Below, one piece after another: positions 1-32,000 of a stretch of DNA of 32,000 nt. Made by a program: the position numbers and the translations under genes. Where the stretch lies: contig JAJRVL010000004.1 of assembly GCA_024277355.1 (NCBI GenBank), positions 420,001-452,000 of the forward strand, in the 5' to 3' direction. The notes beneath the pieces are model-generated. The model worked only from the letters and a program-made list of their open reading frames with translations, had not been told where the DNA came from and ran no database searches. The stretch's first letter is position 1, and every line of letters begins with the position of its first letter. The stretch is from an archaeon. GTDB lineage: Archaea; Iainarchaeota; Iainarchaeia; Iainarchaeales; 1-14-0-10-31-34.

Positions 1-1
1 A

Positions 2-703
2 ATTGTTCAGCCAGAATTCTTAAAAGTAATTACAAGAAAACCACAAGTTTACAGCGGAGGATTTCCATTCCAAGTAGAAGTAGCAGTAGCTTTTGGAGGA
101 AACGCAGGAAGAAGCAACTCAAATGGAAACGGAGAAAATCAAAAAAGAATGGAAGTAATGCGTTTTGCAAACAAAGCTCCTTTATTATTTGACGGGGGAG
201 GATGTGCAATAACTAAAGCAGTGCAAACAATTGAATGGAAAAGATACGGCATACAAAATATTGATGAAGCACCATTAACTGTTTTTGTAAATATTATTTC
301 AGTTCATATTCCTTATACTTCAGCAGGAAAACAAGCTATTTCAGATGAAGCAGAAGTATTAGAAGAAATAAGATTAGCTTTAATGGATTCAGGAAGAAAA
401 ATTTCAAGATTTATTATAGGAAAAAAAAGAGAAAAAGAAAAACAAGCAAAAAGAAAAATGTATATGAAATATGCGATTGAAGTAGCTTATGCAATAGGCG
501 AATTAACTAAAAAAAACAAAGAAGAAATAGAAAAAAAATTATTAAACATTGTATTAAAAAGACTTAAATTAGAAGAACAAGAAGACAAAAAAGAATTAAG
601 CGATGAACAAATAGAAAAAGAAATGAAAAAAGAAACAAAAAAACAAGACAAAAAAGAAGAAAAAATTAAAGGAAAAATTAAAGGATTAAAAAAAGTTAAA
701 TGA
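2..703 (+). CDS. top6B: DNA topoisomerase VI subunit B, C-terminal part (5' end lies outside the window)
   Basis: The frame of track ORF 149..703 stays open back to the window edge. The translation (...YSGGFPFQVEVAVAFGG...MRFANKAPLLFDGGGCAITKAV...HIPYTSAGKQAI) looks like the transducer region of archaeal Top6B. top6A follows directly. The protein ends in a K/E-rich tail. Confidence 0.8.
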   Translation: MVQPEFLKVITRKPQVYSGGFPFQVEVAVAFGGNAGRSNSNGNGENQKRMEVMRFANKAPLLFDGGGCAITKAVQTIEWKRYGIQNIDEAPLTVFVNIISVHIPYTSAGKQAISDEAEVLEEIRLALMDSGRKISRFIIGKKREKEKQAKRKMYMKYAIEVAYAIGELTKKNKEEIEKKLLNIVLKRLKLEEQEDKKELSDEQIEKEMKKETKKQDKKEEKIKGKIKGLKKVK

Positions 704-908
704 AGGAAAAATAAATGTCTAGAGCTGTTTTAAATGACCCCGGAAAATGCAACACAATTATTAATTATCGGAGCTTGGATTCTGGACAAAGTTATAATGT
801 TTTACATAGTAAAAAAAGCAGCGCATTAAATTAAATAAAAAAATAAAAGAGGAAACAAAAATAAATTAAAATAAAAAAATTAAATGAATTAAAAAAAATG
901 GTGTGTTT

Positions 909-2003
909 ATGTCAAAAAAAGATAAAGAAGTAATTCAAAAATTAAAAGACGCAGGAATAGATATTTATAATCAAATAAATAAAGGACAAGACCCAAGCTA
1001 TCAGTTACCTGTAAGAAGTTTAAATAACGTATTTTTTGACCATAAAACAAAAACCATTAAATTAGGCGACAAAAAAAGTACAAGACAATTTTTAAATGTC
1101 GCCCACACAAGAAAATTCATGCAGACAATGTTAGTTGCATCAGAAATAAAAAAAGTAATTGAAGAAGAAGCAACAGTGTCAATCAGAGATTTATATTATG
1201 CATTAAAACATACAATTGAAGGAACAGAAGAAAACACTTTTGAAGACCAATCAGAATCAGATCCAATAATAGAAGATTTAGAGTCATCTTTAAGTTTATT
1301 AAGAGAAGAATTACATTTAGCTGCTTCAAGCAAAGGAGTAATCACAGGAAACATGAAAATCAAAGACGGAAAAGACACAATTGACTTAAGCAAAATGGGT
1401 TCAGGAGGATGGGGGGTTCCATCAAACGTTGAACCAGAAAAAATTGAAATAAAAGATTTAGATGCAGAATACGTATTATTTATAGAAAAAGACGCAGTAT
1501 GGAAAAGATTTAATGAAGACAAATACTGGAAAAAACATAAATGTGTTATTATAACTGGAAGAGGCCAGCCTTCAAGAGCAGAAAGAAGATTTGTTCAAAG
1601 ATTAAACAAAGAACATAATCTTCCAATTTATGCTTTAATGGATGCAGATCCATGGGGAATGTATATTTATTCAGTAATAAAACAAGGTTCAATTTCTTTA
1701 AGTTATTCAGAAGAAAAATTAGCTACACCAAAAACAAAATATATTGGATTAACAGTAAGCGATGTAGAAACATTCAAAATCCCAAAAGAAGTAACAATTA
1801 AACTAAATAAACTTGACGTAAAAAGATTAAATGAAATGAAAAAATACGAATGGTTTAAGAAAAAAGAATGGCAGGACGAATTTGATTTAATGAAAAGCAA
1901 AGAAATCAAATTAGAATTAGAAGCATTAAGCAAAAAAGGAATCAGATTTATTACAGAAAAATATTTGCCTGAAAAAATTAAAACAAAAGACTTTTTGCCT
2001 TAA
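909..2003 (+). CDS. top6A: DNA topoisomerase VI subunit A (Spo11 family)
   Basis: It has the catalytic-Tyr motif SIRDLYYAL and Toprim motifs (LFIEKDAV, ITGRGQPSRAERRF, LMDADPWGMYI). The ATG at 909 lies two codons inside the GTG-started track ORF (903). Confidence 0.9.
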   Translation: MSKKDKEVIQKLKDAGIDIYNQINKGQDPSYQLPVRSLNNVFFDHKTKTIKLGDKKSTRQFLNVAHTRKFMQTMLVASEIKKVIEEEATVSIRDLYYALKHTIEGTEENTFEDQSESDPIIEDLESSLSLLREELHLAASSKGVITGNMKIKDGKDTIDLSKMGSGGWGVPSNVEPEKIEIKDLDAEYVLFIEKDAVWKRFNEDKYWKKHKCVIITGRGQPSRAERRFVQRLNKEHNLPIYALMDADPWGMYIYSVIKQGSISLSYSEEKLATPKTKYIGLTVSDVETFKIPKEVTIKLNKLDVKRLNEMKKYEWFKKKEWQDEFDLMKSKEIKLELEALSKKGIRFITEKYLPEKIKTKDFLP

Positions 2004-2042
2004 TTAAGTTAATTTTTATAATGCAGGCAATATTATTTTATA

Positions 2043-2753
2043 ATGGCTAATTCAATAAAAGAAATAAGAAAAGAAATCAAAGCAAAAGAACATAAAGAAA
2101 AAGCAAAAATCCTTCAGGGCTTTTTTAAGACAGGAAAAGGGCAATATGGAGAAGGAGATATTTTTTTGGGGTTGTATGTTGGAGACACAAGAAAAATTGC
2201 AAAAAAATATTCAGAAACTTCATTTAATGAAGTTGAATTATTGCTTAAATCAAAAATTCACGAAGAAAGATTATGTGCTTTATTAATTTTAGTGCAGAAA
2301 TTCCAAAAAGCAGATGAAAAAGAAAAAACACACATAACAAACTTTTTTCTTAAGAACACAAAAAAAGTTAATAACTGGGATTTAGTTGATTTAAGTGCTG
2401 ATAAAATTTTAGGAGAATATTTGTTTGACAAAAACAAGGAAATTTTAGTTAAGTTAGCTGAATCAAATAATTTATGGGAAAAAAGAATTTCAATTATTTC
2501 AACTTTTGCTTTTATCAAAAAAAACAGGTTTAAAGAAACAATTGAAATATCAAAATTATTATTAGAAGATAAACATGATTTAATTCATAAAGCTGTTGGC
2601 TGGATGTTAAGAGAAATTGGAAAAAGGAATCTGGAAACAGAAGAAAAATTTTTGAAAAAACATTACAAAAAAATGCCAAGAACAATGTTAAGATATGCAA
2701 TAGAAAAATTCCCTGAAACAAAAAGACAAGCTTATCTAAAAGGAAAAATTTAA
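2043..2753 (+). CDS. DNA alkylation repair protein (AlkD-like HEAT-repeat family)
   Basis: A 236-aa ORF. The pattern FFKTGKGQYGEGDIFLG...NNWDLVD...WEKRISI...HDLIHKAVGWMLREIGK is typical of the 'DNA alkylation repair enzyme' family. Confidence 0.7.
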   Translation: MANSIKEIRKEIKAKEHKEKAKILQGFFKTGKGQYGEGDIFLGLYVGDTRKIAKKYSETSFNEVELLLKSKIHEERLCALLILVQKFQKADEKEKTHITNFFLKNTKKVNNWDLVDLSADKILGEYLFDKNKEILVKLAESNNLWEKRISIISTFAFIKKNRFKETIEISKLLLEDKHDLIHKAVGWMLREIGKRNLETEEKFLKKHYKKMPRTMLRYAIEKFPETKRQAYLKGKI

Positions 2754-3244
2754 TGTTTATATTCGCCATGCAATTCTCTTGATTTTGTTTTGCCTAATTC
2801 AAGGCTGTCTGTTTTTATTAATCCTGATTCAGGAAAATCAGATTTAACTCTGTCATAAGCAAGAGTTACTCTTGTTATTTCATGCCATAATTCATGCATT
2901 AAACTCTTGAAGATTCCTTTATTCAAAACCTGCTTATGGTTTACAGCATTAACAGTTAATGCATTGCAAAGTGAATTCATTTTTTTAATGCCTTTATTTA
3001 TTTCAATTATTTCTTTTTTTGTCGGGGGAATTTTTTCAGTTCTTAAATTTCTGTAAACGATTTTATTCAGTTTTCCTTCAAGCCTAATAGAAAATTTATT
3101 AACCACACGATAATCTGAAATTAATTTGTTTTTAATTTGTTTAGGAGAAAATTTCCTTACTGTTTTTTTAGGGGTTTTCTTTTTTATTGTTTTTTTAGGT
3201 ATTATTCTCTTTTTTGAGGCAGGCATAATAGTGTTATTAACCAT
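2750..3244 (-). CDS. Hypothetical basic protein with an HExxH motif
   Basis: A 164-aa ORF with a Lys/Arg/Pro-rich N-terminal third (KKRIIPKKTIKKKTPKKTVRKFSPKQIKNK) and SLMHELWHEI near the C-terminus. I recognise no family. Its stop shares a TTAA with the convergent upstream gene. Confidence 0.5.
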   Translation of the reverse strand: MVNNTIMPASKKRIIPKKTIKKKTPKKTVRKFSPKQIKNKLISDYRVVNKFSIRLEGKLNKIVYRNLRTEKIPPTKKEIIEINKGIKKMNSLCNALTVNAVNHKQVLNKGIFKSLMHELWHEITRVTLAYDRVKSDFPESGLIKTDSLELGKTKSRELHGEYKH

Positions 3245-3285
3245 TAGTATTTTAAATTTCGTTTGCCTATTCTTAAACAGATAAA

Positions 3286-3510
3286 ATGAAGCATTACGGA
3301 GTAAATTTTTTTGATTTAACCAGAATAAAAATAAGTTTATTTCTGGTTTTACTTGCAGGAATTTTAATTAACCAGTTTTATCCTGCTTTAATTGAAGATA
3401 CAGTTATTGTTGCTCAGGCAAAACAATTAATTCCTTCACTGGTTTTTTTTGCGTTAATTTCTTATGTTTTAGCTGCATTTATTGAATTTATTTATTTAAA
3501 GGTTAGATAA
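3286..3510 (+). CDS. Small membrane protein (two predicted TM helices)
   Basis: A 74-aa ORF with two hydrophobic stretches (ISLFLVLLAGILI, LIPSLVFFALISYVLAAFIEFI). Its stop overlaps the cutA start (TAATG), suggesting translational coupling. Confidence 0.5.
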   Translation: MKHYGVNFFDLTRIKISLFLVLLAGILINQFYPALIEDTVIVAQAKQLIPSLVFFALISYVLAAFIEFIYLKVR

Positions 3511-3827
3511 TGAGTGAAATTGTTTTAGGTTATATTCCCTGCAAAAACAAAAAAGAAGCAGAAAAAATAGCAAAAAATTTAGTTGAAAAAAGACTAATTG
3601 CCTGTTCAAATATTATTCCTTCAATTAGTTCCTGCTACAAAATAGAAGGAAAAATATGCAATGAAACAGAATCCTTACTTCTCATAAAAACTGCTAAAAC
3701 AAAAAAGAAAATTGTTTCAAATGAAATCAAAAAAATGCATTCATATAAACTGCCCTGCATTGGATTCCTTAAATTTGATGACTTAAACAAAGAATATGAA
3801 TTATGGGTTAAACAAAGGAGTTATTAA
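3510..3827 (+). CDS. cutA: Divalent-cation tolerance protein CutA
   Basis: A 105-aa ORF. EAEKIAKNLVEKRLIACSNIIPSISSCYKIEGKI...ESLLLIKT...HSYKLPCI follows the CutA1 pattern and length. Confidence 0.75.
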   Translation: MSEIVLGYIPCKNKKEAEKIAKNLVEKRLIACSNIIPSISSCYKIEGKICNETESLLLIKTAKTKKKIVSNEIKKMHSYKLPCIGFLKFDDLNKEYELWVKQRSY

Positions 3828-3828
3828 A

Positions 3829-5208
3829 ATGAAAAATTTAAATTACTTTTTTTATCCTAAAAGTGTTGCAGTAATCGGTGCATCAGGAAAAAAACATAAA
3901 ATAGGAAATGTAATGATGCAGAATATGATTAAAGCAGGATTTAAAGGAAAATTAATTCCAATTAATCCGCATGAAAAAATTATTTTAGGAAAAAAATGTT
4001 TTGCTTCAGTTACAGAAGCAGGAAAAATTGATTTAGCTTTAATTGCAGTTCCAGCCGGAATTGTCCCAAAAATAATTGAAGAATGCGGAGAAAAAGAAAT
4101 TAAAGCAGTAATAATTGTTTCAGCAGGCTTTAATGAAGTAGGAAACATTAAAATAACAAAAGAATTATTTCAAGCAATGCAAAAATATCCTGACATGAGA
4201 GTTTTAGGACCAAACTGTTTAGGAGTACTGCATGTAAAACAAGGAATTGACACAATGTTTCTGCCAAGAGACAGATTAGGAAGAACTCCTGATGGAAGAA
4301 TTTCTTTTGCTTCTCAGTCAGGAGCAGTTGGAAGCACTTTAATTGACTGGGCTTCAATGAAAGATTACGGAATAAACAAATTTATTTCTTTTGGAAATGC
4401 ATTAGATGTAAATGTAACTGACTTGCTTGAATATTTAAATAAAGATAAAAAAACAAAAGTAATTTGTTTGTATATTGAAGGATTAGAACATGGAAGAAAA
4501 TTTTTAGAAGTATCAAAAAAAGTTTCAAAACAAACTCCAATAGTAGTGTTAAAAGGAGGAGTAACAGAACAAGGAAAAAAAGCAGCAGTAAGCCATACAG
4601 GAAGCATTGCAGGAGAAGCAAGAGTAATTAAAGCTGCATTTAAACAAGCTAATATGATTGAAGCAACAAGTTTTGAACAATTATTTAATTATGCAAGAGT
4701 ATTATCCAATGAACCTTTAACTAAAGGAAAAAAAGTACAAATAATAACTAACGGAGGAGGCTATGCAGTTTTAACTTCAGACTTCTTAATCAAAAACGGA
4801 TTAGAATTAGGAAAAATGAATAAAAAAAGTTTTGATAAAATAAGAAAAGTCGTCCCTCCACACGCAGAACTAAAAGAAGTAATTGACTTAACAGGAGATG
4901 CAACAACAAAAATGTACAAAAAATCAATTGAAACTGCATTACAAGACAAAAACATTGACATGATTTTACTGATTGTATTGTTTCCTACTCCAAAATTAGA
5001 AAAAGAAGTAGTAAATGAAATAATTAAACAGCATAAAAAACAATTAAAACCGTTGATTGTTGTTTCTGCAAGCGGAAAATACACTGAAAAACAAAAAAGT
5101 TTAATGGAAAAAGAATTTGTTCCAACTTTTAGTTTTCCTAGAAGTGCAGCACAAGCATTAAAGGCATTATATGATTATTCTTTTTTTAAAGGAAAAGTTA
5201 AGAGGTGA
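3829..5208 (+). CDS. ADP-forming acetyl-CoA synthetase alpha subunit / CoA-binding protein (succinyl-CoA-synthetase-like)
   Basis: It has the N-terminal CoA-binding signature FFYPKSVAVIGASGKKHKIGN and the phosphohistidine loop AAVSHTGSIAG, at a size of about 459 aa. I chose the ATG at 3829 (AAAGGAG 8 nt upstream) over the track start 3796, which would overlap cutA. Confidence 0.8.
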   Translation: MKNLNYFFYPKSVAVIGASGKKHKIGNVMMQNMIKAGFKGKLIPINPHEKIILGKKCFASVTEAGKIDLALIAVPAGIVPKIIEECGEKEIKAVIIVSAGFNEVGNIKITKELFQAMQKYPDMRVLGPNCLGVLHVKQGIDTMFLPRDRLGRTPDGRISFASQSGAVGSTLIDWASMKDYGINKFISFGNALDVNVTDLLEYLNKDKKTKVICLYIEGLEHGRKFLEVSKKVSKQTPIVVLKGGVTEQGKKAAVSHTGSIAGEARVIKAAFKQANMIEATSFEQLFNYARVLSNEPLTKGKKVQIITNGGGYAVLTSDFLIKNGLELGKMNKKSFDKIRKVVPPHAELKEVIDLTGDATTKMYKKSIETALQDKNIDMILLIVLFPTPKLEKEVVNEIIKQHKKQLKPLIVVSASGKYTEKQKSLMEKEFVPTFSFPRSAAQALKALYDYSFFKGKVKR

Positions 5209-5212
5209 ATAA

Positions 5213-7159
5213 ATGGAAAAAGATTTAGTTGTTTTATTAAAAGAAAAAAGAGTGTTTAAACCATCAAAAGAATTAATAGAAAATTCTAATGTAAAAAAAT
5301 GGATGAATAAACAGGGAATAAAAACTTATAATGAATTATTAGAAAAAGCAAAAGATATTGAATGGTTTTGGGAAGAAGCAGCAAAAGAAACAATTGAATG
5401 GAAAAAACCTTTTGATAAAGTTTTGGAATGGGAAAACCATTATGCTAACTGGTTTACTAAAGCACAATATAATATTGTATTTGATGCATTAGACAAGCAT
5501 AAAGATAAAGATAAAATTGCTTTTATCTGGGAAGGCGAACCAGAAGGAGAAATAGAAAAAATAAGCTATAAAAAATTATACAAAGAAGTAAATAAGTTAG
5601 CTAATGCAATGAAAACAATGGGAGTAAAAAAAGGAGACAGAGTAGGCATTTATTTACCAATGATTCCTGCTTTACCGATTTCAATGTTAGCTTGCGCTAA
5701 ACTTGGAGCAATTCATTCAATTGTTTTTTCTGGTTTTAGTGCTAATGCATTCAGAGAAAGAGTTAATGATGAAACAGCTAAATGGGTTGTAACTTGTGAT
5801 GGATTTTATCGAAGAGGAAAAATAATTCCATTAAAAAAAGCAGCAGATGAAGCATTATTAGAAACACCTTCAGTAGAAAAATGCATTGTATTCAAAAGAA
5901 CAGGAGAACAAGTTGAATGGAATGAAAAAAGAGATTTATGGTGGCATGAAATAACAGAAAAAGAATCAGATGAATGTGAAACAGAAATATTAGATTCAAA
6001 TGACACTTTATTTATTTTATATACTTCAGGCACAACAGGAAAACCAAAAGGAATAATTCACGATCACGGAGGATATGCAGTTGGAACAGCAATAACTTTG
6101 AAATGGGTTTTTGATTTAAAAGAAAATGATGTCTGGTGGTGTGCGGCTGATATTGGATGGATTACAGGACATAGTTACATTGTTTATGCTCCATTAATTT
6201 TAGGGGTTACTTCAGTAATGTATGAAGGTGCACCAAATTTCCCTGAAGCAGACAGATGGTGGGAAATAATTGACAGACATAAAATTTCAGTTTTATATAC
6301 TTCCCCAACTGCAATAAGAATGTTTATGCATTTTGGAGAAGAATGGATTGAAAAGCATGATTTAAGTTCTTTAAGATTATTAGGAAGCGTAGGAGAACCA
6401 ATTAATCCTGAAGCATGGATGTGGTATTACAAATATATTGGAAAAGAAAACTGCCAGATAATGGATACCTGGTGGCAGACTGAAACAGGAAACCATTGTA
6501 TTACTCCTTTGCCAATCACTGACTTAAAACCAGGTTCAGCAACAAAACCTTTCCCTGGAATTCAGGCAGATGTATTTAATAGAGAAGGAAAACCAATAGT
6601 TGACGCAGGCGGAGAACTTGTTTTATTAAAACCTTGGCCTGGAATGCTTAAAGGCATTTACAAAAATCCTGACAAATACCAGAAAACTTACTGGGAAATG
6701 TATCCAGAAGTTTATTTAGCCGGAGATGTTGCAAGAGTTGATTCAGATGGATATTTTTGGGTTCAGGGAAGAGATTCAGATGTATTAAAAGTTTCAGGAC
6801 ATAGAATAGGCAATTCAGAAATTGAATCAGCTTTAGTTTCTCATCCTTTAGTTGCAGAAGCAGCAGCAATAGGAAAACCACATGAAATTAAAGGAGAAAG
6901 CATTACTGCTTTTGTTATCTTAAAAAAAGGAACTGAAATTTCAGAAGAATTAAGAAAAGAATTAAGAGAACATGTAGGAAAAGAAATTGGAAAGCTTGCA
7001 AGACCAGATGAAATATTATTTGTTGAAGCCTTGCCTAAAACCCGAAGCGGAAAAATTATGAGAAGAGTAATCAAAGCAAAAGTTTTAGGAAAAGACACAG
7101 GAAATATTTCAACTTTAAGCAACCCAGAAGCAGTGGAAGAATTACTAAAAGCAAAATAA
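5213..7159 (+). CDS. acs: Acetyl-CoA synthetase (AMP-forming)
   Basis: A 648-aa ORF with the AMP-binding motif [11 protein letters not shown], plus WWQTETG and the C-terminal [20 protein letters not shown] Shine-Dalgarno sits upstream of the ATG. Confidence 0.95.
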
Positions 7160-7162
7160 CTT

Positions 7163-8395
7163 TTAGTTTCCTTCTTTTTTATTTTCCAGCAAAAAATTAA
7201 TTGCTTTATCTGAATCTTCTTCGCATAATAATTCAAAAAATCTTTGGACATCAAAGTTTTTATCAAAAGAAGTTTCAGCCAAATTTTTTTCTAATAATTC
7301 CATTCCTAAAGCTGAAACAGATTTTTTTGTTTTATGCAAATCCCTTAATTCCTGAATTCTTTTTTTAAATGAAAGAGAAGAAAAATTTTTATCAACAGAA
7401 AAAACTGCTTTCCCCTGAAATTCCTTTAACACTTTATTTAAATCCACATCCCCTTGAGTTAAACCTTTAGCCAAAGTACCATTTAATTTAATTCTAATTA
7501 AAGGAGTTAAATCAGAAGTATTCTCTGAAAGAAACACCGTAATCTGTTTATTTAATTTTGAAAGAATTTCATCTTCAAAAGCTTCATTAAAAGCAATTTT
7601 TTCATAAAACAATTTTCTTTGTTTTTTTAAAGGCAGAAAAGTTAATTCCATTGAATCAGAATCAATTAACACAATTCCTTTAGGTTTAGTTGATTCAAGT
7701 TTTTTCATTTGCGTAACAATAGTTGAACCAGGAATTAATAATTTTCCTCCTTCAAAATTTGTTTCAGAATTCCAATGCAAATGCCCGTTAATAACTAAAT
7801 CAAATTCTTTAGGAAGATTTGAAAGAGAAATAGTTGCAGCCATTTCATCGTTTGTCGGAAGAAATTCTTTAATTGACTGATGCAATAACAAAAAGTTTTT
7901 TATGCCTTGAATTGGTTTTGGATTATAAAGCTTTAATACATCTAAAGCTTTTTTTTCAGGAACTCCTCCAAGACCATGAATTGCTAATTTTTCGGTTCCT
8001 TTTTGAACTAACAAATAATTTGCATGAACATAAAATAAAAATCCTGCACTCTTTAATACTTCAATTGGGTTTTTGAAGTCTTTTGAACGAATTTCATGCG
8101 TTCCATGAATTGCAATAACAGGGATTCCTGAAAAACTTAATTCATTGTTTTCTTTTAAGATTTTTACAGGAGATTTTTCTGCATTTCTTGAAACAGAAAA
8201 TAATTCAAAAGCAGAATGCCAGGTTTCAAGAGAAGGAATCTTTGAATCAAATAAATCTCCAGGCATTAAAATTAATTCAGCTTTGTTTTCTATTGCTAAA
8301 GCAAAAGCTTCAAGAGAATTATTTAATGCTTCTTTTTCTCTTGCAGTTTTTTCTCCAAACCCTAAATGAGTGTCAGAAATTAAAGCTATTTTCAT
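7163..8395 (-). CDS. mre11: Mre11-like DNA repair metallophosphoesterase
   Basis: Phosphoesterase motifs occur in order: SDTHLG, PGDLFD, AIHGTHE (motif III with Thr where Asn is usual), LLLHQ, NGHLH. Its size (410 aa) and C-terminal helical region fit Mre11/SbcD. No rad50 is adjacent. The start overlaps the upstream gene's stop by 4 nt. Confidence 0.65.
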   Translation of the reverse strand: MKIALISDTHLGFGEKTAREKEALNNSLEAFALAIENKAELILMPGDLFDSKIPSLETWHSAFELFSVSRNAEKSPVKILKENNELSFSGIPVIAIHGTHEIRSKDFKNPIEVLKSAGFLFYVHANYLLVQKGTEKLAIHGLGGVPEKKALDVLKLYNPKPIQGIKNFLLLHQSIKEFLPTNDEMAATISLSNLPKEFDLVINGHLHWNSETNFEGGKLLIPGSTIVTQMKKLESTKPKGIVLIDSDSMELTFLPLKKQRKLFYEKIAFNEAFEDEILSKLNKQITVFLSENTSDLTPLIRIKLNGTLAKGLTQGDVDLNKVLKEFQGKAVFSVDKNFSSLSFKKRIQELRDLHKTKKSVSALGMELLEKNLAETSFDKNFDVQRFFELLCEEDSDKAINFLLENKKEGN

Positions 8396-9279
8396 TTTAT
8401 TACCTCTAAAATTTCATTAAAAAATTTTTCAGGAAAAAAAACTAAAGGAAAAAAAACCACAAAACCTTTTTCTTTTTGTAATTCAACTAATTTATTTAAT
8501 TTTTTTTCATTTGTTTCACTTGAAACTAAAGCAGACAAAAAGTTCTTTTCTTTTTCTATTTCAGATAAAAAAACCGGTTTAAATTCAGTAAAAGAATTAA
8601 ATTTTAACAATAATTTTAAATTCTGCTTTATTTCAGGAGTCATTTTAGTTATTACAGGAAAAACATTACATCCCCGCTTAAGCATTAAAAAAGATGAAAT
8701 TAATTCTTCTTTTCTTCCTTCCATTAACACTCCTACTTTTCCTTCAACTCCTACTGGAAGTCCTTTTAAGCATTTAAATTTCCCTGAATACAAAAAAACT
8801 TTTTTGTTAATTATATCTGCAAAAATTTCTTTTTTTGGATTAGATAAATTAACTGTTAGACCTTTAATTGAATCCATTATTTTTTGTCCTGCCTGAACTG
8901 CAGCATCTTTAGAAGAAAAATCATGTTTTCCATTTCTTGAAATTCTTAAAGCAAAAGAATCTCCTTTAAAAAGATTTTTTTTTGCATATTTAAGAAAAAG
9001 TTCATTTAAGTTATTTAAAGAAGAAAAAGAAAAAGATTCCGCTAAAGAAACAGAATGCACTCCAAAAACTTTCTGAATTAAAGGAACAGCTTTATTGTTG
9101 TTGTCTGTTTCACAGATTAAAATACCTGAATACCTTCCAATTACTTTAAAGTTAACTGAATTGTTTTTCAAAGAAACTTTAATATTAGATAAAAGTTTTT
9201 TTACAAAAAACTGTTTTACAAAATGAGTTTTAAGATGAATTTCTGATGCAAGCTTTAAAACTAAAATTTCCTTAACCAT
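8392..9279 (-). CDS. ThiI-like protein: N-terminal ferredoxin-like plus THUMP domain, followed by a degenerate, truncated PP-loop domain
   Basis: The THUMP-type region is GDSFALRISRNGKHDFSSKD...VNLSNPKKEIFADII...GLPVGVEGKV. The expected SGGxDS P-loop reads LMEGRKEELISS. Later ThiI-like remnants are present (ALVSSET, FFPLVFF). Confidence 0.6.
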   Translation of the reverse strand: MVKEILVLKLASEIHLKTHFVKQFFVKKLLSNIKVSLKNNSVNFKVIGRYSGILICETDNNNKAVPLIQKVFGVHSVSLAESFSFSSLNNLNELFLKYAKKNLFKGDSFALRISRNGKHDFSSKDAAVQAGQKIMDSIKGLTVNLSNPKKEIFADIINKKVFLYSGKFKCLKGLPVGVEGKVGVLMEGRKEELISSFLMLKRGCNVFPVITKMTPEIKQNLKLLLKFNSFTEFKPVFLSEIEKEKNFLSALVSSETNEKKLNKLVELQKEKGFVVFFPLVFFPEKFFNEILEVIK

Positions 9280-9374
9280 AAAAAAAATAATAAAAAGAAA
9301 AAATTAAAACACACAAGTTATTTATACATAATTAAGTGTATTTAAATAAAAATAAAAAATAAAAGAAAAAGCAT

Positions 9375-9539
9375 TTAGCCGCTGTGTTTTGATAAGCTAA
9401 AAGCTAATGCACCTACACCAAACCACATTATTGCTAATGCACCCCAATTTGCTGCTGTTGGTTGAACAACCCATGCTGTTCCAATAGCAAACATGATTAA
9501 TCCAAATACAATACTTCCTTTTTTTGCAAAATCACTCAT
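9375..9539 (-). CDS. Small membrane protein (54 aa, two TM helices); absent from the supplied ORF track
   Basis: My own translation is MSDFAKKGSIVFGLIMFAIGTAWVVQPTAANWGALAIMWFGVGALAFSLSKHSG*. GAGGTG lies 7 nt upstream of the ATG. The segment is locally GC-richer than its flanks. Confidence 0.55.
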   Translation of the reverse strand: MSDFAKKGSIVFGLIMFAIGTAWVVQPTAANWGALAIMWFGVGALAFSLSKHSG

Positions 9540-9632
9540 TTTATTACACCTCAAAAAAAACTAAAATAATAATATAAATAACATTGTTTGATTAATAAAT
9601 GTTTGTTTTTTTGGAGATTATTAATGGTTTTT

Positions 9633-10235
9633 TTAGTTTTTTTCCAAAATAGAAACCAATCTTTCAATTAATTCATCAAACCCTGCTTTTTTTTCTTCTT
9701 CTAAAACCTTTAAATGAAAAGATTTAGTAGCAGGATGCTTTGGGCCTAAAACATCACACATTTCCGGTCCAACAGACAGTTTATAAGTATTGAATTCTTT
9801 TGCTAAATCAATTATTTCCTGTTTGTCAAAAGCCAGCAAAGGTCTTACAACAGGAATATTTATTCCAAAAGAAATTGAAACTAAATTATCTAAAGTCTGA
9901 GAAGAAACCTGTCCAAGGTTTTCGCCTGTAACAATAAAATCAAATCCCTTTTTTTCACAGATTTTTTCTGCTGTTTTAATTATTAAGCGTTTCATTAAAA
10001 CAAAATAAAATTTTCTGTCAGTTTTATTTACTATTTCCTGTAAAGCAAAAGAAAAATCAATTACAAGAAGTTTTGAATTAAGTTTTTCAGCTAATTTTTC
10101 TGATTTATTAATTGATTCTCTTCCAACTATTTTTTCTGAAGAAAAATGAAGGCAGGAAATTTCAGTTTTATTTTTAACTAAAAAACCTGCAACAGGACTG
10201 TCAATTCCCCCGCTTAAAAGAAGTAATCCTTTCAT
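9633..10235 (-). CDS. thiI: Stand-alone ThiI-type PP-loop ATP pyrophosphatase (tRNA 4-thiouridine synthase catalytic domain, no THUMP)
   Basis: It starts MKGLLLLSGGIDSPVAGFL with an intact SGGIDS motif. It also has IVTGENLGQVSSQTLDNL, VVRPLLAFDKQEII and the Cys-containing MCDVLGPKHPATK. I chose the ATG at 10235; the track start 10304 adds an implausible 23-aa hydrophobic leader. Confidence 0.75.
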   Translation of the reverse strand: MKGLLLLSGGIDSPVAGFLVKNKTEISCLHFSSEKIVGRESINKSEKLAEKLNSKLLVIDFSFALQEIVNKTDRKFYFVLMKRLIIKTAEKICEKKGFDFIVTGENLGQVSSQTLDNLVSISFGINIPVVRPLLAFDKQEIIDLAKEFNTYKLSVGPEMCDVLGPKHPATKSFHLKVLEEEKKAGFDELIERLVSILEKN

Positions 10236-10361
10236 AAAGAAAAATACAACAGAATAAGTTAAAAACAATTCATTAAAAAACCAATAAATAAAAAGAATAT
10301 GCATGACTAATACTTAATTAAAAAGAAAAAAAAAGAATAAAAAAAAATTATAAGTGATTTC

Positions 10362-11528
10362 ATGGAATATGACATAATTATAATTGGCGCAGGCCCTGCA
10401 GGATGTTCTACTGCATTAAATTCAGCTAAATTTGGATTAAAAACTTTGTTAATTGAAGAACATAAAGTTATTGGCGAACCAGTTCATTGCGGAGAATGCT
10501 TATCTGAATTTGCTGTTCAAAGATTAGGAATAAAGCTTCCTAAAGAAGTTATTTCAAAAGAAGTTAAAGGAGTTAAAGTAATTTTTCCTGACGGAAAAAG
10601 CGCTTACATAAAAGAAAAAGGATTTGTATTAGAAAAACATAAATTTGAACAATGGCTGGCAAAAGAATCAGCAAAGCTTGGAGCAGAAATAAAATTAGGC
10701 TTAAAAGTTTTAGATGCAGTAAAAAAAGAATTCTGGACAATTAAATGTTCAGATAATTCAGAGTTTAAAACAAAAATTTTAATTGATGCAACAGGCTCAA
10801 GTGCTTTTTTATCTGAAAAACTTAATTTGAATAAAAGATACACTACAATTATCGGAATGCAGTATGAACTAAAAGACATTCCGGAAGAAGGTTATTTGGA
10901 TTTTTATTTATGGCCTAAAATGGCTCCGGAAGGCTATTTATGGATGATTCCTAAATCAAATGGAAGAGCTAATGTAGGTTTAACTACAACAGAAAGAAAT
11001 AAAGCAAAAACTTTTTTGGATGAATTTATGAAACAAAAAAACTGGGAAAATAAAGTTAAAGTAAAAACTTTTGGAGGATTAATTCCAATTTCCGGCGCAG
11101 TAGAAAAAACTTTTGATGATGGATTAATTTTAGTTGGAGATGCAGCAGGTTTTGCTTCACCTTTATTTGAAGGAGGAACTTCTTTAAGTTTAACTTCAGG
11201 AAAATTTGCAGCTCAAATAGCAAAAAAAGCTGTTGAACAAAAAAATTATTCAAAAGAAGTTTTAGCTGAATATGAAACTTTATGGAGAAAAGAGTTTCCT
11301 GCTTATGACAAAATAATGAAAGGAAAAAATGCTTTATATAATTTAACTGAAGAAGAACTGAATTTTATCGGCAAATTCATGCCAAAAAACATTAGTCAAG
11401 TTTCTTTTATGGAAAGAATACAAATAATTTTTAAAATTTTAATTAAAAAACCTAACTTGTTTGGAAAAGGAATTCTTTCTGCCGCAAAAGCTTTTAGTTA
11501 CAGCAGAGCAAAATATTATGGATGGTAG
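10362..11528 (+). CDS. Geranylgeranyl reductase family flavoprotein (likely digeranylgeranylglycerophospholipid reductase)
   Basis: It has the FAD-binding N-terminus YDIIIIGAGPAGCSTA and later LVGDAAGFASPLFEGG, at 388 aa. Confidence 0.8.
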   Translation: MEYDIIIIGAGPAGCSTALNSAKFGLKTLLIEEHKVIGEPVHCGECLSEFAVQRLGIKLPKEVISKEVKGVKVIFPDGKSAYIKEKGFVLEKHKFEQWLAKESAKLGAEIKLGLKVLDAVKKEFWTIKCSDNSEFKTKILIDATGSSAFLSEKLNLNKRYTTIIGMQYELKDIPEEGYLDFYLWPKMAPEGYLWMIPKSNGRANVGLTTTERNKAKTFLDEFMKQKNWENKVKVKTFGGLIPISGAVEKTFDDGLILVGDAAGFASPLFEGGTSLSLTSGKFAAQIAKKAVEQKNYSKEVLAEYETLWRKEFPAYDKIMKGKNALYNLTEEELNFIGKFMPKNISQVSFMERIQIIFKILIKKPNLFGKGILSAAKAFSYSRAKYYGW

Positions 11529-11892
11529 AATGTTTGTAAGAAAATTAAAGGAATGCCGTGAATTTACTGCAGGAGACCATTCAATTTTAAGAGAATTATT
11601 TAATCCAATAAAAGACAAACTGGAATTAAATTATAGTTTAGCTCATGCAAGAGTTCCTACAGGAAAAACTACAACAAAACACAAACTAACAAGTTCTGAA
11701 GTATATTATATTTTGCAGGGAAAAGGAACAATGTTTATTGATGAAGAAAAAAAAGAAATAGAAAAAGGCGATGCAGTTTATATTCCTCCTAATGCAGTTC
11801 AATGGATTTCAAATACAAGCAAAGAAGAAATAATTATTTTATGCATGGTTGAACCTGCATGGAAAAAAGAAGACGAAACAGTTTTTGAGTAA
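11518..11892 (+). CDS. Cupin domain protein
   Basis: The cupin core is SSEVYYILQGKGTMFIDEEKKEIEKGDAVYIPPNAVQWISN. The start is probably the ATG at 11518 or 11530, overlapping the reductase stop. The track start 11461 is a TTG inside the upstream gene. Confidence 0.6.
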   Translation: MDGRMFVRKLKECREFTAGDHSILRELFNPIKDKLELNYSLAHARVPTGKTTTKHKLTSSEVYYILQGKGTMFIDEEKKEIEKGDAVYIPPNAVQWISNTSKEEIIILCMVEPAWKKEDETVFE

Positions 11893-11944
11893 ATTAAATA
11901 CCAAATTTAGAAAGAATTAAATAAATCTAATCATTAATTTACTT

Positions 11945-12598
11945 ATGAAAGACCCAAAAGGAGCAGTAATAATTGGCTGCGTGCATAGAGGACAAAAAAA
12001 CGCAGAAAAAGTCATTGCAGTCCTTAAAAAAAATGGAATAAAAGAAGGAGATTTAATTGGAGTTGAACATTCAAGAAAAAATCTTAATGAAATAATAGCA
12101 GAAGTTGGATCAAACAGACCTAGTGCTTTTACTATTCTGCAACAACAAATAAAAATAATACAATTTCAGAATGCAATAAAAGCACTTCCTTTTTCAGAAA
12201 CTATTTCTCTTCGCGCAACATTATTCGAACTAAAAGGAAATTTGCATTCAACTATATTCAAAAACACTCTTTTTAAATTCCTTTTATCAAAAAAAGTTAA
12301 ATTTATGCCTTTTGATGTAAATTGGAAAGCAAATGTACACTCAACTCAAATAGTGGTTCCTGTCAGAGAAAAATTCTGGGGAAAAAAATTTAAAGGGAAA
12401 AAACCTCAATTTGTTATAGCAGGAACTGCACATCTAAGTGCATTAAAAAAAATTGTTCCATACAGAAAAGCAATAACAACAAATAAAATAGTGCATTTTA
12501 TTCAAAAACCTTTTGAAGTCTTAATCAGAACAAAATACAAACTAAGAAAAACCAAAAACCAAAGAAAAAGAAGAAAACTAAAACCTTTAATAAAATGA
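11945..12598 (+). CDS. Hypothetical protein with a GxxH...E...GxxH pattern (possibly TraB/GumN/TIKI-like) and a basic C-terminal tail
   Basis: A 217-aa ORF with IIGCVHRG, GVEHS and IAGTAHLSALKK in the order seen in the TraB/GumN family. The tail is KYKLRKTKNQRKRRKLKPLIK. The family assignment is weak. Confidence 0.45.
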   Translation: MKDPKGAVIIGCVHRGQKNAEKVIAVLKKNGIKEGDLIGVEHSRKNLNEIIAEVGSNRPSAFTILQQQIKIIQFQNAIKALPFSETISLRATLFELKGNLHSTIFKNTLFKFLLSKKVKFMPFDVNWKANVHSTQIVVPVREKFWGKKFKGKKPQFVIAGTAHLSALKKIVPYRKAITTNKIVHFIQKPFEVLIRTKYKLRKTKNQRKRRKLKPLIK

Positions 12599-12623
12599 AA
12601 TTATTATTTATTAAGTGAATTAA

Positions 12624-13328
12624 ATGAATAAAATTTTAACTAAACAAAGAATTGAAAACTTAAATAAATTCAGGAACTTAATGAAAGAAGCAGTTAGTCA
12701 TATGATTGAAGAAGAGAAAAATCCTGCAGTTAAAGCAGCATATGAACGTACTTTGAAGAACATTGAGTCTGTTCCAATAAATTTTTTTCCTAAAAAAAAT
12801 TTAGTTCACGCCATATATAAAATTGGAAAACAAATTTTTACTTCTGAAGTTTTAGGAGAACACAAACAAGAAATAATTGTAATGAAAAAAGGAAAACAAA
12901 CTTTTGTTATAAGAGGAAAAAGAAATATTGATATTCCCTCAGAACATTTTTTTCATGAAAACAATTTAAACTGGCAGGGAATCCATACTTTAATGCATGA
13001 ATACTGTCATGATCCTGCAAGAAATGTATTAAAATTTTCTAATCAAATTCATTTAAATTCTGAACAAGCAGAAGAATTAATTGCAGATTTATTAAGTGCA
13101 AAAATTGCAAGAAAAATGGGAATGAACAAAGAAAGAGTTTTAAGTTTTTATCGTGGAAGACAAGGAGTTTACGGAAAATTTCCTTTTAAAGAAACATTAG
13201 AAAAAGCAATTAAACCAAAGAAAGGAAAAATTGAACCAATTACTCCAAAAAGGCCATTCAGAGAACTGGCAAAAAGAAAAAAAAGCAGAAAAATTACTTC
13301 AATTTATATGAGAAGAAAAGCTGCTTAA
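12624..13328 (+). CDS. Hypothetical protein with an HExxH motif and a basic C-terminal tail
   Basis: A 234-aa ORF with an AAGTGA SD-like sequence upstream. It contains IHTLMHEYCHDP followed by EQAEELIADLL, giving a possible third ligand (Glu). The tail is KPKKGKIEPITPKRPFRELAKRKKSRKITSIYMRRKAA. Confidence 0.5.
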   Translation: MNKILTKQRIENLNKFRNLMKEAVSHMIEEEKNPAVKAAYERTLKNIESVPINFFPKKNLVHAIYKIGKQIFTSEVLGEHKQEIIVMKKGKQTFVIRGKRNIDIPSEHFFHENNLNWQGIHTLMHEYCHDPARNVLKFSNQIHLNSEQAEELIADLLSAKIARKMGMNKERVLSFYRGRQGVYGKFPFKETLEKAIKPKKGKIEPITPKRPFRELAKRKKSRKITSIYMRRKAA

Positions 13329-13370
13329 AAAAAAAGCTGAGAGAGGGATTCGAACCCTCGATCTTCCGCT

Positions 13371-13473
13371 AACCGTGCTGACCTTGTTTTAATAAAAAAT
13401 TATGTGCAAATGCCTTTTTTCTTTTTGGGCAACTTGCACTTTTTCTTTTTCGGAAAAAAGAAAAAGGGCAGCG
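13371..13473 (-). other. tRNA-Cys intron (103 nt) with bulge-helix-bulge geometry
   Basis: The outer helix is intron GCUG(CC) with (GG-U)CAGC. The 5' bulge is A36-G37|C. The central 4-nt helix is C32-U33-G34-C35 against intron ACGG (3 pairs plus one C.A mismatch). The 3' bulge is UU|A38, followed by the anticodon stem. Spacing is therefore exactly 3-4-3. Confidence 0.7.
13411..13471. repeat. 61-bp repeat element, copy 1 (inside the tRNA-Cys intron)
   Basis: The sequence tgccttttttctttttgggcaacttgcactttttctttttcggaaaaaagaaaaagggcag is identical at 61/61 positions to 15624..15684 in the same orientation. The flanks are unrelated. Confidence 0.95.
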
Positions 13474-13535
13474 CTGCAGGCGGATGCATATCCTCTCTGC
13501 CACCTCAGCTTAATAGAAGAAAAGGCTTGAAAAAG

Positions 13536-13546
13536 CTTTTAAAAAG
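13536..13546 (-). promoter_or_regulatory. Candidate TATA box for tRNA-Cys
   Basis: The minus strand reads CTTTTTAAAAG, ending about 27 nt upstream of tRNA position 1. This spacing is roughly that of an archaeal TATA box. In such AT-rich DNA the evidence is weak. Confidence 0.3.
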
Positions 13547-13651
13547 AATTTTAGGGTTTAAAGTGAGTATTTAAAAGATTTTCTGCTGAAAGAATATTAA
13601 GTAAAGCTGATTCTTTATAGCTTTTATTTTTTATTTATGCGAGTGATTTAA

Positions 13652-14380
13652 ATGGGTTTAAGACCAGGAAGATGTTACAGACTGCAAAACAAAAGAGCCT
13701 TTACAAGGACAGCCGTTAAAGTACATAAAAGAAATTATATTGGCGCTACTCCTGGAATAAGAACAAGACAGTTTAATACTGGAAATCCATTAAGAAAATA
13801 TTCTCATGTTGTTGACTTAATTACAGATGAAAAAGTCCAAATAAGAGATAATTCATTAGAAGCAATAAGAATTGCAGTTAACAGAGATTTAACAAAAAAT
13901 GCAGGAAAAGAAAACTTTTTTTTAAGAATAAGAATTTATCCTTATCATATTTTAAGAGAAAACAAACAAGCTCAAGGAGCTGGAGCAGACAGAGTAACTA
14001 AAGGAATGAGTCATCCTTATGGAAAACCAATTGGAAGAGCTGCAAGAGTAAGAAAAGGACAAAAAATTTTAAGTTTGTTAGTTAATGAAGAACATTTAGA
14101 TGCAGCTAAAGACGCATTAAATAAAGCTAAACCAAAATTAACCTGTAAAATTTTAATTAAAGTTGGAACAGACATTGAAAGCATTGGAACTTTGCCAAAA
14201 AGAGTAAAAAGAAGAAAAGAAAAAGAAGAGAAAGAAGAAGCAGACAAAAAAGCAGAAGACGAAAAAGCAGGCGAAAAAGGCAAAGACGAAAAAAAAGATG
14301 ATAAAGGCAAAGAAGCAGACAAAAAAGACGATAAAGACAAAGACACAAAAAAAGACGACAAAACCGCCAAAAAAAAGTAA
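13652..14380 (+). CDS. rpl10e: 50S ribosomal protein L10e (uL16) with a long K/D/E-rich C-terminal extension
   Basis: The N-terminus MGLRPGRCYRLQNKRAFTRTAVKVHKRNYIGATPG and the later YPYHILRENKQAQGAGADRVTKGMSHPYGKPIGRAARV are characteristic of L10e. The last ~55 aa are low-complexity (KEKEEKEEADKKAEDEK...KKDDKTAKKK). Confidence 0.9.
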   Translation: MGLRPGRCYRLQNKRAFTRTAVKVHKRNYIGATPGIRTRQFNTGNPLRKYSHVVDLITDEKVQIRDNSLEAIRIAVNRDLTKNAGKENFFLRIRIYPYHILRENKQAQGAGADRVTKGMSHPYGKPIGRAARVRKGQKILSLLVNEEHLDAAKDALNKAKPKLTCKILIKVGTDIESIGTLPKRVKRRKEKEEKEEADKKAEDEKAGEKGKDEKKDDKGKEADKKDDKDKDTKKDDKTAKKK

Positions 14381-14408
14381 TTTAATTTAATTCTTTTATT
14401 ATTTGTTT

Positions 14409-15608
14409 ATGAATAAATATCTTTTTGTTTTAGGAAGAGATTCAGTTTTATCTTTTGCAGAAATCATTGTTTACTTAAAGAATAGAAACATTGAATTTGA
14501 AATAAATGCTAAAGAAGAAAACGCCGTATTAATTTCTTCAAGTAAACTTCCAGTAAAAAAATTAATGCATGATTTAGGCGGAACAATAAAAATAATTAAA
14601 ATTTTATTTGAAGGAAAAAATTTAAATGAATTATTAGAAAAAATAAAAGAAAAAGAATTAATTGAATGGATGAATGAAAAATTATGTTATTCATTGAATT
14701 TTTATGGAAAAGAATTCAAAGGAACAAAGTTATTAGAAAGATTTTTCAAACAAAAATTCAAGGAACTCAAAAAAAAAGCAGTATATAAAAAACCAAAAAA
14801 ACTGGAAAAACAGGAATCAAAAAAAATCAAAGATTTTAACAGTTCTCCTACTCAGGTTTATTCATGGAATTTAATTGAAGAACAAAGCGATTTTGTTTTT
14901 TTTAATTCAGAAAAATTTTATTTTGGATTAACTATTGAATGCTTTAATCCAAAAGAATTAAAACAAAGAGATGAAGAAAGACCAGAACAAAAAAAACTTC
15001 ATTCAATTTCTTTAAGGTTAGCGAGAATTTTAATTAATCTTTCAGGAGTAAAATCCAATCAAATTTTATTAGATCCTTTTTGCGGAATTGGAAGCATATT
15101 ACAGGAAGCAATGTTTAATGGAATTAATGTAATTGGAATTGAATTAGATAATAAAACATCTGGAATGGCAAGAAAAAATTTATCTGCTTTTGAAAAAAAA
15201 TATAAAACTGGAAAAACATGGAAAATAATTCAGGGAGATTCAGCTTTTATTAAAGAAACTTTAGAAGGCAAAAAATTTGATGCAATTGCTTCAGAGCCTT
15301 TTTTAGGGCCTTTAATTAAAAGAACTTTAAGAGAAAAAGAAGCAAAACCAATAATGTATGAATTAGAACAGCTTTATTTTAGTTTTTTCAAAAAACTTTC
15401 TTTTATTACAAGAAAACAAAGAATTGCAATTGTTCTTCCAGCTATAAAATGCACTAACGGAAGAATACTTCATTTAACTGAGAAAGTTTTTTCTCCTTAT
15501 TTTAAGTCAGTTAATCCTATAGCTAAATTTAATTCAAATGCTTTTCCTTTTAATTACATGGAAGAAAGTAAAATTAAAAGAAAAATTTATTTGCTGGAAA
15601 GAATTTAA
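14409..15608 (+). CDS. SAM-dependent RNA methyltransferase, Trm11/UPF0020-like (putative tRNA m2G methyltransferase)
   Basis: It has SAM motif I LLDPFCGIGSILQEA and a motif IV-like ASEPFLGP. The N-terminal YLFVLGRDSVLSFAEI is typical of TRM11-family proteins. I chose the ATG at 14409 rather than the TTG at 14403. Confidence 0.6.
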   Translation: MNKYLFVLGRDSVLSFAEIIVYLKNRNIEFEINAKEENAVLISSSKLPVKKLMHDLGGTIKIIKILFEGKNLNELLEKIKEKELIEWMNEKLCYSLNFYGKEFKGTKLLERFFKQKFKELKKKAVYKKPKKLEKQESKKIKDFNSSPTQVYSWNLIEEQSDFVFFNSEKFYFGLTIECFNPKELKQRDEERPEQKKLHSISLRLARILINLSGVKSNQILLDPFCGIGSILQEAMFNGINVIGIELDNKTSGMARKNLSAFEKKYKTGKTWKIIQGDSAFIKETLEGKKFDAIASEPFLGPLIKRTLREKEAKPIMYELEQLYFSFFKKLSFITRKQRIAIVLPAIKCTNGRILHLTEKVFSPYFKSVNPIAKFNSNAFPFNYMEESKIKRKIYLLERI

Positions 15609-15623
15609 TTTATTTTTTTACAT

Positions 15624-15684
15624 TGCCTTTTTTCTTTTTGGGCAACTTGCACTTTTTCTTTTTCGGAAAAAAGAAAAAGGGCAG
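15624..15684. repeat. 61-bp repeat element, copy 2 (intergenic, between the methyltransferase gene and ppsA)
   Basis: It is identical at 61/61 positions to 13411..13471. It lies 15 nt after the upstream stop and 48 nt before the ppsA ATG. Confidence 0.95.
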
Positions 15685-15732
15685 AGCCATTAAACTTAAT
15701 AATAAGTTTCTTCTTTTCTTTAATAGATTTAA

Positions 15733-18123
15733 ATGCAGAATATTTTATGGTTTAGAGAAATCAAAAAAGAAGATATTCCTTATGTAGGCGGAAAAGGAGC
15801 TAATTTAGGAGAAATGGTAAACGAAGCTTTTCCTGTTCCAACAGGTTATGTGGTTACTGCTCAAGCATATTTTAGATTTATTAAAGAAAAAGGAATTGAA
15901 AGAGAAATAATAGAAAAAATTGATTCGATTGAAGTAGAAAAAACAGAAGAATTAGAAAAAATTTCAAAAGAAGTAAGAGAATTAATTTTAAGAACTCCAA
16001 TGAACAGAATGCTTGAAACAGAAATAAAAGATGCTTATTCTAAAATGGGAGGAAGAAAAATAGCTTTTCTTTCAACAAGAGAAGAAGAATATGTTGCGGT
16101 AAGAAGTTCAGCTACAGCAGAAGATTTACCTGAAGCAAGTTTTGCAGGACAACAGGAAACTTTTTTGAATATTAAAGGAAGAACTGATGTATTAGAAGCA
16201 GTAAAAAGATGCTGGGCTTCTTTGTTTACAGCCAGAGCAGTTTATTACAGAAAAAAACAGGGCTTTGAAACTGAAGGAGTAGGAATTGCAGTTGTAGTTC
16301 AAAAAATGATTGACTCTGAAGTATCAGGAATAATGTTTACTGCTGAACCAACAGGAGATACAACAAAAATAATAATTGAAGCAGGATATGGATTAGGAGA
16401 AGCAATTGTTTCCGGAAGTATTACTCCTGACACTTATACAGTAGAAAAAAAAACATTTAAAATAATTGAAAAAAGAATAAGCAAACAGGAATGGAGCATT
16501 GAAAAAGCAGGAAAAGGAAGCGAAAAAAGAGCCATACCTCCAATAAAGCAGTCAAAACAAAAATTAGAAGACAAATATATTATTCATTTAGCTAAAATTG
16601 GAAGACAAATTGAAAACCATTATGGAAAACCAATGGACATTGAATGGGGATTACATGAAAAACAATTATATATTGTTCAGGCAAGAGCAATAACTACTTT
16701 AGGAATGAAAGAAAAAACAGATAAAGAAAAAGAAAGAATGATTGAAACAAAAGAAATTCCAATACTAAAAGGATTACCTGCTTCTCCTGGAATTGCTTCA
16801 GCTAAAGCAGTAATTATTCCTAAAGCAACAGATGCATCAAAAGTAAATTCAGGAGATATAATTGTAGCTAAAATGACTAATCCTGACTGGGTTCCAATAA
16901 TGGAAAAAGCAAAAGCAATAATAACAGAAGAAGGAGGAAGAACTTGTCATGCTGCAATTGTAAGCAGAGAATTAGGAATTCCTTGTGTTGTTGGAGCAGA
17001 AAATGCAATGCAAAAAATACATGAAGGAGAAACAGTTACAGTTGATGGATTTAATGGTTTAGTTTATAAAGGAAAAATCGAATTAAAAATTCCAGAAGAA
17101 ATTGAAGAAGAATTATTTGAAGACAAAGAAGAAATACAAGAAGTAAAAGAAGAATTTATTGAAGAAGGAGAAAAAATTAATCCAAAAGAAAAAGACGAAG
17201 TATTAATGGAGCATTTAGAAAAATTACTTGAAGAAAGAGCAATTAAAGTTAAAGTTAATGTTGCTTTGCCTGATGCAGCAGAAAAAGCAGCTGAAACAAA
17301 TGCAGATGGAGTAGGACTGCTTAGAGCAGAACATATGATTACTTCTTCTGGAATGCATCCGGCAGAATTTTTAAGAGAAGAAAAAGAAGATGAATTAATT
17401 AATGCAGTAAAAAACGGAATAAAAAAAGTTGCTTTATTGTTTAAAGAAAAACCTGTATGGTACAGGACTTTTGATGCAAGAACAGATGAATTCAGAAGTT
17501 TAAAAGGCGGAGAAAAAGAACCAGAAGAAGCAAATCCAATGATTGGATGGCATGGAATCAGAAGAAGTTTAGATAACCCTAATTTAATTAAAGCTGAATT
17601 TAAAGCAATAAAAGAATTAGTTGAAGAAGGATTTACTAATTTAGGAGTAATGCTTCCATTTGTAATTTCAGCTGAAGAATTAAATAAAGCAAAAGAATTA
17701 GCAATAGAAGTTGGATTAAAGCCAAGAAAAGATGTTAAGTTTGGAGTAATGATTGAAACTCCTGCTTCAGTCTGGATAATAGATGAATTAATTGAAGAAG
17801 GATTAGATTTTGTTTCATTTGGAACAAATGATTTAACTCAGTTAACTTTAGGAATTGACAGAAATAATGAACACATACAAAAACATTTCTCAGAATTACA
17901 TCCTGCTATTTTAAGAAGCTGTCAGTATGTAATAAAAAAATGCAATAAAGCCGGAGTAATAACTTCAATTTGCGGACAGTCAGCATCAAATGAAGAAATG
18001 GTTGAAAAATTAGTTGAATTTGGAATAAAATCTGTTTCAGCTAACATTGATTCAGTAGAAAACATTAAACGGCATGTATTAATTTTAGAAAAACAAGAAT
18101 TACTGGAAAAACTGAATAAATAA
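15733..18123 (+). CDS. ppsA: Phosphoenolpyruvate synthase (pyruvate, water dikinase)
   Basis: A 796-aa ORF with the N-terminal VGGKGANLGEM, the phosphohistidine domain GGRTCHAAIVSRELGIPCVVG and the C-terminal PEP-utilising domain (GLLRAEHM, FVSFGTNDLTQ). An acidic linker separates the domains. Confidence 0.92.
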   Translation: MQNILWFREIKKEDIPYVGGKGANLGEMVNEAFPVPTGYVVTAQAYFRFIKEKGIEREIIEKIDSIEVEKTEELEKISKEVRELILRTPMNRMLETEIKDAYSKMGGRKIAFLSTREEEYVAVRSSATAEDLPEASFAGQQETFLNIKGRTDVLEAVKRCWASLFTARAVYYRKKQGFETEGVGIAVVVQKMIDSEVSGIMFTAEPTGDTTKIIIEAGYGLGEAIVSGSITPDTYTVEKKTFKIIEKRISKQEWSIEKAGKGSEKRAIPPIKQSKQKLEDKYIIHLAKIGRQIENHYGKPMDIEWGLHEKQLYIVQARAITTLGMKEKTDKEKERMIETKEIPILKGLPASPGIASAKAVIIPKATDASKVNSGDIIVAKMTNPDWVPIMEKAKAIITEEGGRTCHAAIVSRELGIPCVVGAENAMQKIHEGETVTVDGFNGLVYKGKIELKIPEEIEEELFEDKEEIQEVKEEFIEEGEKINPKEKDEVLMEHLEKLLEERAIKVKVNVALPDAAEKAAETNADGVGLLRAEHMITSSGMHPAEFLREEKEDELINAVKNGIKKVALLFKEKPVWYRTFDARTDEFRSLKGGEKEPEEANPMIGWHGIRRSLDNPNLIKAEFKAIKELVEEGFTNLGVMLPFVISAEELNKAKELAIEVGLKPRKDVKFGVMIETPASVWIIDELIEEGLDFVSFGTNDLTQLTLGIDRNNEHIQKHFSELHPAILRSCQYVIKKCNKAGVITSICGQSASNEEMVEKLVEFGIKSVSANIDSVENIKRHVLILEKQELLEKLNK

Positions 18124-18175
18124 AAACCTGTCTTAATTAACTAAATTTAAATAATTAATTAAACATAATTTTGTT

Positions 18176-19129
18176 ATGCTTAAATTAGATATAAAAAAAG
18201 CTATTACAGAAATAAAGAAAAAAAAAGCTAAAACAGTTGTATTGCAGATACCTGAAGGACTAAAAACTAAAACAACTGAATTAATTGAAAGAATTGAAAC
18301 ACAAACTAAAGCAAAAGTTATTACTGTAATGGATCCTTTATGGGGAGCATGTGATTTAGCAGAAGAAGAAATGAAATTATTTAAAGCAGATTTATTAATC
18401 CATGTAGGCCACACAAAATTTTATGACACAAAAATAAAAGTAATTTATATTCCATTAGAATACACTATAAAAGAAATCAATACAGACAAACTTGAAAGAA
18501 TACTAAAAAACAATAAAATTAAAAGTGTTGGATTAGCTTGTGCAGTGCAATTTCACAATACAATGAAATTAATTGAAAAAGAATTAAAGAAAAAAAAATT
18601 CAAGGTTTTTATTGAAAAAGGCGGAAGCAAAAGTTTTGTTTCAGGGCAAGTTTTAGGCTGCGATCAGACAGCAGTAAAAAAAATAGAAAAAAAAATTGAC
18701 GGAATAGTTTTTGTCGGAGACGGATTATTTCATCCATTAGGGATTACAATTAATTCAGAAAAAAAAGTTTTTGCTTTTAATCCATTAAACAGAGAAATAA
18801 AAGATTTTGAAAAAGAAAAAGAATTATATGTAAGAAAAAGATACGGCGCAATAGCTAAAGCAAAAAATGCTGAAAGTTTTGGAATTTTAATGAGCAGAAA
18901 AAGAGGGCAATTTCAAAAAGAAATAGCATTAAATACAAAAAAGTTACTTGAAAAAAAAGGATTTAAAGCGTTTTTGTTTTCAATGGACTTAATTAAAGCA
19001 GAATATTTAATGGGAATAAACATTGATTGTTTTATTGATACGGCTTGTCCAAGAATAACTGAAGACAATTTAAACGATAAACCAATATTAAATTTAAAAG
19101 AATTAAATGAAATGCTTGAATTAAAGTGA
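18176..19129 (+). CDS. dph2: Diphthamide biosynthesis protein Dph2 (2-(3-amino-3-carboxypropyl)histidine synthase)
   Basis: A 317-aa ORF with TVVLQIPEGLK near the N-terminus and conserved Cys contexts (WGACD, VLGCD, DTACPRI) typical of archaeal Dph2. Confidence 0.75.
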   Translation: MLKLDIKKAITEIKKKKAKTVVLQIPEGLKTKTTELIERIETQTKAKVITVMDPLWGACDLAEEEMKLFKADLLIHVGHTKFYDTKIKVIYIPLEYTIKEINTDKLERILKNNKIKSVGLACAVQFHNTMKLIEKELKKKKFKVFIEKGGSKSFVSGQVLGCDQTAVKKIEKKIDGIVFVGDGLFHPLGITINSEKKVFAFNPLNREIKDFEKEKELYVRKRYGAIAKAKNAESFGILMSRKRGQFQKEIALNTKKLLEKKGFKAFLFSMDLIKAEYLMGINIDCFIDTACPRITEDNLNDKPILNLKELNEMLELK

Positions 19130-19903
19130 TTCTTCTTCTGTTACTGCGTCAGTTGTTTCAATTATTGTTCCAATAAAGTCCATTCCTTTAACTGCATTTT
19201 CAAAGTTTTCTAAGTCAGCCATATTTAATACAAAAGTAGTTATTTTGCTTCGATTTAAAATCATGCAGGTAAATGCATCTAAAATCATGTTTTCGCCTGG
19301 ATTTCTTGAATCATGTCTTGCTAAAACTCTCATTAATTTTTCATGAGACATTTTTGGAATTAATTTTGCGGTTTTAGAATATTTTGGGTCAGCATTAAAC
19401 ACGCCTTCCTGATTAGATAAATTAATAAAAATTCCTCCAATATATTCTGCAATACTTGCAGCAACTGTATCAGTTGTAAAACCTGGAATTAATCCGCCAA
19501 AAACAGGAATTTTTTTTGATGCAAGAATATCATGAATTCTTTTTACATCAGTTAAAACTTCATGAAAACAATCATCAAAAGCCTGAATTAACATTAAAGC
19601 ATTTAATCTTGTAACAGTAATTGCAATTTCATCTAATAAAAAATTGTTTTCTACTCCAAGTGTTTTTGCTGTAGCAATATAATCTCTTGCAATTTTTCCT
19701 CCGCCTGCAACTAAAACAAACTCAAAACCTTGTTTTCTTAAATTATTAATTGAATTAGCAAATTTAGCTATTAAAGTTGCATTAATTTTATCTCTTGCAA
19801 TCATTGAACCTCCAACTGAAACAACAATAACCGGTTTTTCAGAGGAAAGTGCATTAGAAGAATTTTGAGGTTCTTCATTGTAATTTTCAAACATTTCAAA
19901 CAT
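19121..19903 (-). CDS. pyrH: UMP kinase, archaeal type
   Basis: VVSVGGSMI...VLVAGGGKIARDYI...TRLNALMLIQA...IPVFGGLIPGFTTDTVAASIAEY...GVFNADPK is collinear with archaeal PyrH. It has a ~25-aa N-terminal extension. Its 3' end overlaps dph2 by 9 nt (convergent). Confidence 0.8.
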   Translation of the reverse strand: MFEMFENYNEEPQNSSNALSSEKPVIVVSVGGSMIARDKINATLIAKFANSINNLRKQGFEFVLVAGGGKIARDYIATAKTLGVENNFLLDEIAITVTRLNALMLIQAFDDCFHEVLTDVKRIHDILASKKIPVFGGLIPGFTTDTVAASIAEYIGGIFINLSNQEGVFNADPKYSKTAKLIPKMSHEKLMRVLARHDSRNPGENMILDAFTCMILNRSKITTFVLNMADLENFENAVKGMDFIGTIIETTDAVTEEESL

Positions 19904-19993
19904 TTTCAGTCAATAATAACAACATAGAACAAGTATAAAAAGATATTTTTTCTTAAATATTAAAGCACTAATTTTAAATTAAAAGTGAGAAAA

Positions 19994-22720
19994 ATGGCAG
20001 ATGAATCAATAGAAATTTTCAGAAAAAAACTAAAAAAATTAAAGAAATTTAAAGGAAGAGGAACAGAATTAATTAGTTTATATATTCCTGAAAATGCAGA
20101 CAGAAGTTCAGTGATGAATCAAATCACAGAAGAAATGAGCCAGAGTGCAAACATTAAAAGTCCTCAGACAAGAAAAAATGTTCAGGGAGCACTAAGAAAA
20201 CTAAATACTTTTTTAAAAAACATTAATTTTAAGATTCCAAAAAACGGATTAGTTTTATTTTGCGGAAATGTAAGTGAAACAGAAGGAAGAAATGACATTA
20301 AATTAATTCCATTAAATCCAATTAAAGAATTAAAAACAAAATTATACTGGTGTGATTCTTCTTTTCATTTAACTCCATTAGAAGAAATGCAGAAAACAAA
20401 AGAAGTTTATGCTTTAATTGTATTAGATAAAAGAGAAGCAACAGTTGCATTGCTTAAAGGAAAAAGCTATGAAATTATAGGGCATTTTACTTCAAATGTT
20501 GCAGGAAAAACAAGAGCAGGAGGGCAATGCCTTTCTCCTGAAACACTAATTCAGTTAAATGACGGTTTAATTATTCCAATAAAAAACTCACATAACCCTT
20601 TACAAGTAAAAAGCATGGATTTTGAAAACTATTCATTCACTGATTCAAACATAAAAGATAAATGGAAAACAAAAAAAAGTGTTTATAAAATAATAACAAA
20701 AAACCCAAGAACAGAAATTGTTTGTTCAAAAGACCATTTATTTTTTACTGCAGGAAAAGAAATTAAAGAAAAACCTGCTGAAAAACTAAAAATTGGAGAT
20801 CAATTATTAATGCCTGAAAAAGTTGAAATTAAAGGCAAACCCCAAAAACTTGAATCATTTGACTGCTTTAATTCATATAACATTACAGACAAAGGAAAAA
20901 CTAATTTAATTAATGCAAGAAAAAAAACCGGTTTTTCTCAAAAAGAATTTGGAAAAAAAATAGGGATAACCCAAACAGGAGTTTCAGTTATTGAATTAGG
21001 AAAAAGTAATATAAGAAAAAGTCTGCTTGAAAAATTATGCTTTGAATTGAATATTGATTTTGAAAATTTTATTAAAATACATGCAAAACCTAATTCAGAT
21101 TTGTTTATGCCAAAAAAATTAACAAAAGAACTGGCAAAAATAATGGGTTATTTTGCTGGAGACGGAAGTTTTGAAAAAGAAAGAATAAGTTTTTCAGAGC
21201 AAAGCAAAGAGCTTGCAGAATACTATAAAAGCAAGACATCAAAACTTTTTAAAGCAAATAATGCAGTAAAATTCAGAGAAAACAAAGGTTATTATCAAAT
21301 AAGAATTTATGGAAAACCTATTGTTAAGTTTATTGAAAAAAATTTTCCTGAAATAAAAAAAGCAATAAACAGCGAAATACCAATAAAAATATTAAAATCA
21401 GAAAACGAAGTTTTAGCTTCTTTTATTAAAGGGTTTTATGATGCAGAAGGTTATGCAACAACAAAAAGAGGGATTGGATTAGGAATAAACAATAAAATAA
21501 TGGCTGAACAGATTAGACTTTCACTTTTAAGATTTGGAATTATTTCTTCTTTGCATGAATATGATAACAGAAGAAATCCTTATTCAGATAATCCAAGATT
21601 TACTGTTGACATTTCAGACAATAAATCACTAAAATTGTTTTCAAAGTTAATTGGGTTTAGTTTAAAAAGAAAAAAAGAAAAAATGGAAAAACTAATTAAA
21701 AACAGAAAACACATTAGAAGCAATGTAAGACAGATATTTACTTCAGGAAAAAAAATCAGAAAAATAATTGAAGAACATGACTGCAACTTAGAGTTGTTTC
21801 CTAAAGTAAACAGTTTTTTCAGGAATGAAAGACAAATGAGCAAAAAAGTGTTTGCTGAGTCAATTCTTGATTGCATTAAAGATAAAAAATTAAAAGGAAA
21901 ACTCAAAAAAATAATGAATATTCCTTTAATTCCAGTAAAAATAAATAAAATAATTAAATCAAATAAAAAAATAAGTTTGGTTGATATTAGTGTGTCAAAC
22001 CAGAATTTTATTGCAAATGGATTAATAGTTCACAATAGCGCACATAGATTTGAACGATTAAGAGAAGAAGCAACCCAGGAATTTTTTAAAAGAACAAGCG
22101 AAAAAATTAACGGAATTTTTTCTGAACACAAAGAAAATTTAAGGGGAGTAATTATTGGCGGTCCTGGAATAACAAAAAATAAGTTTATGGAAAAAGATGT
22201 ATTAGATTACAGGTTAAAAGAAAAAATTATAGGAACATTAGATACATCTTATACTGATGAATCAGGAATAAGAGAAATGATTCAGAAAGCAGAAGACTTA
22301 CTAAAAAATACTGCTTTAATGAAAGAAAGAATTTTATTAACTAAATTTCTGGAAGAAATAGTTAAAGATGGAGCAGTAACTTACGGAGAAAAAGAAGTAA
22401 TGGAATCCTTGGAAATAGGAAAAGCAGAAACTGTTTTATTATCTGAAGGCATTGAATGGACTGCAATAAAATTCCAGTGTACTTCCTGCAATAATATTGA
22501 AGAAACCGTAATTAAAGACGGAAAAAAACCTAAATTAAAATGCAGTAAATGCAGTTCAACTAAAATTGAAGAATTAGAGGATTTAGAGTTTGCTGAATTT
22601 TTAGAAGAAAAAGCAAAAGTTACTGGCGCTAAAATTGAAGTTATTTCAGTTGAAACAATTGAAGGCGAACAATTTCTTAAAGGATTTGGCGGAATCGGCG
22701 CTTTCTTAAGATATAAATAA
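19994..22720 (+). CDS. prf1: Peptide chain release factor aRF1, interrupted by an intein
   Basis: The exteins carry NIKS (SANIKSPQTRKN), YxCxxxF (LYWCDSSFHL) and GGQ (KTRAGGQ|intein|SAHRFERLREE). Extein length is 178 + 227 = 405 aa, normal for aRF1. I chose the ATG at 19994 over the GTG at 19985. Confidence 0.9.
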   Translation: MADESIEIFRKKLKKLKKFKGRGTELISLYIPENADRSSVMNQITEEMSQSANIKSPQTRKNVQGALRKLNTFLKNINFKIPKNGLVLFCGNVSETEGRNDIKLIPLNPIKELKTKLYWCDSSFHLTPLEEMQKTKEVYALIVLDKREATVALLKGKSYEIIGHFTSNVAGKTRAGGQCLSPETLIQLNDGLIIPIKNSHNPLQVKSMDFENYSFTDSNIKDKWKTKKSVYKIITKNPRTEIVCSKDHLFFTAGKEIKEKPAEKLKIGDQLLMPEKVEIKGKPQKLESFDCFNSYNITDKGKTNLINARKKTGFSQKEFGKKIGITQTGVSVIELGKSNIRKSLLEKLCFELNIDFENFIKIHAKPNSDLFMPKKLTKELAKIMGYFAGDGSFEKERISFSEQSKELAEYYKSKTSKLFKANNAVKFRENKGYYQIRIYGKPIVKFIEKNFPEIKKAINSEIPIKILKSENEVLASFIKGFYDAEGYATTKRGIGLGINNKIMAEQIRLSLLRFGIISSLHEYDNRRNPYSDNPRFTVDISDNKSLKLFSKLIGFSLKRKKEKMEKLIKNRKHIRSNVRQIFTSGKKIRKIIEEHDCNLELFPKVNSFFRNERQMSKKVFAESILDCIKDKKLKGKLKKIMNIPLIPVKINKIIKSNKKISLVDISVSNQNFIANGLIVHNSAHRFERLREEATQEFFKRTSEKINGIFSEHKENLRGVIIGGPGITKNKFMEKDVLDYRLKEKIIGTLDTSYTDESGIREMIQKAEDLLKNTALMKERILLTKFLEEIVKDGAVTYGEKEVMESLEIGKAETVLLSEGIEWTAIKFQCTSCNNIEETVIKDGKKPKLKCSKCSSTKIEELEDLEFAEFLEEKAKVTGAKIEVISVETIEGEQFLKGFGGIGAFLRYK
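20528..22036 (+). mobile_element. Intein (503 aa) with a LAGLIDADG homing-endonuclease domain and an XRE-like HTH segment
   Basis: It starts with Cys1 (CLSPETLIQLNDG), has a block-B-like SKDHLFF and ends ...NGLIVHN, followed by the +1 Ser. The two LAGLIDADG motifs are LAKIMGYFAGDGSF and ASFIKGFYDAEGY. An HTH_3-like stretch, KKTGFSQKEFGKKIGITQTGVSVIELGKSN, lies between the N-terminal splicing region and the endonuclease. Confidence 0.85.
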
Positions 22721-22733
22721 AATCTGATTAATT

Positions 22734-23957
22734 ATGCATTACACTAAAACTAAAGGCATAGGCGGAAGAATAAAAGAAAGAATAAAAGACTTTAAAGTAA
22801 TTGAAATAACAGAAGAAAAAGAATGTAAATTATGGTTAAATGAAGAATCATTAGAAAGACATGAAGAATTAATTATTCCTGAAAATGAAGATAAATCAAA
22901 ATTTTTGTATTTAGAAATGCAGAAATTTAATTTAGATGTAAATGAAAGCATTAGAAGAATTGCAAGATTTAACGGGGTATCAAAAAAAAGAATTACTTAT
23001 GCAGGAGTAAAAGACAAAAGAGCAATAACTTCTCAAAGAATCTGTTTTTTTATGCCTGAAACTAAACGATTAAAAGAATTCAAAAGCAAGTTTGTAAAAT
23101 TAAGCAGCCCTGAATGGAAAAGAGAAAAATTAAGGATTGGCATGCTTAAAGGAAATAAATTTGAAATAACAATAAGACAGATTGAATTAGATGAAAAAGA
23201 AACAGAAAAAAGAATTAATTCTTGTTTAAAAGAAATAAAAAAAGGCATTCCAAATTATTTTGGCGAACAAAGATTTGGAGGAATAAGAAATATAAGTCAT
23301 TTAGTTGGAAAAGAATTCATCAAAGGAAACATCCAGCAAGGAGTAATGCTTTATTTAACTGCAACAAATGAAAAAGAAGAAGAAGACATAAGAAATGCAA
23401 GAACAGAATTAGAAAAAACAAAAGATTATGGAAAAGCATTGAAAGATTTTCCTTTAAAATTCAGATATGAAAGAGCAATGCTAAATCACTTAAATACAGA
23501 ACCAGAAGATTTTATTGGGGCTTTTAGAACTCTTCCTAAATCTTTAAGATATATGTTTGTTCATGCTTATCAAAGTTTTTTATTTAATGAAATAATTAAA
23601 GAAAGAATAAAACAAGGAATTGGATTAAAAAAAACTAAAGGAGACGAATTAATTAATGAAATTCCTTTAGCTCCATTGCTTGGCTTTCAGAGCAAGTTTT
23701 CTGAAGGAAAAGCAGGAGAAATAGAAAAAAAAATTTTAGAAAAAGAAGGAATTGAATTAAAACAATTTTATGTAAAGGAAATGAAAGAAATGTCTTCTAA
23801 AGGAGCAAAAAAAGAAATTGTTTTATTTCCTGAAAACCTTAAATTAGAAGAAATAGAAAAAGATGAATTTAATGAAGGAAAATTAAAGGCAAGGATAAGC
23901 TTTTATTTAACTAAAGGCAATTATGCTACAGTTGTATTAAAAGAAATAATAAAGTGA
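22734..23957 (+). CDS. truD: tRNA pseudouridine synthase TruD/Pus7 family (pseudouridine-13)
   Basis: N-terminal GIGGRIKERIKDFKVIEI, the catalytic-Asp motif YAGVKDKRAITSQ and NYFGEQRFG, at 407 aa. Confidence 0.85.
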   Translation: MHYTKTKGIGGRIKERIKDFKVIEITEEKECKLWLNEESLERHEELIIPENEDKSKFLYLEMQKFNLDVNESIRRIARFNGVSKKRITYAGVKDKRAITSQRICFFMPETKRLKEFKSKFVKLSSPEWKREKLRIGMLKGNKFEITIRQIELDEKETEKRINSCLKEIKKGIPNYFGEQRFGGIRNISHLVGKEFIKGNIQQGVMLYLTATNEKEEEDIRNARTELEKTKDYGKALKDFPLKFRYERAMLNHLNTEPEDFIGAFRTLPKSLRYMFVHAYQSFLFNEIIKERIKQGIGLKKTKGDELINEIPLAPLLGFQSKFSEGKAGEIEKKILEKEGIELKQFYVKEMKEMSSKGAKKEIVLFPENLKLEEIEKDEFNEGKLKARISFYLTKGNYATVVLKEIIK

Positions 23958-23961
23958 TAAA

Positions 23962-24918
23962 ATGACTGAAATAATTTACTTTTTTTTATCTTTAGTTTTA
24001 AGTTTAATTGGAATATATTTTTTTAATAAATTCAGCAGGAAAAAAAAATTTTTTTTAGGAATAGACATAAATAAGAAGGCACAAAATAAAACTCCTGAAG
24101 CAACAGGAATTGTATTACTGTTAATTTTATGGATTATTGTTTTATGGATTAATTTTACACAAGAATTTAATCTACAAATTTTTTATTGGCTTGGAATAGT
24201 TAGTGTTTTTTCTTTGATTGGTTTTTTGGATGACACAACAACTAAATGGGAAAAAAAAGGATTAAGTTTAAAGCAAAGAGCAGTTCCGGTTGCTTTTTTT
24301 TCTTTTTTGTTTGGTTTTTTGGTTTCAGGAGAAATAATTACAGGAATATTAATTGGAGTGTTTGTTGCAGGATTTTCTTCTTTCCATAACAGTTTTGCAG
24401 GATTAAATGGATGGGAAGTAGGTTCAAGTTACATTATTGCAGTATTTGCAGGGTTTTTATTGATTACAAACAGTTTTTTTGTTTATTCTTTAGTCCTTAT
24501 GGGCTTAATTCTTGCCTTATTGTTGTTTAATATTTATCCTGCAAGAGTTTTCCCAGGAGATTCAGGCACATTACTAATGGGAAGTTCAATTACAGGTTTA
24601 ATTGCATTAACAATGCAGACAGAATTAATTTTCTTTTTTACTTTATTTTATTTACCTCATTTTATTGACTTGTTTTTCCTTAAAATATTAACAAATCCTG
24701 AAGATCCAACTCAAGTAAAAATAAAGCCTTATAAAGTACTGGAAAACGGAAAACTAGGAATTCCTGATTACAAAGGAAAAATAAAACTTGATTTTGCTAA
24801 ATTAATTTTGAAAGTTTTTGGTTCAATGAAAGAATGGAAAATTGTTTTAATTATCTGGGTAATAGTTGCATTAAATGGTTTATTTTGGATTATTGTTTTA
24901 GGAAAAATTAATCTTTGA
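23962..24918 (+). CDS. Glycosyltransferase family 4 (polyprenyl-phosphate HexNAc-1-phosphate transferase, MraY/WecA/AglH-like)
   Basis: A polytopic membrane protein with GFLDD, the archaeal-type FAGLNGWEVG motif and VFPGDSGTLLMGS. Confidence 0.6.
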   Translation: MTEIIYFFLSLVLSLIGIYFFNKFSRKKKFFLGIDINKKAQNKTPEATGIVLLLILWIIVLWINFTQEFNLQIFYWLGIVSVFSLIGFLDDTTTKWEKKGLSLKQRAVPVAFFSFLFGFLVSGEIITGILIGVFVAGFSSFHNSFAGLNGWEVGSSYIIAVFAGFLLITNSFFVYSLVLMGLILALLLFNIYPARVFPGDSGTLLMGSSITGLIALTMQTELIFFFTLFYLPHFIDLFFLKILTNPEDPTQVKIKPYKVLENGKLGIPDYKGKIKLDFAKLILKVFGSMKEWKIVLIIWVIVALNGLFWIIVLGKINL

Positions 24919-25885
24919 TTTCTAATTTAAATAATGCAGCAATAACTAAACTAAATAAAGTTGGAATAACTAATCTTACAAAATCAAATATAATTAATAC
25001 TGCTCCAATTTCAGGCAAAGAAAGCTGTTCATTAACAAACCAAGGAATAGACAAAAAAGTTAAACCTGCAAATTCAACTAAACCTATTCCTCTTGGAAGA
25101 AAAGGAGTTCTTTCTAAAACAGAAATAATAACAAACAATACAAGCAAAGGAACAAAATCAATTGAAACATTAACAGAAGAAAAACTTAAATTAAAAGCAA
25201 AAAACTCAAAAAAATAAGAAATCAATGAAACAAAAAGAATAATAAAAAAAGACTTCAAAGTTAACTGTCTTAAATTTTTTGAATAATCTTCAAAAAAATT
25301 TTCTAAATGTGCAAACAAAGGAATATTTTTTGAAAGAAAACCAAAAAAAGAAGTAATCATTAAAGCAAATCTTTTATTTAAAGGTAAAACAAAAAATAAT
25401 ATTACAATAGTTATTCCAAAAAAACCACTTAACAATGCAAGAAACATTGTTGAATCTAATTCTGCTTTAGAAACAAAAGTAATTAAAATAAAAAGGAAAA
25501 AAATTGCAAGAATAATAAATTTTGTTCCTTTAACAATCATTGAAGAAGAAATAGAAGTATTATATGGAATTTGAAAAAAACTTTTTAATTTAATTGAACG
25601 TAAAGCTTCAGCTCCAAATTGAACAGGAGTCAACGCTCCATACAAAGAACTAAAACCAACAATAAATAAATTCTGGTAACTTACACTTGAATGTTTTCTG
25701 ATTAAAAAAGCCCATGAAACAAGCCAGACAAAAACAGAAAACAAAAAAGCAATACAGGCTAAAACAAAAAACAATAAATCAATTTTAAGTAATTCAATAT
25801 GCGCATTAGTCCAGAACAAAACAACCGTAATAACTGCAATAAAAAAAATTAAGGAAACAACAGATTTTTTAATGAAATTTTCCAT
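24908..25885 (-). CDS. Polytopic membrane protein (possibly UPF0104/flippase-like)
   Basis: It has about 8 hydrophobic segments and no motif I can assign with certainty. The ATG at 25885 is preferred over the TTG at 25906. Its 3' end overlaps the convergent GT4 gene by 11 nt. Confidence 0.45.
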   Translation of the reverse strand: MENFIKKSVVSLIFFIAVITVVLFWTNAHIELLKIDLLFFVLACIAFLFSVFVWLVSWAFLIRKHSSVSYQNLFIVGFSSLYGALTPVQFGAEALRSIKLKSFFQIPYNTSISSSMIVKGTKFIILAIFFLFILITFVSKAELDSTMFLALLSGFFGITIVILFFVLPLNKRFALMITSFFGFLSKNIPLFAHLENFFEDYSKNLRQLTLKSFFIILFVSLISYFFEFFAFNLSFSSVNVSIDFVPLLVLFVIISVLERTPFLPRGIGLVEFAGLTFLSIPWFVNEQLSLPEIGAVLIIFDFVRLVIPTLFSLVIAALFKLEIKD

Positions 25886-25895
25886 AAAAAAACCT

Positions 25896-26507
25896 TTAAG
25901 ACGCAACTGAATGCAAAATACTATTTATTTTGTCAGTAATTTCCTTTGAATTAGAATACATTGCAGTAAAAATCTGCTGTAAAATAACTAAACCTTCTTC
26001 TTTTTTTGTTGGTTTAATTACAACAGAATTATTATACATTTCAACTGAAGGTTTATTTCCTTCAGGGAACTTAATTATAAACTGGAATTCAGTTGAATTT
26101 TCAATTAAATTATTACACTGTCTTTTAGTTAATTTTTCATTTTGAGAAGTGTTGCCAAAATTTGTCTGGCAGTAATCTATATTGCCTTGTTCATCTAATA
26201 CAATTATAAGAGAAGAAACAAATTTTCCTGTAGCAGAAAAAATACCTGAAGCTAAAGCAATCTGACTTGAAATATAAGGCAAATTAACTTCTTCTGAATC
26301 TAATTCAGTTATAATTAGAAAACTGTTTCTTTCTTTTACTGTTTCAGAAAAATATTTTTGAGGAAAAGAAAAAGAATTTGAATAAAAAGTTATTCCGTTA
26401 ATTTCTTCTGCATAAACAAATTCTTTTTCAGGAATAATAAAATAAATCCCTGCAAAAACAAAAATTAATATTACTAAAAGTAATGCAATTATATTATTTC
26501 TTTCCAT
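25896..26507 (-). CDS. Hypothetical N-terminally membrane-anchored (probably extracellular) protein
   Basis: A 203-aa ORF with a single N-terminal TM helix (IIALLLVILIFVFAGIYFII). It lies directly downstream of the S-layer gene on the same strand. Confidence 0.5.
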   Translation of the reverse strand: MERNNIIALLLVILIFVFAGIYFIIPEKEFVYAEEINGITFYSNSFSFPQKYFSETVKERNSFLIITELDSEEVNLPYISSQIALASGIFSATGKFVSSLIIVLDEQGNIDYCQTNFGNTSQNEKLTKRQCNNLIENSTEFQFIIKFPEGNKPSVEMYNNSVVIKPTKKEEGLVILQQIFTAMYSNSKEITDKINSILHSVAS

Positions 26508-26565
26508 ATACTATAAAAATTAGGCAAAATAATTTAAAATAAAACTATACTGTAAGCTGAATTAA

Positions 26566-26602
26566 AATAAAAAAAAAAGAAAAAGGGTAGGATTAACCTA
26601 CC
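26566..26602 (-). terminator. Hairpin plus T-run downstream of the S-layer gene
   Basis: The minus strand reads GGTAGG-TTAAT-CCTACC followed by CTTTTTCTTTTTTTTTT, beginning 10 nt after the stop codon. Confidence 0.55.
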
Positions 26603-26612
26603 TTTGTTTTAT

Positions 26613-29453
26613 TTACAAGTTTTCTATTGCGTCGATTAATTCTTGTGCTGCTGAACCTGTGTCAGATCCGGTGTATCCTGCAACAACTATGTCTCCTGTG
26701 CTGGTTTTTTCAGCAACATAGTCTCCTGTTTTGGTTAACTTTGATTTCAAAGTTGAACCGTCTGCAAGAGTTACTCCTTCAGCCAATTTGTTGACTTTCC
26801 ATGCACCAACAATTACGTGTGTTGCTGCTGATGGATTTACGTCATCTACTACAAGGTTTCTTGCAGTTAATGGCTGCATATAAGTTGTTGGAGTTACACT
26901 ACAGCTTCCTGTACCGGTTCCTGTTCCGCCACCACAAGTTGCATTATAGTTGACTTTTGTTACAGTGACTCTTGTTCCGCCAGTAGTACTTCCTGTTTCG
27001 CCTTCAGCTACAGTTAAGTCTTCTCCGCCTGAAACAGTTGTAGTTGTTCCTGTTCCTGAGATTAAAACTTCTGCTTGAGGTCTGTTTTCTGGTAAGGTAA
27101 TTTTATATTTGTGGTCGTTTAGTTCAATTTTTGAACCAAAGTCAGTGTATGCTGTTGAAGGATAAGTTGAAGTAGTGCTTTCGCTGACGAATTTTGCTCC
27201 GCCGTTATAGTCTCCTTCTGCAGTATAGGTACTTAATTGAGTGTTTGGTAATGCAATTAAGTTACCTGTTCCTGTGTCAACATAGAAGTTCATGTCGTCA
27301 ACTGAGTCTTCATCCTGGTCAATCTGGAACATTGCAACAAAGTATTCGTTTGAGTTGTAGTTTGCGTCACCTTCCATTAAGGCAGGCAAATACTGGCTGT
27401 GTGGCAAGTAGAATCCATAGTTGTTTATTCCTGCTTGTGTTTGGGTCATTCCACCACTTGTAAAGTTTTGGTCTTCTGTTGTGTCGGTTCCTACAAAGTC
27501 CCATCTTTTACTGTATTGGATGGTTTTTGTTTGTGCATCAAAGAATAACCATAGTCTTGATGTTGAACCGATTTCATCAACCATTACTTCATAGTCGTGT
27601 GTTACTGAACTGGCACCTTCAAAGCTGATTGCTGCATTGTTTCCATAGTTCTGGTCAACATAGTAGAATTCCTGTATTAAGGTTCCACTTGAAGTGTCTT
27701 TTCTGAAAGTGACGTTTCCGTCTGCTGTCAAATAAACACCTGTGTTTGCATCATCAATTCCTGAAACTAAGAACTGCATTCCGTTAATGTCAATTCTTTG
27801 TCCAACGTTAACATCTGTTCCGTTAATTTTTACGTTGTTTCCAGTAAGAGTTGTGCCTGTTGCTGGAGAACTGTTTGCGTCTGTTACAAAAACTAATTCT
27901 CCGTTGATGTAGTTCTGGTCACCAATAAGGTCGTACTTTGTTCCTGAACCGTCTGCTGAAGTGCTTGCAAACAAGTTTGAGTCTGTTGAGTTAAGTTTAT
28001 ACCAGATTGTTTTTCCGTCAATTGTAGTTGTGTCGGTTGATTCGTCTGACATAGACTGGCTCAAGACATACAAAGGAACTGTGTGGTCTGCTTCATAAGT
28101 TGAATCCTTATATTTTAAGTTTCCGTCTTCTAAGCTTACAACAGTTGTTATTTCTGTTTTTGACACTCCGGTAAATTCAGGTAACTGAAGTCCAAGGAAT
28201 TTAAGTGTTCCTAAGTCTTCTGGGAATTTTGCTTCTTGTCCTACAAGTAATGCATCAGTTCCAACAAAGTCATAAGTTGACTTGTTTGTAATGTTTACAT
28301 CTACAAGATAGTTTGTGTCGCTTCCTCCCCATCCTAATTTTACAGTCCAATCATAGTCGTCGTCTGTTTTAGTTGAGTCAAAAGGATATCCTTTGTCATT
28401 CTTTAGTAAGATTCTTGCGTTTCCTACTAAGATTGTTGGTGTATAAACATCTACATCTGATACAGTTGTTTTTAGGATTTCGCTTATGTTAACTAAAGTA
28501 CTTAGAACTGCTTGTCCTGTGTCATCACTGTAAAATACTACGTCTCCTGCTGGAAAGTTTTCGGATTTTACTAAGGTTCCATCTTCTTTGTATAAAGCCA
28601 AAGTGATTTTGTTTGTTGAACCTACTACTCCTCCTCTTCCTACTTCAACATAGTATTTTTCTCCGTCATAACCTTCTAAATCGGTTATTCTGTCTCCTTC
28701 ACTGTATTGTTTTTCGCCTGATGTTTTGATTAATTCAACCTGACTTGAAGTAACGCTTTTGACTAAATAGTCTGATCCAAAGAATGGAATTCTAACGTTA
28801 TCATTTGCGTCATCAGCAAAGTTTGTTGCTACAGTCATTGCATCATATCTTGGAATTCCTGAACCTAAGTTCAAGTTATATTTCAAGTTATTTGTTGCAA
28901 TTTCTGCTACTAATGCTTTGTTTGTTACGTCATCAAACTTTACGTCTGCAGTAAAGTAAAGTCTTTCTTGGATTGCTGTAGTGTATTGTGTTCCATTATA
29001 AGTGTATGATTTTGAACCATTGTAATATAATGATGGAACATTTGATTCACTTACTGACTGGTTGTTGAAGTTTGCTTCCTGTCCAACTGAGTCTGAACTC
29101 ATGTTGTTGAAAAAGGTTTTTCCTCCTGAGACAGTGGTTGTTCCTCCAACACTTAAGTCAACAGTTAAACCATCAACTGATGGAGTTGCTCCTCCGGAAC
29201 AGTCTGCTGTACCTACTGCAACTTGTTTTTCTGTATAGGCTTTTTGTCCTATTGCTACTGCAATATTTCCTGCCCATACTGCGTCGCTTACAGATGCTTT
29301 TTTACCAACAACAACATCTACTTTGACTCCTGAATCAGAAACTAAATCTGATTTGTCCAAAGAGATTGCTGAAGCCATTGGTGCTAAAGCAGAACCAACT
29401 AATGCTGCTCCTGCTGCAATTGCTGCAAGCTTTTTTATGTTAAGATTTCTCAT
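26613..29453 (-). CDS. S-layer protein (Methanococcales-type S_layer_N/S_layer_C architecture)
   Basis: A 946-aa ORF with the signal peptide MRNLNIKKLAAIAAGAALVGSALAPMASA. N-terminal VDVVVGKKASVSDAVWAGNIAVAIG and C-terminal HVIVGAWKVNKLAEG...IVVAGYTGSDT resemble archaeal S-layer end domains. The protein is T/S/G/N/D-rich with about 13 N-x-S/T sequons and has no C-terminal TM or PGF-CTERM. A strong SD is present. The gene is visibly GC-richer than its neighbours. Confidence 0.75.
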   Translation of the reverse strand: MRNLNIKKLAAIAAGAALVGSALAPMASAISLDKSDLVSDSGVKVDVVVGKKASVSDAVWAGNIAVAIGQKAYTEKQVAVGTADCSGGATPSVDGLTVDLSVGGTTTVSGGKTFFNNMSSDSVGQEANFNNQSVSESNVPSLYYNGSKSYTYNGTQYTTAIQERLYFTADVKFDDVTNKALVAEIATNNLKYNLNLGSGIPRYDAMTVATNFADDANDNVRIPFFGSDYLVKSVTSSQVELIKTSGEKQYSEGDRITDLEGYDGEKYYVEVGRGGVVGSTNKITLALYKEDGTLVKSENFPAGDVVFYSDDTGQAVLSTLVNISEILKTTVSDVDVYTPTILVGNARILLKNDKGYPFDSTKTDDDYDWTVKLGWGGSDTNYLVDVNITNKSTYDFVGTDALLVGQEAKFPEDLGTLKFLGLQLPEFTGVSKTEITTVVSLEDGNLKYKDSTYEADHTVPLYVLSQSMSDESTDTTTIDGKTIWYKLNSTDSNLFASTSADGSGTKYDLIGDQNYINGELVFVTDANSSPATGTTLTGNNVKINGTDVNVGQRIDINGMQFLVSGIDDANTGVYLTADGNVTFRKDTSSGTLIQEFYYVDQNYGNNAAISFEGASSVTHDYEVMVDEIGSTSRLWLFFDAQTKTIQYSKRWDFVGTDTTEDQNFTSGGMTQTQAGINNYGFYLPHSQYLPALMEGDANYNSNEYFVAMFQIDQDEDSVDDMNFYVDTGTGNLIALPNTQLSTYTAEGDYNGGAKFVSESTTSTYPSTAYTDFGSKIELNDHKYKITLPENRPQAEVLISGTGTTTTVSGGEDLTVAEGETGSTTGGTRVTVTKVNYNATCGGGTGTGTGSCSVTPTTYMQPLTARNLVVDDVNPSAATHVIVGAWKVNKLAEGVTLADGSTLKSKLTKTGDYVAEKTSTGDIVVAGYTGSDTGSAAQELIDAIENL

Positions 29454-29461
29454 AGTTTATT

Positions 29462-29468
29462 TCACCTC
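29462..29468 (-). promoter_or_regulatory. Shine-Dalgarno sequence of the S-layer gene
   Basis: The minus strand reads GAGGTGA 8 nt upstream of the ATG. The same GAGGTG(A) motif precedes acs and the 9539 sORF. Confidence 0.5.
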
Positions 29469-29788
29469 ACGATTTGAAATCAAAAAAAAGAACCCGACAA
29501 TTAAAAACTTCATTCCATACAAAGGAAGCAGTCTTCTAACTAAAGGCTCTAATATTGAATATAATGTTTTATTTAAATAGCTTTCTATTTTGGAAAACGA
29601 ACAAAACCCCTTAAAACAGCCAAACAAGGGCTTTTTTTGGAGAATTGTTGAATTTTGCTTCGTGTATTGACGAAAAGATTTTTTTGTTTTATTCAGAGAA
29701 TTTCACCTTAAAAAATATAATTTATTTTAATTATTTTTTATGAATTTTTCATACAATTTTGTTTGCTGAATATTTCAGTTTTTTTTGG

Positions 29789-30424
29789 TTATTCGTATAA
29801 TTTTCTGTTGAATTCAGTTAATTCTTCTTGGTTTAAGTGTTTTGCAATATATTCAGTGTAAGAATGAACTACATCTGAAATTAAAATTAATCCATCCTGT
29901 AATTCTCCTGCTTCAAATTCAAGTTTTTCTGGTTTAATTACTTCAACTGAAATAGGGCCATATAAAAACATTAATCTCATTAAAGCATGAAAATCTTTTA
30001 TTGAAAGGTTTATATCCAAATAAGAAGAATAATGTTCTTCTTGTTTGATTGGGTTTACTTCAATTATGTCATAAATAGTAAAAACTTCTTCTTTTTTGAT
30101 TGTTTCTTTTATTTCTTTTAACTGTTTTTTAAGCAGTGTTTCTTCAATTGCTAATACTTCAATTGTAATTCTTAATCTTAATTTGTTTTTATCTGTTTCT
30201 GCAATCATTTTTCTCTTCCTCACAGCGTCATATATTTCTTTTTTTAATGAATATTTTGTAGGAAAACCTTGTTTTGAGATTACTCCTAATTTAAGCATTC
30301 CTTTTAGTTCTGTCAGTAATTTGTCATAAGGAATATTTAATTGCTGTCTTAAATCTTCTGTTGTTTTTGGTTCATGAAGAATAAGCACAGAAATTTTTTT
30401 CTGGTTTTCAGTAAACCTTGCCAT
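29789..30424 (-). CDS. Putative winged-helix DNA-binding protein with an uncharacterised C-terminal domain
   Basis: The N-terminal ~65 aa (ENQKKISVLILHEPKTTEDLRQQLNIPYDKLLTELKGMLKLGVISKQGFPTKYSL) look like an ArsR/MarR-type wHTH. I do not recognise the rest. I chose the ATG at 30424 (MARFTENQ) over the TTG at 30439. Confidence 0.45.
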   Translation of the reverse strand: MARFTENQKKISVLILHEPKTTEDLRQQLNIPYDKLLTELKGMLKLGVISKQGFPTKYSLKKEIYDAVRKRKMIAETDKNKLRLRITIEVLAIEETLLKKQLKEIKETIKKEEVFTIYDIIEVNPIKQEEHYSSYLDINLSIKDFHALMRLMFLYGPISVEVIKPEKLEFEAGELQDGLILISDVVHSYTEYIAKHLNQEELTEFNRKLYE

Positions 30425-30508
30425 TAGTAATAAAGGCAAAAAATTGTTTAAAAAGCTTTACTAAAGGAAAAGAATTTAAATAGATAAAAAATAAGTGTTA
30501 ATGGTATC

Positions 30509-30796
30509 ATGGTTTTTGAGGACTTAACTAATACTGCAGGCGAAACTGCAGGAAATTTTATTGGAGACCCTTCAATTTTAGTTATAGGAATAGTATTAAT
30601 TATTGCTGCAATAATTATTTTTACTGTATTAAAAAAAATAATTGTAAACTCTATTTTAGGTTTAATTGTGTTTGGAATAATTCATTTTGTTGTTGGAATT
30701 AATTTGCCTTTTATTCCTACTTTAATTGTTACCGCTATTTTTGGTTTAGCAGGAATAGGCGTAATGCTGGTACTGCATTTTTTAGCAATACTATAA
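30509..30796 (+). CDS. Small membrane protein, possibly BofA-family
   Basis: A 95-aa ORF with three hydrophobic segments. NSILGLIVFGIIHFVVGINLPFIPTLIVTAIFGLAGIGVMLVL resembles BofA-like proteins, but the assignment is weak. Confidence 0.4.
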   Translation: MVFEDLTNTAGETAGNFIGDPSILVIGIVLIIAAIIIFTVLKKIIVNSILGLIVFGIIHFVVGINLPFIPTLIVTAIFGLAGIGVMLVLHFLAIL

Positions 30797-31789
30797 AACA
30801 AAATCAGTTTTTGCATTACAGTTTGAACATTTTTCTTTTTTTATTCCTTTTATTTCAGAATTAAAATAAAATCTTGAAACTAAAAGGTTTTTGCATTCAG
30901 GACAAAAAGAATTTTCTTCTTTTTTTAAGTTTCCTGCATAAACATATTTTACTTCTTTTTTTTCAGCTAAATCTTTTGCCTGCATTACAGTAAACGGAGA
31001 AGTTGAAGTAAGATAATCTAATTTATATTGAGGGTAAAAAGCAGTGAAATGCAAAGGAATTTTATTAGATAAAGATAAAACAAAATTTATTGTTTCTTCA
31101 AAAAATTCTTTTTTGTCATTAAAAGACGGAACAATTAAATAAGTTAATTCCAAATGAATTTTATTTTTGTAAATCCATTTAATATTTTCTTTTACTTCAT
31201 TAATGTCAATATTGCCGCAGACTTTTTTATAAAAATTTTCATTGCCTTTTAAATCAACATTAATTGCATCAAGATATTTTTTGCTTTCTTTTAATACTTC
31301 TTTTGTCATATAACCATTTGAAACAAATACATTAAACAAATTATTTTCTTTTGCTAATTTCATTATGTCTAAAGCATATTCAATGAAAATAGTTGGTTCA
31401 GTGTAAGTATAAGCTATTCCCTGAACTTTGTTTTTTAATGCTGATTCAATTACTTTTTCAGGAGAAGTAAACTTAATAGAATTAATCATTGATTCATCAA
31501 ACTCTTTTGAAATACTATAATTTTGACAATGCAGACAAGAAAAATTGCATCCAAAAGTACTTACTCCTAAAACTTTTGATGTTGGATGGAAATGAAATAA
31601 AGGTTTTTTTTCTATTGGATCAATTTCTGAAGTTAAATTTTTTCCGTAAACTAAAGAAATTAATTTTCCATTTAAATTCTTTCTAACTAAACAAAAACCT
31701 GCTTTTCCTTCAGGGATTACGCAGTGTCTTTTGCAGGCATTGCATTTGACTAAATTTTTTTCTTTATTCCAAAATAAAGCTTCTTTCAT
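30791..31789 (-). CDS. Radical SAM enzyme, AmmeMemoRadiSam-system type (PflA-like activase family)
   Basis: It has N-terminal CNACKRHCVIPEGKAGFCLVRKN, DPIEKKPLFHFHP and the radical-SAM cluster motif CNFSCLHCQN. The C-terminal CPEC...CSNC forms a Zn-ribbon-like pair. I chose the ATG at 31789 (MKEALFW) over the track start 31852. Confidence 0.75.
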   Translation of the reverse strand: MKEALFWNKEKNLVKCNACKRHCVIPEGKAGFCLVRKNLNGKLISLVYGKNLTSEIDPIEKKPLFHFHPTSKVLGVSTFGCNFSCLHCQNYSISKEFDESMINSIKFTSPEKVIESALKNKVQGIAYTYTEPTIFIEYALDIMKLAKENNLFNVFVSNGYMTKEVLKESKKYLDAINVDLKGNENFYKKVCGNIDINEVKENIKWIYKNKIHLELTYLIVPSFNDKKEFFEETINFVLSLSNKIPLHFTAFYPQYKLDYLTSTSPFTVMQAKDLAEKKEVKYVYAGNLKKEENSFCPECKNLLVSRFYFNSEIKGIKKEKCSNCNAKTDFVL

Positions 31790-31892
31790 AATAAAATAAT
31801 GAATTAAACAAGTTAAAATTAGTTTGATTGAATAAAAATTAAAAAAAAACAAGTAAATTCAATTAAAAAGTATTTGATTCTTTTTTTCTTTA

Positions 31893-32000
31893 ATGAGAGA
31901 GTTTGATTGCGATTTGCATTACCATAGTCCTTACTCTGTTGGAGTAAGCAAAAACATGTTAATTCCAATTATTGCAGAGCAGGCAGAACTAAAAGGATTA
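31893..32000 (+). CDS. Endonuclease Q-like / PHP-type protein, N-terminal 36 aa only (continues beyond the window)
   Basis: My own translation is MREFDCDLHYHSPYSVGVSKNMLIPIIAEQAELKGL. The DLHxHSxYSxxxSKxM..P.IAE.A.LKGL pattern matches the N-terminus of archaeal EndoQ as I recall it. Confidence 0.5.
   Translation, partial: MREFDCDLHYHSPYSVGVSKNMLIPIIAEQAELKGL

Follow-up and report, generated by a model that had tools for sequence, protein, structure and literature searches.

A dispersed 61-nt repeat of DPANN archaea with a predicted triple-helix design, found in a tRNA-Cys intron and in intergenic DNA

What kind of sequence supplies most of the intron of a tRNA gene and recurs, letter for letter, behind a protein-coding gene? 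The question is raised by a stretch of 32,000 nt of archaeal DNA (the window), in which a 61-mer occurs twice on the same strand with 0 mismatches, at 13411-13471 and 15624-15684. The initial annotation had noticed this identical, equally oriented pair and had taken it for a discrete element rather than a segmental duplication. Both statements hold: identity is 63/64 when the copies are extended 3 nt rightward, and the flanks are unrelated further out. A third copy was not found in the 32-kb window even with 3 mismatches allowed, and shuffled sequences gave an expectation of 0.00 chance matches. The two copies are also the only homopyrimidine/homopurine hairpins of at least 8 bp in the window. 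No ORF was found to span either of them. Neither a transposase nor an HUH nuclease or integrase was found in their vicinity, the neighbours being housekeeping genes, and a Pfam scan of 13 window proteins returned no transposase-like gene. Rfam gave no match to the element at the gathering threshold (only the tRNA was reported) and nothing relevant at E ≤ 10. The features of the locus are:

13335..13509, minus strand: tRNA-Cys(GCA) gene (Rfam RF00005, 43.5 bits; ARAGORN intron mode, i(39,103))
13474-13509, minus strand: 5′ exon of tRNA-Cys
13371-13473, minus strand: intron of tRNA-Cys, 103 nt, at the canonical position 37/38
13335-13370, minus strand: 3′ exon of tRNA-Cys
13377..13384, minus strand: intron segment AGGUCAGC, predicted to pair with (G)CUGCCU of the element as outer helix of the bulge-helix-bulge (BHB) motif
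13411..13471, plus strand: element copy 1, exact 61-mer, in the tRNA-Cys intron and antisense to the tRNA
14403-15608: Trm11-like methyltransferase gene, upstream of copy 2
15624..15684, plus strand: element copy 2, solo, exact 61-mer, starting 15 nt past the stop codon of the Trm11-like gene
15685..15732, plus strand: conserved promoter-like block upstream of ppsA, AGCCATTAAACTTAATAATAAG..., forming the exact right junction of copy 2
26508..26612, no strand: empty site, whose orthologous spacer in L005/L052 is filled by a 61-nt family member

The tRNA-Cys gene was missed by ARAGORN in default mode and detected in intron mode (-i) or by Rfam. As initially described, copy 1 lies within its intron, 2 nt from the 5′ splice site, and accounts for 61 of the 103 intron nucleotides; read in the tRNA sense, its first nucleotide is nt 3 of the intron. 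A cloverleaf-constrained fold yielded a relaxed BHB: the central helix has 3 bp and one mismatch, where the canonical motif has 4 bp, the bulges measure 3 nt, and the outer helix, GCUG(C)CCU / AGG(U)CAGC, has 7 bp. This helix includes the terminal CUGCC of the element, which supports the earlier assignment of these nucleotides to the BHB. With exons that score 43.5 bits as a tRNA and a relaxed BHB, the locus has the characteristics of an archaeal BHB tRNA intron. Between the window and L043 the segment GGTCAGCAYGGTT is kept, while the remaining intron has diverged. Two other candidates were rejected. An intron-encoded C/D box sRNA would need C (RUGAUGA) and D (CUGA) boxes, which are absent, and there is no Rfam hit over the element. 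A split tRNA, with a 5′ half ended by the element and a self-promoted 3′ half, is at variance with the 18-26 nt that separate element and 3′ exon elsewhere, which is too short for a promoter; in the window no TATA-like box was found at a suitable distance for such a 3′ half.

The element itself is built from three arms, a centre and a G+C-rich end:

13415..13426, plus strand: arm 1, TTTTTTCTTTTT (T6CT5), with CC before it; would run parallel to arm 3 as Hoogsteen strand
13427..13439, plus strand: conserved 13-nt centre, GGGCAACTTGCAC, joining arms 1 and 2
13439..13450, plus strand: arm 2, CTTTTTCTTTTT, Watson-Crick partner of arm 3
13451..13453, plus strand: hairpin loop CGG(A) of the predicted fold, variable across members
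13454..13466, plus strand: arm 3, AAAAAAGAAAAAG (A6GA5G), purine strand used in both proposed pairings
13467..13471, plus strand: G+C end, GGCAG (CUGCC in the tRNA sense), 2 nt from the 5′ exon

In the window copy the arms read T6CT5 / T5CT5 / A6GA5, and the arm order of the plus strand is 5′-Y(Hoogsteen)-Y(Watson-Crick)-R-3′. Arms 2 and 3 form a 12-bp hairpin in the minimum free energy folds of both strands. The partner of CTTGCAC, the 3′ part of the centre, is the GGGCAG at the end of the element. In the centroid fold of the plus strand, arm 1 pairs with arm 3 instead, T6CT5 being nearly symmetric (15/16 positions).

Pattern scans of metagenome contigs, in which the search patterns forced T5/A5, GGGCA and GGGCAG, recovered about 45 related copies with 36 distinct sequences in Micrarchaeota-like DPANN archaea. 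The exact 23-mer around the centre is present on nine contigs of five DPANN MAGs, and the host contigs of the family span 30-52% G+C. These copies lie in tRNA introns as well as in intergenic DNA of related genomes, and with dozens of them a chance two-copy duplication can be dismissed. The same holds for attL/attR repeats of an integrated element, a negligible alternative in our view. The two window copies are indeed direct repeats, 2213 nt apart, and one of them overlaps a tRNA gene, but the interval encodes L10e and the Trm11-like methyltransferase, its synteny is conserved with relatives that lack copy 2, and no tRNA fragment was found beside copy 2. A viral origin was likewise rejected, no family member being found in three scans of viral contigs.

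Members of the family are about 55-65 nt long. Their hairpin loops vary (CGG, AGG, GCG, CGCG, CCT and others), and so does the centre (TTACAC, TTGAAC, CCTGCAC). The G+C clamp co-varies: CTTGCAC goes with GGGCAG and CCTGCAC only with GGGCGG, and mixed forms were not seen. Only three variant copies, within prepilin genes, are in frame; a coding role was rejected on these grounds and for want of an ORF over the window copies. The initial annotation had listed a CGGA-looped hairpin, an inverted repeat of the termini (15/16 positions) and the palindrome GCAAcTTGC; the window copy has all three, but the last two are not family traits. No 5′ terminus is conserved, as TGCC is replaced by AACC, TTCC or GCGG in other members, and the TTACAC variants, about one third of the family (11/35 distinct members), break the palindrome.

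The diverged members indicate how the arms belong together. Arm 1 (TmCTn) agrees with arm 3 (AmGAn) when the two are read in parallel, that is in mirror register: 22 of the 32 asymmetric variants bear the parallel signature and none the antiparallel one. The run lengths of arms 1 and 3 agree in this register in 26/36 distinct members (n1=n3 in 32/36, m1=m3 in 29/36), n2 equals n3 in 33/36, and a permutation test of the parallel register gave 0/20000, all for members that share descent and whose counts are therefore not independent events. The rule is also obeyed by the two-C variants L051, L060 and L016/L056 and by members with other centres (L066+2443, L087+446, L096+3374, L032+1562). At orthologous sites all three arms have changed jointly, from n = 5 in L023 to n = 7 in L066, and between L122 and the window the three arms co-changed at both sites, copy 2 of L122 reading T4CT3CT3 / T3CT3CT4 / A4GA3GA3. 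Since arm 1 follows arm 3 in parallel and never in antiparallel register, it would bind the hairpin of arms 2 and 3 as a third, Hoogsteen, strand. The co-variation points to arms that fit an intrastrand pyrimidine-motif triple helix and not the rival hairpins.

On the plus strand arms 2 and 3 would close into the 12-bp Watson-Crick hairpin, and arm 1 would run parallel to the purine arm with about 11 T(U).A-T(U) triples and one C+.G-C triple, the G+C stem CTTGCAC / GGGCAG clamping the base of the triplex. The complementary strand would have a purine-motif layout, which is possible in DNA only. Purine-motif triplexes rich in A/T are weak, and for the pyrimidine motif one C would have to be protonated here.

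The initial annotation had read the three arms as mutually exclusive hairpins. Such a switch between arm 1/arm 3 and arm 2/arm 3, like the alternative of a classical MITE bounded by inverted repeats, draws on the 15/16 pairing of arms 1 and 3 in the window copy and its use in the plus-strand centroid. It is hardly tenable in view of the family, where none of the 32 asymmetric variants keeps the antiparallel pairing and the terminal TGCC/GGCA is not conserved. The compensatory changes that were looked for in diverged copies do exist, but they follow the parallel register and not that of a second hairpin. Which strand would fold as a triplex is indicated in conflicting ways. CC ahead of arm 1 and GG ahead of arm 3 tend to be found together (9/10 vs 3/13), which favours the plus strand, whereas the TTACAC variant would give A.C on the plus strand and G.U on the minus strand.

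That no annotated feature class explains the element, as had been stated, is too strong. Bacterial intrastrand-triplex repeats of the BoxC, PIT and TMECO families are known (Hoyne et al. 2000; Holder et al. 2015, PMC4666352). They too are short, intergenic, multi-copy repeats with three consecutive homopurine/homopyrimidine blocks on one strand, one of which can bind both others, through Watson-Crick and (reverse) Hoogsteen pairing; one strand has the class II layout (Y-R-R) and the other the pyrimidine-motif layout, both orientations occur, and the loci vary among close relatives. The three-block design of an intrastrand triplex is found here as well, with the parallel register in 26/36 members and the antiparallel one in none of the asymmetric variants. 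In contrast to the proteobacterial and cyanobacterial repeats, the present family is archaeal (DPANN), shares no sequence homology with them, and has a G+C clamp, copies in tRNA introns and an rRNA insertion, and placement at the ends of RNA genes. Its arms are A/T-rich (T5-6CT5-6), whereas TMECO carries G/C-rich CCCTCNCCC; the TMECO consensus, CCCTCNCCC-N3-6-GGGNGAGGG-N3-GGGNGAGGG, does not describe it. Loops of 0-10 nt (Hoyne et al.) and 1-6 nt (ITxF, the intrastrand triplex search) were allowed in the earlier work (PMC4666352). The bacterial repeats have loops of 3-6 nt; in the present family the hairpin loop is as short (3-4 nt), but arms 1 and 2 are joined by a conserved linker of 13 nt, and ITxF would miss the family. 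This linker exceeds those of the intrastrand triplexes studied so far. Judged by its sequence, the element is the same kind of object as TMECO without being a TMECO member.

A role in double-stranded DNA, as an H-DNA-type mirror repeat or as a protein site for chromatin, replication or recombination, has to be weighed against the intrastrand triplex. The homopyrimidine arms 1 and 2 are mirror images of each other, as in the H-DNA motif, and could form T.A-T and C+.G-C triples; the centre is near-palindromic, independence of orientation suits a role at the DNA level, and bacterial triplex repeats have been tied to genome instability (PMC4666352). But H-DNA needs the mirror repeat alone and leaves the inverted third arm on the same strand unexplained: in the element one strand supplies all three triplex strands, with no need of a duplex partner or a leftover single strand. 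Halves of 12 nt are short for extrusion, a duplex-reading protein would not equate mirror-image arms, and the palindrome is broken in the 11 members mentioned. We regard such a role as distinctly improbable.

Retained copies are strongly conserved, and at orthologous sites copies have been gained and lost with exact ends. The copy in the tRNA-Cys intron is 59-61/61 identical in L043, L120, L121 and L123, although the genomes are only about 75-79% identical overall; a second intron copy is confined to L120, L122 and L123. Alignment and blastn synteny identified an empty site in the window (26508..26612) where L005/L052 (Micrarchaeota MAG JAHJUD01) carries a 61-nt member between TTTTTAT and TTTAAATTA. 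For copy 2, the Trm11-ppsA spacers of the window, L043, L120, L121 and L122 were aligned. L043/L063 and L122 carry the element at this site, and in the window its G+C end abuts the conserved ppsA promoter block. In L120 and L121, which lack it, the block GCATTA..TTAATAATAA follows the upstream gene with an exact junction, directly after the stop codon in L121 and after a 22-nt spacer in L120. As TATA-like boxes occur after the element and none within it, the element was rejected as a promoter.

This presence and absence at orthologous sites fits the earlier idea of a mobile element that entered, or gave rise to, a tRNA intron, or of a mobile intron core. No target-site duplication was found at the L005 insertion or at copy 2. 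As the flanks share no consensus at either end, a sequence-specific target site was rejected. Small size, multiple copies and presence or absence are shared with MITEs, and with RAYT-mobilised REP/BIME repeats the element has in common that it is a short, structured, non-coding repeat of gene-end spacers which differs between relatives and occurs in both orientations and as inverted pairs. Unlike REP/BIME it has no 5′ GTAG tetranucleotide, and no transposase-like gene that could stand for a cognate RAYT was found among the 13 window proteins. From both groups it differs by the mirror-register third arm and by the lack of conserved terminal inverted repeats and of a target duplication.

Throughout the family the G+C end is placed close to a functional unit. 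It lies 1-3 nt from the 5′ splice sites of predicted introns in five different tRNA genes (by ARAGORN Cys, Ser-TGA, Glu-TTC, Asn and one 'Pyl' with ambiguous anticodon), 0-3 nt from 3′ splice sites at 6 loci, 0-5 nt from tRNA 3′ ends at 8 loci, 0-2 nt from stop codons at 6 loci, and 0 nt from both the 3′ end of an RNase P RNA and the 5′ end of a tRNA-Val (L082). A 92-nt insertion in 23S rRNA carries one copy. Together the ARAGORN-predicted introns with the same core belong to tRNAs Cys, Ser-TGA, Glu-TTC, Asn, Trp, Gln and 'Pyl' (anticodon ambiguous). Introns with two copies measure 145-165 nt; their inverted copies pair over the full length, from the splice sites on, and resemble a MITE hairpin. 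By eye, no BHB or leader-trailer pairing was found around element-flanked tRNAs or the RNase P RNA. Relative to the neighbouring genes, solo copies are arranged as >E> (10), <E< (8), >E< (4) and <E> (2). About 60% of the copies, including copy 1, are antisense to the only known transcript (tRNA, RNase P RNA, 23S rRNA or mRNA).

Near-identical introns across isoacceptors, implying gain by copying, are known as 'transposed' Thermoproteales-type tRNA introns (PMC4090602). The same intron core in differently assigned tRNAs is also what we found. The present case differs in phylum and sequence, in its defined three-arm architecture, in that the shared sequence occurs outside introns as well (gene ends, spacers, rRNA, a prepilin gene), and in that the intron copies always turn the same end to the exon.

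Could the element instead act in RNA, a U.A-U triple helix in plus-strand transcripts capping an RNA end against exonucleases in the manner of ENE/MALAT1 or marking a processing boundary and being kept locally for that purpose? The pyrimidine motif is possible in RNA and the purine motif is not (PMC4666352), and the plus strand has the layout of the MALAT1, MEN-beta and PAN ENE structures, in which an A-rich tract encoded in the genome is clamped between two U-rich strands; a single C+.G-C triple among U.A-U triples is a further likeness to MALAT1 (PMC4836648, PMC8457004). The L082 element runs exactly up to the 5′ end of tRNA-Val, and RNase P cleavage there would leave the triple helix 3′-terminal, as in MALAT1/mascRNA. 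Six intron copies are in sense orientation and end 0-3 nt ahead of the 3′ splice site, copy 2 and nine other solo copies are sense-oriented downstream of a gene, and orthologous copies are strongly conserved. While the location in L082 and at 3′ splice sites fits such a role, the roughly 60% of antisense copies would be transcribed into Y-R-R RNA, which forms no such triplex, and their three arms co-vary regardless. The RNA of a two-copy intron would favour one long hairpin. Homology to MALAT1 or ENEs and a covariance-model match are lacking, Rfam at E ≤ 10 included, and in the element the Watson-Crick strand and the A-tract would make a simple hairpin with a 3-4-nt loop. We consider such an RNA device rather unlikely.

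Almost every solo copy follows at least one gene, and tRNA, RNase P RNA and protein genes entering from the G+C end meet T5CT5-6 within 6-10 nt, where other tRNAs on these contigs have a plain T-run. Both observations would suit a bidirectional terminator or insulator, with the T-tracts of both strands halting RNA polymerase from either side. Nevertheless the element stands in the same orientation within introns of tRNAs that exist as a single copy and within 23S rRNA, where termination would be lethal, and runs of T5 or more are frequent in coding sense strands (143 in 29.5 kb). Its T-runs belong to the hairpin itself, with none downstream on either strand, and a scan for terminators passed it over. 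Genes upstream often carry, ahead of the element, a T7 run or a GC hairpin with T-tract of their own, and termination explains neither the mirror-register co-variation nor the conserved centre. This role is improbable.

The 61-mer belongs to a dispersed, strongly conserved DPANN repeat family, and on balance we think it somewhat more probable than not that this family combines the three-arm triplex design with the behaviour of an insertion element and serves as core of BHB introns. It is best read, from its sequence and distribution, as an archaeal A/T-rich relative of BoxC/PIT/TMECO that would act as a mobile intron core. The family would insert with exact ends, without a conserved terminal inverted repeat and without target duplication, and insertion would be tolerated at harmless spots with the G+C end always against the functional unit. 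In tRNA genes the G+C end would provide the BHB outer helix by pairing with a short complementary stretch or with another copy in inverted orientation, and the splicing endonuclease would then excise the entire insert. Copy 1 would thus be an intron-building passenger of tRNA-Cys; copy 2 stands alone, after the stop codon of one gene and ahead of the promoter of the next. The comparisons establish the family, the register of its arms, its conservation, its gain and loss and its placement. We infer that selection keeps the fold itself and that some enzyme propagates the family. Its site of action is presumably a single-stranded nucleic acid; since copies are found in either orientation relative to transcription, we prefer a role in single-stranded DNA or one that does not depend on the strand. 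That orthologous copies stay almost identical while the genomes have diverged by about 23% speaks for a function at the site more than for a purely selfish passenger.

A bolder version would unite a long archaeal triple helix of 11-13 triples, a mobile element that makes introns and an ENE/MALAT1-like 3′-end cap in plus-strand transcripts; as a whole we put it forward as tentative. Excision of an inserted element or inverted pair by the broad-specificity splicing endonuclease of these archaea, with the G+C ends making the BHB outer helix, would let intron-less tRNA and rRNA genes gain introns.

To our knowledge, long triple helices kept by selection are rare, being represented by MALAT1/MEN-beta, viral and transposon ENEs and bacterial BoxC/TMECO; an archaeal case was not found in the literature searched. 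The approximately 36 natural variants, in which all three strands co-vary, are a ready test set. For annotation, default tRNA finders overlook genes of this type, and the element can be mistaken for a terminator or a small RNA. We know of no mechanism for the origin of archaeal tRNA introns or for 'intron transposition'. The same 60-nt unit occurs as solo spacer, at the ends of RNA genes, as intron core of at least seven differently assigned tRNAs and in a 23S rRNA insertion. With filled and empty orthologous sites and a constant end toward the exon, the model that insertion creates the intron becomes directly testable, and the repeat bears on how archaeal tRNA introns originate.

The 61-mer occurs twice in the window, in the same orientation and without a mismatch. 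No third copy was detected there at up to three mismatches, and dinucleotide shuffles expect 0.00 matches. As the initial annotation had described, the flanks of the two copies are unrelated; the exception is an agreement at 2/3 directly adjoining bases.

Element copies and tRNA-Cys gene in the window
13411-13471 and 15624-15684, same orientation: element TGCCTTTTTTCTTTTTGGGCAACTTGCACTTTTTCTTTTTCGGAAAAAAGAAAAAGGGCAG, copies 1 and 2, identical
13335-13509, minus strand: tRNA-Cys(GCA) gene, Rfam 43.5 bits, matched by ARAGORN in intron mode only
13371-13473: tRNA-Cys intron, 103 nt, at the canonical 37/38 position; copy 1 starts at intron nucleotide 3 in the tRNA sense

Folding of the precursor with the cloverleaf enforced gave a relaxed bulge-helix-bulge motif, whose outer helix GCUG(C)CCU / AGG(U)CAGC contains the CUGCC end of the element, in support of the role proposed for this end. 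Also present in the window copy, as described, are the 12-bp hairpin (loop CGGA), complementarity of the two ends at 15/16 positions and the palindrome in the centre. Copies 1 and 2 are the only homopyrimidine/homopurine hairpins of at least 8 bp in the window. Upstream of the tRNA-Cys 3′ end lies a gene for a zincin-like metallopeptidase domain protein (12624-13328; PF18818, below the gathering threshold). This gene lies on the opposite strand and stops 6 nt short of the tRNA gene; its transcript would therefore run antisense into tRNA-Cys. In the related locus L122, the upstream genes of the window are replaced by small HTH genes and a gene for a tyrosine recombinase (Phage_integrase) directly at the tRNA-Cys 3′ end (L122:2043-3547), probably an element integrated at tRNA-Cys.

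The window has a G+C content of about 28%, and its DNA is 75-79% identical to contigs of the ‘Candidatus Micrarchaeota’ MAG JAHJUD01 and to several metagenome contigs. Its genes are archaeal housekeeping genes (ribosomal protein L10e, a Trm11-like tRNA methyltransferase, PEP synthase, Dph2, geranylgeranyl reductase, ThiI, TruD, an S-layer protein and an intein-containing aRF1). The Lys/Glu/Asp-rich C-terminal tail (about 65 residues) of L10e (13652-14380, 242 aa) accounts for the purine-rich, low-complexity repeats flagged by the repeat finder. Copies 1 and 2 were rejected as the bounds of an integrated element, since the interval comprises L10e and Trm11 in a synteny conserved in relatives. 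The aRF1 gene (19985-22720, 911 aa) is split by an intein with LAGLIDADG homing endonuclease and HTH domains, which is present in L122 and absent from the orthologues in L120 and L121 (404-407 aa). A ppsA intein is present in L121 (1312 aa) and absent from the window (796 aa).

A search of relatives for further copies, as proposed in the initial annotation, was successful. An exact scan for the central 23-mer, with one genome per species, gave 9 contigs; the 5 MAGs to which they belong carry the labels Micrarchaeota, Aenigmatarchaeota, Diapherotrites or ‘archaeon’; family taxonomy is based on MAG titles and source names. A metagenome scan anchored solely on TTTTTGGGCA...AAAAAGGGCAG retrieved 109 stretches, about 45 of which are true members with the centre GGGCA-N-CTT-R-M-AC, the remainder being unrelated coding matches. 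A chance two-copy duplication is therefore not borne out. Because the scans fixed parts of the element sequence and members are related by descent, these counts overstate independent events. Copy density in syntenic loci is estimated at about one per 8-15 kb, and three viral scans gave no family members. Host contigs range from 30 to 52% G+C, so base composition does not account for the A/T-rich arms. Predicted tRNA introns for Ser-GCT, Gln and Asn (L019:13389-13555, L087:361-513, L049:2357-2582, L021:5303-5635) begin with three-arm elements of the same architecture and with centres unrelated to that of the family (e.g. UGUUACGUUAUCCC, GUCUACAGUCUAUCC), which suggests that a wider superfamily may exist. 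The predicted intron in L021 is 258 nt long and lies at the non-canonical 35/36 position.

The arms can be written as TmCTn for arm 1 (up to GGGCA), TnCTm for arm 2 and AmGAn for arm 3 (up to GGGCAG). Arm 2 reads as the reverse complement of arm 3 and pairs with it in a hairpin; arm 1, read in the same direction as arm 3, is its unreversed complement. In a set of 36 distinct sequences, n1 equals n3 in 32, m1 equals m3 in 29 and both agree in 26. The exact parallel signature was found in 22 of the 32 sequences with an asymmetric arm 3 and the antiparallel one in 0/32, which speaks against the two mutually exclusive hairpins initially proposed. When arm 1 was shuffled among the sequences, the observed counts were reached in 0/20000 cases. 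The matched (m,n) classes are (2,5), (3,5), (4,5), (5,5), (6,5), (3,6), (4,6) and (5,7), plus one with an internal CTC/GAG. In variants with two C/G positions (L051, L060, L016/L056) both positions follow the parallel register, which also holds in members with wholly different centres (L066+2443, L087+446, L096+3374, L032+1562). The apparent terminal inverted repeat is, by family comparison, an accident of the nearly symmetric T6CT5 in the window copy.

To our knowledge, no copying mechanism yields an unreversed complement, and a protein reading duplex DNA would not take mirror images for one site. The known cause of parallel-complement symmetry is a third strand, and we therefore infer that the three arms may form a triple helix instead of two hairpins, the evidence for which consists of co-variation. 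In the major groove of the hairpin formed by arms 2 and 3, arm 1 would run alongside the purine arm in parallel orientation, giving T(U).A-T(U) triples and one C+.G-C, i.e. the pyrimidine motif. The hairpin base is lengthened by CTTGCAC / GGGCAG. A CCTGCAC centre occurs together with the sole variant ending GGGCGG, which amounts to a U-A to C-G exchange provided that positions 24 and 60 pair; mixed forms were not seen among the members, which probably reflects few independent events.

Wherever the element touches a functional unit, it does so with its G+C end (GGGCAG / CUGCC).

Placement of the G+C end
1-3 nt after the 5′ splice site: ARAGORN-predicted tRNA introns of Cys, Ser-TGA, Glu-TTC and Asn, and of L100 (called ‘Pyl’, ambiguous anticodon)
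0-3 nt before the 3′ splice site, opposite orientation: L021, L032, L049, L120, L122, L123
0-5 nt from tRNA 3′ ends: 8 tRNAs
0 nt from the 3′ end of archaeal RNase P RNA: L062
0 nt from the tRNA-Val 5′ end: L082
0-2 nt from the TAA stop codon: 6 protein genes, one an Alba homologue with intact C-terminus (identified by eye)
Flush with a promoter block: copy 2 and L005

Genes that run in the direction of arm 1 terminate at distances of 5-190 nt from this end of the element, and no RNA gene abuts it among the loci compared. No target consensus was found in the flanks. In introns, the placement is readily explained: the outer helix beside the splice sites is predicted to form between the G+C end and either a short complement or, in two-copy introns, the matching end of the inverted second copy. 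In the predicted folds of the two-copy introns of L120 and L123 the copies pair over their full length from the exon junctions. One further member (L084:828-919) lies inside an insertion of about 92 nt in a hairpin loop of archaeal 23S rRNA, around model position 1675; a second insertion, of about 100 nt, is located nearby. The RNase P RNA gene (L062:763-1160, 122 bits) ends exactly where the CTGCCC end of the element starts; left of arm 1 this locus has an extra partial unit, CTTTTTCTTTTCTT-CCAGCAACTTGCC, and comparable tandem partial units occur in L003, L009 and L082.

An element variant was also found in frame (57 nt, 19 codons) in three different prepilin-like genes of archaea, where it lies within the N-terminal signal peptide.

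Prepilin-like genes with the variant
L024:2260-2330
L086:775-844
L091, minus strand, reverse-complement coordinates 5735-5799

Here arm 1 is cut to T5, and the hairpin comprises T5-6 plus G-C pairs. The flanking 14-21-nt direct repeats end in AAAAAGGGCAG, there encoding ..K-G-Q, the class III signal-peptide cleavage motif (e.g. MASKKINQKGQ-NPKGIFGQLTLFGENQKGQ-AAVTDALFF).

A bidirectional terminator is an improbable function, as the element lies in sense orientation inside essential tRNA introns and 23S rRNA and its hairpin lacks a following T-run. Furthermore, the sense strand of the window coding regions (29.5 kb) contains 143 T5+ runs, besides 403 A5+ runs, and many window genes have no T5+ run within 60 nt of the stop codon; plain oligo-T is thus unlikely as the general termination signal of the organism. 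A G+C hairpin with a long T-tract (GGTAGGTTAATCCTACC-CTTTTTCTTTTTTTTTT, 26583-26605), a bacterial-style intrinsic terminator, follows the S-layer-like gene (26613-29453, minus strand); few other window genes have such a signal. At the corresponding position the hairpin of L005 differs in sequence (GGAGGCTTAGCCTC), suggesting a compensatory change.

Four further syntenic loci were fetched via Trm11 homologues (61-71% protein identity; DNA about 75-79% identical to the window). The tRNA-Cys intron copy is 61/61 identical in L043 and L120 (2 linker and 59 element nucleotides) and 59/61 identical in L121 and L123, and the remaining intron sequence has diverged freely in all four. L122 has at this position a variant with arms T4CTCT3 / T3CTCT4 / A4GAGA3 and a different centre; this variant keeps the parallel rule. 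The structure-bearing sequence is strongly constrained.

Copy 2 is present in the window, in L043/L063 and in L122 (arms T4CT3CT3 / T3CT3CT4 / A4GA3GA3), and at these filled sites the conserved promoter block GCATTA..TTAATAATAA begins immediately past GGGCAG. Copy 2 is absent from L120 and L121, where no element stands between the Trm11 gene and the block: in L121 the block adjoins the stop codon, and in L120 a 22-nt spacer separates the two. The window spacer 26508-26612 is empty, and at the orthologous site L005/L052 contain a member of 61 nt bordered by TTTTTAT and TTTAAATTA. In L120, L122 and L123 the tRNA-Cys intron has at its 3′ end a second copy in inverted orientation, which is missing from the window, L043 and L121. 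In L123 a degenerate copy lies between two convergent genes; in the window the gap between these genes is 3 nt. None of these gain/loss sites showed a target duplication. According to the best-supported account, copies are inserted and lost, and persist in spacers or where RNA processing removes them.

An RNA triple helix of the + strand acting as a cap is ranked second and appears rather unlikely. In RNA the pyrimidine motif alone works, one locus (L082) mimics the MALAT1-mascRNA arrangement, and CC before arm 1 tends to go with GG before arm 3 (9/10 vs 3/13). Nevertheless, about 60% of copies, copy 1 among them, run antisense to the one transcript known and keep the three-arm co-variation, and the frequent TTACAC variant would give A.C on the + strand and G.U on the minus strand. 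Under the nomenclature reviewed in PMC4666352, the + strand layout is class IV (Hoogsteen-pyrimidine-purine) and the minus strand layout class II (pyrimidine-purine-reverse-Hoogsteen), which works in DNA and not in RNA. In single-stranded DNA each strand could form its own triplex. Since orientation independence is most simply accounted for by single-stranded DNA or propagation, the reading ranked first is that the fold matters at one of these levels, which we regard, taken as a whole, as on balance probable. On the best-supported account, the family is an A/T-rich equivalent, in archaea, of the intrastrand-triplex repeats BoxC, PIT and TMECO of bacteria, short intergenic repeats that vary between close strains and have no known function (PMC4666352); unlike these, the archaeal family also forms the core of bulge-helix-bulge introns.

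Follow-up and report, generated by a model that had tools for sequence, protein, structure and literature searches.

A putative self-splicing class-1 intein with a helix-turn-helix domain and a homing endonuclease in the catalytic loop of the sole aRF1 of an Iainarchaeota archaeon

The window analyzed here is a 32,000-nucleotide stretch of an Iainarchaeota genome (GenBank assembly GCA_024277355.1, contig JAJRVL010000004.1, positions 420,001 to 452,000), and nucleotide positions are counted from its first letter. The open reading frame at 19985..22720 on the plus strand encodes the archaeal class-I release factor aRF1, with 911 amino acids (aa) from a GTG start or 908 aa from the ATG at 19994. 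All three Pfam release factor domains (eRF1_1, eRF1_2 and eRF1_3) are matched, as is the NCBIfam model for aRF1 (TIGR03676, 435.7 bits), and the latter match is split at model position 174. An insert of exactly 503 aa follows the catalytic GGQ, beginning with a Cys codon at nucleotide 20528 and ending with His-Asn at nucleotide 22036, after which a Ser resumes the host protein. The boundaries given in a preliminary description of this DNA, 20528-22036, are correct to the base. Its 405-aa aRF1 with a GGQS junction is likewise borne out by the translation of the reading frame without the insert (405 aa from ATG, 408 aa from GTG). The features of the locus are as follows, with amino acid positions counted from the first residue of the insert.

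19933..19969, plus strand: conserved stretch upstream of aRF1 in its promoter region, within the spacer between it and the divergent pyrH
19994..20527, plus strand: aRF1 N-extein, ending in GKTRAGGQ; domain 1 and the first part of domain 2 (Pfam eRF1_1, eRF1_2; TIGR03676 positions 5-174)
20528..22036, plus strand: predicted intein, Cys1 to Asn503, 503 aa (splicing residues, Pfam, NCBIfam, family alignment, AlphaFold2 model, Foldseek)
20528..20857, plus strand: N-terminal splicing (HINT) part, aa 1-110, beta-rich in the model; block A Cys1, block B S67-K-D-H70 (TIGR01445 intein_Nterm, 25.3 bits)
20888..21082, plus strand: Cro/C1-type helix-turn-helix (HTH) domain, aa 121-185 (HTH_3 match at aa 129-178)
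21125..21655, plus strand: double-motif LAGLIDADG endonuclease, aa 200-376
21134-21166, plus strand: LAGLIDADG motif 1 (..GYFAGDG), with D212
21419-21454, plus strand: LAGLIDADG motif 2 (..GFYDAEGY), with E307
21662..21922, plus strand: helical region after the endonuclease, aa 379-465 (model helices 380-463)
21923..22036, plus strand: C-terminal splicing part, aa 466-503; block F D486, block G H502-N503 (TIGR01443 intein_Cterm)
22037..22720, plus strand: aRF1 C-extein from Ser+1 (SAHRFERLRE...); rest of domain 2, domain 3 with zinc ribbon, stop codon (TIGR03676 positions 174-402; Pfam eRF1_2, eRF1_3)

Sequence and structural model identify the insert as a class-1 intein lying between the Gln and the Ser of the aRF1 GGQS loop. 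A HINT fold is indicated by the Pfam model Intein_splicing (66 bits against a cut-off of 35.8) and by the AlphaFold2 model (pLDDT 95.2, pTM 0.93), which resembles the solved inteins TliVMA, PI-PfuI and PI-TkoII (Foldseek; TM 0.59-0.77, E down to 7e-23). The splicing hallmarks listed in the preliminary description (Cys1, a block-B His, the terminal His-Asn and the +1 Ser) are all present and invariant in the family. The nucleophile at position 1 is Cys in 120 of 120 relatives. Block B has Ser in place of the Thr of Thr-x-x-His, and both S67 and H70 are invariant among 111 sequences. More broadly, C1, S67, H70, D486, H502, N503 and Ser+1 do not vary across 111-120 family members. The invariance of these residues and the fact that the essential host gene is single-copy lead us to infer autocatalytic splicing, in which the precursor would release an intein of 503 aa and leave an aRF1 of 405 aa with its GGQS loop restored.

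Proteins of replication and repair and ATPases are the hosts from which inteins are best known. Here the host is the only class-I release factor and the insertion lies in its peptidyl-tRNA hydrolysis loop, so that each termination event would rely on prior splicing. The preliminary description stated that experimental failure to splice, combined with a second intact aRF1 gene, would count against its reading. In the genome, which is 96% complete, there is one aRF1, and Pelota (TIGR00111, 239.6 bits) is the sole additional match. Since aRF1 is single and the other match is Pelota, translation termination should depend on splicing of the intein. Could splicing be conditional (for example redox- or temperature-gated), so that the host uses it to throttle translation termination? 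That the intein interrupts a catalytic loop in an essential factor and that an invariant cysteine in the HTH (C171) accompanies Cys1 are circumstantial points in its favor. However, C171 falls at a core position in helix 4 where HTH_3 domains usually have the small residue Ala (a motif reading only), close relatives manage without the intein, and the intein showed no sequence hallmark of conditional splicing. Conditional splicing with such a use is regarded as exceedingly improbable.

Nested in the splicing domain is an endonuclease whose two LAGLIDADG motifs, reported earlier, were confirmed, each with its catalytic acid. Pfam LAGLIDADG_3 was matched in two stretches with 79.8 bits. D212 is invariant and E307 is kept in at least 90% of 111 sequences, and the catalytic Asp/Glu are retained in 68 of 74 alignment rows. 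Secondary structure in the model shows two alpha-beta-beta-alpha-beta-beta-alpha half-domains, and Foldseek matched the region to I-DmoI and I-Tsp061I (TMt 0.66-0.73). Estimates of dN/dS were 0.07-0.14 for the endonuclease, 0.09-0.28 for the HTH and at most 0.34 for every intein module. Purifying selection this strong on the whole intein is also compatible with a role beneficial to the host. At the GGQ|S codons, the free intein is expected to cut aRF1 alleles that lack an intein, into which it would then be copied by repair (homing).

The distribution of the intein bears on whether such homing takes place. About 48 of 210 aRF1 genes in a scan of the phylum are split. The preliminary description had proposed a search for intein-free alleles among related genomes, and these are present in the genus of the window itself, where the intein is present in three species and absent from three others. 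Each carrier in this genus has a non-carrier as its closest relative by extein identity. An uninterrupted aRF1 with AGGQ-S was found in G013-G018, as in most of the phylum. The GGQ|S intein is common in DPANN assemblies of Iainarchaeota, Woesearchaeota/Nanoarchaeota, Aenigmatarchaeota and Nanohaloarchaea. In public data, the closest relatives of the intein are 81-83% identical to it, and most others about 50%.

The same GGQ|S site also holds reduced forms. HTH-less inteins of 426-435 aa occur there, two of them with decayed catalytic residues; the catalytic acids are lost in G023 (GVG, DAKA) and G097 (GGG). In five HTH-less forms (G026, G029, G102, G109, G174) the endonuclease motifs are intact, and G177 carries a mini-intein of 144 aa. 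The HTH segment is cleanly missing from the HTH-less variants. Both HTH-less and mini forms fall inside the HTH-bearing clade of the tree, so the HTH has been lost repeatedly, at least two to three times. Since endonuclease motifs remain intact in most HTH-less forms, the endonuclease can be maintained without the HTH. As a separate observation, some of the alternative alleles (HTH-less, mini, empty) coexist within the same genus.

Is the intein mobile, or is it a fixed passenger with an inactive endonuclease, that persists solely because its imprecise removal from the GGQ loop would be lethal? Its place in the catalytic site of a single-copy gene fits a passenger, as do the equal G+C of intein and host (0.25-0.27) and the similar amino acid identities of intein and extein within the genus (about 82%). 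Against a passenger, presence and absence vary and are interleaved inside one genus. Intein and extein identities are also discordant: distant pairs share 48-55% in the intein and 40-45% in the extein, and in one pair the inteins are 94% and the exteins 67% identical. Inteins of one Iainarchaeota family (f8) nest in a Woesearchaeota/Nanoarchaeota clade with 100% support, across phyla. Within the genus, dS is lower in the intein (0.50-0.71) than in the extein (0.83-0.97), with the extein higher in 96-100% of bootstrap replicates, although these estimates are noisy and the bootstrap interval just includes zero in two of three. The lower intein dS and the pair at 94% versus 67% thus indicate transfer. 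Finally, a dead endonuclease should decay, as in G023, G097 and G177, whereas the catalytic acids here are conserved and the endonuclease dN/dS is about 0.1. An immobile passenger is therefore considered unlikely. The sequences instead point to an active homing cycle in DPANN, with full, HTH-less, endonuclease-decayed, mini and empty alleles at one site. All stages of the cycle at one site in a single phylum make a good natural system for the study of intein gain, decay and loss.

An HTH domain that follows the N-terminal splicing region and precedes the endonuclease had been proposed from the letters alone, and the string quoted at the time is present in the sequence. The proposed similarity also holds under profile search: with an HTH_3 cut-off of 23 bits, the intein scores 37.5 bits and the segment by itself 40.1 bits. 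The model places five helices at aa 121-134, 138-145, 149-157, 164-173 and 178-185 with pLDDT 93-96. Among 111 sequences, Q138, S153, E156 and C171 do not vary.

Comparison with solved inteins shows how this layout differs from known ones. The best fold match is TliVMA (E 7e-23, TM 0.67/0.77; PDB 7qss), a Thermococcales VMA-b intein. TliVMA and PhoVMA (7qss, 7qsu, 7qst; PMC8966425) are, like the aRF1 intein, archaeal class-1 inteins in which a LAGLIDADG endonuclease is nested in a HINT domain and followed by a helical accessory domain. Their host site is the P-loop of the V-ATPase rather than the GGQ loop of aRF1, and sequence identity is only 13-15%. The accessory domain has been described as lying between the endonuclease and the C-terminal HINT part, and that of TliVMA as HTH-like and influencing the choice of cleavage site (Beyer & Iwai 2022; PMC8966425). 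In the aRF1 intein this position is occupied by the separate helical region at aa 379-465, for which 7qss is the best fold match; the HTH_3 domain (aa 121-185) lies on the N-side of the endonuclease instead. There, the VMA inteins have an unstructured loop of 28-32 residues joining HINT to endonuclease (PMC8966425), whereas the corresponding stretch of the aRF1 intein, about 65-80 aa, is folded into a Cro/C1 HTH_3 domain.

Among solved structures, the best sequence match is PI-PfuI (1dq3; E 3.9e-15). PI-PfuI and PI-TkoII (2cw7) share the layout of HINT, LAGLIDADG and an extra domain, and their hosts are ribonucleotide reductase and DNA polymerase. PI-PfuI lacks the N-side HTH, with only about 18 residues between the aligned HINT-N and endonuclease. 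PI-SceI (1vde, 1lws) also has an extra DNA-binding region on the N-side, which is tied to the splicing domain and lengthens the recognized DNA (PMC8966425 and general knowledge). However, in PI-SceI the DNA recognition region is inserted into the HINT fold itself and is not a Cro/C1 HTH, and PI-SceI is a poor fold match to the aRF1 intein (TM about 0.4, rmsd above 25).

A parallel for the HTH also comes from separate genes. Free-standing open reading frames of about 300-340 aa with HTH_3 and LAGLIDADG_3 are collinear with intein aa of about 121-390, at E 5e-18 and 4e-19, and at 9e-14 for one in the same genome (27-28% identity). The family comprises 44 clusters, mostly with PF01381 and PF14528. 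In DPANN proteins such as P0268 (333 aa) and the 340-aa product of contig 10 of this genome, the order of HTH and then endonuclease is that of the intein, without the HINT splicing parts. To our knowledge, these free-standing HTH_3 and LAGLIDADG_3 proteins are uncharacterized. The HTH and endonuclease of the intein probably derive from a free-standing HTH-LAGLIDADG endonuclease of the kind still found in these genomes. At the corresponding position, inteins in RadA, GAN and Top6B of the phylum contain a segment of equal length, with sub-threshold Pfam HTH matches (E 0.01-0.07) and a profile-profile comparison probability of 59%, which is suggestive of an HTH there short of establishing one. 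An N-side HTH may mark a distinct architectural class of DPANN inteins (aRF1, RadA, GAN, Top6B), one without a solved structure and born from free-standing HTH-LAGLIDADG endonucleases.

What does the HTH do? The preliminary description had offered two roles, an extra DNA-recognition module for homing or a regulatory module. The first is the better supported, and the second found no support in the aRF1 promoter region. A regulatory role would have the free intein, made one-to-one with aRF1, act as an XRE-type transcription factor on its own gene or on others, in the manner of WhiA. HTH_3 domains are typical of repressors and antitoxins, and weak NCBIfam matches of the intein include HipB, PezA and RstR; the HTH is also conserved under purifying selection, with low dN/dS for the whole intein. 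However, the stretch at 19933-19969 is near-identical in intein-bearing (G000, G011, G012) and intein-free (G013, G014, G015) members of the genus, and no intein-specific operator is visible upstream of aRF1 in these six. The upstream stretch is thus the same with or without the intein, which argues against an intein-linked operator and gives a regulatory role no support. XRE regulators generally bind as dimers, and a double-motif LAGLIDADG intein would have a single HTH. Further points against regulation are the repeated loss of the HTH while the intein stayed and the existence of the collinear free-standing endonuclease-like proteins. WhiA (3hyi, 8dy9), which is among the fold matches, likewise pairs an HTH with a LAGLIDADG scaffold, but WhiA is a transcription factor rather than an intein, its LAGLIDADG domains lack catalytic acids and its HTH is C-terminal. 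The retained catalytic acids and the HTH N-terminal to the endonuclease exclude a WhiA-like regulator, and a regulatory HTH in general is judged very unlikely.

The best reading is that the HTH is part of the DNA-targeting apparatus of the endonuclease rather than a regulator. As an extra DNA-contact module, it would extend or anchor the binding of the endonuclease on conserved aRF1 coding DNA. Accessory DNA-binding domains have been shown to modulate cleavage in endonuclease-bearing inteins (PMC8966425). In 87 alleles, the 60 nt to either side of the insertion site yielded no half-site for the HTH; conservation of this flanking DNA is confined to codon positions constrained by the amino acid, and third positions are near random. 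A Cro/C1 HTH before the endonuclease, together with the free-standing relatives, makes a testable case of the recruitment of an accessory DNA-binding module and bears on meganuclease engineering.

With good confidence, then, the element is read as a self-splicing class-1 intein with a homing endonuclease in the sole aRF1, its HTH serving as a DNA-contact module and its homing being active in DPANN. It is very improbable that the spliced-out intein has a host-level role beyond homing, either as an HTH-based DNA-binding regulator or through splicing that gates the supply of active release factor. Such a role, if real, would explain the strong purifying selection on all modules across several DPANN phyla. 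Even so, the aRF1 intein is a selfish element of an ordinary and well-understood type, and its allele is abundant and partly auto-annotated in public databases. Full-text literature searches returned no description of a release-factor intein. Newly described here are the allele series at GGQ|S, the repeated loss of the HTH, the dN/dS of the modules, the signs of transfer and the collinear free-standing proteins.

Some minor observations were made during the searches. A profile of the HTH segment matched 92,168 proteins at E<=0.001 among 1.84 billion representatives; the top matches were dominated by proteins with many HTH_3 repeats and were uninformative on the origin of the module or on other inteins. 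Four open reading frames of 543-601 aa matched the segment weakly. Three of these (G086, G095, G112) have by eye the N-terminus of a translation GTPase (aIF5B/IF2-like), and their similarity around ITQHIG is probably due to chance. Flags of one TAA inside aRF1 matches were an artefact, the terminal stop having been read through by the profile alignment. The fourth weak match, of 543 aa (G065), has LAGLIDADG_3 together with a sub-threshold HTH_3.

The element that interrupts aRF1 in this archaeon is of an ordinary kind, a homing-endonuclease intein. The gene and the intein are located by window nucleotides, and the parts of the intein by its residues as seen in the AlphaFold2 model:

19985-22720 (+): aRF1 open reading frame, 911 aa with a GTG start or 908 aa with the ATG at 19994
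20528-22036 (+): intein, 503 aa
Intein aa 1-110: N-terminal part of the HINT splicing domain, beta-rich
Intein aa 121-185: HTH_3 domain, five helices
Intein aa 200-376: endonuclease, two alpha-beta-beta-alpha-beta-beta-alpha halves
Intein aa 380-463: second helical region
Intein aa 466-503: C-terminal part of HINT

The Cys at nt 20528 directly follows ...GKTRAGGQ, and ...GLIVHN ends at nt 22036 before SAHRFERLRE. Without the insert, aRF1 is 405 aa counted from the ATG. The coordinates in the preliminary description were exact, and its 405-aa product was reproduced from that start. Pfam matches comprise the aRF1 parts (eRF1_1/2/3), Intein_splicing (66 bits; cut-off 35.8), LAGLIDADG_3 over two stretches of the intein (79.8 bits) and HTH_3 at intein aa 129-178 (37.5 bits; cut-off 23). 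The NCBIfam aRF1 model TIGR03676 (435.7 bits) and intein N- and C-terminal models also match. The HTH similarity proposed earlier thus persisted under profile search, and the reading of the insert as an HTH-bearing LAGLIDADG intein is supported. The assembly (1.13 Mb, 96% complete, ~27% G+C; the window lies on contig 2) holds one aRF1 copy by aRF1 model search and, by the Pfam splicing model, only this intein. The sole other match to the aRF1 model, a 373-aa ORF, is Pelota (TIGR00111, 239.6 bits). Genes neighbouring aRF1 encode Dph2, UMP kinase, TruD and a glycosyl-phosphotransferase-like membrane protein. The nearest named relatives among the matches listed are Iainarchaeota/Diapherotrites MAGs, with intein identities of 81-82%.

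The aRF1 site GGQ/S (slash, insertion point) was not found as an intein host in the literature searched. In a large protein database, aRF1 proteins of the same architecture including HTH_3 (860-920 aa) form at least 120 clusters (402 hits at E<=1e-3), under public names such as 'helix-turn-helix domain-containing protein', 'LAGLIDADG family homing endonuclease' and 'eRF1/intein/homing endonuclease'. The pattern GGQ/C...HN/S is present in 120/120 clusters. Across 111 sequences, invariant residues were found in the splicing domain (C1, S67, H70, D486, H502, N503), in endonuclease motifs 1 (G211, D212) and 2 (D305, A306, G308) and in the HTH (Q138, S153, E156); E307 of motif 2 is kept in at least 90%. 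Cys171 in HTH helix 4 (window 21038-21040) is likewise invariant in 111 members, matching the conservation of the catalytic residues. Species-representative genomes yielded 314 related stretches (tblastn E<=1e-3), the best 80 of which are full-length and labelled Woesearchaeota, Nanoarchaeota, Aenigmatarchaeota, Iainarchaeota or Nanohaloarchaea. Three checked records labelled 'Methanosarcinales' have exteins nearest Woesearchaeota records, one at 91% identity, and these labels look like artefacts.

The AlphaFold2 model, built from 111 family sequences, was confident (pLDDT 95.2, pTM 0.93). Its first-ranked Foldseek match was the TliVMA intein (E 7e-23, TM 0.67/0.77), followed by PI-PfuI, PI-TkoII and PhoVMA; PI-SceI came next, and free LAGLIDADG enzymes, I-DmoI among them, ranked below it. 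By sequence, PI-PfuI is the closest relative with a solved structure (E 3.9e-15); taken by itself, the HTH segment reaches HipB. Diverse intein accessory domains, some of them HTH-like, have been described after the endonuclease and ahead of the C-terminal part of HINT; they change cleavage-site choice (Beyer and Iwai, PMC8966425). In the aRF1 intein, aa 379-465 occupies that position. In VMA inteins, an unstructured 28-32-residue loop links HINT to the endonuclease (PMC8966425), whereas the aRF1 intein carries a folded Cro/C1 domain in the same linker position. This position for an accessory Cro/C1 HTH is unseen among solved intein structures. A segment of about the same size occurs at this place in the phylum's RadA, GAN and Top6B inteins; its HTH signals stay below threshold and a profile match reaches 59% probability, which is no more than suggestive of an HTH. 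In relatives, each RadA gene contains two to three inteins (ORFs of 1196-1567 aa), Top6B contains two and GAN/DHH one; loci L025, L026, L028 and L029 are RadA and Top6B genes.

In six close pairs, dN/dS ranged over 0.09-0.28 in the HTH, 0.07-0.14 in the endonuclease and 0.04-0.34 in the remaining intein parts, and the HTH value indicates that this domain is maintained by selection. The preliminary description had offered two roles for it, DNA recognition or regulation. In the pyrH-aRF1 divergent spacer, a ~37-nt stretch (window 19933-19969) is near-identical in six congeneric species, against an identity of only ~80-85% between their aRF1 proteins. It is alike in carriers and non-carriers, so there is no sign in it of an intein-linked operator, and it is probably a shared promoter (TATA/BRE) region. 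No separate conserved half-site was found in DNA flanking the insertion site. Related genomes encode free-standing proteins of ~300-340 aa, HTH_3 then LAGLIDADG_3, collinear with intein aa ~121-390 (E 5e-18 and 4e-19). Two examples, of ~300-337 aa, are:

G124:C1:713218-714222 (locus L124): free-standing HTH_3-LAGLIDADG_3 protein
G008:C60:7853-8749 (locus L123): free-standing HTH_3-LAGLIDADG_3 protein

The family comprises 44 clusters on DPANN-like contigs, the majority with both Pfam domains, so the HTH and endonuclease together look like a unit predating the intein. These relatives and the lack of any sign of a linked operator favour DNA targeting as the putative role over regulation. The window's own genome has a 340-aa free-standing LAGLIDADG_3 ORF (contig 10, 67445-67681 (-) region; L005:1438-2457 (-)) that matches the late-HTH and endonuclease part of the intein (E 9e-14); it lacks HINT parts, and Pfam HTH_3 does not match it. 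It lies directly downstream of a gene resembling, by motif, undecaprenyl-diphosphate synthase.

The GGQ/S site holds a full homing-cycle series. HTH-less inteins of 426-435 aa, cleanly lacking aa ~113-193, occur in seven genomes (G023, G026, G029, G097, G102, G109, G174), and catalytic acids are lost in two, G023 (GVG, DAKA) and G097 (GGG). A 144-aa mini-intein (L130, G177:C1:137416-137847) retains Cys1, the block B His (CSLDH), the terminal HN and Ser+1. In a tree without the HTH columns, rooted on the RadA, GAN and Top6B inteins, the aRF1 inteins group together as a single clade (98% support). HTH-less forms occupy at least 2-3 positions within it, and the mini-intein pairs with a full-length intein (96%). 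Since these forms nest inside the clade, the HTH would most simply be ancestral to the lineage and repeatedly lost, with some doubt from the long basal G174 branch.

Across the phylum, 210/215 genomes have aRF1; a split at model position 174 occurs in ~48 of the 210 genes. The intein-free alleles that had been proposed as a comparison exist within the window's genus, where the intein is present in G000 (the window's own genome), G011 and G012 and absent from G013, G014 and G015. Each carrier's nearest relative by extein is a non-carrier (84.0, 85.3 and 83.9% identity). Inteins diverge faster than exteins in close pairs (79% identity vs >90%) and are more alike in distant pairs (48-55% vs 40-45%); one pair has inteins 94% and exteins 67% identical. 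Synonymous divergence between members of the genus is 0.50-0.71 for the intein and 0.83-0.97 for the extein, the difference being positive in 96-100% of bootstrap replicates. Inteins of Iainarchaeota family f8 sit inside a Woesearchaeota/Nanoarchaeota clade (100% support). Taken together, these sequence comparisons point to continuing horizontal spread rather than pure vertical descent. Added here are the GGQ/S variant series, the evidence that the HTH was lost repeatedly, the statistics on selection and transfer, and the related free-standing HTH-LAGLIDADG proteins.

An otherwise intact aRF1 (L122, G054:C22) has an in-frame TGA (...KAE-stop-HSCGNE...) at a position occupied in relatives by a Cys of the domain 3 zinc-ribbon CxxC; this could be a sequencing error, pseudogene or recoding. 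One TGA was also flagged in aRF1 of G150. Two further features of the window were observed:

13335-13509 (-): Rfam tRNA match (43.5 bits) spread across 175 nt, and therefore with a ~100-nt intron; no ARAGORN call; the anticodon loop CTGCAGC, read by eye, suggests tRNA-Cys(GCA)
26613-29453 (-): ORF of 946 aa matching the S-layer protein N-terminal model TIGR01564 (42 bits), in a G+C-rich stretch (0.36-0.39 vs ~0.26 around)
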